Assembly: GCA_963756875.1 (NCBI GenBank)
Contig: CAVWPA010000003.1
Span: 1,568,001 to 1,632,000 of the forward strand
DNA from: an uncultured Verrucomicrobiae bacterium
GTDB lineage: Bacteria > Verrucomicrobiota > Verrucomicrobiia > Chthoniobacterales > UBA10450
Length of the DNA stretch: 64,000 nt
Direction: 5' to 3'
Shown here: in pieces, positions 1 through 64,000 of the stretch
Layout: every line of letters starts with the position of its first letter
Position numbering within the stretch: the first letter of the stretch is position 1
Notes under the pieces: generated by a model
Seen by the model: only the letters and a program-made list of their open reading frames with translations
Database searches by the model: none
Told to the model about the DNA's origin: nothing
Program-made: the position numbers and the translations under genes

Positions 1-1
1 C

Positions 2-778
<777 letters not shown>

Positions 779-900
779 GCGCTCAATCTAAATGCGTTGA
801 TTGAAGCGTGAAAACAGAAAATCAAAATCATTTGGGAGGATTAATCGGATTTTCATGATTTTCATTGAGCATTGGACGTTGAACGTTGAACGTCTTCTGC

Positions 901-2151
901 ATGTGCCAAAGGCCGAGATCCATCTTCGGGCTCCTGTTCGTGCTCGTAATCGTGCTCGATTCCTCGGCGCGCGAGCCGCAGAAGCATCCGCCGGCCAGGC
1001 CGACAACCGAAACCAAAGTTGTTCGGGCGCGCGATCTCGGGGTTCCATTCGATGGAACGCCCGGAAAATGGAACGCCATCACGGATGTCGCCGGCGTGGA
1101 GGTCGGTTATACAACGTTGATCCGTGGCGAAGGCAAGCTTGTGGCCGGCAAGGGCCCGGTGCGCACCGGAGTCACTGCAATCATTCCGCGCGGGCACGAG
1201 TCGTTGAACGATCCGGTTTACGCTGGCGTCTTCGCGTTAAATGGGAATGGCGAGATGACAGGAACAGCCTGGGTGGAGGAGAGCGGATTTCTCGAAGGTC
1301 CCGTTGTGATCACAAATACGCACAGTGTCGGTGTGGCAAGAGACGCGACGATTGCGTGGCGATTCAAGCATGGCGCTGCCGATAAGACCGGTTACTGGTG
1401 GAGTCTGCCGGTGGTTGCCGAAACCTGGGACGGCTGGCTCAACGATATCAATGGCTTTCACGTGAAACCCGAAGATGTTTTTCACGCGCTTGATTCCGCA
1501 CACGGCGGTCCGGTCGAAGAGGGAAGTGTCGGCGGCGGGACAGGGATGATCTGTTACGAGTTCAAGGGTGGCAACGGGACCGCATCGCGAAAGATCGAGA
1601 TCAAGGCTGACAAGCCGCAGTCCGCGGGAAGCAGCGAAGAATCCGGCACTTCGTCCCGTAGTTACACGGTCGGCGTTTTCGTGCAGGCAAATTGCGGGCG
1701 CAGACCGCAGCTCACGATTGCGGGCGTTCCGGTGGGCAAGGAAATACCGGGCTCGGTTTACAAGCAAGAAGCAGGCTCGATCATCATCGTGGTTGCGACA
1801 GACGCGCCGTTGCTGCCAACTCAACTGAAACGTCTCGCCAAGCGCGCATCGCTGGGGCTCGCTCGTACTGGCAGTGTTTCCGGCAACGGCTCGGGCGATT
1901 TGTTCATCGCGTTCTCGACTGCGAATCCGAACGTTGCCAATTCGGACGCGGTCACACATTCAATCCAAACCGTCCCCAACGACCTCATGGATCCGATTTT
2001 CACCGGTGTGGTGCAGGCGACCGAGGAAGCAATTGTAAATGCGTTGGTTGACAATCACGGCATGACCGGTCGCGATGATCATCATGTCGATGCTCTTCCG
2101 CGCGATCGTCTGCGCGAAATCCTGAAGAAGTACAATCGTCTCCAGCAATGA
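901..2151 (+). CDS. P1/S58 family peptidase (DmpA-like L-aminopeptidase/D-esterase), probably secreted
   Basis: RARDLGVPFDGTPGKWNAITDVAGVEVG, GSVGGGTGM, GSIIIVVATDAPL and GSGDLFIAFST motifs; hydrophobic N-terminus. Confidence 0.9.
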   Translation: MCQRPRSIFGLLFVLVIVLDSSAREPQKHPPARPTTETKVVRARDLGVPFDGTPGKWNAITDVAGVEVGYTTLIRGEGKLVAGKGPVRTGVTAIIPRGHESLNDPVYAGVFALNGNGEMTGTAWVEESGFLEGPVVITNTHSVGVARDATIAWRFKHGAADKTGYWWSLPVVAETWDGWLNDINGFHVKPEDVFHALDSAHGGPVEEGSVGGGTGMICYEFKGGNGTASRKIEIKADKPQSAGSSEESGTSSRSYTVGVFVQANCGRRPQLTIAGVPVGKEIPGSVYKQEAGSIIIVVATDAPLLPTQLKRLAKRASLGLARTGSVSGNGSGDLFIAFSTANPNVANSDAVTHSIQTVPNDLMDPIFTGVVQATEEAIVNALVDNHGMTGRDDHHVDALPRDRLREILKKYNRLQQ

Positions 2152-2176
2152 AGCTCGTGCACCGAAGGGATTAAAA

Positions 2177-2545
2177 ATGGTTAAGGTCGAGATTGATCAA
2201 CCGAAGAGGCTGCTTGTGATTCGCTATCACGGACGAATCGGTCCCGGCGCGGTAAAGCAAGCCCTGAAAGAAGTGGGAGCCGGGCTCGAGAAATTGGAAT
2301 CTGGTTTTCAGCTGCTGGTAGATCTGAGCGAATTGGAGTCGATGGAAGTTTCCGCGGCGCCTCACGTGGAAAAAATCATGGACTTATGCAACGAGAAAGG
2401 CGTGACCAGGGTAGTGAGAATCATTCCTGATCCTCACCGCGACATTGGTTTGCAGATCATGTCTTATTTTCATTACGGAACGGGCGTTCACATCGTCACC
2501 TGCCAGACCGTGGCCGAAGCGAATGAAATACTCGGGCAAAATTAG
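2177..2545 (+). CDS. Hypothetical protein (STAS/SpoIIAA-like alpha/beta pattern)
   Basis: 122-aa ORF with AAGGGA upstream and protein-like composition; the fold assignment is a guess. Confidence 0.65.
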   Translation: MVKVEIDQPKRLLVIRYHGRIGPGAVKQALKEVGAGLEKLESGFQLLVDLSELESMEVSAAPHVEKIMDLCNEKGVTRVVRIIPDPHRDIGLQIMSYFHYGTGVHIVTCQTVAEANEILGQN

Positions 2546-3447
2546 CCTGCCGCGGATCGATGGACCAAAAGCGCCGCGGCAATGTCTTCCACCGCCAGTC
2601 CGAGCGATTTGAAGATCGTGGTCTCGTTCGCGCGCGAAGGACCTTTGCCTGCGAACGCTTCGCCCAGCTCGGCGTAGATTTTTGCGCCGGACAAAATCAC
2701 GTCGCCCGATTCATTCATTGCGGCTTCGCGCGAATCGACGAAGACCACATTCGCCATTGTTTCGTTATCCAGTTCGCGCCAATCGGCACGACACGCGCCG
2801 ACCGCGTTGACATGGCAGCCGGGCTTTAACCATCCGCCGTTTAAAACGGGTGTGCGCGAACTTGTGGCGGTGACGACAACGTCAGCGCCGCGCACTGCTT
2901 CCTCCGCAGACGTGGCTGTCGCGCCGATTTCTTTTGCGAGCTGCTCGGCATGCGCTTTCGTCGGACTCCAGACGCGAATTTCTTCAAATTGCCTGACGAG
3001 TCCCAGCGCCTCCGCATGACTGCGCGCCTGAACGCCGCTGCCGAGGATCGCAAGAACTCTGGCATCCGGCGGCGCAAGAAGTTTTGTTGCAGCCGCTGAA
3101 ACCGCGGCGGTGCGCATCTCTGTGATCAGCCGGCCGTCCATTATTGCGAGCGGCGCTCCGGTTTCCGGATCGGCGAGAAAAATCGTTGCCATGTGTGTTG
3201 GCAGACCGCGTCCCGCATTCGGGGGATAGAAGGTCACGATTTTCAGGCCGAGTCCGTCGGCCAGAGCAGGCATGATTCCGAAAAATCCGCCATGCGCGTC
3301 GACCGGGATGATCGAGCGTAGCGGCTGTATCACCCTGCCCGCTGAAAAATCGAACAGCGCTTTTTCCATCACCGGAATCAGCTCTTCCATCCTCAGATGC
3401 TGCCGTACCTGTTCTTCGTCGAGATATAAAGGCTGGCTGATTTGCAT
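2542..3447 (-). CDS. Ornithine cyclodeaminase / mu-crystallin family protein
   Basis: ITEMRTAAVSAAATK, ILGSGVQARSH and IFKSLGLAVEDIAAA motifs; start moved to MQISQPL at 3447. Confidence 0.9.
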   Translation of the reverse strand: MQISQPLYLDEEQVRQHLRMEELIPVMEKALFDFSAGRVIQPLRSIIPVDAHGGFFGIMPALADGLGLKIVTFYPPNAGRGLPTHMATIFLADPETGAPLAIMDGRLITEMRTAAVSAAATKLLAPPDARVLAILGSGVQARSHAEALGLVRQFEEIRVWSPTKAHAEQLAKEIGATATSAEEAVRGADVVVTATSSRTPVLNGGWLKPGCHVNAVGACRADWRELDNETMANVVFVDSREAAMNESGDVILSGAKIYAELGEAFAGKGPSRANETTIFKSLGLAVEDIAAALLVHRSAAG

Positions 3448-3580
3448 TGGGCGTTGACCTCCGGAGCGTAGAGCCGTTTTAGCGGCGCTTGTTCCCACAG
3501 GCAAGTTAACCGATTGGTGATCTGCGGCCTTTGGAACAAGATTAGCTTTACACACGGCCAAAATTGGAGGAATCACCAAG

Positions 3581-4006
3581 ATGGCAATGTTTACGCGAAG
3601 GACCGACCCTGTGACTCCAGCATCCCAGCCGGCGGCACCATCTCTAACTTCACAACAATCTAATTCCGCACCTGCTCCGGCCCCGTCCGGTGGTATTCTC
3701 TCGCGTGGAGTTTCCATCAAAGGCTCCGTCAAATTTACGAACGAGCTGCTGATTGACGGTGAAGTGGAAGGCGAAATCAATTCGACCGGCACACTCACGG
3801 TCGGCGAGCACGCCCGAATTCGTGGCGAGATCAAGGCGAAATCGGTGAAAGTGAAGGGGAACGTCGAGGGCAATATCTCGGCGACAGAACGCTGCGAGCT
3901 CCAGCCCGGCTGCACGTTGCACGGCGACATCGAAGCGCCGCGATTGGTGGTTGACGAGAACGCCAGCTTCTTCGGCAGCGCCAAAGTCGCGACGAAAAAG
4001 CAGTAA
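3581..4006 (+). CDS. Bactofilin (polymer-forming cytoskeletal protein, CcmA family)
   Basis: ILSRGVSIKGSVKF..LLIDGEVEGEI..LTVGEHARIRGEIKA beta-helix pattern; GGAGG upstream. Confidence 0.92.
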   Translation: MAMFTRRTDPVTPASQPAAPSLTSQQSNSAPAPAPSGGILSRGVSIKGSVKFTNELLIDGEVEGEINSTGTLTVGEHARIRGEIKAKSVKVKGNVEGNISATERCELQPGCTLHGDIEAPRLVVDENASFFGSAKVATKKQ

Positions 4007-4062
4007 AAGCCGGCAGTTCAATTGCGGATCACTCAACGCGGCTTTCGCTGCCAGTGGCGTTC

Positions 4063-4167
4063 ACCCGCGAATCACGCGAATGAACGCGAATACGAAAGTG
4101 CAGCGGCAACGGCGCTTTCATAACCGCCCCCTTTTTTGATTCGCGTTCATTGGCGTGATTCGCGGGT
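4063..4167. repeat. Inverted pair of 9-mer tandem arrays (CGCGAATNA)
   Basis: acccgcgaatcacgcgaatgaacgcgaat ... attcgcgttcattggcgtgattcgcgggt. Confidence 0.85.
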
Positions 4168-4218
4168 TGAGAAATCTTCGCAAGACTTCGGTTGCGTTGA
4201 AGAGGATCCGCTAAAAAA

Positions 4219-4248
4219 CCCGCCTTCGCCTGGCTTCGGCGCGGCAGG
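4219..4248. repeat. About 30-bp CCGCCTTCGC...CGGCGCGGCAGG mini-element (related copies at ~54500, ~55739, ~58011)
   Basis: Four similar copies seen in the window; this one is flanked by a CGCTAAAAAA direct repeat. Confidence 0.8.
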
Positions 4249-4340
4249 CGCTAAAAAAACACGAAAGGTTCGGGTAAGAACCTTTATCGGTTTTGTTTGG
4301 CGCCATTTAGCATATTTGGCGGACCATGTCCTTCTGACAC

Positions 4341-4541
4341 CTAGTCTTCCAACTCCTCGAACATTTCCCGCTTTAAATTCTGGCGTGCTGCCTTCTTGAC
4401 TGCGCGGCGCGCCGCCGCGACTGCCTGTTTCTCCTTTTGCCGATCTTTCCGCGTGCGTTTGTCGATTCCGGCCGGCAAATGCGAGATCATGGGCCGTTGA
4501 GCGCCTACCTTGTGTTCGTTCGGCTTCGCGTACGGATCCAT
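4341..4541 (-). CDS. Small basic hypothetical protein
   Basis: 66-aa ATG ORF with helical, charged composition, divergent from nfeD. Confidence 0.55.
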   Translation of the reverse strand: MDPYAKPNEHKVGAQRPMISHLPAGIDKRTRKDRQKEKQAVAAARRAVKKAARQNLKREMFEELED

Positions 4542-4632
4542 CGCCGCAATGTATCACCGGGGCGCCCTGCTTGAACTCATTTTCGCTGCTGTAGATCGCT
4601 CGGGGAAGTGGTAGCTTGCATGGAAGATCGAG

Positions 4633-5919
4633 ATGAAGATTGCGTCGACATGCTTGGCTTTCTGGCTGGTGTGCGCGGCTACCACTCCGGCGGCGGAGAA
4701 GGTTTCTCTGATCAAAATCGACGGAGCGATCGGTCCGGCGACTGCGAGTTACATTTCGCGAAGTATCGATGAAGCCCGGACGCAGAACGCACAATGCTTG
4801 ATCGTTCAACTCAACACGCCGGGCGGTTTGCTCGATTCGACGCAAAAGATCGTGCAAGACTTTTTGGGGTCGCCTGTGCCAGTGGTAGTTTACGTCGCTC
4901 CGACGGGCGCGACCGCGACCAGCGCCGGTTGTTTCATTACGATCGCCGCAAGCGTCGCGGCAATGGCGCCGGCCACGACCATTGGTGCAGCGCATCCGGT
5001 GACGTTGGGGGGTGGTTCGACCGGCGGCGAACAGAAGCTCGACGAAACGATGAAACAGAAGCTTGAGAATTTTTCTGTAAGCTACATGGAGGCAATTGCG
5101 GCGCGGCGCCATCACAACGTCGAGTGGGCCAAATCGGCCGTGCGTGAGAGCGCGTCTATCAGCGCAGAGAAAGCGCTCCAGTTAAAAGTCATCGATTTGA
5201 TCGCTGTCGATCGTACGGAGTTGCTGAAGCAGTTAAATGGACGCGTGGTGGATGGCAAGACGCTCCAGACCGCAGGCGCAGAGGTCGTGGAGATTAAGAT
5301 GTCGGCGTCCGAACGCGTCTTCCAAAAGCTCTGGCGACCCGAAGTCATGTTCATTCTCATGCTCATTGCGATCTACGGAATCATCGGTGAAATGACCACG
5401 CCTGGCGCGATTCTGCCTGGGGTGGTTGGCGCGATTGCGTTGATCCTTGCGCTCTATATGGCGGCGATTCTGCCGGTCAACGTGACCGGACTTGTGTTGA
5501 TCGCGCTCGCACTGATGCTTTTCATCTTTGATGTTTATGCGCCCACGCACGGTGTTCTGACTATGAGCGGGATCATTTCATTTCTGATCGGCTCGCTCAT
5601 GCTCTTCAACCGCGCCGATCCACTCTTTCGTTTATCGCTCAGCTTCATCATTCCGGCGACACTGGTTACCGCGGCGTTCTTTGTTTTCGTCGTTGGAAAG
5701 GGTTTGCGCGCGCAGCTCTGGCCCGTGAAGGCCGGAGCGGAAACGATGATCGGAAGAAAAGTGACCGCGTTGACGCTAATCGATTCGCACGGCGGCAGGA
5801 TCTTCGTCGAAGGCGAGTATTGGAACGCGGTCAGCGACCGACCCATCGAGAAAGGCGAAGCCGTAGAGATCGCAGCGGTGCAAGGATTAACTCTAAAAGT
5901 AAAAACCATAGAAGACTAA
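4633..5919 (+). CDS. NfeD family membrane-bound serine protease (ClpP-like domain plus OB fold)
   Basis: LNTPGGLLDS, ATSAGCFI, IGAAHPV and GRIFVEGEYWNAVS motifs; adjacent to an SPFH gene. Confidence 0.93.
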   Translation: MKIASTCLAFWLVCAATTPAAEKVSLIKIDGAIGPATASYISRSIDEARTQNAQCLIVQLNTPGGLLDSTQKIVQDFLGSPVPVVVYVAPTGATATSAGCFITIAASVAAMAPATTIGAAHPVTLGGGSTGGEQKLDETMKQKLENFSVSYMEAIAARRHHNVEWAKSAVRESASISAEKALQLKVIDLIAVDRTELLKQLNGRVVDGKTLQTAGAEVVEIKMSASERVFQKLWRPEVMFILMLIAIYGIIGEMTTPGAILPGVVGAIALILALYMAAILPVNVTGLVLIALALMLFIFDVYAPTHGVLTMSGIISFLIGSLMLFNRADPLFRLSLSFIIPATLVTAAFFVFVVGKGLRAQLWPVKAGAETMIGRKVTALTLIDSHGGRIFVEGEYWNAVSDRPIEKGEAVEIAAVQGLTLKVKTIED

Positions 5920-5923
5920 AGCC

Positions 5924-6709
5924 ATGTCATTATCCGAAGGACCATTGAAGTTAATTAGTTGGCTCATACCCCTCATCATCCTGGGTGTGATCATGCTGCC
6001 CCAGGCCATCCGCATCCTGCGCGAATACGAACGGGGTGTGATTTTCCGGCTCGGAAAATTACTCGGCGCGAAAGGGCCGGGGCTGATTTTCCTCATCCCG
6101 ATTGTCGATCGAATGGTGCGAATGGATTTGCGCGTTGTGACGATCAACGTCGAACGACAAGAGGTGATGACGCGTGACAACGTGCCGGTGACGGTTGATG
6201 CGGTCGTTTATTTCCGCGTGGTCGATCCGCAAGCCGCGGTGGTGAAAGTGGTGAATTTTCTCCAAGCGACCTCGCTCATTGCCCAGACCACGCTGCGCAG
6301 CGTGCTCGGCCAGGCCCCCCTGGATGACCTGCTTTCGCAGCGCGAGTCGATCAACCTGAAGTTGCAGGAGATCATCGACCGGCAAACCGAGCCATGGGGG
6401 GTGAAAGTCACGGCGGTCGAGGTAAAGGACGTGGCGCTGCCCGACACCATGAAACGCGCCATGGCCAAGCAGGCCGAAGCCGAGCGCGAGCGCCGCGCAA
6501 AGATCGTCAACGCCGAGGGCGAATTTCAGGCCGCGGAAAAAATGGTGCAGGCCGCCGCGATGATGAGCAAAGAGCCGATTGCGCTGCAACTGCGTTTCCT
6601 GCAAACTATGCGTGAAATTTCCAGCGAGCACAATACGACGACGTTTCTTCCAGTTCCGATCGATCTCTTCGCACCCTTCACGAACAAAGGCGGGCCACCC
6701 AAGCCATAG
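5924..6709 (+). CDS. SPFH/stomatin-like (slipin) protein
   Basis: REYERGVIFRLGK, TRDNVPVTVDAVVYFRV and AMAKQAEAERERRAK motifs. Confidence 0.95.
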   Translation: MSLSEGPLKLISWLIPLIILGVIMLPQAIRILREYERGVIFRLGKLLGAKGPGLIFLIPIVDRMVRMDLRVVTINVERQEVMTRDNVPVTVDAVVYFRVVDPQAAVVKVVNFLQATSLIAQTTLRSVLGQAPLDDLLSQRESINLKLQEIIDRQTEPWGVKVTAVEVKDVALPDTMKRAMAKQAEAERERRAKIVNAEGEFQAAEKMVQAAAMMSKEPIALQLRFLQTMREISSEHNTTTFLPVPIDLFAPFTNKGGPPKP

Positions 6710-6879
6710 GACGAACGAAGAGAACGTCCGGCGTTCAACGTCCACTTGGCAGAAATCAGAAATACACAGTGGACGCGACCTCAATGTCGCGCTCCCTATC
6801 GGCAGTTGGTTGTTAATTCGGCGGACGGATAATATTTACTGCGTGCGTGAACGCCCAGCCGAGTCTTAGTTTGGAAAAT

Positions 6880-7833
6880 ATGTCTCTCGATCTCGATAGG
6901 ATTCGCGCGGCCCATGAGCGGATCCGTCCTTACATCAAGCGGACGCCGGTGATGACAAGCGAACGGTTGGATCAGGCGAGCGGCGCGTCGTTGTTTTTTA
7001 AGTGCGAGAATTTTCAAAAGATCGGTGCGTTTAAGGCGCGCGGGGCGACCAACGCGGTCTTTTCGCTCGACGAGGCGGCAGCAAAACGCGGTGTGGCCAC
7101 GCATTCCTCGGGCAACCATGGGGCGGCACTGGCGTGGGCGGCGAAACTGCGTGGAATGCCCGCGCACATCGTGATGCCGTCGAATTCGGCCAGGGTGAAG
7201 GTGCGAGCCGTTGAAAGCTACGGGGCGCAGATCGCCTACTGCGAACCGACGGAAGCAGCGCGCGAGACTGCGTGCGCCGAAGTAATCGCAAGAACTGGCG
7301 CGACGCTTATTCACTCGTTCGAAAACGAAGATGTGATGGCGGGGCAGGGGACAGCGGCAGTCGAATTGCTCGAGGATGTTTCCGATCTCGATCTGGTCCT
7401 CTGTCCGGTCGGTGGTGGCGGTTTGCTTTCCGGCACGGCCGTCGCGGCAAAATCGATGCGGCCGCAAATCAAAGTGGTGGCGGCGGAACCGGCGAATGCT
7501 GACGATGCGGCCCAGTCTTTTCGTGCGGGGCGATTGATTCGCACAGAAAAGAAGTTCACCATCGCCGATGGATTGCGAACAAATGTCGGTGCGCCGAATT
7601 TCGCGATGATTCAGCGCTACGTGGACGACATCCTGACAGTCACTGAAGAGGCAATTGTCGCGGCCATGCGAACGATTTGGGAGACGATGAAAATTATTAT
7701 CGAGCCATCAGCGGCTGTTCCGTACGCGGTGATCGAAACGTCGGCAGGCAAAATGGATATTGCCGGCAAGCGCGTTGGAATCATTCTCACCGGCGGCAAC
7801 GTCGATCTCGACGCGTTGCCATGGAATCTATAG
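6880..7833 (+). CDS. PLP-dependent serine/threonine dehydratase or serine racemase
   Basis: FKCENFQKIGAFKARGA (PLP lysine), SSGNHG and VGGGGLLSG motifs. Confidence 0.92.
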   Translation: MSLDLDRIRAAHERIRPYIKRTPVMTSERLDQASGASLFFKCENFQKIGAFKARGATNAVFSLDEAAAKRGVATHSSGNHGAALAWAAKLRGMPAHIVMPSNSARVKVRAVESYGAQIAYCEPTEAARETACAEVIARTGATLIHSFENEDVMAGQGTAAVELLEDVSDLDLVLCPVGGGGLLSGTAVAAKSMRPQIKVVAAEPANADDAAQSFRAGRLIRTEKKFTIADGLRTNVGAPNFAMIQRYVDDILTVTEEAIVAAMRTIWETMKIIIEPSAAVPYAVIETSAGKMDIAGKRVGIILTGGNVDLDALPWNL

Positions 7834-7959
7834 AGGGCCCCGCGCCGGCTGCAAAGCCATAGTGAGTGCAGCCGGCACGGCTTGCCTCTACAGAGGAACC
7901 GCGGAGTGACCGACTGCCGAGTCGGTGCCGCCCGGACGGCGCGCCGCGCCGTCCCTACC
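7831..7959. repeat. Two adjacent degenerate REP doublets ending in CTAC
   Basis: gcagccggcacggcttgcctctaca and ggacggcgcgccgcgccgtccctacc hairpins between convergent genes. Confidence 0.7.
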
Positions 7960-8023
7960 ATTTAACGAAGGCGCCTCCCCGGTTGGGGCCGGAGAGGCAC
8001 TATCGAAATTTTCGAAGAACGCC

Positions 8024-8500
8024 TTATTTCAGCGTGACTTCGCGCATAAGTTTGGTCCCGAGAATGTCGCGGATCTCCATGCGTTTGACCGAGCCCTGAT
8101 GCATCTGCTCTTCGCTCCCGATCATTTTTCGCTCAATCGGGTCGGTCCTTTCCCGAATGTTATCGAGCGCCGCCATGTTTTTGTATTCGACCATCAGTAA
8201 AACATCGAAATCGCCGTGGCAGGCAGCGTCGCCGATGAAGATTTTGTAATCCATGATGATGCCTTCTTTTTTCATCTCGTCGCTGCTCTTCTTGTAGGCT
8301 CCGGCAAGATTTTTGAGGTAATCATCGGTCATACCCGGCTTGGTTTTGACCATGGTAACGTCCCAGACGGTGCCTTCGGTGTAAGGCGCCATGCTGCCGC
8401 CGGCGGCGGATGTTTTGCTGGTTTGCGCAGAACAAAGGCCCGCGAGGCCAAGTGAAAGCGCAACGATTGCGATGACATTAAGTTTCTTGATTGTGTTCAT
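8024..8500 (-). CDS. Secreted hypothetical protein
   Basis: Sec-type signal peptide (..GLCSA|Q); AGGAGG ribosome-binding site upstream. Confidence 0.8.
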   Translation of the reverse strand: MNTIKKLNVIAIVALSLGLAGLCSAQTSKTSAAGGSMAPYTEGTVWDVTMVKTKPGMTDDYLKNLAGAYKKSSDEMKKEGIIMDYKIFIGDAACHGDFDVLLMVEYKNMAALDNIRERTDPIERKMIGSEEQMHQGSVKRMEIRDILGTKLMREVTLK

Positions 8501-8639
8501 TTAATTCCTCCTGAGTTGGAGCTGTTGTTTTTTTTGAGTTTGGAGTTTGCCGCTAGCAAACGTCCGTTACAACAGCTGGTTATTCTGGAAGACTGCGGTT
8601 TTGATTGACAGCTGGCGAGAACAAATTTTGTTCTTTCTT

Positions 8640-9674
8640 ATGAAAACAAACTTGTCTCGCGTCGTGGTCGCCGCTTTCTCGCTTGGTTTTGCAACAAACA
8701 TCGCGACCGCGCAATCAACCGGGGCGACGATGAAGGCGATCGTCGTGCATGAGTACGGCGGGCCGGAAGTTTTGAAATATGAAGACGCGCGGCGTCCGGA
8801 ACCGAAGGAGGATGAGGTTCTCATCCGCGTGATGGCCGCCGGCGTGAATCCGGTGGATACGTACGTGAGGCAGGGGACCCTGGCGAAAAGAGGCATGGAC
8901 AATCGTCCGTTAATCCCTGGCTATGATATTTCCGGCGTGGTCGTGGAAACCGGCGCGAACATCAGCAACTTTAAGGTTGGCGACGCGGTTTACGCGTACC
9001 TGCCCGTTGTACGGGGAGGTGGTTACGCGGAATTTGCGGTTGCCAAGGAAGGCGAGATGGCGCTTAAGCCGAAGAACATCGATTTTGAAAAAGCGGCTGC
9101 GGTTCCGCTGGCAGCGACGACGGCGTGGCAAGCGCTCGTCGATACGGCGAAGATCCAGAAAGGGCAAACGGTGCTCGTTCACGGCGGCTCGGGCGGCGTG
9201 GGAAGTTTTGCGGTGCAAATCGCAAAAGCGCGCGGCGCCAAAGTTATCGCCACCGCCTCAACGGCAAATCAGGATCTGCTCAAGCAACTCGGAGTCGATG
9301 AGCCGATCGACTACACGAAGACAAAGTTCGAGGACGTGGTGAAAGATGTCGACGTAGTGCTCAACGCGGTGCGCGGAGACACGCTTGCCCGTTCCTACGG
9401 CGTGGTGAAGAAGGGAGGCATTATCGTTTCGATTACCGGCGAGCCCGATCAGGCCGAGTGCGGGAAACATGGTATTCGCGGAGTGGGTTTAATGGCTCAT
9501 CCGGATGCGAAAGCGCTGGAAGAACTGACCCAATTGATCGAAGCGAACAAGATCACGCCGATCGTGTCGCAGGTTTTTCCTTTGGCGGAAGCTGCCAAGG
9601 CGCAGGAACAAATCGAAACGCATCACACCCGCGGCAAGATTGTCCTGAAGGTGGCGAACGGGCCGAAATCCTGA
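8640..9674 (+). CDS. NADP-dependent oxidoreductase (quinone oxidoreductase-like MDR family)
   Basis: HEYGGPEVL, AAGVNPVD, VLVHGGSGGVGSFAVQ and RGKIVL motifs. Confidence 0.92.
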   Translation: MKTNLSRVVVAAFSLGFATNIATAQSTGATMKAIVVHEYGGPEVLKYEDARRPEPKEDEVLIRVMAAGVNPVDTYVRQGTLAKRGMDNRPLIPGYDISGVVVETGANISNFKVGDAVYAYLPVVRGGGYAEFAVAKEGEMALKPKNIDFEKAAAVPLAATTAWQALVDTAKIQKGQTVLVHGGSGGVGSFAVQIAKARGAKVIATASTANQDLLKQLGVDEPIDYTKTKFEDVVKDVDVVLNAVRGDTLARSYGVVKKGGIIVSITGEPDQAECGKHGIRGVGLMAHPDAKALEELTQLIEANKITPIVSQVFPLAEAAKAQEQIETHHTRGKIVLKVANGPKS

Positions 9675-9709
9675 CGAGCCCGCTATTTTCTACACCGCAG
9701 GGGAAGGCG

Positions 9710-10156
9710 TTACTTGCACGGGCCGGGAACAGGAATAACGAATTTCCCGTCCTTTTCGGCGACGAAATTCTCGCTCTTGCTGGTCGAAGAGCCGTTGGCG
9801 TTCTTGGTTTCGATGGTGATAACAAGTTTTTTAGTCGGCTTCAACGTCAGGCAAACCTTGCCACCTGTCGGCGAATCCTGAGACGCTGCCGCCTTGGCGG
9901 CATCTTCCGGAGTCAGAGCGACCAATTCGATCTTGGAGACTTTTGAGCCGGCCTGGGCCGCCTGCATCATTTTGTAAAAACCGACAATCGCCGGGTCGGA
10001 CCCTTGTGTGTAGAGGAACGATTCCAACGTGGCGTTATCTTTGGCTTCGAGGGCTGCTTTGTATTTGTCGGTAAACGCCTTTTCATCCGCCGCGTGGCAA
10101 CGGATCGAAAATGATGCAACGAGAATGAAAGAAAGAAGAGTGATAATTGATTTCAT
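9710..10156 (-). CDS. Secreted hypothetical protein
   Basis: Signal peptide (..RCHA|AD); 148-aa ORF. Confidence 0.75.
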   Translation of the reverse strand: MKSIITLLSFILVASFSIRCHAADEKAFTDKYKAALEAKDNATLESFLYTQGSDPAIVGFYKMMQAAQAGSKVSKIELVALTPEDAAKAAASQDSPTGGKVCLTLKPTKKLVITIETKNANGSSTSKSENFVAEKDGKFVIPVPGPCK

Positions 10157-10180
10157 GTAACTTTTTTCCAGCTACGAGTG

Positions 10181-10345
10181 TGTTGCCGCTTCAATGACTG
10201 GTTGCGGCGGGTCGAGCCAAGTAGGTTGTCCCGGCGTGCACAAGCTTTTTCGGTGCGGCACAGCCCGAGATGTCTGGGAGCGGGACGGATTACTAACTTT
10301 GCGTCTCCGCGTGCCAGTCGAAGGAAGGGAGCTTTTGCGGCAGCA
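10181..10345 (+). ncRNA. Candidate structured ncRNA (long rod with central bubble, 6S-like size)
   Basis: Nested helices 10181-89/10337-45, 10196-202/10313-19 and 10220-33/10281-94; G-U wobbles work only on the + strand; family not recognised. Confidence 0.35.
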
Positions 10346-10688
10346 GAGGTCGTGATTGCTTGCGCGCGTTGAGAAAACCGCACGCTGGAGCGTTTCGTGT
10401 CTTCTCATCGACTGTGCTAATCCGAACACTGACGCATGCGTCGCTCGGATCTTTGCCGGCGAAGAGGTGTTCCCAATCGGCCCGGGCGGATTCGAGGAAC
10501 CGCCCGTAATGCCGGTCCAGTGCGCGCTGCAATCCTTCGAGGATTTCGACTTTCCCAGCCGCGACTTCGATCGCTTTCGTCTGTTGCGATTCGGCGCTCA
10601 TCTCCCGGAAAAACAAGGCAGCATGAATTGCGCCCGTAGCGACGGCAACTCTTGTATGTGCGATGCGATTGCGCTTTAATGGCATCCG

Positions 10689-12683
10689 ATGAAGTTGTGG
10701 AGGGTAACTTTTTTCGGGGTTCTTTTGATTGCGGCGACTGTTGTGGCGCAATCGCCGCGGCGGAGTAGCGCAAAAACGGCCAGCTCGCCGGTATCGGCCA
10801 GATTTTTCACCGTCGATCGCAGCACGCTGCCACCGGGGTTGCAGCAGATTCCGCTCGAACGTCTTTCGTCCGGCGCGCTGATGCTGCTAAATCACAACAA
10901 TAACCTGGTGCATCCGCCGGCTGCCTGGTCGCAAAGACTCCCGACGACGTCAGCGACAGCTACGCCACTGGCAACGCCAACGCCCGGGGTAGTACTCGAT
11001 TTGCGAGTCGGCTCGAACCTGCGGCTCGGCGACGATCCATCTGCGCTACCCTCCAATATGCGGGCGCAGGCGGAGCCGCACATCGCGCGGTCGCAGATCG
11101 ACCCGGACTTTCTTGTTGCGACGTTTCAGGAAGGCCGCTTCACCAACGGCGGCGCGGTCGATTGCGGATATTCAATCAGCACAGATGGCGGACTCAGCTG
11201 GACGCGCGCGTTGATTCCGAACCTGACGCTGGTTACGGGAGGTTCATATTATCGCGACACGGATCCAGTAGCCGGAGTCGATCTCAGCGGAAATGTTTAT
11301 CTCAACACCGAAGGTGCGACCGATTCCAGCTTCGGCAGTGGTGACATCCTTGTCAGCAAGTCGACTGACGGCGGCGCCACCTTTCCAGCGCCGGCTCTAG
11401 TTTATCATCCAACGAACGCGAGCGTCTTTCCGGACAAGCCCTGGATGGTAATCAATAATTTCTCGGGCACATCCACCGCAGGGCGCATTGTTGCTACGTT
11501 CACGCGATTTCTCGCGAACATTGCCTCACCAATCGTCAGCAGCTACAGCGATGATGGCGGAGCGACGTGGAGCGCAATCACCTTTGTTCATTCATCGAGC
11601 ACCAACGCGCAAGGCTCGCAACCGGTCTTTCTGCCGAACGGCAACCTGGTCATCGTTTACTTCAACTTCAACACAAGCGGTCTCCACCTTGTTACTTCCA
11701 CTGATGGCGGAGTGACGTTTGGAACTCCGCACCTCATCACTACGGTGAATCTGTATAATGAGCCGAGTATTCGCAGCGGCTCATTCCTTCCTTCGGCGGT
11801 TTCCGATCGCACGAATGGGAATCTTTACCTGGTGTATCAGGCGCTCCTGTCCAATCACCCGAGGATCGCGTTCACCAAATCCACCGATGGCGGTTCTACC
11901 TGGACCACGCCGATTGCGATTAGCGACAACCCGACGGGTTCCGGCGTATTCAACCCCGCCGTCAACGTCTCGCCGGACGGCCAGACCGTGACCGTTGTCT
12001 TCTACGATCACCGGAACAATCCCGGCTCGAATGTGCTGGTTGATCTTTATCTCGCGCAATCGTTCGATGGCGGCGCGACCTGGCAACCAAACATCCGCCT
12101 TACTTCGGTATCGACCGATGCGTCGCTCGCGCCAGATACATCTGATAACCCCCTTCAGCACCAGTACATGCTGGGGGACTATCAGGCGGTCGCTGAGCCG
12201 ACCAATGTAAATGTGCCGGCCGTCCCGGTCTGGATCGATACCCGCGCGGGCAATCCGGATCCGTTCATTGCGCGCGTGGGCATTTCGGCGCAATCGAATT
12301 TTACCAGCTGGGAGGCAGCGCGCTTGTCGTTAGGCCAAATCGACGATCCTTTTTTTGGCGGGCCGGGTGGCGACGCCGACTTAGATGGCAAACCGAACCT
12401 GATCGAGTACACAATGGGCACGCCGCCAAACCAGAGCGACAACGTCGGCGTTTCGATCACTCAGGTCGGATCGACATTTGCCATCACTTATCCGCGGCTC
12501 AAAGCCGCAACCGACGTGACGCTGCACGCATATCGTTCGATGGATCTCTCGACGAATAGTTGGACCACGAATGGCGTGACAGAAACGCTTCTTTCAGACG
12601 ACGGGATAACGCAAATGTGGGAGGCCTCCACTCCGGCGAACGCGTCGCCGCTTCTCTTTCGCTTGCAGGCAACTCAACCGTAA
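10689..12683 (+). CDS. Secreted BNR/Asp-box repeat (sialidase-like beta-propeller) protein with extra C-terminal domain
   Basis: Signal peptide; six SxDGGxT/SW/F Asp-boxes. Confidence 0.85.
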   Translation: MKLWRVTFFGVLLIAATVVAQSPRRSSAKTASSPVSARFFTVDRSTLPPGLQQIPLERLSSGALMLLNHNNNLVHPPAAWSQRLPTTSATATPLATPTPGVVLDLRVGSNLRLGDDPSALPSNMRAQAEPHIARSQIDPDFLVATFQEGRFTNGGAVDCGYSISTDGGLSWTRALIPNLTLVTGGSYYRDTDPVAGVDLSGNVYLNTEGATDSSFGSGDILVSKSTDGGATFPAPALVYHPTNASVFPDKPWMVINNFSGTSTAGRIVATFTRFLANIASPIVSSYSDDGGATWSAITFVHSSSTNAQGSQPVFLPNGNLVIVYFNFNTSGLHLVTSTDGGVTFGTPHLITTVNLYNEPSIRSGSFLPSAVSDRTNGNLYLVYQALLSNHPRIAFTKSTDGGSTWTTPIAISDNPTGSGVFNPAVNVSPDGQTVTVVFYDHRNNPGSNVLVDLYLAQSFDGGATWQPNIRLTSVSTDASLAPDTSDNPLQHQYMLGDYQAVAEPTNVNVPAVPVWIDTRAGNPDPFIARVGISAQSNFTSWEAARLSLGQIDDPFFGGPGGDADLDGKPNLIEYTMGTPPNQSDNVGVSITQVGSTFAITYPRLKAATDVTLHAYRSMDLSTNSWTTNGVTETLLSDDGITQMWEASTPANASPLLFRLQATQP

Positions 12684-12729
12684 AACAGGCAGGGTTGGTG
12701 TGCCGGCGGGCCTCTGATGGGTTCAGAAA

Positions 12730-12792
12730 TTGCAGGGCAAGCGCTTCGCTTGCCTTGGATTGGATTTGGCAAGCGGAGCGCTTGCCCTACAA
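12730..12792. repeat. REP doublet, RAYT2-type family (GGCAAGCGGAGCGCTTGCCCTACA)
   Basis: Right arm matches copies at 29126-29188 and 48305-48367. Confidence 0.9.
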
Positions 12793-12817
12793 AGGTCAGG
12801 CTAGGACCGCGTGTTCC

Positions 12818-12871
12818 GGGTAGGGTCGGCGCGCTGCGCCGACCGGACACCGCAGCGCGGTGTCCCTACCC
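12818..12871. repeat. GTAG-type REP doublet
   Basis: gggtagggtcggcgcgctgcgccgacc-ggacaccgcagcgcggtgtccctaccc. Confidence 0.85.
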
Positions 12872-12892
12872 GTTGGTTACGGAGTTGCGTTC

Positions 12893-13360
12893 CTAGTCGT
12901 GAAATTCGTATCTCGCCTTGGACAAATTGCCGATGTGAGTGCGCGCGCCTCCCCAATACACATATCCGCGAAGCTTTCCCGGATTTCGTTTCCTCACGTA
13001 GATGCCGCCATCGTGCCAGATTGAGGTGCCGCTGGAATGTTCCGCAATTCTGCGCGACGCACGATAGTAATAACCTTTGCTGTCCTCTGCGTACAACGAA
13101 TAGGTTCCTGCCGGAAAGTGCATCGTCGCGACCGACACCTCGGATCGAAGATCGAGGTAGCGCGGCGCACCCATCGGTCCTTCGGCCGGAATCGGATGAT
13201 ACCCGCGGCCGCCAGTGCAGGAGCAGAGCAGGAGGGGAAAAAGTAGAAGGGAGAAAGTAGAAAGTAGAAAAGATTGTGCCGGAGCAGGGGATGGTTGTTT
13301 GCCATTAGTGATCCGTTTCATCCGCTGCCCGCCCGCCGTGGCGGGTAATCCGTGGTTCAT
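12893..13360 (-). CDS. Putative lipoprotein
   Basis: Hydrophobic stretch ending LLLCSC (lipobox-like); start uncertain (13360 or the next Met downstream). Confidence 0.65.
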   Translation of the reverse strand: MNHGLPATAGGQRMKRITNGKQPSPAPAQSFLLSTFSLLLFPLLLCSCTGGRGYHPIPAEGPMGAPRYLDLRSEVSVATMHFPAGTYSLYAEDSKGYYYRASRRIAEHSSGTSIWHDGGIYVRKRNPGKLRGYVYWGGARTHIGNLSKARYEFHD

Positions 13361-13362
13361 TC

Positions 13363-15129
13363 CTATTTTAATGCCTTGTCGATCGAAGTCGGATCGTCGA
13401 GCAAGATCCATTCGATAATCGAAACGGGCAGGCTGCCGTTTTTGATCAAGGCGTCGTGGAACTGGCCAAGTCGGAATTTGTCGCCTTGTCGATCCTTGTA
13501 GCGCCCGAGCAAATTCATAATCTGCCATTTGCCGATGATATAGCTGATCTTTTGCGTCGGACTTGATGCGGCCCCGGCCGCTTCACCTTCGGCAGCTTCG
13601 CGATCCAGTCCGCCTGCTTCCATGAAATATTTTACCGCTTGCTCAAAGCTCCATTTACCCGTGTGGAGATTCACATCCACGCCGATTCGCGCCGCGCGGT
13701 ATCGCGCCAGGCGGAGGACCTGTCCATGCCCGGCTGAGTCGAGCGGATAAAGCCCTTCGCGGAGAAGCATCTCTTCGCCGTAGAGCGCCCAACCTTCGAT
13801 GAAGACGTTGTCCTCGTGCTGGCGGCGGATCTCGTCGGTCAAATGATTGGCGATGGAGAGCTGCAGGAAATGCCCCGGGATTCCTTCGTGGCCGAGGATC
13901 GGCCGTGGATCTTCAATTGCCGCGCGAATATAAAAATTCTTCGAGTGTGGATTGTAAGTGGGAATGAAATAGAAGCCGGTGGGATCTTTGTCGTAAACTC
14001 CCGGCGGATTCATAAAACCACCCGGACTGGTCGGCTTGAATGCGTCCGGCAATTGGCGAATCTCGAACTTCCCGAGATAATTCGGCAACGTGACCAGATG
14101 GTGCTCCTTCAAAAAGCTAATCAGGTCCTGTTCCCGGCTTTCATATGCTTTCAAAAAGGAGGCCTGATCGGGGGGGATGTGTGCGCTGCGTGCCGGATCG
14201 GGATCGGCCAGCTTCGGATCGGGAAGCTGCGCTTCGAGAGCCCGGTAGCGTGCTAGCTCAATGCGCCCGATCATGGCCACTTCGGTCGCGTCGAACGGCA
14301 GAAGCAGAACGTGTTTGAGATAATAATTGTAATTGGCTTCGCCCATTGGCGCGAAATCGACCATCGCCGGCAAACGCTTCTCGAGTTCGTTAGCGTAATT
14401 GTGCAGCGCCACGAGGGCGGCATCGCGCGCCTTTACCAGTTCTTGGTGCTCACCGGGTGCAAGACCGACGTCGAGCGCCATCAAGCTCTTGTTCAAGAGC
14501 GGATCGATCGAGCGCGCGGATTGGATCGCCAGGTTCGCATAAAGTTTCACCGGGCTCTGCAAATTAGTCAGGCCTTGTTTGAGTAACGCCGGCATGGCTT
14601 CAAGCCGCGCCGTGGCAGCCAGCGCGCGTTTGCGTGGCGTGTCGTAATTCTTTTTCAGCAGCGAGAAAATCGCATTTGTGCATTCGTCGACGTAAACCTC
14701 CGGGTTCGTTCGCTCGAATTTCAGAACGCGATTCTGAAAATCGATGTTCTCGAGTTGGGCGCGAAAAAGAATCGCGTCGATCCGATCGTCTTTTCGCCAG
14801 CTGTCGGTCTTCATGGCGCGCACTTTTTCCAGGAGCGCATGAACGTGTTGCGCTCGCTGCGCGATTTTGTCCGGCGAATAATCGGTGAGTTTGTTGTCCC
14901 AGGTGTGTAACCCGGCGTCGGAAGAACCGACCGGGTAGTTCTCGTTACGCCATTTGTAATAATCGTTCGCCTGCGCGCGCAACGCCGCTGCGGCCATCAC
15001 TTCTTCAGTATTTGCCTTGGTAATTAACGCCTTGTTGATGACGTTTGGTCGCGTGCCCGGAGGCTGCTGTCCGTGCGCCGCAGACAAAGCGATCGCGATT
15101 GCCGCTGCGAAAAAGATCTTCGATTTCAC
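13363..15129 (-). CDS. DUF885 family secreted protein (putative metallopeptidase)
   Basis: HEGIPGHFLQ, FIEGWALYGE and RAARIGVDVNLH motifs; signal peptide. Confidence 0.92.
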   Translation of the reverse strand: MKSKIFFAAAIAIALSAAHGQQPPGTRPNVINKALITKANTEEVMAAAALRAQANDYYKWRNENYPVGSSDAGLHTWDNKLTDYSPDKIAQRAQHVHALLEKVRAMKTDSWRKDDRIDAILFRAQLENIDFQNRVLKFERTNPEVYVDECTNAIFSLLKKNYDTPRKRALAATARLEAMPALLKQGLTNLQSPVKLYANLAIQSARSIDPLLNKSLMALDVGLAPGEHQELVKARDAALVALHNYANELEKRLPAMVDFAPMGEANYNYYLKHVLLLPFDATEVAMIGRIELARYRALEAQLPDPKLADPDPARSAHIPPDQASFLKAYESREQDLISFLKEHHLVTLPNYLGKFEIRQLPDAFKPTSPGGFMNPPGVYDKDPTGFYFIPTYNPHSKNFYIRAAIEDPRPILGHEGIPGHFLQLSIANHLTDEIRRQHEDNVFIEGWALYGEEMLLREGLYPLDSAGHGQVLRLARYRAARIGVDVNLHTGKWSFEQAVKYFMEAGGLDREAAEGEAAGAASSPTQKISYIIGKWQIMNLLGRYKDRQGDKFRLGQFHDALIKNGSLPVSIIEWILLDDPTSIDKALK

Positions 15130-15218
15130 GAGAGCGATTCTAGCCGGTTGCGCGCAATGAGAAAGCGTAATCGAGTCACCGGGCCTCTGACTTCTGATCT
15201 GCGGACTCCTCCGAGAAA

Positions 15219-15290
15219 TGGGCGGTGAGGGTTTCGAACCCCCGACCTACTGGGTGTAAACCAGCCGCTCTACCACTGAGCTAACCGCCC
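15219..15290 (-). tRNA. tRNA-Val (TAC), CCA not encoded
   Basis: Reverse complement GGGCGGTTAGCTCAGTGGTAGAGC..TTTACAC..GGTTCGAAACC..ACCGCCCA folds as a cloverleaf. Confidence 0.97.
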
Positions 15291-15362
15291 CGAATCGGCG
15301 TTGAAGGTTGCATTATGATGCGAAATGGGTGCCAAGACGAATCGAAAAACCAGAGTTGAGTT

Positions 15363-17112
15363 CTAGCGCGCGACCGCTTCGCGATAAGGTTTATGCTGCT
15401 CGTAAAGCTTCAGCCGTTGTTCCGCTCCGGCGCGATGAGCGTCCGCGGTCTTGTTCATTTCCAGGGCTTTCTTCTGATATTTGACGGCGTCATCGAAATC
15501 GCCGGCTTCCGCATAACTGGCAGCGAGCGTATCGATGTAGGCCCATACCTGCCAGTACCGATAGTTCGCACGCTTTCATCGCTGCGTCGGTGGCTTTCTT
15601 TCCATTGCGCACGGCTGCTTCAGGCGATGTCGCCCGGAACCACGCCAAAGAGTTCAATCCTGGAGCGTCGGCTTTTTTAAGTTCGATCTGCGTTATTTTT
15701 TCCATGTCGGCCGTTGCCTTCGCGTATTCCTTCTTGCGGGCGCGAGCCAGAGCGCGCGCCGCGTAGGCGGGAACAGAATTGGAATCGATCGCGATGGCCT
15801 TGTCGTAATCGCCGATGGCCTTGTCGATCTCGCCTTCTCGAATGTAAAGGGCGCCGCGATTTATGTATGTGCCGATGAAGCGCGGGTTTAGTTGCATCAC
15901 CTTGTCAAGGTCGGCGAATGCTTCCTTTAATCTTCCTTCATCGCGCAGCTGGATTGCGCGATTAAAGTAAGCCTGCCATTGCTTCGGATTAATAAGAATC
16001 GCCGCGCTCAGATCTTTGATCGCACCGTCCCGGTCTCCTTTCAGCGATAAGACCGACGCGCGATTGACGTAACCGCCCGAGTTTGCCGGATCAAGCGTGA
16101 CAGCTTCGTCGTAATCGCGAAGGGCTTTGTCCAGCTCCTGCTTCGCCTGGTAGGCGTTGCCGCGATTCATAACGACAACCGACGCTCGAGCGGTGCTGAT
16201 GTCGCGCGTCATGAGATAGTCATTCAATTCTATCGAACGATCAAAGTCGCCTGCGTCGTACGCCGCTTTCGCCTGATCAAAAATGTCTAGATAGTTGTCT
16301 TCGAGTTGTTGCGCCCATGATTCGCCCGGTATGCGGGGCCGTTTGCTTTGATAAACAGTAGCCCGGCTCAAAGCCTTCGATGTCTGTCGATCTGGATTCA
16401 GCCGCTGCGCTTCGGCAAGCTCGCGAGCGCTTTTCTCGGAATCTCCCTTGCGACGATAGATGTCGGCCCGCTCGAGGTGCGCTCTCGCATTTGCCGGATC
16501 GACGGCGAGCGCACCGTCAAAATTCGCAAGCGCCCGGTCCGGGTCATTTTTAGCCACATAACAAAGGCCACGCGTGATGAGTTCGTTTGGACTGCGTGGA
16601 TTACATCGAATTGCTTCAGTAAGGTCGGCAATGGCGTCATCCATCTTGCCCTTATTGTAGTAGATCAGCCCGCGACTGTAGTAAGCTGACTTCGAATTAG
16701 GATCGAGGCGGATGGCTTCAGTAAGGTCGGCAATCGCCTTATCTGTTTTACCTTTCCATTGCCATGCATACCCGCGGCCGCCATAGGCGCCGGCAAGGGC
16801 CGGGTTCAATCGCAGCGCCTCGGTGAAGTCGCCGATGGCGGCGTCTAATTCCCATTTAAAATTGTAAGCCGTTCCGCGGTTCAAGTAAACGTAAGCTCGC
16901 TGATCAGTTGGAAGGGGCTTCTTTAGAGCCGCGGTAAATTTTTCGATTGCCTCGTCGCGTTCGCCCGAGAGGTTCGCTGCGTAACCTTGGTTTGCCAGTT
17001 TAAGTCCCGTTCGAAGACCGATCAGGTAGGAAGTAATAAGATAAGCGATCACGGCCAAGGTACAGATCGCGATCACTGCAATTGCCCCGCCGATCTTTAC
17101 ACTCCTCGTCAT
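15363..17112 (-). CDS. Membrane-anchored multi-TPR protein, with a +1 frameshift near 15559
   Basis: Many TPRs (AIxDxxxAIxLxP). After KACELS the expected tail [31 protein letters not shown]...KPYRE continues in another frame to TAG at 15363. Confidence 0.85.
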
Positions 17113-17177
17113 TCCTGTTTCTAATTGCTATTTGAATCTACTTTACCCTTTCACTTAGTAAATAAACGATCCGCCGC

Positions 17178-17618
17178 ATGAGATATTTCGAAGATTTAAA
17201 AGCAGGCGATCGATTCAACTCGGCTACTTATACAGTCAGTCAGGAAGAGATGATTTCCTTCTCGCGCAATTTCGATCCGCAAAGTTTTCACCTCGATCCT
17301 GCAATCGCGCAGCGGACGATGTTCGCTGGTCTGATCGCCAGCGGGTGGCACACGGCTGCGATTACCATGCGTCTCTTTGTGCAGACCCTGGATTTCTCGG
17401 AAGGTGCGATTGGCCTGGGAGTAGATGAATTACGCTGGCCATTTCCTGTCCGGCCGGGAGATGTCTTGCGAGTTGAGACAGAGATTATCGATTTACGTAC
17501 TTCGCGTTCAAAATCGGACTATGGCATCGTTCGGTTGCGGAATGTGACAACAAACCAGCGCGACGAAGTAGTTCAGACTATGCTAGCTTCTGCGCTGGTG
17601 CGGCGCCGCAAGTCATAA
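17178..17618 (+). CDS. MaoC family dehydratase
   Basis: FDPQSFHLD, LIASGWHTAA and PVRPGDVL motifs. Confidence 0.92.
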   Translation: MRYFEDLKAGDRFNSATYTVSQEEMISFSRNFDPQSFHLDPAIAQRTMFAGLIASGWHTAAITMRLFVQTLDFSEGAIGLGVDELRWPFPVRPGDVLRVETEIIDLRTSRSKSDYGIVRLRNVTTNQRDEVVQTMLASALVRRRKS

Positions 17619-17708
17619 GAAGAACGCATGGAATCGGTCATGGTTCAGATATATCGTCAAACCGTTTAGACTTGCATACTACCTAACTCTACTCTATTCG
17701 AAAGCTAC

Positions 17709-18038
17709 ATGGACTTATCACTCAGAGATCTTGAACGTGCAGTGTCGATTCGGCGACAGATTGACGGACTGCAGAAACAACTGTCGGCGATAATGGGCGG
17801 GAGCAGCGGGAGTACCGGAGGTGGTGGAGGCCGGCGGCGCCGGCATTTGTCAGCCGCAGCGCGGGCCAAGATCGCAGCAGCAGCAAGAGCTCGCTGGGCG
17901 AGAGTGAGACGAGGAAATAGCGCAAAAGCAAAACGTCCAGCCCGGAAGCGCCGGCTTTCAGCTGCCGGTCGCAAGAGACTTTCGGACCTAATGAAAGCTC
18001 GATGGGCAGCGAGACGACGGAGCCAGGCTAGAAGATAA
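17709..18038 (+). CDS. Small Arg/Ala-rich basic protein (putative nucleic-acid binding)
   Basis: N-terminal coiled coil plus two LSAAxRxxxxxxxxARWA repeats. Confidence 0.75.
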   Translation: MDLSLRDLERAVSIRRQIDGLQKQLSAIMGGSSGSTGGGGGRRRRHLSAAARAKIAAAARARWARVRRGNSAKAKRPARKRRLSAAGRKRLSDLMKARWAARRRSQARR

Positions 18039-18145
18039 GCGGGTAGCAAAAGCAGTTAGGACCCATCTTAAAAAAGGATGGGTGCGGAGCCAGGATTGCG
18101 GGACTGACAGGCAAACCGCAGACTCTTGTTGCGGTTTCGTGCCGT

Positions 18146-19135
18146 CTAGCGGCTGAGTAGTTTCATCATTGCTTCGGGATAGCGCGAACCGGCGAATGCG
18201 TCTTTTGGCGCGACCTCGTCGATGCGCGCCAGGTCTTCGCCGGTAAGGTTTACGTCAAGCGCACCGATATTCTCCTGCAGATATTTTCGGCGCTTGGTGC
18301 CGGGAATTGGAACAATGTCGTCGCCTTGCGCGAGCACCCACGCCAGAGCGAGTTGCGCGGGCGTGCAGCGTTTCTCGCGAGCGATCCCTTCGACCCGTTT
18401 CACCAAATCGAGATTGCGCTGGAAATTTTTGTCCTGAAAGCGCGGTGTCGTGCGCCGGTAATCATCCTGCGGCAAATCTTCGGGTTTCTGAATCTTCCCC
18501 GTCAAAAACCCGCGGCCGAGTGGACTGTAGGGAACGAAACCGATTCCAAGTTCGCGACAAACACCCAGGACCTCATCCTCCGGGTCGCGCGTCCAAAGCG
18601 AATACTCGGACTGCAATGCCGTGATGGGATGAACCGAATGTGCGCGTCGAATGTTTTCCGCGCTGGCTTCCGACAAACCGAGAAAGCGCACTTTCCCCTG
18701 ATGTACGAGTTCTGCCATCGCGCCAACTGTTTCCTCGATCGGCGTGTCGGGGTCGACCCGATGTTGATAATAAAGGTCGATCACGTCGATCTTGAGCCGG
18801 CGCAAACTTGCTTCGCACGATTGACGCACATAATCGGGTTTGCCATTGATCCCGCGGAACTGCGCCTTGTCGGGGTCGCGAACAATTCCGAATTTGGTCG
18901 CGATGATCACCTGTTTTCGGTGGGCCTTTAATGCGCGACCGACCAGTTGTTCGTTTGTGTGTGGGCCGTACACGTCGGCTGTATCGAAGAAAGTAATTCC
19001 CAGTTCGATTGCGCGCTGCATGGTGGCGAGCGATTCCTGCTCATCGCGGTCGCCATAAAAATCCGACATCCCCATGCAACCGAGACCCATGGCGGAAACA
19101 ATCGGGCCACCTCGTCCCAACTTTCGTTGCTTCAT
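18146..19135 (-). CDS. Aldo/keto reductase
   Basis: [36 protein letters not shown] and IPGTK motifs. Confidence 0.95.
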
Positions 19136-19158
19136 GGGACAACCTTACAAAAAGTCTC

Positions 19159-19287
19159 GGAAGCTCCAAGTCCCAAGCACCAAATCCCAGAGAAACTTCA
19201 AACTCCAAGCTTCAAAGAGTGTCCCCGTTTTTGAAGTTTGGATCCTGGACATTCCCTGGAGCTTGGAACCTGGAGCCTGGGATTTCC
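19159..19287. repeat. Inverted pair of 7-mer tandem arrays (CCAAGCT/AGCTTGG type)
   Basis: aagctccaagtcccaagcaccaaatcc ... ggagcttggaacctggagcctgggatttc; similar element at 60312-60446. Confidence 0.85.
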
Positions 19288-19493
19288 GGCTGCCGAGCTT
19301 GGCCGACTGTCGGTCAGATCTGGCCAATCCAGATGCGCGGCGCGACTTCATTTTCTCCAGATTGTAATCGCGCAAAAAATCGTAGTTCAATTTGCGGAGC
19401 CGTTCCCAATATTCGTGATGATACGAATTCATTGGGCGATGTGCAAAGCATCGAAACGAAGTTATCGGCACAGCGTTCGTCCAATGCTGTTGT

Positions 19494-20972
19494 CTAGCTT
19501 TCGCGTGTTGCCAGTTCGGAAAGTTTTTGGATCATTCCCCGGAAAATGAGCGCGTGGATCGGGTAAAGGCCGTACCAGTAAATGAGTCCAAGCAAGCCTT
19601 TCGGCGCGAAGAAGGCGGTCTGCGTGAGCAACGGCCGCGGGTCGTGATCTTGCGCTTTGACTTCGAATTGCAGCCACGCTTTGCCGGGTAATTTCATCTC
19701 TGCGCGCAAGCGCATCATACGCCCGGGATCGAGGGCTTCGACCCGCCAAAAATCGAGCGCTTCTCCCACGCACACCGCATTGGCGTCGCGCCGCCCCGGG
19801 CGCGATCCCACCCCGCCAAGCAAGCGATCGAAGGCGCCGCGGATGCGCCATGCCCAATTCATGTAAAGCCATCCACGCGCGCCTCCCAGCCCGGTAAACA
19901 CACGGAAGATTGCCTCAGCCGGCGCATCGACAGCGATCTGCCGACGCTCGATGATCATGCCTTCATGCGTAGCGAGAGCGACAGGCGTCACATCGCGCCG
20001 GCCGGTAGCGAGCGAGTCGCCCCACGTAGTCTCGACCTTGTGAGCCTCCAGTTTTTCGAGCGCGAGTTTCACTGCGATTCGATAGTCCAGCGGCTTAATC
20101 GATGGAAAAAGACGACGCGCAAGATCGTCGCGCACGATGATTTCATTGCGCAGGCCGGCGACGAGCGGACGCGCGATGGAGGCGGGAATGGGCGTGACCA
20201 AGTGAACCCAATATGAGGAAAGCTTTGGCGTGAGCACAGGCACTGGCAGGAGCCAGCGGCGCAGCCCGCGGACTTCCGCGTAGAATGTGAGCATTTTGCC
20301 GTAAGTGATGACGTCGGCGCCGCCGATCTCGATCGTGCGACCGGTACTCTCGGAGACGCACAGCGCCGTAATGAGATAATCAAGCACGTTGCGAATAGCG
20401 ATCGGTTGGATGCGCGTGAAAACCCATCGCGGGCAGATCATCACCGGCACGCGCTCGGTCAGGTAGCGAATGATCTCGAATGAAATGCTACCTGACCCGA
20501 CGATGACACCCGCGCGAAACTCGGTTACGGGCACGCCGCTCTCGCGCAGCGCATTGCCCGTTTCGTGACGCGAGCGGAGATGCGCTGATAGTGCCGTCGA
20601 CGTGTCGCCCAGGCCGCCGAGATAAATAATACGGGCGACGTTTGCCTGTTTCGCACTCGCTCCGAAATTCCGTGCCGCTAACACATCCCGCTCGAAAAAA
20701 TCGGAGCCTGCTCCGAGGCTGTGCACGAGGTAATAGGCTGCCGTCACGTCGCGCATCGCGGGAGCCAGCGTTTCCTGGCGCAGGACATCGCCCTCAACCA
20801 ATTCGACCTCTCCGCTCCATGGCCTTTTCCGCAGGCGCTCAGTGTCCCGCGCAAGGCATCGCACTCGAAACCCTGCCTCGAGCAGTCGCGGCACAAGCCG
20901 GCCGCCGATGTATCCGGTTCCACCAGTCACGAGCACGAGCGGCTTCATTGTTTCGGCGCTTGTCCTGTTCAT
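19494..20972 (-). CDS. SDR/NAD(P)-binding oxidoreductase with DUF2867 domain (YbjT-like)
   Basis: LVTGGTGYIGGRL, GSGSISFEI, LDFWRVE and RAEMKLPG motifs. Confidence 0.9.
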   Translation of the reverse strand: MNRTSAETMKPLVLVTGGTGYIGGRLVPRLLEAGFRVRCLARDTERLRKRPWSGEVELVEGDVLRQETLAPAMRDVTAAYYLVHSLGAGSDFFERDVLAARNFGASAKQANVARIIYLGGLGDTSTALSAHLRSRHETGNALRESGVPVTEFRAGVIVGSGSISFEIIRYLTERVPVMICPRWVFTRIQPIAIRNVLDYLITALCVSESTGRTIEIGGADVITYGKMLTFYAEVRGLRRWLLPVPVLTPKLSSYWVHLVTPIPASIARPLVAGLRNEIIVRDDLARRLFPSIKPLDYRIAVKLALEKLEAHKVETTWGDSLATGRRDVTPVALATHEGMIIERRQIAVDAPAEAIFRVFTGLGGARGWLYMNWAWRIRGAFDRLLGGVGSRPGRRDANAVCVGEALDFWRVEALDPGRMMRLRAEMKLPGKAWLQFEVKAQDHDPRPLLTQTAFFAPKGLLGLIYWYGLYPIHALIFRGMIQKLSELATRES

Positions 20973-21052
20973 CGCTCAGCGATTCCCCGCCTGGGAATTG
21001 ACGCGGATCATCGCTTCATTGCGACGCATGAACAGCGGAGTCCAGGCGGATG

Positions 21053-22117
21053 TCACGGATAAGTCGAAAGAATCTGCGTTATCCGCGTAATCTGCGGTTG
21101 AAAGGAGAGGCGCACTTTTCCGGTGCCGCGCACAATCCTGCCGATTCGTTTCGCGCGCAGGATCGACATGGCGCGTTTTGCATTTCGTGCGGAAACGATT
21201 GCCACCATGCCGACGCCCATGTTGAAGACCTGATACATTTCGACGCGATTCACGCGTCCCTGTTCCTGCAAAATTTCGAAAATACGCGGCACGCGCCAGC
21301 TTCTGGTTTCGACGACCGCATCGCAGTTTTTGGGAAGGATACGCGGCAGATTATCGATTAATCCGCCACCTGTGATGTGAGCGGCGCCCTTGATCATGCG
21401 GGAAGGCGCTTTCGCAAGAAGCGGCTGATAGTTCTTATGCACGCGCAAAAGTTCTTTGCCGACCGGGCCGGCTAATCCGGGCAGACGCGAGCCAGGCTTC
21501 AGTCGCATTTTCTCGAACAGGATTTTCCGCGCGAGCGAATAGCCGTTAGTGTGCAAGCCGTTGGACGCGAGACCAAGAACCACGTCGCCTGGTTTGATTT
21601 TGCCGCCGTCGATCATTTTGCTCCGATCGACCACGCCAACGATGCAGCCTGCGAGATCGTATTCGCCTTTCCGATACATCCCCGGCATCTGGGCGGTCTC
21701 GCCGCCGATCAACGCGCAGCCGGCGGATCGGCACGCCTGTGAAAATCCGCTCAGCAGTTGCTGAAAAACGCGTGGCTCGAGTCTTTCGCAACCGATGTAA
21801 TCCAGAAAAAATAGCGGACGCGCGCCGATGACCGCGATGTCGTTCACACAATGGTTCACGAGATCGGCGCCAACCGTGTCGTGTTTGTTCATCGCGAACG
21901 CGATTTTCAATTTGGTTCCCACGCCATCGATACTCGCGACCAGGACCGGATCGCGCATTCCGGGAAAATTGGCCCGGAACAATCCACCGAAGCCGCCGAG
22001 TTTCCCCAAAACCTGCGGACCGTGGGTCTGTTTGACGAACGATTGAATGCGCCGCTTGAGCTTGTTGCCGAGATCGACATCGACGCCCGCGCGTGCGTAA
22101 GCTTTTCTTGTTCTCAT
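21053..22117 (-). CDS. purM: Phosphoribosylformylglycinamidine cyclo-ligase (AIR synthetase)
   Basis: YARAGVD, DGVGTKL, GGETAQMPG, SNGLHTNGYSL and HITGGG motifs; the last codons run into a 9-mer repeat. Confidence 0.96.
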   Translation of the reverse strand: MRTRKAYARAGVDVDLGNKLKRRIQSFVKQTHGPQVLGKLGGFGGLFRANFPGMRDPVLVASIDGVGTKLKIAFAMNKHDTVGADLVNHCVNDIAVIGARPLFFLDYIGCERLEPRVFQQLLSGFSQACRSAGCALIGGETAQMPGMYRKGEYDLAGCIVGVVDRSKMIDGGKIKPGDVVLGLASNGLHTNGYSLARKILFEKMRLKPGSRLPGLAGPVGKELLRVHKNYQPLLAKAPSRMIKGAAHITGGGLIDNLPRILPKNCDAVVETRSWRVPRIFEILQEQGRVNRVEMYQVFNMGVGMVAIVSARNAKRAMSILRAKRIGRIVRGTGKVRLSFQPQITRITQILSTYP

Positions 22118-22123
22118 CGGAAA

Positions 22124-22185
22124 TGGAGGGACGCGCTCTGTGGCGTCCCAAGAATTAATGGGACATGACGGCGCATGTCCCTCCA
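22124..22185. repeat. GGAG-type REP doublet between purF and purM
   Basis: tggagggacgcgctctgtggcgtccc ... gggacatgacggcgcatgtccctcca. Confidence 0.88.
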
Positions 22186-22186
22186 A

Positions 22187-23747
22187 TCATTTGAGATCGG
22201 CGAACAGTGTTGGTTGCGTCTCCTCGTCGGCGAGCGCTTTGGAACGGGCTTCGCGTTTTTCCATGATAAATTTGTCGAGCGCGGGATCGACGGGCAGGGG
22301 ATAATTGCCGGTGAAACAGGCGAGGCAAAATTCGTTCATCGGTCTTCCCGTTGCGCGCACCATTCCCTCAACGTCGAGGTAACCAAGGCTGTCCACGCCG
22401 AGATATTTGCGGATCTCTTCCATCGACATCTGGTTGGCGATCAGTTTTTGGGGATCCGGGAAATCGATTCCGTAATGGCAGGCGAAACGATGCGGCGGGC
22501 AGCTTACTCGCATGTGCACTTCTTTTGCACCGGCCTCGCGAAGGTTGACAACGCGGGCCCGGGCCGTGGTCCCGCGCACAATGGAATCATCGATGACGAC
22601 CACTCGTTTTCCTTCGACCATTTCCTTGATCAAGATTCAACTTTACCCGCACATCGAAATCGCGAATGAGCTGGCTGGGCTGCAGGAACGTGCGCCCGAT
22701 GTAGTGATTGCGCACAAACGCGTGCTGGTAGGGAATCTTCAGTTCCTCCGCAAAACCGAGCGCCGCATAATTTCCCGAGTCGGGCACCGGCACGACGATA
22801 TCGGCATCGACAGGGAATTGGCGTGCCAGCTCGCGGCCCATCTCCGTCCGGACTTTGCCGACATTGACGCCGCCCATCATGCTGTCGGGCCGGGAGAAGT
22901 AAACATATTCAAACATGCAAAAGGCCGGCTGCTCCGGCTGAAACGGGAATTCCGAGCGCATTCCATTTTCGTCGATGATCAACACTTCGCCCGGTTGGAT
23001 TTCGCGAATAAACTCCGCGTGAATGAGATCGAACGCGCACGTTTCGGAGGCGAGGATGTAGGCGCCGTCGAGTTTGCCTAACGAAAGCGGCCGCCAGCCG
23101 AACGGATCGCGCACTGCAATGAATTCGCGTTCGCTCATGATGAGCAGCGAAAACGCGCCTTCGATTCGCCGCAACGCCGCCAGAACGTTGCCGCCGTTCT
23201 CGGAGGGCTGGGCCAGCAGATGCAGAATGATCTCGCTGTCGGCTGTTGTTTGAAAAATGGAGCCTTTGCGCTCCAGCTCGTCGCGCAAAATATCCGCGTT
23301 AATCAAATTGCCATTGTGGGCAATTGCCATCTGTCCGCGAACGCAATCGACCACGAACGGTTGCGCATTTTTAATCGTGCTGGTGCCGGTTGTGGAATAA
23401 CGCGTGTGACCGATGGCGCGCCGCCCTTTGAGTTTCTCCAGTTCGACCTGGCCGAATACCTGGGAGACCAACCCCATGTCTTTGTGAATGAGAAACGAGG
23501 TGCCGGGGCCGTTGCTTGTCACGATGCCGGCGCTTTCCTGCCCGCGATGCTGAAGAGCGAAAAGTCCGTAATAGGTCAGCACGGCAGCGTTCGGATGCCC
23601 GAACACGCCAAAGAGCCCGCATTCATGCTGCGGATAGGCCTCCGCGTCGGTTAACTCGCGCGTGTCGATCTTGTCCAGGAAGGGCACACCAAATGATCCA
23701 CTAAATCGATCAGCATTCAATTGGGCAATTTTGGAGTGCGCGGACAT
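22187..23747 (-). CDS. purF: Amidophosphoribosyltransferase, with a +1 frameshift near 22632; start uncertain (23747 or GTG 23687)
   Basis: ECGLFG, LQHRGQESAG, GHTRYST and PVPDSG motifs; VVVIDDSIVRGTT lies in a second frame. Confidence 0.95.
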
Positions 23748-23787
23748 GTCCGCGCTTTTAAAGCGGCGACATGTCGCCGCACTCCAA
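23729..23787. repeat. REP doublet (RAYT1 family), left copy
   Basis: 59 bp ttttggagtgcgcggacatgtccgcgct-tttaaa-gcggcgacatgtcgccgcactccaa. Confidence 0.93.
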
Positions 23788-23789
23788 CA

Positions 23790-24317
23790 TCAAAAATCGT
23801 CGGGGAGTTTTAGTCTATCAGTCTTGAAATTCTTCACCGACTCCGCGAAGGCTGGCGACGCGTTTCGCAAGAACCATGCAGCCGAACACCATTTATAATT
23901 CTCCGCTACCGGTGCAATCCCGTGTCGCACCGGATTGTAATGAACATAGCTTAATCGCGCCAGGTACGACCGCTCGAACGTGATGTGGCTTTCCCAATAC
24001 TGAAACCACACTTTCCGCCCCGGTGCGTTGTCCCAGCGGTTTAGTTGTTTTGCCGTCTGCATGTGCAGTTTGCTCACAAACTTTCGGAGACTTTTGGGGT
24101 TGCGAGGTGAGGCCGCGATGAAGTGGTAGTGATTTGCCAGCACCGACCAAGCGCGCAGGTCCCACCCGAATTCACCAGCGCGCGCGAAGAGAGATTGCAA
24201 AAAGAAATCCAGCCTCATCGGCGAATTCAAATGTGGCCGTTTCAGGTATGTGCCTGCCGTGACCATGTACGATCCACGCTCAAAAAGCCAATGGGACGGC
24301 CCGTGTGGCCAATTCAT
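23790..24317 (-). mobile_element. REP-associated tyrosine transposase (RAYT-like, IS200/Y1 HUH family) #1
   Basis: YMVTAGT, NHYH (HUH), VWFQYWE and YVHYNPV motifs; flanked by REP doublets. Confidence 0.9.
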
Positions 24318-24357
24318 GGAAGGTGATTGCCTAAAACAAAATTGCGCGGCAAGAACA

Positions 24358-24416
24358 TTTTGGAGTGCGCGGACATGTTCGCGCTTTTAAAGCGGCGACA
24401 TGTCGCCGCACTCCAA
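24358..24416. repeat. REP doublet (RAYT1 family), right copy, direct orientation
   Basis: 58/59 identical to 23729-23787. Confidence 0.93.
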
Positions 24417-24418
24417 GA

Positions 24419-26885
24419 TCACAGACTTGGAACGGACTCGGCGAAATCGCTTTCCACCGCGCGGCGGATGGCGTTCCACCAATCGTCGTAAAGATCGGCA
24501 ATCGGCCAGCGGAAGTCTTCGTCGCTCAGGCGGATGCGAAGCTCGTTTCCGCCGACTTTGCCAAGCTGCTGAAACGGAACGTCGCGCTCGCGCAGAGCCG
24601 ATATGGTTTTTTCCAGATTGTTTTCGGCGATGGAAATCACGATCCGCGATTGCGCCTCGTTGAAGAGAATTTCCGCTGTGGAGGCAGGCGTGTCGCCTGC
24701 ATCGCGGCCCACACGGCCGCCACTACGGCTACAATCGATATCCGCGCCGAGAAGGCTGTCCGGATTGAAGCAACATTCGGCGAGGGCAACCGCGAGGCCG
24801 CCTTCGCTGCAATCGTGGGCACTCTTCACGAGGCCTTCCCGAATTAAATCGCGCACTGCATTTTGGATTTTGATTTCGTGCGCCAGATCGACATGAGGGG
24901 GCGGGCCCTCCTTCCGACCGAGGCAGACTTTCAAAAATTGCGAGCCGCCAAGACTTGGAGGGACGACCAGAGCCAGCCCGCTGCGGCGGGTGTCGTCCGA
25001 ATTTTGGGACGCGACAGAGCGCGTCCCTCCAACCAGAATGATGGCGTCGCCGGCATTTTTGAACCATTGCGTCGTGATGTGCTTTTCGTCGTCGATCAGG
25101 CCGACCATGCCAACGGTCGGCGTTGGATCGACCACTCCGGAGGGGCTCTCATTATATAGAGAGACATTTCCGCCCGTGACCGGGGTACCGAAAGCCCGGC
25201 AGGCTTCGGCAACTCCCTCGACCGCTTCGCGCAATTGCCAGAAATTTTCCGGCTTGTAGGGGTTGCCGAAATTCAAATTGTCGGTTACAGCGAGCGGCTT
25301 CGCGCCTGAGCAGGTAAGATTCCGCGCCGCTTCGGCAACGGCGATTTTGCCGCCTTCGCGCGGATCGAGCCGGCAGTAGAGCGAATTGCAATCGGTGGTC
25401 GCGGCGAGAATTTTGTTCGCATAACGGACGAAAAAGACGGCGGCATCCGAGCCCGGTTTTACGACCGTGCCGGTGCGAACAGTGTGATCGTATTGGCGAT
25501 AAACCCAATTCTTCGAGGCAATGGTGGGATTACGAAGCAACTGGCGAAGCGCGGAGTGAGCGTCGATTTTGGAAAGATCTTGTAGCCACGGCCCTGCGGG
25601 CTGTCCTTTCCCGACGCGCCACAGGCGCGTGGCTACAGCCGGCGGTTTGGCTTCGCGCGAGTAAAGAGGCGCTTCGTCCGCGAGCGGTTTTGCCGGAATT
25701 TCGGCGGCGATCGTGCCGTTGTTGCGCACGCGCATCATTCCATCGTCGGTAACGCGTCCGATTTCCGCGCAGGGCACGTCCCATTTGTCGAAGATCTCGC
25801 GAACGACATTTTCTTTTCCATGTTTCGCGATGATCAACATGCGTTCCTGCGATTCGCTAAGCAGAATTTCGTATGGCGTCATTCGGGGTTCGCGTTTTGG
25901 CACCTTGGCGAGGTCGATTTCGATGCCGGTGCCGCCGCGGCTCGCAGTTTCGCAGGTGGAACAGGTCAGGCCGGCCGCGCCCATATCCTGGATGCCGGCG
26001 ACCGCGTCCGCGCGCCAGAAGTTCCAGGCACGCTTCGAGCAATAATTTTTCTTTGAATGGATCGCCGACCTGGACGGCCGGACGATCCTCGCGTGATTGT
26101 TCGGTGAGTTCGCGCGAGGCAAACGCGGCGCCGGCCAGACCGTCACGCCCTGTTTCTGCGCCGACATAGAAAACCGGATTGCCAATGCCGCGCGCCGCGC
26201 CGCGCGCGAACTGGTCGTGACGCAAAACGCCAAGGCAAAAGACATTCACGAGCGGATTGCCTTCGAAGCTTTCATCGAAATAAATTTCACCGCCGATGGT
26301 CGGGATGCCGATGCAATTGCCGTAATGCGCGATGCCGGAGACAACGCCGGTAAAGAGCCGCCGGTTGGCGGCGATGCTGGATGCTCGATTCTTGATACTT
26401 GATGATTCGCCGCGCGCCTCCGATCCAGCATCGAGTATCGAGTATCGAGTATCTTCTGTGATTGGTCCGAAGCGCAGCGAATTGAGACAAAACTCCGGAC
26501 GCGCGCCCATGGTGAAAATATCGCGGATGATTCCGCCCACGCCGGTGGCTGCGCCTTGAAAAGGCTCGATGGCGCTGGGGTGATTATGGCTTTCGATTTT
26601 GAATGCAATGGCCCAGCCATCACCGATATCGACGACTCCGGCGTTTTCTTCTCCGGCTTTCACCAGGATGTTAGGCCCCGTGGTGGGAAATTTTCTCAAC
26701 TCTTTGCGAGAATTTTTGTACGAGCAATGCTCGCTCCACATGACGGAGAAGATTCCGAGCTCGGTAAAATTCGGATCGCGTCCGAGGATTTTCCTGATGC
26801 GCTCGAATTCCTCCGGCGTAAGGCCGTGTTCCGCCACAAGTTGCGGAGTAACAGGCGGGTCGAGAGTCGGAGCTGAACTACTCAT
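24419..26885 (-). CDS. purL: Phosphoribosylformylglycinamidine synthase subunit PurL, with a +1 frameshift near 26010 and four in-frame repeat insertions
   Basis: [42 protein letters not shown] and TGGNVSLYN motifs. Confidence 0.95.
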
Positions 26886-27121
26886 CGGCGCTTTACGTTA
26901 GCGAGTGCATGCGTCTGCTCAACTCGCGAAAGATATCAGCGTGAACGGCGCAAAATGGTCATTCGCTCGAATCGCGGGGCGGCAACAGGAAGGCGCTACC
27001 TTCCCAAGAGAGGGAAGCTAACAGCTTCCCCTACAGAACAAGACATTCGACGGACGCCTCGGAGAGGCGCCCATAGCTGCCATAGATTTGCGTTTCCGGC
27101 GCAAATCGCAGAACATTGCGC

Positions 27122-28540
27122 ATGGCTTTTGATCTGAAGGAGATCGTGGCGGCGCGATTGGGTGAAAATTACGAGCTGCACGAGAAGCACATCAACCGGA
27201 CACTGGTCGCCGCGCAGCGCGTCATCGGGTTCGACAAGGTCTATGCGCGGGCCGAGGGCGCGTACCTGTACGACATGGATAACCAGCCGTATCTCGATTT
27301 TCTGAGCGGCTACAGCGTTTTCAACATCGGCCGCAATCATCCGGTGGTGAAACAGGCGATCCGCGACGTGCTCGATCTCGATTTGCCGAACATGGTGCAG
27401 ATGGATTGTTCGCTTTTAAGTGGATTGCTCGCTGAAGCGATCGTGAAACGCACGCCGCCGCATCTCGATGCCGTTTTCTTTTGCAATTCTGGCACCGAGG
27501 CGATGGAAGGCGCCCTGAAGTTCGCGCGCGCCGCGACCGGCCGGAAACGGGTCGTTTCTCTGGCAAGCGCATTTCACGGATTAAGCCTCGGCTCGCTTTC
27601 TTTGATGGGCTGCGAAAGTTTCACCGAAGGTTTTGGACCGCTCATGGAGGGATTCGATGCCCGGGTAGCGATCGACGATCTCGATGAATTGGATCGGCAG
27701 CTGCGTTCGGGTGACGTGGCGGCGTTCGTGATTGAGACGGTGCAAGGCAAAGGCTGCCAAACACCCAGGACCGATTTCTTTGTTCGCGCCCAGGAGCTTT
27801 GCCGCAAGTATGGAACGCTTTTGATTTCCGACGAAGTGCAGACCGGGCTCGGTCGCACCGGGAAGATGTTCGGTTTTCAACATTGGAATTTGGAGCCGGA
27901 CATTATTACCCTGGCGAAAACCTTGAGCGGCGGATATGTCCCGTGCGGCGCGATCGTGACGCGGCGCGACATTTATCAAAAAACGTTTTCGCGGATGGAT
28001 CGCTGTGTTGTTCACTCGACCACGTTCGGGCGGAACAATCTCGCCATGGCATGCGGGCTCGCCTCGCTGGAAGTGATCGATGACGAAAAGCTGGTCGAAA
28101 ATTCAGCAAAGGTGGGCGCGTTGTTGATGGAAAAAATCGACGCGTTGCGCTCGAAACATTCATTCATTAAAGAGGTGCGCGGTAAAGGACTCATGATCGG
28201 GATCGAGTTTCACGAGCCGACCGAGTTCAAGCTCAAGATGGCCTGGAAGCTTCTGCACAAGATCGACAAGGTGCTCTTCGCGCAAATGATCGTGACCCAA
28301 ATGTTGAGCAAGCATCGAATCCTCACACAAGTGGCCGGACACGCCATGGACGTGATGAAAATCCTGCCACCACTCATCATTGGCGAGCGCGAGGTGGACA
28401 TGTTTGTCAACGCGCTGGACGAGACGCTGACGGAATGCCGCAAGTTTCCCGGGCCAATGTGGGAGCTCGGAAACAATTTCGTGCGAGCGGCGATCGGTTC
28501 GAAGCGCGGATCGGAAACGCGACCAGCCGTCTCCGCGTAG
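27122..28540 (+). CDS. Class III aminotransferase, HpnO-like (aminobacteriohopanetriol synthase candidate)
   Basis: YLDFLSGYSVFNIGRNHP, LPNMVQMD, DEVQTGLGRTG, AKTLSGG and VVHSTTFG motifs. Confidence 0.75.
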   Translation: MAFDLKEIVAARLGENYELHEKHINRTLVAAQRVIGFDKVYARAEGAYLYDMDNQPYLDFLSGYSVFNIGRNHPVVKQAIRDVLDLDLPNMVQMDCSLLSGLLAEAIVKRTPPHLDAVFFCNSGTEAMEGALKFARAATGRKRVVSLASAFHGLSLGSLSLMGCESFTEGFGPLMEGFDARVAIDDLDELDRQLRSGDVAAFVIETVQGKGCQTPRTDFFVRAQELCRKYGTLLISDEVQTGLGRTGKMFGFQHWNLEPDIITLAKTLSGGYVPCGAIVTRRDIYQKTFSRMDRCVVHSTTFGRNNLAMACGLASLEVIDDEKLVENSAKVGALLMEKIDALRSKHSFIKEVRGKGLMIGIEFHEPTEFKLKMAWKLLHKIDKVLFAQMIVTQMLSKHRILTQVAGHAMDVMKILPPLIIGEREVDMFVNALDETLTECRKFPGPMWELGNNFVRAAIGSKRGSETRPAVSA

Positions 28541-28566
28541 GAATACGAACGATATCTTGGGGAAGA

Positions 28567-28644
28567 TTGCAGGGCGGGCGCATCGCCTGCCGCGTTTTGA
28601 ATCCGGCGTTTTCGCCTCGGCAAGCGAGGCGCTTGCCCTACAAT
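28567..28644. repeat. REP doublet (RAYT2 family), upstream of the RAYT
   Basis: ttgcagggcgggcgcatcgcctgcc ... ggcaagcgaggcgcttgccctacaat. Confidence 0.9.
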
Positions 28645-28654
28645 TCCAGACATC

Positions 28655-29131
28655 ATGGGCCATCCTCCCAGGATTCCGGTTTGGCTGCAGTGGGAACAAT
28701 CGGTGATGTATTTTATCACCATCTGTGTCGCAAATCCCAAACCCGTCTTGGCTAACGAAAATGCCTTCATCGCATTCAAAAATGCTGCAGCGAAACTGCG
28801 AGATTGGACCGTTCTGGCAGGGATCCTCATGCCGGACCACCTTCACGTTATCGTTGCACCAACAAAAGATCGCGATGCCAAGCTAGGCAATTTCACGGCT
28901 GCAATTAAACGCTGGATGCGGCAGGAAATACAAAGAGATGGCAACCGACGCGGTTGCCCTACAATATCGCAATGGCGCTGGCAGCCGGGGTCTTTCGATC
29001 GTCTCCTTCGTTCCGATGAATCGCTTCACGAAAAATGGCTCTATGTCGAAGAAAATCCGGTCCGCGCCGGTCTGGTGAAACGTTGGCAGGATTGGCCCTA
29101 TCGCTACGAGTTCAACGAGCCAAAATTGTAG
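28655..29131 (+). mobile_element. REP-associated tyrosine transposase (RAYT-like) #2
   Basis: YFITIC, MPDHLH (HUH), WQPGSFDRLLR and YVEENPVRAGLV motifs. Confidence 0.92.
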
Positions 29132-29188
29132 GGCAGGCGCATCGCCTGCCATGTCTTGGCTCGGCAAGCGGAGCGCTTGCCCTACAAT
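29126..29188. repeat. REP doublet (RAYT2 family), downstream; supplies the RAYT stop codon
   Basis: ttgtagggcaggcgcatcgcctgcc ... ggcaagcggagcgcttgccctacaat. Confidence 0.92.
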
Positions 29189-29277
29189 TGATCGCTGTGT
29201 CATGTCGGCATCCGTCAGTTTCTCGTTGTCGATCGTTCGTTTGGGCGTACGGTTTCGAGAAAGGGAGAAGTTAATTT

Positions 29278-30267
29278 ATGAGTAGCGCTGTTGCTGAAGA
29301 AAAGAAGACGAAACCGAGCCAACTCGAACAGCTCAAGAAATTTACCAAGGTCGTCGCCGACACCGGGGACTTTGAATCGATCAAGGAATTCAAGCCGCAG
29401 GACGCGACGACGAATCCGAGTCTGATCTACGCCGCTACCCAAAAGGAGCAATACGCCCATTTGCTCGAAGAAGTACTGGCGGACCGCAAGAAGTCGGGCC
29501 TAACCGGCGCGGCCCGGATCGAAGACATCATGGATCGCCTCCTCGTCCAGTTCGGCTGCGATATATTGGAGATTGTGCCCGGCCGCGTCTCCACGGAAAC
29601 CGATGCCCGCTTGTCTTTCGATGTCGAAGGTTCGATCAAAAAGGCGCGGCAACTGATCAAGCTCTACGCGGAGCGGAAGATCCCCCGCGAGCGCGTGTTG
29701 ATCAAAGTGGCGTCGACATGGGAAGGCATCAACGCGGCGGAGCAACTCCAGAAAGAAGGGATCAAGTGCAACCTGACGCTGATGTTTTCGCTTCCGCAGG
29801 CGGTGCGATGTGCCGAGGCGAAGGCGCAATTAATCTCGCCTTTCGTCGGCCGGATTTACGATTGGTACAAGGCGCATGAAAAGCGCGATTACACCGGGCC
29901 GGAAGATCCGGGCGTGCAGTCGGTCGATGAAATCTACACCTATTACAAGAAGTTCGGTTACCAGACCGAAGTGATGGGCGCGAGTTTTCGAAACACGGGA
30001 CAAATCCTGGAGCTCGCCGGTTGCGATGCGCTGACGATCAGCCCGGAATTGATGAAAGAGCTCTCCGGATCGCAGGAGCCGATCGAACGTAAGCTCGATC
30101 CGGAAAAGGCGAAAAGCGCGAAGATCGAAAAGTTGGACCTCGACGAGAAAAAGTTTCGTTTTCTGGTGAATGAGGACGCAATGGCGACGGAAAAACTGGC
30201 GGAAGGAATCCGCAAATTCGCGGCAGACGTGGTGAAGCTGGAAAAATTCGTGGCGAGCAAGCTTTGA
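29278..30267 (+). CDS. tal: Transaldolase
   Basis: [43 protein letters not shown] and MGASFRN motifs. Confidence 0.97.
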
Positions 30268-30341
30268 ACCACGGATTACACGGATCAAACGGATAGATCA
30301 GACTGATTCAGGAATCTGTGACATCCGTGGTTCGGGCTTGT

Positions 30342-30788
30342 GTGTTTAACATTGTCTTGATCGAACCGGAGATCCCTCCGAATACCGGAAATATCGGCCG
30401 GCTTTGCCTGGCGACACGGTCGGCCCTGCATCTGGTTAAGCCGCTGGGGTTTTCGCTGGACGATCGACAACTGAAACGTGCGGGACTCGATTATTGGGAC
30501 GAAGTCGATCTGCGCGTCTGGGATTCTTTCGCCCAGCTGCAATCCAAACAGAAGCCCGGTGCGCGGTACTTCTTTCTCACGACGAAAACGCAGCGCGCTT
30601 ACTACGATATCAAATTTGCGCGTGGAGATTTTCTTATCTTCGGGCGTGAAACGAAAGGGCTCCCTGAGCCCTTGTTGGCTGCAAACGACGACCATTGCAT
30701 CAGCATTCCGATGCATGGGACGCGCAGTTTGAACCTCGCAACGGCGGTGGCGATTGTTTTGTTTGAAGCGGTGCGGCAACAGCGGTGA
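30342..30788 (+). CDS. trmL: tRNA (cytidine/uridine-34 2'-O)-methyltransferase
   Basis: PEIPPNTGNIGR, KRAGLDYW, FGRETKGL and RSLNLA motifs. Confidence 0.93.
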   Translation: MFNIVLIEPEIPPNTGNIGRLCLATRSALHLVKPLGFSLDDRQLKRAGLDYWDEVDLRVWDSFAQLQSKQKPGARYFFLTTKTQRAYYDIKFARGDFLIFGRETKGLPEPLLAANDDHCISIPMHGTRSLNLATAVAIVLFEAVRQQR

Positions 30789-30962
30789 CGGTTGTCCTCA
30801 CTGGCAGGTCCATTGATTGCCGCCGAGGACTCCGAAAGGGCTCGCGAGCAGGCGGCGGCCTCTACAAGGCGGCCATAGACATCGTCGAAGGCGATAGTTA
30901 ACGACGTTGAATAATATGTCCGCCAGCGTTGTCTAAGGTGTTTGGGAAGAAAAAGGGAGATT

Positions 30963-31814
30963 ATGAAACGAATTCTATCTTTAATATGTGTTGGGAGTCT
31001 TGCGCTAATGCTGCCGATGGCTGCGCAAGCGGCGAGACATCGGGGCGACAAGAATGCCAAAGGTGAAACGCATGCTGCCGCGACCGGCCGAGCGTCGGTT
31101 TCAAGAGGAGTCAGAGGCACGCATGCCAGCGTGAGCGGCCGTTCTCATTTTAGAGCGCGAAGCGGGAACATGGCCAACGCCCGCGTCCGTGCTTATAACC
31201 ACACGAACCGCACGCGCGTAGCCGCGCGCACAAACGCGGTTGCCAATCGTTCAAACAACCATGTCCGGACGTTTCGTGGGAGAAACCTCGCCACGAACAA
31301 CCGCATTCGCACACGAAACAATGTGGCAGTTAACCGCCAAAGAAATATCAATCGTAATCGGAATGTGACGATTACCCGGCAACGAAACGCCAGGATCGTT
31401 AATCACTGGCGGGGTGACCGTTTTAGCGGAAGAAGCTATGCAGCGTTTCGCAATTATCACCGGGAATGGCACAACCGTTACTGGTGGCATAACCATTACA
31501 ATCGCATCGAGTTTGTTCTCGGTGGTTGGTGGTATTGGGATGCCGGCTACTGGTATCCGGCCTGGGGTTATGCTCCAGGGGCGTACTATCCGTACTACGG
31601 ACCAATTTATACCGGCTACGCCAGTCTGACGCCTTATCAGGCGACCGTAAATGTGCAGGTTCAGCTGCAACAGGAGGGTTATTATGCCGGCCCGATCGAC
31701 GGCATTCTTGGACCGCAGACGCGTGGAGCGCTTGCGGCGTTTCAGGCGGACCATGGATTGGCGATCACTTCGGCAATCGACGAGCCAACCCTTGCAACGC
31801 TTGGGTTAACGTAA
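30963..31814 (+). CDS. Secreted peptidoglycan-binding domain protein with Arg/Asn-rich low-complexity region
   Basis: Signal peptide; C-terminal VQVQLQQEGYYAGPIDGILGPQTRGALAAFQ (PG_binding_1-like). Confidence 0.85.
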   Translation: MKRILSLICVGSLALMLPMAAQAARHRGDKNAKGETHAAATGRASVSRGVRGTHASVSGRSHFRARSGNMANARVRAYNHTNRTRVAARTNAVANRSNNHVRTFRGRNLATNNRIRTRNNVAVNRQRNINRNRNVTITRQRNARIVNHWRGDRFSGRSYAAFRNYHREWHNRYWWHNHYNRIEFVLGGWWYWDAGYWYPAWGYAPGAYYPYYGPIYTGYASLTPYQATVNVQVQLQQEGYYAGPIDGILGPQTRGALAAFQADHGLAITSAIDEPTLATLGLT

Positions 31815-31840
31815 TACATGCGAGTTGAGTCATTTAAGCA

Positions 31841-31881
31841 GAGCCGCGCGATGAGTTCATCACGCGGCTCGCTTGCTTTTT
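31841..31881 (+). terminator. Rho-independent terminator
   Basis: gagccgcgcgatga-gt-tcatcacgcggctc followed by a T-run. Confidence 0.65.
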
Positions 31882-32010
31882 AAACGGGTGGCAGGGCTAA
31901 AATTTTGTTCGCAAGATGGTCTCCGTTACAGCAACTTAGCGCCAAGAATTGAGTTGAATAAGTACAACAAAGGAAATGTCTAACAACCCAAGGAGTAAAT
32001 AAATATATAT

Positions 32011-32892
32011 ATGACCAAAGTAGTTTTAGTTTTCACATGCTGCATCGCGATGGCATCGGCGGTGTTTGCAGATCGGGATCAGCACAAAAAAAAGAATAAG
32101 GACCAGGGACAAGGCCAGGGGCAGGTTCAGGGGCAGGGCCAGGGAAAAGGCCAGGGAAAAGGCCAGGGGCAAAAATTCAAGGGCCGGGGCCAGGGCCAGA
32201 AGTTCAAGGGCCAGGGCCAGGGTCAGGGACAGAAGTTCAAAGGCCAGGGCCAGGGACTAAAGTTCAAGGGCCAGGGTCAGGGAAAAAAGGGAGCTAACGC
32301 CCAGCACGTCGGGAAGCAGAAGGTTTACAAGTCGCAGAACTTTAAGACGGGCCTGCCGGCTGCCCAGAAGAACAAGCAGAAGTTTCAGGCAAACAAGAAG
32401 GTTTACAAAGCGAAACACTTCAATCTGGCAAACAAGGTGAACCACAATATTCCCAGAGTGAAATTCGCGAAGAACTTTCACATCCAGGGCAGCCAGAACT
32501 GGCAGGGCCAGAAGTATGTGGTGTTCCGGAACTATCGGCCCATGTGGCATGATCAGCTTTGGTGGACAGGCCATCACAACCGGATCGTTTTCACGTTTGG
32601 CGGCTGGTATTACTGGAACTCAGGTTACTGGTATCCGGCGTGGGGATATGATCCCGGTGCCGTCTATTATTATGATGGACCGATCTACGCTTCCAATCCG
32701 TCGATGGATCCCGGTCAGGTAGTCGCCAACGTCCAGTCGGCGCTGCAAGAGCAGGGCTATTACCAGGGAGACGTGGATGGAATTCTTGGGCCGCAGACAC
32801 GCGCGGCCCTTGCCGACTATCAACAAAACAACGGGCTTGAGCCTACTGCGGCGGTTGATGAACCGACACTCGATTCGTTGGGCATGGGCTAA
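32011..32892 (+). CDS. Secreted peptidoglycan-binding domain protein with Gly-Gln/Lys repeats (paralogue of the upstream gene)
   Basis: Signal peptide; GQGQ(KFK) repeats; same aromatic core and PG_binding_1-like C-terminus. Confidence 0.85.
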   Translation: MTKVVLVFTCCIAMASAVFADRDQHKKKNKDQGQGQGQVQGQGQGKGQGKGQGQKFKGRGQGQKFKGQGQGQGQKFKGQGQGLKFKGQGQGKKGANAQHVGKQKVYKSQNFKTGLPAAQKNKQKFQANKKVYKAKHFNLANKVNHNIPRVKFAKNFHIQGSQNWQGQKYVVFRNYRPMWHDQLWWTGHHNRIVFTFGGWYYWNSGYWYPAWGYDPGAVYYYDGPIYASNPSMDPGQVVANVQSALQEQGYYQGDVDGILGPQTRAALADYQQNNGLEPTAAVDEPTLDSLGMG

Positions 32893-32910
32893 TGAACTTG
32901 TGATTGTGCG

Positions 32911-32946
32911 AAAGCCGCCCCGAAAGCCTTCGGGGCGGCTTTTTTG
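32911..32946 (+). terminator. Rho-independent terminator
   Basis: aaagccgccccgaa-agcc-ttcggggcggctttttt. Confidence 0.85.
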
Positions 32947-33001
32947 TACGGAGATGTTTCTTTGGGACAAATCTTGCGCGATCCCGATCTTGGCGGAGTA
33001 A

Positions 33002-33670
33002 TTGTTCGTGCAACCGCAATTAGCCGGGCGTGACCTGTTTCAGTCCTTCCGGATGGGCGCGCGACGAATCGAAGTTTTGCGCGGCATCTCGATGGATGTC
33101 GCGCATGGCGAGAGCGTTTTCATTTGCGGGGCGTCCGGCGCCGGAAAGACGACGCTGCTTTACACGCTTGCCGGCTTGGAAGCGCCCCAATCGGGCACGG
33201 TGGAATTCGAGGGCCGAAATCTTTACAAAGGAAGCTCCGGTTCGCAGGCCCGCTTTCGCAACGAGAAGATGGGCTTTGTATTCCAGGGATATTTTTTGCT
33301 GCCAGAGCTTACGGCGCTGGAAAATGTTTCGCTCCCGGGAATGATCGGCCGGAAGTCGAGAATTGAGAATGCTCAAGAGAGCCTGCGTTTGGTGGGATTG
33401 GCGGACCGGATGCAGCATTTGCCCGCGGAGTTGTCCGGCGGCGAGCAACAACGCGTCGCGATTGCCCGCGCGCTGACAAACGATCCGGAAATTATTTTTG
33501 CCGACGAACCGACCGGAAATCTCGATTCAAAAACCGGAGATGCGATTATCGATCTTTTGTTGGACCTCGCGCGGGATCGCAAAAAAACGTTGCTGGTGGT
33601 GACGCACGACACGCGTCTGGCGGCGCGAGGCGACCGGCAGTTGCATATTGCGGACGGCGACTTCGTTTGA
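33002..33670 (+). CDS. ABC transporter ATP-binding protein, LolD-like
   Basis: GASGAGKTT, LSGGEQQRVAIARAL and ADEPTGNLD motifs. Confidence 0.9.
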   Translation: MFVQPQLAGRDLFQSFRMGARRIEVLRGISMDVAHGESVFICGASGAGKTTLLYTLAGLEAPQSGTVEFEGRNLYKGSSGSQARFRNEKMGFVFQGYFLLPELTALENVSLPGMIGRKSRIENAQESLRLVGLADRMQHLPAELSGGEQQRVAIARALTNDPEIIFADEPTGNLDSKTGDAIIDLLLDLARDRKKTLLVVTHDTRLAARGDRQLHIADGDFV

Positions 33671-33757
33671 ACCGATCCTCCTGCGAAAGCCTGGGGGCCG
33701 CCATTTCTTTTTGTCGCTTGAATTGCGCGGGAAACACCGGAGATTTTTCATGTGCCT

Positions 33758-34729
33758 ATGAAAACTGCAACTGCGGACATTGACGAAATGGTGGCGGACG
33801 AATCCAAAACGCGTGATGCAGAGAAGCGCTCACGCGCATCTTCCCCGGCGAAGGAAGCGAAAATCTATATCGACGGGAAATTCTATTCGGAAAAGGAGGC
33901 GAAGATTTCCGTTTACGACCACGGGCTGCTTTATGGCGACGGGATTTTCGAGGGCATTCGCTTTTATAACGGTCGCGTTTTTCGCTTTGAGGAACATATC
34001 GAGCGGCTTTGGGATTCGGCGCGATCGATCTGCCTCGAGATTCCAATGTCGCCCCGTGAAATGAGCGAGGCGGTGCTGGAGACGATCCGGCAGAACGATT
34101 TGCGCGATGGTTACATTCGACTGCTCGTGACTCGCGGGGTCGGCAACCTCGGTTTAAACCCGGCGCAATGTAAACGGCCGAGCGTCATCATCATTGTCGC
34201 GAAAATCGCGCTTTATCCGGAATCGGTTTACCGGAACGGGCTTACAGTGGTCACGTGCGCAACGCGGCGGACGAGCCCCAGTGCGCTGAATCCGGCGGTA
34301 AAATCGCTCAACTATTTGAACAACGTGATGGCGCGAATCGAAGCGAACCTGGCAGGCGCGGATGAAGCGCTGATGCTGAATGAAGCAGGCAACGTGGCGG
34401 AATGCACCGCCGATAATCTTTTCATCATCAAGCACGGCCAGATTTTCACGCCGCCCATTTCGGCCGGCGCCCTGCGCGGGATCACGCGGTCGATCATCCT
34501 TGAAATTGCGGCGGAGCTTGGGATTAAGGCGACTGAAGGCGACATCACACGGCACGATGTTTTCATTGCGGACGAATGTTTTCTCACGGGGACGGCGGCG
34601 GAGGTGATTCCAGTGGTCAAAGCCGACGGACGTCCGATTGGAAATGGAAAACCCGGCCCGATCAGCACGCAGATGATCGCGCGTTTTCGGGAAATGACTC
34701 GTGAGACGGGCACACCGATTTATTCGTAA
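33758..34729 (+). CDS. ilvE: Branched-chain amino acid aminotransferase
   Basis: DHGLLYGDGIFEGIR, KSLNYLNN, LRGITR and FLTGTAAEV motifs. Confidence 0.93.
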   Translation: MKTATADIDEMVADESKTRDAEKRSRASSPAKEAKIYIDGKFYSEKEAKISVYDHGLLYGDGIFEGIRFYNGRVFRFEEHIERLWDSARSICLEIPMSPREMSEAVLETIRQNDLRDGYIRLLVTRGVGNLGLNPAQCKRPSVIIIVAKIALYPESVYRNGLTVVTCATRRTSPSALNPAVKSLNYLNNVMARIEANLAGADEALMLNEAGNVAECTADNLFIIKHGQIFTPPISAGALRGITRSIILEIAAELGIKATEGDITRHDVFIADECFLTGTAAEVIPVVKADGRPIGNGKPGPISTQMIARFREMTRETGTPIYS

Positions 34730-34815
34730 AGGAAGCGGCAACAATTCGGCGCAGAAGGTGCTCGACAAAGAGCAAAGTCTGAATGTTTTGAGGCAATTCG
34801 AAGTCTAATTTAGAG

Positions 34816-35313
34816 ATGCTGTGCGACGTTTGTAAGTGCAATGATGCGACGGTTTTCCTGACCCAGATTGTGGAGGGCAAGATGCAGAAGGTGAATCTCT
34901 GCGACGCTTGCTCGAAAGAAAAAGGGGTGCAGGATCCGACGGGGTTTGCCCTGGCCGACCTGCTGCTCGGTATCGGCGCTGCTGAAGAAATCGAAAAGGG
35001 CGCGCCGATGCAAAAGTGCCCGGTCTGTGGCTTTACGCAGGCAGATTTCAAGAAAACCGGCCGGCTCGGATGCAGCAGCTGCTACGCTACCTTCGCGGAG
35101 GGACTCAATGGTTTGCTCAAGGCAATGCATAAAGGTACCGAGCACGTTGGCAAAGTGCCGATACGCGCGCGGCGCGCCGTCGAGCTAAACGATCGCATGC
35201 GCAGCCTGAACGAGAATCTACAAAAGGCGGTTGCGGAGGAAAATTACGAGACGGCCGCGTCGTTGCGAGACCAGATCAAGCAACTGGAAAGCGAGCTGGC
35301 TGCTTCGCCATGA
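34816..35313 (+). CDS. mcsA: Protein-arginine kinase activator (CxxC motifs plus UVR domain)
   Basis: Four CxxC motifs, GRLGCSSCY and ENYETAASLRDQI. Confidence 0.92.
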   Translation: MLCDVCKCNDATVFLTQIVEGKMQKVNLCDACSKEKGVQDPTGFALADLLLGIGAAEEIEKGAPMQKCPVCGFTQADFKKTGRLGCSSCYATFAEGLNGLLKAMHKGTEHVGKVPIRARRAVELNDRMRSLNENLQKAVAEENYETAASLRDQIKQLESELAASP

Positions 35314-36426
35314 AATTTTCAAACGTCACTTCCAATGCCGGCGAGTGGCTTCGCGGCGAAGGGCCGCATCACCAGATTGTGATCAGTAGCCGGGTGCGGC
35401 TCGCGCGGAATCTGCGTAATCGCGCTTTTCCGGGCTGGGCGAAAAAGGCCGAGCGCACTGCGATTCTGGAGCTGATCAAGGCTCGCGTGGAGGGTCTTCC
35501 CGAGATGCAAGACGCGTTTTCAGAAGTGTTACAGGAACTTTCCCCGCTGGAAAAACAAGTCCTTGTTGAACGGCATCTCATCAGCCGGGAACACGCGGCC
35601 AAAGGTGGAGGCAGTGCCGTGGTGATGAATCGACGCCAGACATTGAGCCTGATGATTAACGAGGAAGATCATCTTCGCATGCAGGCGATCCGCTCCGGGT
35701 TACAGTTGAAGCAGGCCTTTAAACTCGTGGACAAGATCGACACGGCCCTGGAGAACCAGCTGGAATTCGCCTACGATCCGCGGCTTGGATATTTGACCGC
35801 ATGCCCCACAAACGTGGGCACGGGAATGCGCGCTTCCGCCATGTTGCATTTGCCCGGCCTTGTCCTGAGCGAACTGATCAATCAAGTGATCCAGGCGGTG
35901 AGCAAGATCGGCCTCGCGGTTCGCGGCCTTTACGGTGAAGGGACCGAAGCCATGGGCAATCTTTTCCAGATCTCCAATCAAACCACGCTTGGCGACAAAG
36001 AGGAGGACATCATCAACCGGCTTACCAAAGTGGTTGAGACAATCATCGGCAAGGAACATGACGCCCGCCAGGTTTTGATCCAGAAGAAGTCGAGCACGCT
36101 TTCGGACCAGATCGGGCGCGCCTATGGCGTATTGACCTTTGCGCACGCCATGACTTCAAAAGAGGCGCTCAATTTGCTTTCGATCATCAAGCTCGGCGTC
36201 GATTTGGGCGCATTTCCGGAAGACCGGCGTCTGCCTATCGATGAACTGTTCATCGATACGCAGCCTGCGCATCTGCAGAAAAGCTCGCAGCAAAAATTAA
36301 ACGCCGAGGAGCGCGATCATCTTCGCGCCCAAATTATCCGCGAGCGTTTGAAACTCTTCCCTAAACCTGATATTGGTAGACTGGTGACGGAGTCGGGGAA
36401 CGGCTCGACTGCGAAGCCATCGAATA

Positions 36427-36434
<8 letters not shown>
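35310..36434 (+). CDS. mcsB: Protein-arginine kinase
   Basis: ISSRVRLARN, INEEDHLR and GYLTACPTNVGTGMRAS motifs. Confidence 0.95.
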
Positions 36435-38895
<2,461 letters not shown>

Positions 38896-38914
38896 ACGTC
38901 GCCGGAAATCGGAA

Positions 38915-39823
38915 TCAGGCGCGCGGATGCGCCTGAGTGTAGGCTTTCTTCAGGCGCTCGACCGTGACATGCGTGTAAATCTGCGTCGTCGATAAACTGG
39001 CATGGCCGAGCAGGGCCTGCACGCTGCGCAAATCGGCGCCACGGTCGAGCATGTGCGTCGCAAAACTGTGCCTCAACTTGTGAGGACTGATCGAGATCGG
39101 AATCGATGTGTGCCGCAAGTATCGCTTCAAAATGAGCCAGATTGAGCGTGTTGAGATCCGTTTTCGGCGGCTACTAATGAACAGCGGTCCCGCATGGACG
39201 TTCGCGGCTGCGCGGTAGCGCTGGATCGCGTCCAGCGCCGGCGCGCCCACCGGGCAAACGCGCTCTTTTCGGCCCTTGCCAAAAACCCGGACCGACTCCG
39301 TGTAAAGATCGACATCGGCTACATCGAGGGCCGTCAGTTCGCTCAATCGCAGACCGCTCGAGTAAAAGAGCTCCATGATTGCGACGTCTCGCAACGGCAT
39401 CCAAACCGGAGCGGCGCGATTTTTCGGGACCTTCAGCGGAGCAGCCAGCAACTCTTCGATCTGCTGACGAGTGAGGACGAGTGGAAGTTTTTTGCCGGTC
39501 TTCGGCAATTGCACCTCGCGAACCGGATCGTGCCGAAGTTTTTTCCGCTCCATAAGGAATCGGTAAAAACTGCGCAGCGCGGAGAATTGCAATCGAACGT
39601 ACGATCTCGCCTGCTCCCGCTTCATGAGCGCAAACAGATAATTGCGGAAATCGTCCGGCCTGCATTTTTTCCACGGTGTTTTGTTTTGCGCGCGAAAGGC
39701 TGCCAGGGATTCGCGATAGGCTTTCAGCGTGCGCGGCGAGGCGTTCTTTTCGACGGCGAGATGACGCAGGAACTCTTCGGCCAACGGATCGCGATCCGCC
39801 GACGTTCGAGTAGTCCGTGTCAT
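38915..39823 (-). CDS. xerC: Tyrosine recombinase XerC-like
   Basis: YSSGLRLSE, GKGRKER, SPHKLRHSFATH and LLGHASLSTTQIYTHV motifs. Confidence 0.82.
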   Translation of the reverse strand: MTRTTRTSADRDPLAEEFLRHLAVEKNASPRTLKAYRESLAAFRAQNKTPWKKCRPDDFRNYLFALMKREQARSYVRLQFSALRSFYRFLMERKKLRHDPVREVQLPKTGKKLPLVLTRQQIEELLAAPLKVPKNRAAPVWMPLRDVAIMELFYSSGLRLSELTALDVADVDLYTESVRVFGKGRKERVCPVGAPALDAIQRYRAAANVHAGPLFISSRRKRISTRSIWLILKRYLRHTSIPISISPHKLRHSFATHMLDRGADLRSVQALLGHASLSTTQIYTHVTVERLKKAYTQAHPRA

Positions 39824-39827
39824 CGAA

Positions 39828-39955
39828 AATGACGAAGCACCAATGACGAAGGAAGAAGGAATCTCGAAATCCGAATGAGGAAGTGACCCCGATAATGTGG
39901 GCACGCGGCTGGAATTCGTGCTTCAAACTTCGTCATTGATTTGTCATTCGTCATT
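39828..39955. repeat. Inverted pair of 7-mer arrays (AATGACG/CGTCATT type)
   Basis: aatgacgaagcaccaatgacgaa ... ttcgtcattgatttgtcattcgtcatt. Confidence 0.75.
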
Positions 39956-39959
39956 CCTC

Positions 39960-40454
39960 TCACTCCGGCTTCTCGATGGTAAATCGCGTCTGCGCTGCGT
40001 TGGCGGTTCCGCTGATCTGGCTCTTGAAAATCGGCGGTGGATTGGTTGAGAGCAATTCGTAGCCCTTCAACACGAATTCCGGGTAGATGGTATTACTGGC
40101 CGGCTCGTAGACCTTGTCGCCGCTAAAGTGGCCATAAAGTTTGTATTCGTAGTTGTTGTCGGCGCCGAATTTCAGTTCCGCGCGGTCCGGGGCCAGTTTG
40201 TGTTGCTCATTCAACATGACCAGGACGGCGGAGCTCCATGGCTGACCGGGGCGCCGCACGTAGCCCCAAAATTTGAAATCGGGTTTGTAATAACGCCGGC
40301 CGATAAAGTAATCGCCGGGAGGCTCGGCCGCGATCCGTTGCGCCATTTGGTTTCTGGCCTGCTGAATCCCTTGCGGAACGGTCTCGCAGCTTGCCAGGAA
40401 AAAGAGACCGGTCGCTATTTCGACCGCCAAAAAGAACCGAATAACCCGTTTCAT
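39960..40454 (-). CDS. Hypothetical lipoprotein
   Basis: Lipobox FFLASC. Confidence 0.8.
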   Translation of the reverse strand: MKRVIRFFLAVEIATGLFFLASCETVPQGIQQARNQMAQRIAAEPPGDYFIGRRYYKPDFKFWGYVRRPGQPWSSAVLVMLNEQHKLAPDRAELKFGADNNYEYKLYGHFSGDKVYEPASNTIYPEFVLKGYELLSTNPPPIFKSQISGTANAAQTRFTIEKPE

Positions 40455-40616
40455 TTTAAAATTGATAATCCCAAGGATCGACTTCTACTCAGGTCTACGT
40501 TCCGTGCAACAATGAGACAGAGCAAGTTCGAGCGCTAAAACGCGTCCCGCTCCTGGTTATGAGATGCATTCTAAGGCGTTGCATCGTTGCATCGAGTTCG
40601 TAAAGTCCCGCCAACA

Positions 40617-40880
40617 ATGATCGAATTGGAAGTTTACGCGGCGGGGCTGCGCGATCTGAATAAAATCCTGGAACTGGACCACCAGCTCGAGGCCATTGCG
40701 GGGCTTCGCTACAAGGTCGACCGCAATCATGATCTCGTTTATCTGGAGGTTGACGAGCCCACTATCACCCTGCGCGAAATTCGGGCCATCTTTCGCAAGC
40801 TGAACCTCGATCCGCGTTTCATCGGCGCCGTTCCCTCTGAGCTGCGTCCGAAAACAAAAACGCAGCCGCTAAGCGTCTGA
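40617..40880 (+). CDS. Small hypothetical protein
   Basis: 87-aa ORF with protein-like alternating alpha/beta pattern. Confidence 0.7.
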   Translation: MIELEVYAAGLRDLNKILELDHQLEAIAGLRYKVDRNHDLVYLEVDEPTITLREIRAIFRKLNLDPRFIGAVPSELRPKTKTQPLSV

Positions 40881-40976
40881 AGGGAGGACGCGCCATTTTC
40901 GAAAGGGAAAGTGTGATGCGCGATTGGTGAATCGTTGCGGGATTGCTCGCCGTCCGGACACCAATCACCCGAACGA

Positions 40977-41774
40977 ATGATCGTCCGATTGTTCAACTGG
41001 CTGGGGGGAGGGATCCTGTCTGTCTTTCAGTACCTGGGCGAGGTCGTTCTGCTCGCGGCCGACACATTCCGTTCTCTGTTTACGCGCAAACTGCGCTGGA
41101 AATTGTTTCTGACTCAGGTCGTCGAGATTGGATTGCTTTCCCAGGTCGTGGTTGCCATCACCGGTTGCTTTACCGGTGCGGTTTTTGCCGCGCAAAGTTA
41201 TTTCCAATTCAACAAGCTCGGAATGGGATCGGCGGTTGGCGCGCTTGTTTCAGTTTCGCTTTTCCGCGAACTCGGTCCGGTGCTGACCGGACTGATGGTG
41301 ACCGGTCGCGTGGGCGCGGCGATGTCTGCCGAGATCGGCACCATGAAAGTGACCGAGCAAATCGATGCGCTTCGTGCGCTTGCCGTTTATCCGGTTGATT
41401 ATCTGGTCGTGCCGCGCGCGCTGGCCATGATGGTGTCGATGCCGTTGCTGGTGACGGAATGCATCGGTTTCGGAATTGCGGCCGGATATTTCGTCGCGGT
41501 CCATGTTCTTGGGATCAACGGAACCTATTATGTGGCGAACATGGTCCGCTGGACGCACTCGCGGGACATTATCATGGGGCTGAGCAAAGCGGTTTGCTTC
41601 GGGGTGCTCATCGTCTTCATCAGTTGCCACAAAGGCCTTACCGCGCGCGAAGGCGCGGTCGGCGTCGGACGGGCTACTACAGAGGCAGTGGTGAATGGTT
41701 CGTTGGCCATTCTCATTTTCAATTTTTTCATGACCATGTTTCTTAATATTGTTTACCCGGCCGGTTACCAATGA
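40977..41774 (+). CDS. mlaE: MlaE family ABC permease
   Basis: RELGPVLTGLMVTGRVGAAMSAEIGTMKVTEQIDAL. Confidence 0.92.
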   Translation: MIVRLFNWLGGGILSVFQYLGEVVLLAADTFRSLFTRKLRWKLFLTQVVEIGLLSQVVVAITGCFTGAVFAAQSYFQFNKLGMGSAVGALVSVSLFRELGPVLTGLMVTGRVGAAMSAEIGTMKVTEQIDALRALAVYPVDYLVVPRALAMMVSMPLLVTECIGFGIAAGYFVAVHVLGINGTYYVANMVRWTHSRDIIMGLSKAVCFGVLIVFISCHKGLTAREGAVGVGRATTEAVVNGSLAILIFNFFMTMFLNIVYPAGYQ

Positions 41775-41805
41775 GCGGGAAAATCGAACAACGAAATAAC
41801 GGGAT

Positions 41806-42615
41806 ATGATCGAAACTCCAAGAACTGAGGCGGAGTCTCCCCCGGCGAGCAACGGCTCTTCGGCCATGATCGCCGTGCGCCGCCTGATCAAGAAAATTGG
41901 CGGCCAGGAAGTCTTGCGGGCGATCGATCTGGACGTCGCGGTGGGCGAGACCCTTGCGATTATCGGCCGGAGCGGAGGCGGCAAAACTGTGCTGCTCAAA
42001 CACTTGATCGGATTGATGCGGCCGGATGCCGGCGAGATTCGGATCGACGGGCAGGATATCATTGGGCTGAGCGAGCGGGAACTGGCGCCGATCCGTGAAA
42101 AAGTCGGTATCCTTTTCCAGGGGGCGGCGTTGTTCGATTCAATGACCGTGGAGGAAAACATTGCCTTCCCGTTGCGAGAGGCCGGCGAACGCGACCCAAA
42201 CATCATCCGGGAAAAAGTGCGTCAGATGCTCGAAGTGATGGAATTGGAAGGACAGGAGGAAAAAATGCCGGTGAATTTGAGCGGCGGAATGAAGAAGCGG
42301 GTCGGTCTGGCTCGCGCCATTGTTCGGCGCCCATCCTGTATTCTTTACGACGAACCGACTTCGGGGCTCGATCCAGTCGTTTCGGATTCCATCAATCGGT
42401 TGATGCGCCGCCTGCAGCAGCGCTTCGGCGTTACCAGCGTCGTTGTAACACACGACATGAAAAGTGCGTTTCACGTGGCCGATCGCATCGCCTATCTGCA
42501 CGAGGGCCGGATCTATTTCCACGGGACACCGGTCGAACTGCGCGAGTCGCCCGATTCTGTGCTCCAGGATTTCCTGCTAGGCCGTTCCGAGGAACAGTTG
42601 AGAGTTGGGAGCTGA
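41806..42615 (+). CDS. mlaF: MlaF family ABC ATP-binding protein
   Basis: GRSGGGKT, LFQGAALFDS, LSGGMKKRVGLARA and YDEPTSGLDP motifs. Confidence 0.9.
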   Translation: MIETPRTEAESPPASNGSSAMIAVRRLIKKIGGQEVLRAIDLDVAVGETLAIIGRSGGGKTVLLKHLIGLMRPDAGEIRIDGQDIIGLSERELAPIREKVGILFQGAALFDSMTVEENIAFPLREAGERDPNIIREKVRQMLEVMELEGQEEKMPVNLSGGMKKRVGLARAIVRRPSCILYDEPTSGLDPVVSDSINRLMRRLQQRFGVTSVVVTHDMKSAFHVADRIAYLHEGRIYFHGTPVELRESPDSVLQDFLLGRSEEQLRVGS

Positions 42616-42634
42616 CAGTTGACAGTGAGAATCA

Positions 42635-43525
42635 ATGAACCGGCACGAGCGAGGTTTGGAATTTAAAGTCGGCATCTTCGTCTTTGTCGGACTGGCAATC
42701 CTGGCTGCTCTCGTCGTCGAATTCAGCAGGCTGGGCGAAGGCTTCAAGACCTATTATCAGATTACTGTCCAGTTTACCGATGCCAGCGGACTGCTGAAGG
42801 GTTCGGATGTGTTGCTGGCAGGCGCCAAGATTGGTCACGTGTCCGGCGGACCGCACCTGGTGCGCGAAGGTCAGGGCGTAGCGGTGCCCCTGCGTATTTA
42901 TGATTACGTGAAAGTTCCAAAAGACAGCAAGTTTGCGGTGGGAAGTTCCGGCCTGCTCGGCGACCGGTTTGTTAGCGTCACGATGCCGCCCGGGGAACCG
43001 AAGGCGTTTCTGCCTCACGACGCTTACGTGAAGGGCACCCGTGAAACTGGCATTAGCGATCTTACTAAGAAGGGAGGCAATCTCGTCGACGATCTTCGCG
43101 GGACGGTGCAAAAGGTGGATACGACCGTGACGCGGTTGAACGACGACGTTCTTTCGTCCGCAAACACGGAAAATCTGAAACTAAGCATGGAACATTTGAA
43201 CCAGGCCACCGGCGCCCTGGCCGAATCGTCGAAGAAACTGGACAGTGTAATTGGGAAAGCCGATTCCACGATGGATTCCGCAAAGAAAGCGGCGGACGAT
43301 CTGCAGGACGCGATTACCGAGGCGAAAAAGACGATTGAAACCGTCACTCAGGGGAAAGGGGCGCTAGCTGCCCTGCTGACCGACCAGAAGCTGGCGAACG
43401 ATCTTCGGGCTCTAATAAGTAACCTGCGAGCACACGGTGTGCTTTTCTATCGGGATAAGGCACCTGAAAATGCTATGAAACAGCCTGGAAAACCCGCACG
43501 CCAGCCCCGGGGGCGATCTCGATGA
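42635..43525 (+). CDS. MCE/MlaD family substrate-binding protein
   Basis: N-terminal transmembrane helix, FTDASGLLKGSDV, SSGLLGDRFV and a helical C-terminal region. Confidence 0.9.
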   Translation: MNRHERGLEFKVGIFVFVGLAILAALVVEFSRLGEGFKTYYQITVQFTDASGLLKGSDVLLAGAKIGHVSGGPHLVREGQGVAVPLRIYDYVKVPKDSKFAVGSSGLLGDRFVSVTMPPGEPKAFLPHDAYVKGTRETGISDLTKKGGNLVDDLRGTVQKVDTTVTRLNDDVLSSANTENLKLSMEHLNQATGALAESSKKLDSVIGKADSTMDSAKKAADDLQDAITEAKKTIETVTQGKGALAALLTDQKLANDLRALISNLRAHGVLFYRDKAPENAMKQPGKPARQPRGRSR

Positions 43526-44565
43526 CACCGCAATTGACCGTTAATTTACTGCGTACGCTGTTTGTCACGTTTACTGCGACGGTCGGCGCCCTCATTTCGG
43601 GAGAACTGGAGGGCACCCCCTGGCCCGGGGTCGTGCTCGGCCTGCTTCTGGGCCTGATTGTGGTTTTGATCGACCGGTTGCTCAAAGGATTTTCGCTGCG
43701 CCTGTTTTCATCGGCGACTTTTGGGCTTTTGCTTGGACTGATTTTCGCCAATCTGCTGCTGGCTTCGGATGTCCTGCATTATCAGCCGGAGACCGCGCAA
43801 TGGGTGGTTCGGCTTATCGTTTACTGCACGTTTGCTTATCTCGGCATGATGCTGGCGATGCGGAGCAGCCGTGACGAATTCTCGCTGATCATTCCGTATG
43901 TGCGCTTCGCCCGGGAAACGACGCAACATGAACCGCTGGTCCTCGATACCAGCGTCATTATCGACGGCCGGATCGCCGAACTTTGCGCAACCGGTTTTCT
44001 CAGCCAGTCGCTGATTGTGCCGCGATTTATCCTCGGCGAACTGCAAACCCTGGCCGATTCGCGTGATCCGATCAAACGCGAGCGCGGTCGTCGGGGTCTT
44101 GAGATGCTGAACGGTCTCCAGCGTTCACGCGATGTAGAGTTGACGATCCACGAAAGCACAAGCGAGGAAGGCGCTGAAGTGGGTGCGGACGCGCGTCTGG
44201 TGCGTACAGCCAAGGTGTTACAAGCGCGGCTGTTGACGAACGACCATGCGCTTTCGCAGGTAGCACGGCTGCAACAGGTGCCGGTCCTGAATTTGAGCGA
44301 CCTTACACGCGCGCTGCGGCCGTCGGTGGTCGCCGGCGACGAGCTCGAACTGGCGTTGGTAAAGGAGGGCCGCGAACAACATCAGGCGGTCGGGTACCTC
44401 GCAGACGGCACAATGATCGTCGTGAACCATGCGCGGCCTCATGTCGGCAAGACAGTCAAGGTTGCCGTCGCGAGCGCTTTGCAAACCGGCGCCGGCCGGC
44501 TCATTTTCGCCGAGCTCAAAGGCGAACCTTTCGCCCGGCCCGTTCTCGCGCGGCAGTCAGCCTGA
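43522..44565 (+). CDS. Membrane PIN/TRAM domain protein (YacL-like)
   Basis: LDTSVIIDGRI, RGRRGLE, LLTND, GYLADGTMIVV and LQTGAGRLIFA motifs. Confidence 0.92.
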   Translation: MTPQLTVNLLRTLFVTFTATVGALISGELEGTPWPGVVLGLLLGLIVVLIDRLLKGFSLRLFSSATFGLLLGLIFANLLLASDVLHYQPETAQWVVRLIVYCTFAYLGMMLAMRSSRDEFSLIIPYVRFARETTQHEPLVLDTSVIIDGRIAELCATGFLSQSLIVPRFILGELQTLADSRDPIKRERGRRGLEMLNGLQRSRDVELTIHESTSEEGAEVGADARLVRTAKVLQARLLTNDHALSQVARLQQVPVLNLSDLTRALRPSVVAGDELELALVKEGREQHQAVGYLADGTMIVVNHARPHVGKTVKVAVASALQTGAGRLIFAELKGEPFARPVLARQSA

Positions 44566-44606
44566 TTCCGGAACCACGCGCGTTCCGCCTTCCGCCGGGC
44601 GAGTCG

Positions 44607-45206
44607 CTACTTTGGATGCGATTCCGGCTTGTTATCAGATTCATTCTGCTCGCCGCTTCGCTGCATGTGCATCGTCCACAACGCCGACCAGCTTTTTCCT
44701 TCGTCTTTCGAGATGGCCAATTCCCAGTCCACCGAATCGCCGGAAATATTGGAGAACGTAATTCGGCCCATCCGTTCCCCTTTCGGCGTCTGCCATGTCC
44801 TGAAAAATTCGCCGCGTCCTTTCTCGAAGCTGCCTGAATAAGGAGTTCCAAAGTACGGCCTGCCCGTGTCCATCCAGTGAATGTACCATTTCTGCGTTTG
44901 AGGGTCGTAGGCGCGCACACTGAGTCCCTTCATCGGCTCGGGCTTCTGCATCCCTTCCCAGAAAAACTGAACTTCTCCCTGCCAATGCTCGATCAGAGCG
45001 GATCCATTCAATGTTTTTGAGACCGAGGTCTTTGCTTCCAACTCGAGCCACGTCCCGTCTTTCTGAAGAATCTTTTGCTGGATATTCCAGTCGCCAACCC
45101 AGAAATCGAAAGCGCGCGCCGCTGCCACCACAGGCGAATTCGTGGATTGGGCCAGACAGGCTGCGGCGACCATCGCGAGAATGAAAGTGAAAGCAGGTTT
45201 CTTCAT
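44607..45206 (-). CDS. Secreted hypothetical protein (DUF1579-like beta-barrel)
   Basis: Signal peptide; FDFWVGDW and SKDEGKSW motifs. Confidence 0.75.
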   Translation of the reverse strand: MKKPAFTFILAMVAAACLAQSTNSPVVAAARAFDFWVGDWNIQQKILQKDGTWLELEAKTSVSKTLNGSALIEHWQGEVQFFWEGMQKPEPMKGLSVRAYDPQTQKWYIHWMDTGRPYFGTPYSGSFEKGRGEFFRTWQTPKGERMGRITFSNISGDSVDWELAISKDEGKSWSALWTMHMQRSGEQNESDNKPESHPK

Positions 45207-45263
45207 GAAAATGCTTGATGACGAAAGAGAGAACGCTTGCCGGATTTTAAGAGACTGCGTCGG

Positions 45264-45530
45264 TTAACTTAAATTAAGCAAGGATGATCGCATCTGTTGC
45301 TCGGTTAGCCCTTCGATGCGGATCGCCTTCGTTCGCGATTTGTGGCCGTGTTCGATCGCGATATCGCTCTCGGGAACGTCCAATCGTTCGCTCAGAAAGG
45401 CGCGTAAGGCGGCGTTGGCTTTGCCGTCGACCGGCCGTGCGCGCAGCTTGATCTTGATCGCTGCGCCATATTCACCGACCACCTCGTCGGCTTTCGCATT
45501 TGGAACGATGTGAAACCGCAGCGTGGCCAT
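45264..45530 (-). CDS. DUF167 / YggU family protein
   Basis: ARPVDGKANAAL and GHKSRTK motifs. Confidence 0.9.
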   Translation of the reverse strand: MATLRFHIVPNAKADEVVGEYGAAIKIKLRARPVDGKANAALRAFLSERLDVPESDIAIEHGHKSRTKAIRIEGLTEQQMRSSLLNLS

Positions 45531-45538
45531 CAATCAAC

Positions 45539-45596
45539 TGTAGCGGCGGTCTGCGACCGTCGCATCACACAAACGCTCCACAGGAGCGTGGCTACA
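45539..45596. repeat. Hybrid GTAG-type REP doublet
   Basis: tgtagcggcggtctgcgaccgtcgc ... acgctccacaggagcgtggctaca. Confidence 0.85.
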
Positions 45597-45622
45597 GCAT
45601 TCGTAAAGCGGTCCGTACGTGC

Positions 45623-47284
45623 CTAGCGCAGTTTCTTTTTTGAGAGCCGGAAAACATCGTTTTGCAGCTCGCCACCGATGGTGGTGTTGCGGCGAATGAT
45701 GTCGCTCAACGTTTGATGCTCGAGCATGTTCACCAGAGGATGTGGCAGATAAATCTGGTACCAAAAGCGGTCTCCGTCGCGCAGGCGTTCGAACTGCTCT
45801 TTCAGGATGGTGTACGTGGTTTCGCTCACCATCATGCCGGGCTTATGTTTTTCGGCGAGCGCGCCGATCCAGATGTCGATGTCGTTAGGCGACGCGTACG
45901 CGGCAGCCAGTTTGGCCTGGATTACGGGATCGGGATTCATCTGCGCGAAGGTTGCGTAAGGCGGCAACCCGTAATCCATGCGCACCTGGTTGTACCGTGG
46001 CAATCCGTGGTCGCGGCCGCGTTGAATATTCAGCGCAGCCAGGTCAAAACCGCCTGCACCCGGCGGGCCGAAGAGAAAATTCCGCACCGGATCGACCACG
46101 TAGGCATCCACCTCCTGCGGCCGCTGTTTGGCGAGCCCGCGCAAATACGGTTCGATGCCAATGCTGCTGATCTGGGTTGGATTAAAAAAGGCATCGGCCA
46201 GGCTGATGTCTCCGATCGAGCGGTTATGCCGGTCCAACCTGAGCAATTGCGGCGAAAGCAGCGTGTGGCCAACGCGGTAGGCAGCGGTTGAAAAGGCATT
46301 CGCTATGCCGGCGTTCACCTGTGGCCGATAACCGCGGTACGGCGCGAGCGCTTTCTTTCCCAACAATAACGGCAAAAAGTCCCGATAGGTAATGATCTGT
46401 ATTTCGGCGCCGACCATGGCGCGCGCCCGGAAGTAAATGCCGTCGTCGTCCAGATACGGTTGCGCGGCACGGAAAACGCGGGCCCAGAAATTGTGCTCGC
46501 GCATAAAGAGCGTCTGCATCGCAGTAAGACCGAGCTGCTCGTTGGCGCGGAAATCGCCGGCCAGAAAATAACTCGCTTCGCTGGTGGGAAGATTAGGAAA
46601 ACCATCGACGTTATATGGCAATAGATTGCCCGGGCTTGTCTTTAGCTCGCCACTGCCATCGAGCCGTCGCAGCTCGCGCGCGCGCGCCTCGTCGGATCCG
46701 TAAACCTGCGAGCCGTCGATGTAGGCGGTATCGATGTTCATTTGCTCGCGCACGTTGTTCACCATTTCATAGAGCGAGCGGTCGAGTTCGATGAACTGTG
46801 TCCCCGTCTTGGTCGGATCGAAGTACGTGTCCCCATCCGGCACCGGAATATTGAATTGCTCGACCGGATCGATGCTCGGCGTCAGGCCAATGTCGTGATC
46901 GACGAATTGACCCCATTGCCAGAGAAAATCAGTGACATTTTGCGCGTTCGGAATGGGATGGTCCTGCGCCGCCACCAGATTGCTGATCTCTCTCGCGCTC
47001 TTTTGATCTGCGCCTGGCGGCACGCTACAGCCGTCGGCATAGGCGTTCGTGGTGGTGCGGAGAAGTGTGGTATTGGCTTCGCCCCACGTGGGATTGATCA
47101 CATTATTGCCATAGGCATCGGTGGAACGAAATTGGTATGGGAAAGCGGCGGGAAAGAGTGGAACCGGCGCAGGCTTTTTCCGGGCTATCGTGGCCGCCTT
47201 CATTTTCGGTTCGAACGGCCCCGCCGAAGCGTGAGCGCAGATAAAGACGACGGGCAACAAGCAAAGTAGGGCCTTGTTCTTCAT
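45623..47284 (-). CDS. Secreted animal-type heme peroxidase (peroxidase-cyclooxygenase superfamily)
   Basis: WGQFVDHD, AGDFRANEQ, AAYRVGHTL, LNIQRGRDHG and LRDGDRFWY motifs; signal peptide. Confidence 0.93.
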   Translation of the reverse strand: MKNKALLCLLPVVFICAHASAGPFEPKMKAATIARKKPAPVPLFPAAFPYQFRSTDAYGNNVINPTWGEANTTLLRTTTNAYADGCSVPPGADQKSAREISNLVAAQDHPIPNAQNVTDFLWQWGQFVDHDIGLTPSIDPVEQFNIPVPDGDTYFDPTKTGTQFIELDRSLYEMVNNVREQMNIDTAYIDGSQVYGSDEARARELRRLDGSGELKTSPGNLLPYNVDGFPNLPTSEASYFLAGDFRANEQLGLTAMQTLFMREHNFWARVFRAAQPYLDDDGIYFRARAMVGAEIQIITYRDFLPLLLGKKALAPYRGYRPQVNAGIANAFSTAAYRVGHTLLSPQLLRLDRHNRSIGDISLADAFFNPTQISSIGIEPYLRGLAKQRPQEVDAYVVDPVRNFLFGPPGAGGFDLAALNIQRGRDHGLPRYNQVRMDYGLPPYATFAQMNPDPVIQAKLAAAYASPNDIDIWIGALAEKHKPGMMVSETTYTILKEQFERLRDGDRFWYQIYLPHPLVNMLEHQTLSDIIRRNTTIGGELQNDVFRLSKKKLR

Positions 47285-47373
47285 AAACGGTCTAAAAGCA
47301 GCAAGGATCATTCACAGCAGCGGGAAAATGTCACGTTTTTCTTGAATCCAAAGCCGCGCGAAAACGCATCTCA

Positions 47374-48264
47374 TTGGAAAGAAATGGAAGAAAATCAGCG
47401 AGCGAGGTTAGCTTGAAACGGCGATTCATGGCGTTTGGCCTTGGGGTGTTGACGCTTCTTCTCGTCGGCGCCGTTACTTTTCTCACCTCCGGCGATATTC
47501 GGCTCATCTATGCCATCGGCACAGTTCTTCTTTTATGTCTTGCCATCTGGCTCGGCGCGTCTGGCAAACCGGACTGGTTTGCCGCCATGTTGCTTTACCT
47601 GCCGCTACTCGCAGGATTCGGTGTTCTTCTGTTGCCGAAGCTTCCCGCGTTGTGGCCGATCTTGTTGCTCTGGGCCGTCGCAGTGGTGATCGGCCTGGTC
47701 TTTATCAGGGCAACACGCGCACGCCACGGACTGCCGGTTACTGGCATGATGATCGTGCTCATCGCCGCTTCTCTCTGGTATTGCATTTCTTATGTACCGA
47801 AGCTGCTGGCGCGTGAACTGAACCATTTCGGCAACGTTACCGCTCCGGCATTTACGCTCCAGCCCATCAGCAACGGGTCCGTTCCTGTTACATCGGAGCG
47901 CGGCAAGATTCTTGTCATCGATTTCTTCGCAACCTGGTGTCCCCCATGCAAGGCCGAGCTGCCGGAATTGGAAGCAATCCGCGACGAACTGAAAACGGAT
48001 GCCGATATTCAGTTTGTTCTGGTTGACACCAACGCGGGCGGTGACACGCCGGAGCGGTTTCGTTCGTTCGCGCAAAGCCGACACGTCACCCTGCCGCTCG
48101 CTTTCGATCCGGATGGAAAAGCGCGCGCCAGTTTCGGGATGACCGGATTTCCGTCGCTCGTTGTCATCGACAGGACTGGCCGGGTCCGTCTCACTCGCGA
48201 GGGATACAATCCCGCCGAAGCCAATTTCCGACGGGACTTCGTTCGGTTTCTGAAAACGCTATAG
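47374..48264 (+). CDS. Membrane-anchored TlpA/ResA-family thiol-disulfide reductase (start uncertain)
   Basis: Multiple N-terminal transmembrane helices; DFFATWCPPC and GFPSLVVID motifs. Confidence 0.88.
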   Translation: MERNGRKSASEVSLKRRFMAFGLGVLTLLLVGAVTFLTSGDIRLIYAIGTVLLLCLAIWLGASGKPDWFAAMLLYLPLLAGFGVLLLPKLPALWPILLLWAVAVVIGLVFIRATRARHGLPVTGMMIVLIAASLWYCISYVPKLLARELNHFGNVTAPAFTLQPISNGSVPVTSERGKILVIDFFATWCPPCKAELPELEAIRDELKTDADIQFVLVDTNAGGDTPERFRSFAQSRHVTLPLAFDPDGKARASFGMTGFPSLVVIDRTGRVRLTREGYNPAEANFRRDFVRFLKTL

Positions 48265-48304
48265 CAATTGAGCCGCTACAGGCGGAAAGCACGCGGGTTT
48301 CTCG

Positions 48305-48367
48305 TTGTAGGGCGGGCGCATCGCCTGCCAATTCCGGCGCCGGCAAGCGGAGCGCTTGCCCTACAAT
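48305..48367. repeat. REP doublet (RAYT2 family), solo copy between convergent genes
   Basis: Arms nearly identical to the RAYT2 flanks. Confidence 0.92.
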
Positions 48368-48383
48368 AGGCGGCAAATCGCCG

Positions 48384-49358
48384 CTAAAGACCGACGGCAT
48401 TGCGCACGCGCTTCATCACCTGATCGGCGATTTTGTTGGCCCGCTCGGCGCCTCGGGTGAGCACATTGTCGATATACGATTTGTCGGCCAGGATCTCTGC
48501 GCGACGTTTGCGCATTGGCGCGAAATATTCCCAGAGCTTTTCGAAAAGTTCCTTTTTGAAATCGCCGTAACCGGTTCCGCCTTTCTGGAACTTTTCTCGC
48601 ATGTCGGCGATTTCGTCCTTTGAAGCAAGGAGCGAGTAAAGATGGAAGATCGTCGATTTGGCGGGGTCTTTCGGTGCCTCCACCGGACTGGAATCGGTCA
48701 CGATGCTCATCACGCGTTTTCGTGTTTCCTTTTCATCGCCGAAGATGTCGATGTTATTGCCGTAGCTCTTGCTCATCTTCTGGCCGTCGATTCCCGGAAC
48801 GACTTCGGTCTGAGGGTTGATGCGCGGCTCGGGCAACTTGAGCAAAGGGGTGGGGGAATTAGCCCCGTACTTTTCATTCATCTTCACCGCCAGATCGCGC
48901 GTAATTTCGATGTGCTGCTTCTGGTCCTTGCCGACCGGGACCACGTCGCTGTCGTAAATGAAAATATCCGCCGCCATCAAAACGGGATAACTGAACAAAC
49001 CCACAGTCGGAGCCAGACCGCGCGCCAGCTTGTCTTTGTAGGAATGTGCGCGTTCGAGCAATCCCATCGGCGCTACGGTCGATAGAATCCATGCGAGTTC
49101 CGTGACCTCCGGGACATCCGATTGCCGAAAAAGCGCGCAACGCTCCGGGTCGAGTCCGCACGCCAGAAAATCGAGCGCCACTCCTCTTGAGTTTTCGCGG
49201 AGCACTTTTGGATCGCGCACGCTGGTGAGCGCGTGATATTCGGCGATGAAATAGAACGCTTCTCCCTCAGCCTGCAAGGCAATGGCCGGCTGCATCATGC
49301 CGAAGTAATTGCCGATGTGCAGCACGCCGCTGGGTTGAATGCCGGATAAGATGCGCAT
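48384..49358 (-). CDS. trpS: Tryptophan--tRNA ligase
   Basis: SGIQPSGVLHIGNY, VPVGKDQKQH and KMSKS motifs. Confidence 0.97.
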   Translation of the reverse strand: MRILSGIQPSGVLHIGNYFGMMQPAIALQAEGEAFYFIAEYHALTSVRDPKVLRENSRGVALDFLACGLDPERCALFRQSDVPEVTELAWILSTVAPMGLLERAHSYKDKLARGLAPTVGLFSYPVLMAADIFIYDSDVVPVGKDQKQHIEITRDLAVKMNEKYGANSPTPLLKLPEPRINPQTEVVPGIDGQKMSKSYGNNIDIFGDEKETRKRVMSIVTDSSPVEAPKDPAKSTIFHLYSLLASKDEIADMREKFQKGGTGYGDFKKELFEKLWEYFAPMRKRRAEILADKSYIDNVLTRGAERANKIADQVMKRVRNAVGL

Positions 49359-49370
49359 GGGTTTGTTGTT

Positions 49371-49440
49371 TGTAGCGGCGGTCTATGACCGTCGCATTAT
49401 TTTGTCTAAATTCGAGCGACGGTCATAGACCGCCGCTACA
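49371..49440. repeat. GTAG-type REP doublet, perfect 25-bp inverted repeat
   Basis: tgtagcggcggtctatgaccgtcgc / gcgacggtcatagaccgccgctaca. Confidence 0.92.
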
Positions 49441-49503
49441 GATGCAATGAAAAACGTATCTTTCTTGCTCGCAATTTGCTTGTTAACCGCTAGATAAATC
49501 ACA

Positions 49504-50469
49504 ATGCCAGCCCGAGGAAAGAATCCTGTTTCAGTAGTGACCGGCGGCGCCGGCTTTCTGGGATCGCATTTGACCGATCGACTGCTGGCGGAAGGGCATC
49601 GCGTCATTGCCATTGATAATTTGATTACGGGCAACACCGCGAACATTGGCCACCTGGCAGGCAACGAGGACTTCCGTTTCATCAAGCATAACGTCTCGAA
49701 TTTCATTTTTCTGCCGGAAAACAAAATCGATTACGTCTTCCATTTCGCGTCGCCGGCCAGTCCAATCGATTACCTGGAACTGCCCATCCCCACGTTGAAA
49801 GTCGGCGCGCTCGGCACGCATAACTCCCTTGGCCTGGCCAAGGACAAAAAGGCGACATTCATTCTGGCGTCGACGTCGGAATGCTACGGCGACCCGCAGG
49901 TGCATCCGCAAAAGGAGGATTACTGGGGCAACGTCAACCCCATCGGGCCGCGCGGCGTTTACGATGAAGCCAAGCGTTTCGCCGAAGCGATGACCATGGC
50001 GTATCACCGCTATCATAAAGTCGACACGAGAATCGTCCGCATCTTCAATACGTACGGTCCGCGGATGCGTTTGCATGACGGGCGCGTCGTGCCCGCATTT
50101 ATTGGGCAAGCGCTAAGCGGTCAGCCGCTCACGATTTTCGGCGACGGCAGCCAAACCCGTTCGTTCTGTTACGTCTCCGATCTGATCGACGGGATTTTCA
50201 AGCTCGCCATGAGCGATTTTCACGAGCCGGTCAACATCGGCAATCCGCGCGAGATGACGATCAAGCAGTTCGCTGAAGAAATCATCCGCTTCACCGGAAC
50301 GAAATCGGCGATTGAATACAAACCGCTTCCGGTTGACGATCCGAAAGTGCGTCAGCCCGATATCACACGAGCAAAGAAAGTGCTCGGCTGGGAACCCCGC
50401 GTCGATTTCGACGAAGGAATCAAAAAGACGATCGAGTATTTTCGGCAATCGCTGGCTTCTTCGCGTTGA
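49504..50469 (+). CDS. UDP-glucuronic acid decarboxylase (UDP-xylose synthase) family SDR
   Basis: [33 protein letters not shown] and [10 protein letters not shown] motifs. Confidence 0.92.
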
Positions 50470-50606
50470 GGGTAGCGCACGCTTCCAGCGTGCCGTTCGC
50501 GGGCATCCTGCCGCGAACTCTTCTACCTGCTATCTTGTGCGGGCCGCAGGGGAGCGTCCAACCTTACGCTTGACGAACAGCCGTTTTTCTCGCAAAAGCT
50601 ATCGAC

Positions 50607-51353
50607 ATGAAAACTTTTACACGTCTGGCGCTTGGAGTCGTTCTGGGTGGTCTTTCGATGATTACCTCGTACGCCGGGCCCGAGCCGATGGCCAAGGAAG
50701 TGGCGCCGCTACCGCCGCCTCCCGGTTGTGACTGGGCCGGCTTTTATCTCGGTCTGTACGGCGGCGGCGAATTTGGCCACAGCGAAGACAAAGATCTCGA
50801 CAATTATAACTTCCCGGACAGGCCGTGGGGATACAGCGAGTCGAGTTTCGTAGGCGGCGAGCAGGCCGGCTACAATTTCCAGTTTGGCCGGCTGGTTCTC
50901 GGGCCGGAAGTCGATGTCGGTTACATGGACCTCAGCGGGAGCAAACTCGAGCCGGGGTTTCCGTATGACACCGTCGGCAAGAGTAACAGCGACGTTTATA
51001 CGACGTTCCGAGGACGCGTCGGCTTTGCTCTCGATTGCTGGCTCTTCTACGCGACCGGCGGCGGGATCGGCGTGAACTATCGCACCAGAGTGGTCGATGA
51101 CAGCCGTACGCAGGCAGGGCCGGACTCCATCTATGCGTCAAGGCAGGACTTTGACTTCGGTTATACGGCGGGTGGCGGTGTGGAGCGCATGTTCAACTTC
51201 TGGGGCCGGCGCTGGTCGTTCAAGGTGGAGTACCTCTATTTCGATCTCGGCAGCCAAACCTTCAGCGGGTTGAGTGCCAACGACGGCGTATACAACTGGC
51301 GCGGTGAAACGACCGGTCACATTGTGCGCGGGGGATTGAATTTCCATTTTTAA
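50607..51353 (+). CDS. Outer-membrane beta-barrel protein (Omp25/RopB-like)
   Basis: Signal peptide; DWAGFYLG and KVEYLYFDLG motifs; terminal GLNFHF beta-signal. Confidence 0.88.
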   Translation: MKTFTRLALGVVLGGLSMITSYAGPEPMAKEVAPLPPPPGCDWAGFYLGLYGGGEFGHSEDKDLDNYNFPDRPWGYSESSFVGGEQAGYNFQFGRLVLGPEVDVGYMDLSGSKLEPGFPYDTVGKSNSDVYTTFRGRVGFALDCWLFYATGGGIGVNYRTRVVDDSRTQAGPDSIYASRQDFDFGYTAGGGVERMFNFWGRRWSFKVEYLYFDLGSQTFSGLSANDGVYNWRGETTGHIVRGGLNFHF

Positions 51354-51373
51354 TCGAGGATTGAAAGGTGAGG

Positions 51374-52975
51374 ATGAAAACAATGAAAATACTCAGTGCC
51401 TGGTTGCCATTCACAACTGTCTTTGTGCTGTGCGCGGCGATGCCGTGTGTGAGCTTTGCTAAACAAAAACCGCCTCCCGCGAGTGCGACCGGCGCAACCG
51501 GTCCGACGGGGGCCACGGGTCCAACTGGGGCGACCGGAGCGACCGGAGCTACTGGAGCGAGTGCAGAAGAACCCGTGTTGGTGAATGAAAACGTTGCGGA
51601 TGGAGGAGCAGGCGCGCTCGGGAGTATTCCTGCTGGCACCTCCGACTCTAACTATGGCAGTGCGAACACAGCCATGGGCGCCAGAGCGCTTTTGGGCCTT
51701 ACCACCGGGAACGATAACTCGGCCTTTGGCCACGACAGTCTGTTATATAATAACAACGATGGTAACTGCGCATTTGGCGTTCAAGCGATGCGGAGCAACC
51801 TGGGCTCCAATAACGTAGCGATCGGTGTTAACGCGCTGTCCGGTCCCGTGGAAGGTAACAGTTACGGTGATTCCAACACCGCGTTAGGCGATGAGGCACT
51901 CTATAACAACAATGGCGGCAATCAGAACACGGCCGTTGGCGAGGGCGCGTTGCATACTAACTCAACCGGCAACAACAACGCCGCCGTTGGTTTTGAAGCA
52001 CTCTATAGCAACACAACCGGAAGCGACAACACGGCCAGCGGTTGGCAGGCGCTCAATAATAACACCACCGCGTCCGATAACACGGCTTCCGGTTGGGCGG
52101 CGCTTAACGCCAACACAACCGGCTCCCAGAACACGGCTCACGGTGGTGGCGCGCTTGAAAGCAACACAACCGGCTCCCACAACACGGCCGTTGGTTTCCA
52201 AGCGCTCAGTCTAAGCACAACCGCCAGCGATAACACGGCCCTTGGTTGGAATGCACTCAGTACGAATACGACTGGAGCCGGCAACACGGCCACTGGTTAT
52301 CAGGCGCTCGTTAGCAACACGACCGCCAGCGATAACACGGCCACTGGTTGGAATACACTCACTACGAACACGACCGGGGCCAACAACACGGCCACTGGTT
52401 ATCAGGCGCTCGGTAGCAACACAACCGGCGGCAGCAACACAGCCATTGGTTATGTGGCGCTCGCTAACAACGCAACCGGCAGCTCCAATGTGGCCTCCGG
52501 CTCCTTCGCGCTCAGTAATAACACCAGTGGGAGCTCGAACATCGCCCTGGGCGCTAGTGCCGGCTCCCAACTTACCACGGGAGACAACAACATCGATATC
52601 GGCAACTTGGGTGTTGCTGCCGAGGCCGATACCATTCGAATCGGCGACACGCAGAGCGCGACCTTCGTCGCCGGTATCAATGGCTTTGATGCGTCCGCCG
52701 GAGCTCCTGTGTACATTCTGCCGAGCGGCCAGTTAGGCACAGGATCCCAGTCGGTCGGGCTGAATAATCGGCAACAGAACGCGAAAAACATCGCCGAGCT
52801 CAAGTCCATGATCACAAAACAGGAAGCGACCATCGCGCAATTGAAGTCTGCGCTGGCAAAGCAACAAAAAGAGTTTGTTGCGCGTCTGAAAGAGCAGGAC
52901 AAAAAAATCCAGCGCGTCAACGATCGGATTGAATTAACCAGACCGGCGCCCCGCACTGTCGAAAATAGCCGGTAA
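51374..52975 (+). CDS. Secreted collagen-like / 17-aa beta-repeat fibre protein with C-terminal coiled coil
   Basis: Signal peptide, KQKPPPA, about 8 Gly-X-Thr triplets, about 18 NTAxGxxALxxNTTG repeats and a coiled coil. Confidence 0.88.
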   Translation: MKTMKILSAWLPFTTVFVLCAAMPCVSFAKQKPPPASATGATGPTGATGPTGATGATGATGASAEEPVLVNENVADGGAGALGSIPAGTSDSNYGSANTAMGARALLGLTTGNDNSAFGHDSLLYNNNDGNCAFGVQAMRSNLGSNNVAIGVNALSGPVEGNSYGDSNTALGDEALYNNNGGNQNTAVGEGALHTNSTGNNNAAVGFEALYSNTTGSDNTASGWQALNNNTTASDNTASGWAALNANTTGSQNTAHGGGALESNTTGSHNTAVGFQALSLSTTASDNTALGWNALSTNTTGAGNTATGYQALVSNTTASDNTATGWNTLTTNTTGANNTATGYQALGSNTTGGSNTAIGYVALANNATGSSNVASGSFALSNNTSGSSNIALGASAGSQLTTGDNNIDIGNLGVAAEADTIRIGDTQSATFVAGINGFDASAGAPVYILPSGQLGTGSQSVGLNNRQQNAKNIAELKSMITKQEATIAQLKSALAKQQKEFVARLKEQDKKIQRVNDRIELTRPAPRTVENSR

Positions 52976-53142
52976 TTTGTTAGGCAATTTCGACAAAATA
53001 TCGTTTACAGGTATGCCTCGATGGGCCGCAGATTGAATTTCCACCTCTGATCAGGCCAGCTCTCCGATCCTTTGGGTTCACGCGCGGACACTGCGCAATA
53101 GACAGCCCGGCTCTGCAATGCTGCAACCATTGCAATCAGTCA

Positions 53143-54466
<1,324 letters not shown>

Positions 54467-54735
54467 CGCTTGTAGGGCCTGTTGAGATTGGCCGGTCATC
54501 CGCCTTCGCCAGCGACGGCGCGACAAGCAGACCGCCGCTACCAGGGAAATCACGCTTCGTTATGCTGTGCTTTCTCGGGCTTCTTTTTAGCCCGAAACAA
54601 ATTCATCTCGACTGAGCGGAAACAGTTGGTTAAAAGCTTTTGCGTCACAGATTGGAGAAGTCTTTACCGGTAATCTCCTATCCAGTGAACCGCGGTGATC
54701 AGAATTAAGCCGGCCGTTAAAGAGAAGGGAAAATC

Positions 54736-55675
54736 ATGGCTATGCATCAATCAATTCTGCCTGGAACGGCAGCAAACCTCTCCGCGAGACAATCGACTCG
54801 TCGGTCGTACCTGGTGCGCCGTTTCCTTTTCATCCCACTTTCCTTTCTCGCCCTCATTTGCTTTGCGCTTTCATCCACTGCGCAAGCAAGGCAGAAACCT
54901 CCTCCGGCCCGACAGGTCCGACAGGTCCGACAGGTCCAACAGGCGCGCCTGGACCGACGGGCGGGCCCACTGGTCCGGCGGGAACGACCGGGTCTGACAG
55001 GGGCGACTGGGGCGACCGGCGATGGGGTTAACAGGCCCGACAGGTCCGACGGGGGTGACGGAGCGACTGGTGCAACTGGTGCAACCGGAGCCATTGGTGC
55101 GACTGGTGTGACTGGTGCAACTGGAGCCTTTGGTGCGACTGGGGCGACCGGGCCGGAAGTGGCGTCCAGTTTTATTTATGTCTACAACGCCACGGTTGAA
55201 GTAGTCCCTAACGCAGGTGAGGTATCGTTCAGCAACAGTGGACCAGCGCTCGGAATCACGAACTCTAACTCCAATGCGTTCACAATCTCGACGGACGGGA
55301 TTTATCTGCTCGAGCTTCAGTTCGGCGTAACCCTCCGCGCCGGGGCCGATTGTGTTTCAAATAGTCGTCAACAGGTCCGTTTCCCGGTTCCCAGTATTCC
55401 AGCGACGTGCAGAACACGGTGGTCGATTTCAAATCCGGCTCTCTTGCCGTTTCTGCGCCGGATACGCACCCGGTCAACGGCATGGGCGCGGGTCAGCTGG
55501 CCGGAGACTTCATTACTTTGCAGAACGTAAGCCCTTCGATGAGCATCGTGACGCTGCCCGCCGATCAAACAGTCCGGTGAACGCTTCACTGCGCATGGAG
55601 CGAATCTGCACCGATTGGCGGGGCGACGGGCAACCGGGGTCCACCGGCGTCACCGGCTCTACCGGGCCCACGTAG
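54736..55675 (+). pseudogene. Collagen-like protein with BclA-C-like head; multiple frameshifts (decay or poor consensus)
   Basis: Signal peptide plus RQKPPPA; GPT/GAT triplets scattered over several frames; [14 protein letters not shown] and VNASLRMERI lie in different frames. Confidence 0.7.
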
Positions 55676-55688
55676 AAGGCTAAATCCG

Positions 55689-55872
55689 TTGTAGCGACGG
55701 TGCTCTGCCGCTCTGTTTTGCCGCGCCAACGCCCCGACCCGCCTTCGGTCGCTGCGGCGACATTCGGCGCGGCAGGCGGAGCGGGGCGGCTACAGCGTCA
55801 TGTTTCCTATGAGATGAATCTAGCCGCAGCCGACACTCCGAAAGAGTTCGCGAGCAGGCGGCTGCCTCTACA
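55689..55872. repeat. Cluster of REP doublets with nested mini-elements
   Basis: tgtagcgacgg...ggggcggctaca containing a CCGCCTTCG element; gacactccgaaagagttcgcgagcaggcggctgcctctaca is similar to ~30824-30866. Confidence 0.75.
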
Positions 55873-55917
55873 GCACAGAGATTGCATCCTCGCGCGATCT
55901 TGCGGCAGATTGGTTCG

Positions 55918-58026
55918 ATGTCTGAAGCCAGGGCGAAGATTCGGCGCAGAAAATCCATCGCGACTCTCGGCGGCGCGCTGCTGCTGGTTGCCCTCCTCGC
56001 GGCCTACTCAAACCACTTTTACAACGGCTTCCATTTCGACGACGCGCATACGATCGAGAACAACGCCGCGATTCGCGATCTGCGGAACATTCCGCTCTTC
56101 TTCCGCGACGCGACGACCTTTAGTTCGCTCCCGAGCAATCAATCGTATCGGCCACTTGTCTCCACGCTGCTGGCAATCGATTACTCGTTAGGTGCCAGTC
56201 CGGCTCGGACCAGCGGATTGCATCCGTTCTGGTTTCACTTTTCGATCTTCGCCCTCTTCGTCGTGCTCGTGCTCATGCTCGCGTTTGTCATCGAACGGTT
56301 TTTGGAAAACAAGACAAGTTCTGGAAACGATGAAGACGGAAAGCAAGTTCGCGCCGGCGGGACGCCGGCGCCAGACGCCCGGGACCCGCACACGGGCGGG
56401 CAGGCTGGGCGTGCTACCCGGAATTGGATGATCGCGCTCGCGGCGGCAGCGTGGTACGGATTGCATCCGGCAAACGCCGACACGATTAATTACATCATCG
56501 CGTCGTCGGAGGTCATCTCGACACTCGGCGTCGCCGCCTCGTTTGCCATGTACCTCGGATTCCCGCAGCTGCGCCGGTACTATATATATATACTGCCGGC
56601 GGCGGTCACAGTCCTGGCCAAGCCAGTTGCGGCGATTTTTCCGGTGTTGTTCGCTGCGTATTGCTTCTTATTCCCGCCTGGGGATGCGCGCCTGAGAGAG
56701 GCGGGTTGTAGCCACGGCCCTGCGGGCCGTCGACGCCTCACAGAGGCGTGGCTACAGGGGCGCCTCATCGAGATCATCCCGTCGTTCGTAATCTGCGCGG
56801 CAACGCTGCTGTTCGTTCAGCACATGACGCCGCGCACGTGGGTCGCCGGCGCCGCCGACGCCCGCAATTACCTGATCACGCAGCCCTATGTCGCGTTGCT
56901 CTATTTTAAGACCTTCTTCTGGCCGAGTAGCCTCTCCGCCGATTACGACCTCAACGCCTTTACGACCACGGACGATTCGCGCTTCTGGTTAGGCTTCGCT
57001 TTTGTAATTCTCTTTCTCGCCACTGCAATCATGGCAGTTCGCTTTAGGAAAACGCGCCTGATCGGGTTCGGTTTGCTTTGGTTTCTCATCGCGCTTTTGC
57101 CGACGTCACTCTTCCCACTGGCTGAAGTAATGAACGATCATCGCACATTTCTCCCCTACATCGGTCTCGTTATCGCCATGGCCGGCGCAGCTTCGTTGCT
57201 GGTGAATCGCCGGGTCGCATACAGTCTACCGGCAAAGATCGCGGCGGTCTGCGTGATCGTGCTGTTCCTATCGGTCAACGGCTACGCGACGTTTCAACGG
57301 AACGAGGTTTGGAAAACCGAGGGAACGCTCTGGCACGATGTTACGCTGAAGAGTCCGCGCAACGGCCGCGGCCTGATGAACTATGGCAACACGCTCATGG
57401 CAAAGGGCGATTTCGCGGGCGCGCTCGATTATTTTCATCGGGCACAAAAGCTCACCCCGCAGTATTCCGTGCTGTTGATCAATCTCGCTGTTGCGGAAGA
57501 CGCGACAAACCAGGACGCGCTTGCGGAGAAGGACTTCAAGGAAGCGCTTCGGCTGGATCCGGGAAATCCCGACAGCTACATTTATTATGCGCGTCATTTG
57601 ATCTCGCGTTCGCGTATTTCAGAGGCGCGCGCTCTTCTGCGCAAGGCATTGGAGCTCAGCCCGGCGGACCTCACCGCGCGCGAACTCTTCGCGCAGACGA
57701 ATGGTCTCGTAGCTGGCAAACCAGTGGCAGCAGAAACTCCGGAAGCCTATCTCGAACGCAGCCTCCAGCTTTATAACGAGGGACGTTTCGCCGAGTCGAT
57801 CGACGCCTGCCGGAAAGCGCTTGCGCTCCGGCCAGGCTACGCAGAAGCATGGAATAACATTGGCGCCGCTTATAATAAACTCCGCCGCTATAAAGAAGGG
57901 GCTGCCGCGTGTGAACAGGCCCTTCGTTTGAAGCCGGACTTCGACCTGGCGCGAAACAACCTGCAGTATGCGCGCCAGAGAATGAAGGAATCGTTGCCGC
58001 CCGCGAATGACCCGCCTTCGCCTTGA
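55918..58026 (+). CDS. TMTC-like integral-membrane GT-C glycosyltransferase with C-terminal TPRs
   Basis: FHFDD and SYRPL motifs in the first loop, many transmembrane helices, LSADY, EVMNDHRTFLP, RNEVWK and TPRs. Confidence 0.8.
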   Translation: MSEARAKIRRRKSIATLGGALLLVALLAAYSNHFYNGFHFDDAHTIENNAAIRDLRNIPLFFRDATTFSSLPSNQSYRPLVSTLLAIDYSLGASPARTSGLHPFWFHFSIFALFVVLVLMLAFVIERFLENKTSSGNDEDGKQVRAGGTPAPDARDPHTGGQAGRATRNWMIALAAAAWYGLHPANADTINYIIASSEVISTLGVAASFAMYLGFPQLRRYYIYILPAAVTVLAKPVAAIFPVLFAAYCFLFPPGDARLREAGCSHGPAGRRRLTEAWLQGRLIEIIPSFVICAATLLFVQHMTPRTWVAGAADARNYLITQPYVALLYFKTFFWPSSLSADYDLNAFTTTDDSRFWLGFAFVILFLATAIMAVRFRKTRLIGFGLLWFLIALLPTSLFPLAEVMNDHRTFLPYIGLVIAMAGAASLLVNRRVAYSLPAKIAAVCVIVLFLSVNGYATFQRNEVWKTEGTLWHDVTLKSPRNGRGLMNYGNTLMAKGDFAGALDYFHRAQKLTPQYSVLLINLAVAEDATNQDALAEKDFKEALRLDPGNPDSYIYYARHLISRSRISEARALLRKALELSPADLTARELFAQTNGLVAGKPVAAETPEAYLERSLQLYNEGRFAESIDACRKALALRPGYAEAWNNIGAAYNKLRRYKEGAAACEQALRLKPDFDLARNNLQYARQRMKESLPPANDPPSP

Positions 58027-58203
58027 CTGCGGCGTGGCAAGCGCGAATTAACGCGAATGGCTTCGAAATCTACCGAATGCGGAAATGTGTCTGTGCTTCG
58101 TTCGAAGATCGGTGTTTCTGCGTCAGGAACTGGTAGGCTCTAAGAGGAAGATTACGAAGAAGAAGAATATGATGAAGATGAGCAGGACTCCCGCGGCCGC
58201 AGC

Positions 58204-58365
58204 TTGGGGAGCGCACGCGCCTCGCGTGCCGCCTTTGGCGCCCTCGCCAAAGGCCCACAACAATGGATCTCCCCAAACGGGGTTCCTTCTTATCCCTCGT
58301 TCGAGCATAATGGGTCTTTCCGGCGAGGCGCCGGAAAGTGCACGCGAGGCGCGTGCGCTCCCCAA
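58204..58365. repeat. Long REP doublet (RAYT3 family, GGGGAGCGCACGCGCCTCGCGTGC)
   Basis: Inverted 25-bp arms plus inner secondary hairpins; related copies at 59393-59549, 62443-62590 and 63623-63671. Confidence 0.9.
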
Positions 58366-58527
58366 TCGGGACGCGTCAACCCCGAAGGCCTCCGGGGCCG
58401 TCCTCCGGCAGGCAGGCTTTTCAACCTTGTAACGATTCAACCGTTCAGCGCCCACCGCCCACCGTGCGCTCTCGCCCTACAGAAAGATTTTGCTGGCGCT
58501 TGCAGGATTTCGGTTGTGAATTGGGGC

Positions 58528-59094
58528 ATGGTTAAGAGCGGGCTTCTGGCGGTTGTCGGGTCTCTCGGGTTTTGCCTGCCCCTTGCAGCGCAACAAACAG
58601 GTTCGTTGGCCCAGACGGAAAACGTTTCGTTGTATCTGTCTCAGCCGGCAATTTTCAAGACTGTGGACAGTTCAACACTGGTTCATGGCCTGCCAATGCT
58701 GAGTCTTCTGGACGGGCGCTGGTTACCCATTTCGACCGCAATGGGCCGGATGGGAATGGCGCAACTCGATGTTTTTCCGAATGCGTCCCTGCCGGTGGCT
58801 CCGAAGGCCAAAAAGACAAGCGCCTACGCAAGAAATCGGACAGACGGAAAGGATTTCGGAACGGATGGAGCGGATGGAAAGGATGCGCTCGGCGCGATCA
58901 CCTCTTCTTCGCGATCGAATCCGCTCTATTACAGCGGTGAAATTGGCTTCCTTTACGGCCACTCGACCGGCAAGTACGGCGGCGACGTCAAGCAAGGCTA
59001 TTTCATTGGTGAGGTCGGCGATGACAATGTTCAGATCACGGTTGGCGGGTCGTACGAGGACTCGAACTTCCAGTTTCCTCGGCGACGACGCTGA
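58528..59094 (+). CDS. Secreted hypothetical protein
   Basis: Signal peptide (..LPLAA|QQ); beta-strand-like C-terminal half. Confidence 0.7.
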   Translation: MVKSGLLAVVGSLGFCLPLAAQQTGSLAQTENVSLYLSQPAIFKTVDSSTLVHGLPMLSLLDGRWLPISTAMGRMGMAQLDVFPNASLPVAPKAKKTSAYARNRTDGKDFGTDGADGKDALGAITSSSRSNPLYYSGEIGFLYGHSTGKYGGDVKQGYFIGEVGDDNVQITVGGSYEDSNFQFPRRRR

Positions 59095-59158
59095 TGATTT
59101 GCCTTTCAGGCACGTTAAAAGGGTTAAAAGGGTTACATCGTTAAAGCGTGGAGTCTTG

Positions 59159-59371
59159 ATGGCGAATGACACCAGGGCGGCGTTGGATCGAGTGGATTTG
59201 ACGGCCCAGAGTATCGTCGGGCATCCCGGTGAAACCGTAACGCGGGAAGAGGGTTCACCGAATGTCGTCTGTCCGGTGTGCGGGGCGGTGACGGTGCAGG
59301 AGAAGTGCAAGATCGTTTGCCGGAGCGACAAGTGTCGCGGACGCGTGGTGATGAACTGTTCGGAATTCTGA
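59159..59371 (+). CDS. Small Cys-rich zinc-ribbon-like protein
   Basis: CPVCG..EKCKIVC..KC..NCSEF; GGAG upstream. Confidence 0.7.
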   Translation: MANDTRAALDRVDLTAQSIVGHPGETVTREEGSPNVVCPVCGAVTVQEKCKIVCRSDKCRGRVVMNCSEF

Positions 59372-59392
59372 TGTCTTTCTGACGCGGGCATC

Positions 59393-59549
59393 TGGGGAGC
59401 GCACAGCTTGCCCGCCCGTGTGCGGGCGGCTCGCGTGCAATGCCAGTCCGGCTCGGACTTGCGGCGCCCTCGCCGCAATACTCCCCTATGAAAAAAGTTC
59501 GCGATGGCGGGGGCGCCATCGCCAGCACGCGAGGCGCGCGCGCTCCCCG
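59393..59549. repeat. RAYT3-family REP doublet with two nested mini-elements
   Basis: Left arm interrupted by cagcttgcccgcccgtgtgcggg and followed by tgccagtccggctcggac. Confidence 0.85.
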
Positions 59550-59731
59550 AACGGATCGTGCGAGGCATGACGCCGACTTCCCATGGAAAACGCGTATCCC
59601 GCGCCCCAGAGGTCGGCGGCTACAGGAAGAAAAAATTTCAGCGTTTCCGCTGGAGTTTAGCCGGAGATTTATGGAATCCTTGCAACCGGCAGGTTTCACG
59701 GGTGATCCGTTGCAAGATTGATATTTGATTT

Positions 59732-60304
59732 ATGAAAGCAGGTTTCCGCTTTGTTTTATTTATCACGTTCCTGGTGCCGTCGGTCGCGCTTTCGCAAGGG
59801 CGCGCCAGCGAGTTTCAGATTACCAAGATCACGAAAAACCTGATTTCGACGCCGCAATATACGTACTCAGGGGCGGAGCAGTTTCAGGCCAACCAGCGCG
59901 ATCGTTGGCTGGAAGTGGAGGTGGAATTTGCGGCGGCGCCGGAATGGACCGACGAATTGACGTTTAAGTATTACATTCTGTTCAACGGCACTCTGCTGAC
60001 CGGCGAAGTGACCCATACCAACATCGCCGCCGGCCGCAACGATCGTTCGGTGATGTACGTTTCGCCGCGAACGCTGGCCCGCTTCAGTAACAATCACGCC
60101 ATCACGGCAAACATGTTTCAAAACGTCGCCGTGCAGATTGTGCAGCAGGGCGCGGTGAAGGACGAACTCAGCCTGGCGCGCGCGCCCGCGCAATGGTTTA
60201 CGACTATTGCGCAGGTCTCGGGATTCGTGCTTAACAAGAACGAAACGCCGTTTGCCCCGCTTTACTGGGACCGGTACGAGCAAATCAAAACGCCCGCGCG
60301 TTAG
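59732..60304 (+). CDS. Secreted pilus-cluster protein, Amuc_1102-like
   Basis: Signal peptide; WLEVEVEF and LNKNETPFAPLYWDRYE motifs; lies upstream of pilM. Confidence 0.65.
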   Translation: MKAGFRFVLFITFLVPSVALSQGRASEFQITKITKNLISTPQYTYSGAEQFQANQRDRWLEVEVEFAAAPEWTDELTFKYYILFNGTLLTGEVTHTNIAAGRNDRSVMYVSPRTLARFSNNHAITANMFQNVAVQIVQQGAVKDELSLARAPAQWFTTIAQVSGFVLNKNETPFAPLYWDRYEQIKTPAR

Positions 60305-60311
60305 CGCGAAG

Positions 60312-60446
60312 GTCCAAATTCCAACATCCAAGCTCCAAAGAATCTCCAAAGTGCCAATGACCAATAAAGGCCTGGTGGCTTTGTGCCAATTTGAAGCTTG
60401 GAGCTCGGAGCTTCATTGGATGTTGGGGCTTGGAGCTTGGAGCTTC
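60312..60446. repeat. Inverted pair of 7-mer tandem arrays
   Basis: ccaaattccaacatccaagctccaa ... ttggggcttggagcttggagctt. Confidence 0.82.
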
Positions 60447-60504
60447 TAGCCATGGCTGCGCCAACCCGCATCATTTCTCTTAACCTCGGCTCGCAAACGC
60501 GAGT

Positions 60505-60566
60505 TGTAGTGGCAGGCGTGCCGCCTGCAAAACTTGCGGAACGCAGCCGGCACGGCTGCCTCTACA
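60505..60566. repeat. GTAG-type REP doublet between duplicated pilM starts
   Basis: tgtagtggcaggcgtgccgcctgc ... gcagccggcacggctgcctctaca. Confidence 0.88.
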
Positions 60567-60589
60567 GTTTAATCGCGCAATTCTAGTTC

Positions 60590-62350
60590 ATGGCGACGCC
60601 AACCCGCATTATTTCTCTTAACCTCGGCTCGCAGACGCTGGGCATGGCGGAGTTTCGCGCGCAGTCTCATGGCGGCCTCGTTTTGCAGGCCTGCGTTCTG
60701 CGCGAACTGCTGATCGATCCCGCGGGTGAGGGGATGCGGCGTTCGCAGATTGCCCCGGCTGTGCGGGAGATGATGGACGAACTGCAAATCAAAAGCGGCA
60801 ACGTCAATTACGCCGTCGCCGGACAATCGGTCTTTGCACGCTTCGTCAAACTTCCCGCGGTGGAAGAGGAAAAGATCGAGAAGATCATCGCGTTTGAGGC
60901 GCAGCAGAATGTTCCCTTTCCCATCAACGAAGTCGTTTGGGACTATCAACTGGTCGGCGGCGGCACGGACGAGCAAATCCAGGTCGTGCTGGTGGCGATC
61001 AAGGCCGACTTGCTCGATGAGATCAACGGCGCGGTTGAAGACGCCGGATTGCGCACGTCGATTGTCGATGTCGCGACGATGGCTTTGTACAACGCGTTTC
61101 GTTACAACTACAGCGACCTGACCGGCTGCTCGTTGCTCGTCGATATCGGAGCGCGCACGACCAACCTGTTGTTTGTCGAGCCGGGAAAGATCTTCTCCCG
61201 AAGCGTGCCGATTGGCGGAAGCTCAATTACCTCGGCCATTGCCAGGGAATTCGACGAGCCATTCGCGGCCGCGGAATCCCGGAAAAAGCGGGATGGGTTT
61301 GTCAGCCTTGGCGGCGCGTATGCGGAGCCGTCCAATGCCGAAGTTGCGCGCGTATCGAAAATCATGCGCAGCACAATGACGCGGCTGCACGCGGAGCTGA
61401 TGCGCTCCATCAGCCATTATCGCGCGCAACAACAGGGTCAGGCGCCCGAGCGCGTATTTCTCTGCGGTGGAAGCGCGACGACGCCTTATATGCGCGAGTT
61501 TTTCCACGAGAAATTGCAGTTGCCGATCGAATTTTTCAATTCGTTGCGCAACGTGGCTGTTGCCGAGTCGGCGCCGGTGGAGGAGATCGGACGCTCGGCC
61601 CATTTGTTCGGGGAGCTCGTTGGGCTGGCCTTGCGGCAAGTAAGCGCTTGCCCGATGGAACTCAACCTGCGTCCGGCGAGCGTAATTCGCCGGCAGGAGC
61701 TTGAAAACCGGCGGCCGTTTTTCGTCGCGGCGGCCGCCTGCGTGCTTCTCGCTTTGCTTGGCTGGGCTGGATATTACTCGCGCGCGGCAGGCGTTGTCCG
61801 GCACAACACCGACGAACTTCAGGGAAGAGTGAATGCACCGATGCGCGCCTCCGAAATCAAGATCGACAAACTGCGCAGGGAAGCAAAATCGCTGGACAGT
61901 CTTGCCACACCGTTAAACGAAGCGATCAATTCCCGCTTTTTTTGGGCGGAAATTCTGGAAGATCTGAATGCGCGTCTTCCCAAGGAGGATATCTGGATCA
62001 CCGACCTGATCCCGATGTCGGGAGGAAAACCGATCGGCGTGGACGAAAAGGCGGTCCCGCAGTTTGCGCCGAGCCCTACGCCACAACCGGCAGGCGCGCG
62101 GAGACCGGCCGCCAAAAAGGCGGGTGCGCCGGAGATTGACGGACTTTTTGTGCGCGGCCTTTATCTGTTCAATCCGAAGCAACAGGAAGTGGTGGTCGAT
62201 TATTTCCGCAATCTGGTCGGCTCGCCGTTTTTCGATCTCGATCCGAACAATCAGTCGCGTTACATCAAGCCGAGCACGCCGAACAACACCGAGTGGGCGT
62301 ACCCGTATGAGCTGCGTTTGGATCTGAAAAAGCCAATCCCGTTGCCATGA
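60590..62350 (+). CDS. pilM: Type IV pilus assembly protein PilM fused to a PilN-like membrane/periplasmic region (Amuc_1101-like)
   Basis: Actin-like motifs VDIGARTT, PIGGSSIT and FLCGGS; EAQQNVPFP; ELNLRP followed by a transmembrane helix and coiled coil. Confidence 0.85.
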   Translation: MATPTRIISLNLGSQTLGMAEFRAQSHGGLVLQACVLRELLIDPAGEGMRRSQIAPAVREMMDELQIKSGNVNYAVAGQSVFARFVKLPAVEEEKIEKIIAFEAQQNVPFPINEVVWDYQLVGGGTDEQIQVVLVAIKADLLDEINGAVEDAGLRTSIVDVATMALYNAFRYNYSDLTGCSLLVDIGARTTNLLFVEPGKIFSRSVPIGGSSITSAIAREFDEPFAAAESRKKRDGFVSLGGAYAEPSNAEVARVSKIMRSTMTRLHAELMRSISHYRAQQQGQAPERVFLCGGSATTPYMREFFHEKLQLPIEFFNSLRNVAVAESAPVEEIGRSAHLFGELVGLALRQVSACPMELNLRPASVIRRQELENRRPFFVAAAACVLLALLGWAGYYSRAAGVVRHNTDELQGRVNAPMRASEIKIDKLRREAKSLDSLATPLNEAINSRFFWAEILEDLNARLPKEDIWITDLIPMSGGKPIGVDEKAVPQFAPSPTPQPAGARRPAAKKAGAPEIDGLFVRGLYLFNPKQQEVVVDYFRNLVGSPFFDLDPNNQSRYIKPSTPNNTEWAYPYELRLDLKKPIPLP

Positions 62351-62442
62351 ACATTCATTTCGGTTCTCAAACCATCTCTTCCTGCGAAAAGGAAACGCTT
62401 TTCCATTCGGAGAACGATTCGAAGCGAAGCGAAGCCGCAAGT

Positions 62443-62590
62443 TCGGGGAGCGCACGCGCCTCGCGTGCTGTTTCCGGCGCCTCGCCGGAAACTTCAACGC
62501 AGCCGGTATACCCGGATCAAAGCAAAGTAACTCTACAATGGTATTCGCCGAGGGCGGCGAATACAGCACGCGAGGCGCGTGCGCTCCCCA
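62443..62590. repeat. RAYT3-family REP doublet within the pilus cluster
   Basis: ggggagcgcacgcgcctcgcgtgc ... gcacgcgaggcgcgtgcgctcccc. Confidence 0.9.
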
Positions 62591-62594
62591 ACCC

Positions 62595-63563
62595 ATGAAC
62601 TGGTTCCGTGAAAATCGCTGGCTTGGCACGTTTCTGATCGTGTTCGCGATCTGCACGCTGATCGCGATTTATTTTCTTTTCAGTTCCAAGAGTGCTTTTG
62701 AAGAGGCGTCCGCGCGCTTCAACGATGCGGCGGCGGAGCGGACCCGGCTGGAACATCTTAATCCATTTCCCAACGAGGCGAATTTTCGGCAGATGAAAAA
62801 GCACATCGAAAATTACGGGTTGGCGCTGAAGAAACTGAAGGAAGAGTTAAAAACGCAGGTGCTTCCGGTAACGCCGATGGCGCCGAACGAATTCCAATCG
62901 CATTTGCGCCAGGCAATGGCGTCGACGGCGGACAAGGCGCGCGCCAACCGGGTAAAGCTGCCGGAAAATTTTCAGCTTGGCTTCGATGAATTCACCACGG
63001 CCTTGCCCAATACAGCCGCGGCGCCGTCGCTCGGACAGGAGCTCGCTCAAATTGAAGTGCTCATGAATATCCTGATCGATGCACGAGTGGATGCGCTGAC
63101 TGCGTTCAAGCGGATGCCGTTGCCGGAAGAGAAGAATGCCGCGGCGGCGACGCCAACGCCCATTCCGCGCCGGAGAACTGCAGCTTCGGCGCCGATCGGG
63201 CCGAAGATGCTTGAGCAGGCAGTTGTCGATCTTACGTTTACGTCATCGCCTTCGGCGGCCAGGAAAGTTTTGAATCTGATCGCAAGCTCGAACCAGCAAT
63301 TCTACATCGTCCGTTTGTTGCACGTTCACAACGAGCAGGAAAAAGGACCACCGCGCGAGCAACCGGGCGCGGGGGGAGGAAGCAACGGCGCCGCCGAGAC
63401 CCGTTCGACAGACTCAGGGCAGGCTAATTCGGCCTCTACAGGGCCCGCAACCGGAACAGTTGCCGGGCCGAAGCCGACACCGAGCGCCGCCATCAAATTT
63501 ATCGTGGGCAACGAGCACATCGACGTGTCGGCAAGGATTGAGATTGCGGGGTTCGATTTTTGA
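62595..63563 (+). CDS. Amuc_1100-like / PilO-like pilus-associated membrane protein
   Basis: MNWFRENRWL N-terminus, transmembrane helix, LPENFQLGFDEF and FIVGNEHI motifs; follows pilM. Confidence 0.7.
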   Translation: MNWFRENRWLGTFLIVFAICTLIAIYFLFSSKSAFEEASARFNDAAAERTRLEHLNPFPNEANFRQMKKHIENYGLALKKLKEELKTQVLPVTPMAPNEFQSHLRQAMASTADKARANRVKLPENFQLGFDEFTTALPNTAAAPSLGQELAQIEVLMNILIDARVDALTAFKRMPLPEEKNAAAATPTPIPRRRTAASAPIGPKMLEQAVVDLTFTSSPSAARKVLNLIASSNQQFYIVRLLHVHNEQEKGPPREQPGAGGGSNGAAETRSTDSGQANSASTGPATGTVAGPKPTPSAAIKFIVGNEHIDVSARIEIAGFDF

Positions 63564-63565
63564 GA

Positions 63566-64000
63566 ATGAAATTGGATGACAACGAACAGGCCTTGCGTGT
63601 CGGCAATGCGTGCGCCGCCGGATCGGGGAGCGCACGCGCCTCGCGTGCTCTTTCCGGCGCCTCGCCGGAAAGTTCCTGCGAAATTCATTATTCCAAGCGA
63701 AGACTTCCGCATTTTGAGCGGCCGTGGGCGAAGTATGCTGTCTGTTTTGCTACGTATCTCCGATCTCGGCTTTCAGTCGCAGAACGAGATCTTGTTTTGC
63801 AAAGCATTCTATACGGCTATCGGACAAATCAATACGAGCTGTATGCGGCATGTGTGATGCCCGATCATGTTCACCTGCTCTTTGAGCCACAAATAAAAAT
63901 GGAAGGCGAAAGTGGGCAGACTATTTTTTGGTCCTTAACCGAAATTCTGAAGGGTATCAAGTCCACGACCGCGCATCGGATCAACAAGGCCGCTGGGAAA
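63566..64000 (+). mobile_element. REP-associated tyrosine transposase (RAYT-like) #3, truncated by the window end
   Basis: Manual translation (absent from the ORF track): MKLDD...YSKRRLPHFERPWAKYAVCFAT...CVMPDHVHLLFEP...ILKGIKSTTAHRIN. Confidence 0.88.

What the first reader, a model, noticed from the sequence alone, without database searches (positions are those of the whole stretch)
24419..26885. Four different palindromic repeats inserted in frame into loops of the core enzyme PurL
Seen in sequence: purL carries (A) 24677-24733, a REP like 60505-60566, encoding ..[19 protein letters not shown]..; (B) 24955-25032, a GGAG REP whose arm matches the intergenic REP at 22124 with one mismatch, encoding ..[25 protein letters not shown]..; (C) 25581-25637, a TGTAGCCACGGCC REP also found at 56707-56756, encoding ..[19 protein letters not shown]..; and (D) 26373-26453, an inverted 7-mer array encoding ..[27 protein letters not shown]... 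All four keep the frame and fall between conserved motifs. Established knowledge: REPs are classically extragenic, and the known precedent for coding insertions is the Rickettsia palindromic elements. Inference: RAYT-mobilised REPs of several families act here as a source of new peptide loops in housekeeping proteins.
Basis: partly seen in the sequence, partly recalled or inferred. Interest (0 to 1): 0.8.

Follow-up and report, generated by a model that had tools for sequence, protein, structure and literature searches.

The report
Mobile hairpin repeats translated inside PurL
Four short mobile DNA hairpin repeats sit in frame inside the purine-synthesis gene purL of a soil Verrucomicrobium and are read as extra protein loops, a real but already described habit of these repeats in this phylum.

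Summary
The four elements are real, at the stated coordinates, and each belongs to a repeat family found elsewhere in the genome. A, B and C are REP doublets. Their families also flank REP-associated tyrosine transposase (RAYT) genes elsewhere in this genome. D is an inverted heptamer array with no transposase link. Each is a multiple of 3 long and lies where Thermus PurL (3VIU) and more distant relatives have a gap.

Across 80 Chthoniobacterales PurL genes, three loops (A, B, C) carry many different palindromic inserts that turn over quickly.

About 8% of the orthologues I checked are split in the same way, so an assembly error is likely but unproven.

The kind is published. Di Nocera et al. 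2013 (PMC3733652) list intragenic GTAG REPs, most of them in the verrucomicrobium Opitutus terrae, including two REP dimers in its FGAM synthase. This is a new member of a known kind.

In passing: a whole RAYT lies in frame inside metH here. This scan has noted in-frame REPs and nested RAYTs before on other genomes.

The parts
26010..26885 (-). purL, N-terminal reading frame (start codon to frameshift); contains element D
   Evidence: TIGR01736 positions 1-245, 386.6 bits; FGAR-AT_linker, AIRS.
26008..26009 (-). One extra base (G on the coding strand) that shifts the frame between LELLAR and [10 protein letters not shown]
   Evidence: 2467 nt, remainder 1. (7 close relatives lack the base).
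24419..26007 (-). purL, C-terminal reading frame (frameshift to stop); contains elements C, B and A
   Evidence: (positions 243-716, 486.9 bits). (3VIU, E 2.7e-108).
24677..24733 (-). Element A: compact REP doublet (GTGG/GTAG-headed family A), 57 nt, read as [19 protein letters not shown]
   Evidence: Its family flanks the RAYT at C3:11993-12373. 3VIU has a 14-residue gap here.
24955..25032 (-). Element B: GGAG-headed REP doublet, 78 nt, read as [25 protein letters not shown]
   Evidence: (I9). Its family flanks the RAYTs at C1:672236 and C3:1385567. 3VIU has a 21-residue gap here. pLDDT <50 at residues 334-354 of the C-half model.
25581..25637 (-). Element C: GTAG REP doublet (TGTAGCCACG family), 57 nt, read as [18 protein letters not shown]
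   Evidence: (I2). Its family flanks the RAYT at C2:136870-137274. It lies in the linker between the two halves of PurL. pLDDT <50 at residues 128-142.
26373..26453 (-). Element D: inverted heptamer array (GATRCTN units around an 11-nt inverted repeat), 81 nt, read as [27 protein letters not shown]
   Evidence: I10; z -2.1; two relatives, 81% and 74% identical. One relative lies in frame in a UbiD-family gene. 26 residues have no counterpart in 3VIU.
23790..24317 (-). RAYT-like gene directly downstream of purL
   Evidence: NF047646 79 bits (cut-off 80), E 3.1e-22. PF01797 18.4 bits, below cut-off.
24362..24414 (.). REP doublet of that RAYT's own family (GGAGTGCGCGGACATG), ending 5 nt before the purL stop codon
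   Evidence: (I1). (4 matches in the window against 0.04 expected).
23733..23785 (.). Twin REP doublet on the other side of the RAYT

Best explanation
purL of this Chthoniobacterales (Verrucomicrobiota) genome carries four short palindromic repeat elements inside its coding DNA. Three are REP doublets (REPINs) of three different families. The fourth is an inverted heptamer array.

Inferred mechanism:
1. Single-strand hairpin elements of the REP/RAYT type enter or are copied into the gene. RAYTs belong to the same Y1 superfamily as IS200/IS605 transposases.
2. Only copies that add a multiple of 3 bases, carry no stop codon and fall in surface loops or linkers survive selection on an essential enzyme.
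3. The hairpin DNA is then translated as 19-27 extra, probably disordered residues.

The peptides are most likely neutral passengers. What is kept is the DNA hairpin, not the peptide. The same loops are occupied, emptied and re-occupied by different REP families in related genomes.
For: Shown:
- All four elements belong to genome-wide families and fold better than shuffles.
- The genome has 9 RAYT-like genes, 5 above the NF047646 cut-off. Families A, B and C flank four of them.
- The spans are 57, 78, 57 and 81 nt, and 19 of 24 element-frames are stop-free.
- 3VIU shows gaps at A, B and C and has no counterpart for D. Ten relatives from other families of the order keep short baseline loops at sites C and D, and mostly at sites A and B.
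- In 80 public Chthoniobacterales PurL C-halves plus G000, inserts of at least +6 aa occur at site B in 43 of 81, at A in 44 of 80 and at C in 32 of 81, with many unrelated peptide types.
- Perfect inverted repeats of at least 8 nt occur in 21 of 43 (B) and 22 of 44 (A) inserts, against 0 of 38 and 0 of 36 rows without an insert.
- On a PurL tree with the insert columns removed, the site-B type changes at least 28 times and presence/absence at least 12 times in 78 rows. Starred sister pairs differ.
- Hairpin stems are kept through two-sided changes between genomes, for example CGGCCC/GGGCCG against CGGCTC/GAGCCG at site C.
- The family-A core lies at site A in 17 of 80 rows, often as a single REP.
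- Intact purL genes in relatives carry the same insert types.
- The C-half model has low confidence at B, C and partly A, next to well-modelled flanks, and matches 3VIU.

Inferred: RAYT mobilisation, the selection filter, and neutrality of the peptides.
Against: - purL is frameshifted in this assembly, so expression of an intact protein here is not shown. No sequencing run could be listed to check it.
- D has no RAYT, only 3 full-length copies and the weakest fold (z -2.1; 4 of 200 shuffles fold as well).
- At site B the insert replaces about 5 ancestral codons rather than simply adding DNA. A clean cut-and-paste model does not predict that.
- The tree is a quick search with 30 of 75 inner branches under 80% support, so the counts of changes are rough.
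- The N-terminal model was unusable (mean pLDDT 42.5). Loop placement of D therefore rests on alignment only.
- No model coordinates were available, so surface exposure was not measured.
Confidence: 0.85

Rival explanations
1. purL here is a decaying pseudogene. The frameshift is real and the repeats are junk accumulating in a dead gene.
For: - A one-base frameshift splits the gene.
- Neighbouring purF also appears as two ORFs.
- 10 of 113 orthologue-level ORFs of relative G015, at about 8 places, hit G000 in more than one frame.
- Genome completeness is 87.6%.
Against: - There is no second purL.
- Both halves stay about 82% identical in protein to the closest relative, with all motifs intact.
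- There is no stop codon other than those caused by the single shift.
- The same insert types sit in unbroken purL genes of relatives.
- Two other few-contig relatives (G005, G011) also show a split purL, as assembly indel errors would give.
Confidence: 0.1
2. The inserted loops have been taken over for a function, such as contacts with PurQ/PurS or regulation, and are kept for their peptides.
For: The same four loops are enlarged across a whole bacterial family. The site-C insert is shared by G000 and at least 6 other genomes.
Against: - Peptide sequences at one site are unrelated between close relatives.
- What co-varies is the DNA stem.
- Many relatives have the short ancestral loop (38 of 81 at site B).
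- The inserts are modelled with low confidence.
Confidence: 0.05
3. The hairpins act at the RNA or DNA level inside the gene, for example as translational pauses between folding units or as mRNA stabilisers, and are kept for that reason.
For: The stems are maintained by compensatory changes. Element C sits in the linker between the two halves of PurL. REPs are known to act as RNA elements, as stated in PMC3733652 (abstract and discussion passages).
Against: Stem maintenance is also expected from fresh insertion or conversion from the genome's REP pool. The L088 variant equals the variant that flanks a RAYT in G000. Many relatives have empty sites. There are no expression data.
Confidence: 0.05

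Closest known systems
Intragenic GTAG/CGTC REPs (Di Nocera, De Gregorio, Rocco 2013, BMC Genomics 14:522, PMC3733652; I read passages and searched Additional file 3)
   Same: - GTAG-headed REP dimers lie in frame in known proteins and encode about 20-30 residues.
- The highest number was found in the verrucomicrobium Opitutus terrae.
- Several inserts can occur in one gene.
- Many hosts are replication and repair genes, as here (MutS, MutL, UvrA, DnaE).
- Its Additional file 3 lists Oter_3711, a 1438-aa FGAM synthase, with two GTAG-17 dimers.
   Different: - Here the host is the small PurL type (PurLQS form).
- There are four inserts from four different families in one gene.
- One insert is a heptamer array, not a REP.
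- I also add evidence from 80 relatives that the same loops turn over between REP families.
Rickettsia palindromic elements (Ogata et al. 2000 Science; 2002 Genome Res; seen only as cited in PMC3733652 and PMC10969869)
   Same: Palindromic repeats are inserted in frame in housekeeping genes, at positions thought compatible with the protein fold.
   Different: RPEs are about 100-150 bp (size as given in PMC10969869) and no dedicated transposase is known for them (recalled). The elements here are 57-81 bp REP doublets with RAYT genes in the same genome.
REPIN/RAYT systems (Nunvar 2010 PMC2817692; Bertels and Rainey 2011 PMC3116915; search listings and abstracts only)
   Same: Inverted REP doublets are present. 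Single-copy RAYT genes are flanked by their own REP family. Several families occur per genome. Inheritance is vertical over long times.
   Different: Classical REPINs are extragenic. Here a sizeable share lies inside reading frames, and intragenic doublets have very short spacers (3 nt in element A against about 17-25 nt in the intergenic copies seen).
REP sequences inside tnpA-REP genes (Quentin et al. 2018, PMC6006769, passages)
   Same: REPs inserted in a coding sequence without breaking the frame, in a peripheral loop.
   Different: There the host gene is the RAYT itself. That paper discarded unexpectedly long proteins as fusions or annotation errors.

Membership tests
REP/REPIN elements served by RAYTs | Short (20-40 bp) palindromic unit forming a stem-loop | tested here: met
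   A, B and C each fold into two hairpins (z -3.0, -4.6, -3.1).
REP/REPIN elements served by RAYTs | Conserved GTAG (or variant) tetranucleotide at the foot of the hairpin | tested here: inconclusive
   C has GTAG/CTAC. A has GTGG/CTAC here and GTAG in intergenic copies. B begins with GGAG, not GTAG. D has none.
REP/REPIN elements served by RAYTs | Many dispersed copies in the same genome | tested here: met
   Family A core has about 38 copies and the family C core about 22. B gave 19 blast hits, including one full-length copy. D has only 3 full-length copies.
REP/REPIN elements served by RAYTs | Arrangement as inverted doublets | tested here: met
   A, B and C are doublets in purL and elsewhere.
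REP/REPIN elements served by RAYTs | A RAYT gene flanked by the same REP family (REPtron) | tested here: met
   A at C3:11993, C at C2:136870, B at C1:672236 and C3:1385567. None was found for D.
REP/REPIN elements served by RAYTs | Cleavage or mobilisation by the RAYT | not testable with these tools
   This needs biochemistry or population data.
Rickettsia palindromic elements | About 100-150 bp elements of the RPE families, found in Rickettsia | tested here: not met
   The elements here are 57-81 nt, the taxon is different and RAYT genes are present. The resemblance is in behaviour only.
PurL (FGAM synthase II, TIGR01736) | Full-length match above the curated cut-off in one reading frame | tested here: not met
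   There are two pieces of 386.6 and 486.9 bits against a cut-off of 525.75, split by the frameshift. Read through the break, the protein aligns end to end with 24 relatives.

The most novel reading that the evidence does not exclude
The four PurL loops are fixed landing pads of a REP/RAYT system that has adapted to life inside reading frames. REPs of several families are inserted at the same codon positions, precisely removed and replaced again and again, as the seamless excision and target-specific insertion of Y1 (IS200/IS605-type) transposition would allow. The transposases themselves are carried in frame inside essential genes: metH in this genome, and recG, alaS, thrS, valS and carB in relatives. 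Neither repeat nor enzyme can then be lost without a precise deletion.
Probability: 0.3. Interest if true: 0.75.

Novelty: new member of a known kind. Interest (0 to 1): 0.4.

Why it matters
This is a clean, densely sampled natural experiment on which positions of an essential enzyme tolerate 20-30 extra residues, and on how long mobile hairpins persist inside genes.

For annotation, it explains why PurL and many other proteins of soil Verrucomicrobiota are longer than their family models. It also explains why odd low-complexity peptides such as VAG...GY or GDTPA recur in them.

The turnover at fixed codon positions gives a testable handle on whether RAYTs excise and insert REPs precisely, which is still an open point for REPIN biology.

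Tried and rejected
- Public sequencing runs for 24300-27000: none was listed. The frameshift and expression could therefore not be checked, and read laying was not used.
- Structure of the N-terminal 288 residues with a 23-row alignment: mean pLDDT 42.5, unusable. Element D was placed by alignment to 3VIU instead.
- Tandem Repeats Finder reported nothing inside purL.
- I first thought the regular spacing of family-A hits (about 82 nt) might be a CRISPR array. The sequences are alternating REP doublets around a RAYT gene, so I rejected that.
- Pfam at default thresholds did not recognise the two RAYT-like ORFs of the window. NCBIfam NF047646 did.
- The k-mer count of repeats inside long ORFs (227 of 1023 intervals) is mechanical. 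It includes simple-sequence repeats and possible antisense or spurious ORFs. Only 20 ORFs were checked by Pfam, and 3 of them had no family.
- The junctions of the frameshift places in other genes showed no obvious common context, so the cause of the frameshifts stays open.
- Notes of this scan on this genome: none.

Full report
**Anatomy.**
The window is G000:C3:1568001-1632000 of a 2,686,387-base genome in 3 contigs. purL lies on the minus strand at 24419-26885. It is listed as two ORFs, 25857-26885 (342 aa) and 24419-26245 (608 aa). The gene is 2467 nt long, which leaves a remainder of 1. An alignment of the coding DNA with 7 close relatives shows one extra G in GCGCGC-GAC, between the conserved LELLAR and [10 protein letters not shown]. 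On the plus strand this is a C at 26008-26009. TIGR01736 finds model positions 1-245 (386.6 bits) and 243-716 (486.9 bits) here and no second purL. purM (21053-22186) and purF (two ORFs, 22187-23747) lie next to it.

**The four elements.**
All four are present as described.
- The inverted-repeat scan returns the outer arms of B (11 nt, perfect), C (19 nt, 84%) and D (11 nt, perfect), and an inner hairpin of A.
- As single-stranded DNA all four fold better than 200 shuffles, with z-scores of -3.0, -4.6, -3.1 and -2.1.
- A is a REP doublet with a 3-nt spacer. The core 14-mers of its family occur about 38 times. They form alternating arrays on both sides of a RAYT gene at C3:11993-12373. The copy at 60505-60566 is the same family with a longer spacer.
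- B has a full-length copy at C1:283676 (87% of 79 nt). It matches the intergenic REP at window 22124-22151 with one mismatch. Its family flanks the RAYTs at C1:672236 and C3:1385567.
- C matches window 56706-56727 exactly. Its family flanks the RAYT at C2:136870.
- D is built from heptamers around an 11-nt inverted repeat. Two elements of the same architecture exist, at 73/90 and 69/93 identical positions. One of them lies in frame between the N-terminal and Rift domains of a UbiD-family gene. I found no RAYT link for D.
- The genome holds 9 RAYT-like genes, 5 above the NF047646 cut-off. One of them (23790-24317, 79 bits against a cut-off of 80) lies directly downstream of purL. It sits between two doublets of yet another REP family.

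**In frame, and in loops.**
The spans are 57, 78, 57 and 81 nt. Of their 24 possible reading frames, 19 are stop-free. The main filter is therefore length and position, not stop codons.

Against Thermus thermophilus PurL (3VIU) the alignment has gaps of 21 residues at B and 14 at A, and two gaps of 4-5 at C. The 26 residues of D have no counterpart.

In an alignment with 24 relatives, the ten from other families of the order keep short baseline loops at sites C and D, and mostly at sites A and B. Members of the same family carry inserts of varied length and sequence.

A model of the C-terminal 532 residues (62-row alignment, mean pLDDT 72.3) has pLDDT below 50 at 128-142 (C), 334-354 (B) and 435-438 (within A). 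The flanks are well modelled, and the model matches 3VIU (Foldseek E 1e-36, TMq 0.67). Other low-confidence stretches exist too, because half the protein was missing. The N-terminal model failed.

**Relatives.**
The nearest public records are MAGs labelled Verrucomicrobiota, Chthoniobacterales or Candidatus Udaeobacter. In 80 of their PurL C-halves plus G000:
- Site B is at its 21-residue baseline in 38 of 81 rows and enlarged by 6 or more residues in 43.
- Site A is enlarged in 44 of 80 rows and site C in 32 of 81.
- The inserted peptides fall into several unrelated types.
- Their DNA is palindromic. Perfect inverted repeats of at least 8 nt occur in 21 of 43 (B) and 22 of 44 (A) inserts, against 0 of 38 and 0 of 36 rows without an insert. 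At site C even the short alleles are often palindromic (16 of 49).

I built a quick maximum-likelihood tree of 78 rows with the insert columns removed. Three partial rows (L083, L115, L125) were dropped. On it the site-B type needs at least 28 changes and presence/absence at least 12. Starred sister pairs differ: none against one type, and one type against another. Support is weak for 30 of 75 inner branches.

G000's own families recur at the same sites:
- The A core is at site A in 17 of 80 rows, often as a single REP in alleles I had first taken as baseline.
- C is at site C in 7 of 81 rows.
- B is at site B in 4-5 of 81 rows.
- Family A also appears at site C in one genome.
- Family-A-like peptides appear at site D in two others.

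Stems are kept by two-sided changes. At site B the insert replaces about five ancestral codons.

**Genome-wide.**
Of 1023 short intervals made of 14-mers present at least 8 times, 227 lie inside open frames of 250 aa or more, with at least 50 aa on each side. Such frames cover 77% of the genome. REPs are therefore depleted in coding DNA but far from excluded. This count is mechanical and includes simple repeats.

I tested 20 such ORFs, and 17 have Pfam families. They include MutS, MutL, FtsK, RNase R, PolB, DnaE, SMC, a type II/IV secretion ATPase, UvrA (1488 aa with about nine repeat intervals), MetH, GH57, GGT and RsmE.

Compared with 243 kb of relative G015, G000 has 22 insertions of 6 or more residues in 36,457 aligned residues. 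Seven of them overlap high-copy 14-mers.

**The frameshift.**
10 of 113 orthologue-level ORFs of G015, at about 8 places, match G000 in more than one frame, some of them twice. Completeness is 87.6%. Two other few-contig relatives also show a split purL. Both halves of purL remain about 82% identical to the nearest relative. I read the shift as most likely an assembly indel (inference, about 3 to 1). No run was listed to test this.

**Literature.**
Di Nocera et al. 2013 (PMC3733652; passages) report REPs inside genes in several species, most GTAG ones in Opitutus terrae. They describe dimers encoding 20-30 residues, double inserts in one gene, and a bias to replication and repair genes. Their Additional file 3 lists Oter_3711, an FGAM synthase, with two GTAG-17 dimers. 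A MITE review (PMC10969869; passages) covers RPEs and intragenic ERIC. The kind is therefore known.

What this case adds:
- four families in one small-type PurL;
- a heptamer-array element used in the same way;
- evidence from 80 genomes for turnover at fixed loops.

**Side observation.**
The metH open frame of this genome (C2:23186-27811, 1542 aa, NF007024 1932 bits) contains a complete RAYT at residues 401-542 (NF047646, 72.8 bits). It lies between the homocysteine and pterin domains, with REP-encoded peptides on both sides.

Relatives carry RAYTs in frame in these genes:
- metH (G017);
- alaS (G004);
- recG (7 genomes of three families, same site);
- valS (G026);
- carB (G003, G029).

The HUH and Tyr motifs are kept. 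A search for longer proteins found 1408 with E <= 1e-10. The 120 listed are nearly all MetH, AlaRS, ThrRS or HrpB-type helicases.

Two literature searches found no description. Quentin et al. 2018 discarded over-long proteins. This scan has reported the same arrangement in priA, alaS and thrS of other genomes. Those are AI notes and not independent proof.

Noticed in passing
G000:C2:23186-27811 (locus L144, minus strand); outside the window: metH is one 1542-aa open frame with a complete RAYT (NF047646, 72.8 bits, residues 401-542). The RAYT is in frame between the homocysteine and pterin domains and is flanked on both sides by REP-encoded peptides.
   Followed up: partly
Loci L162-L173 (relatives G017, G004, G015, G016, G003, G022, G025, G026, G029): RAYT domains lie in frame inside metH, alaS, recG (7 genomes, same site between GPLPLF and IIGTHALL), valS and carB. 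The HUH and Tyr motifs are kept. 1408 longer proteins in the public collection match the metH RAYT. Searches found no paper on this.
   Followed up: partly
window 63710-64000 (G000:C3:1631710-1632135): A stand-alone RAYT (225-aa frame, cut by the window end) is 68% identical to the RAYT nested in metH. It is flanked by the same GGGGAGCGCACGCG REP family.
   Followed up: no
window 22187-23747, minus strand: purF appears as two overlapping ORFs: 386 aa with GATase domains, and 148 aa with the VVVIDDSIVRGTT stretch. This suggests a second frameshift near 22633, next to the one in purL.
   Followed up: no
G000:C3:700928-705391 (locus L143): uvrA is a 1488-aa open frame (NF001503, 1288 bits) with about nine high-copy repeat intervals inside it. 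That is roughly 500 residues longer than the 943-position model.
   Followed up: partly
G000:C3:1559226-1560827 (locus L153): A heptamer-array element 81% identical to purL element D lies in frame at about residues 157-184 of a UbiD-family decarboxylase, between its N and Rift domains.
   Followed up: partly
It may be intragenic too.
   Followed up: partly
whole genome G000: About 8 places among 113 orthologue-level comparisons with relative G015 are split between reading frames, some twice in one gene. Genome completeness is 87.6%.
   Followed up: partly
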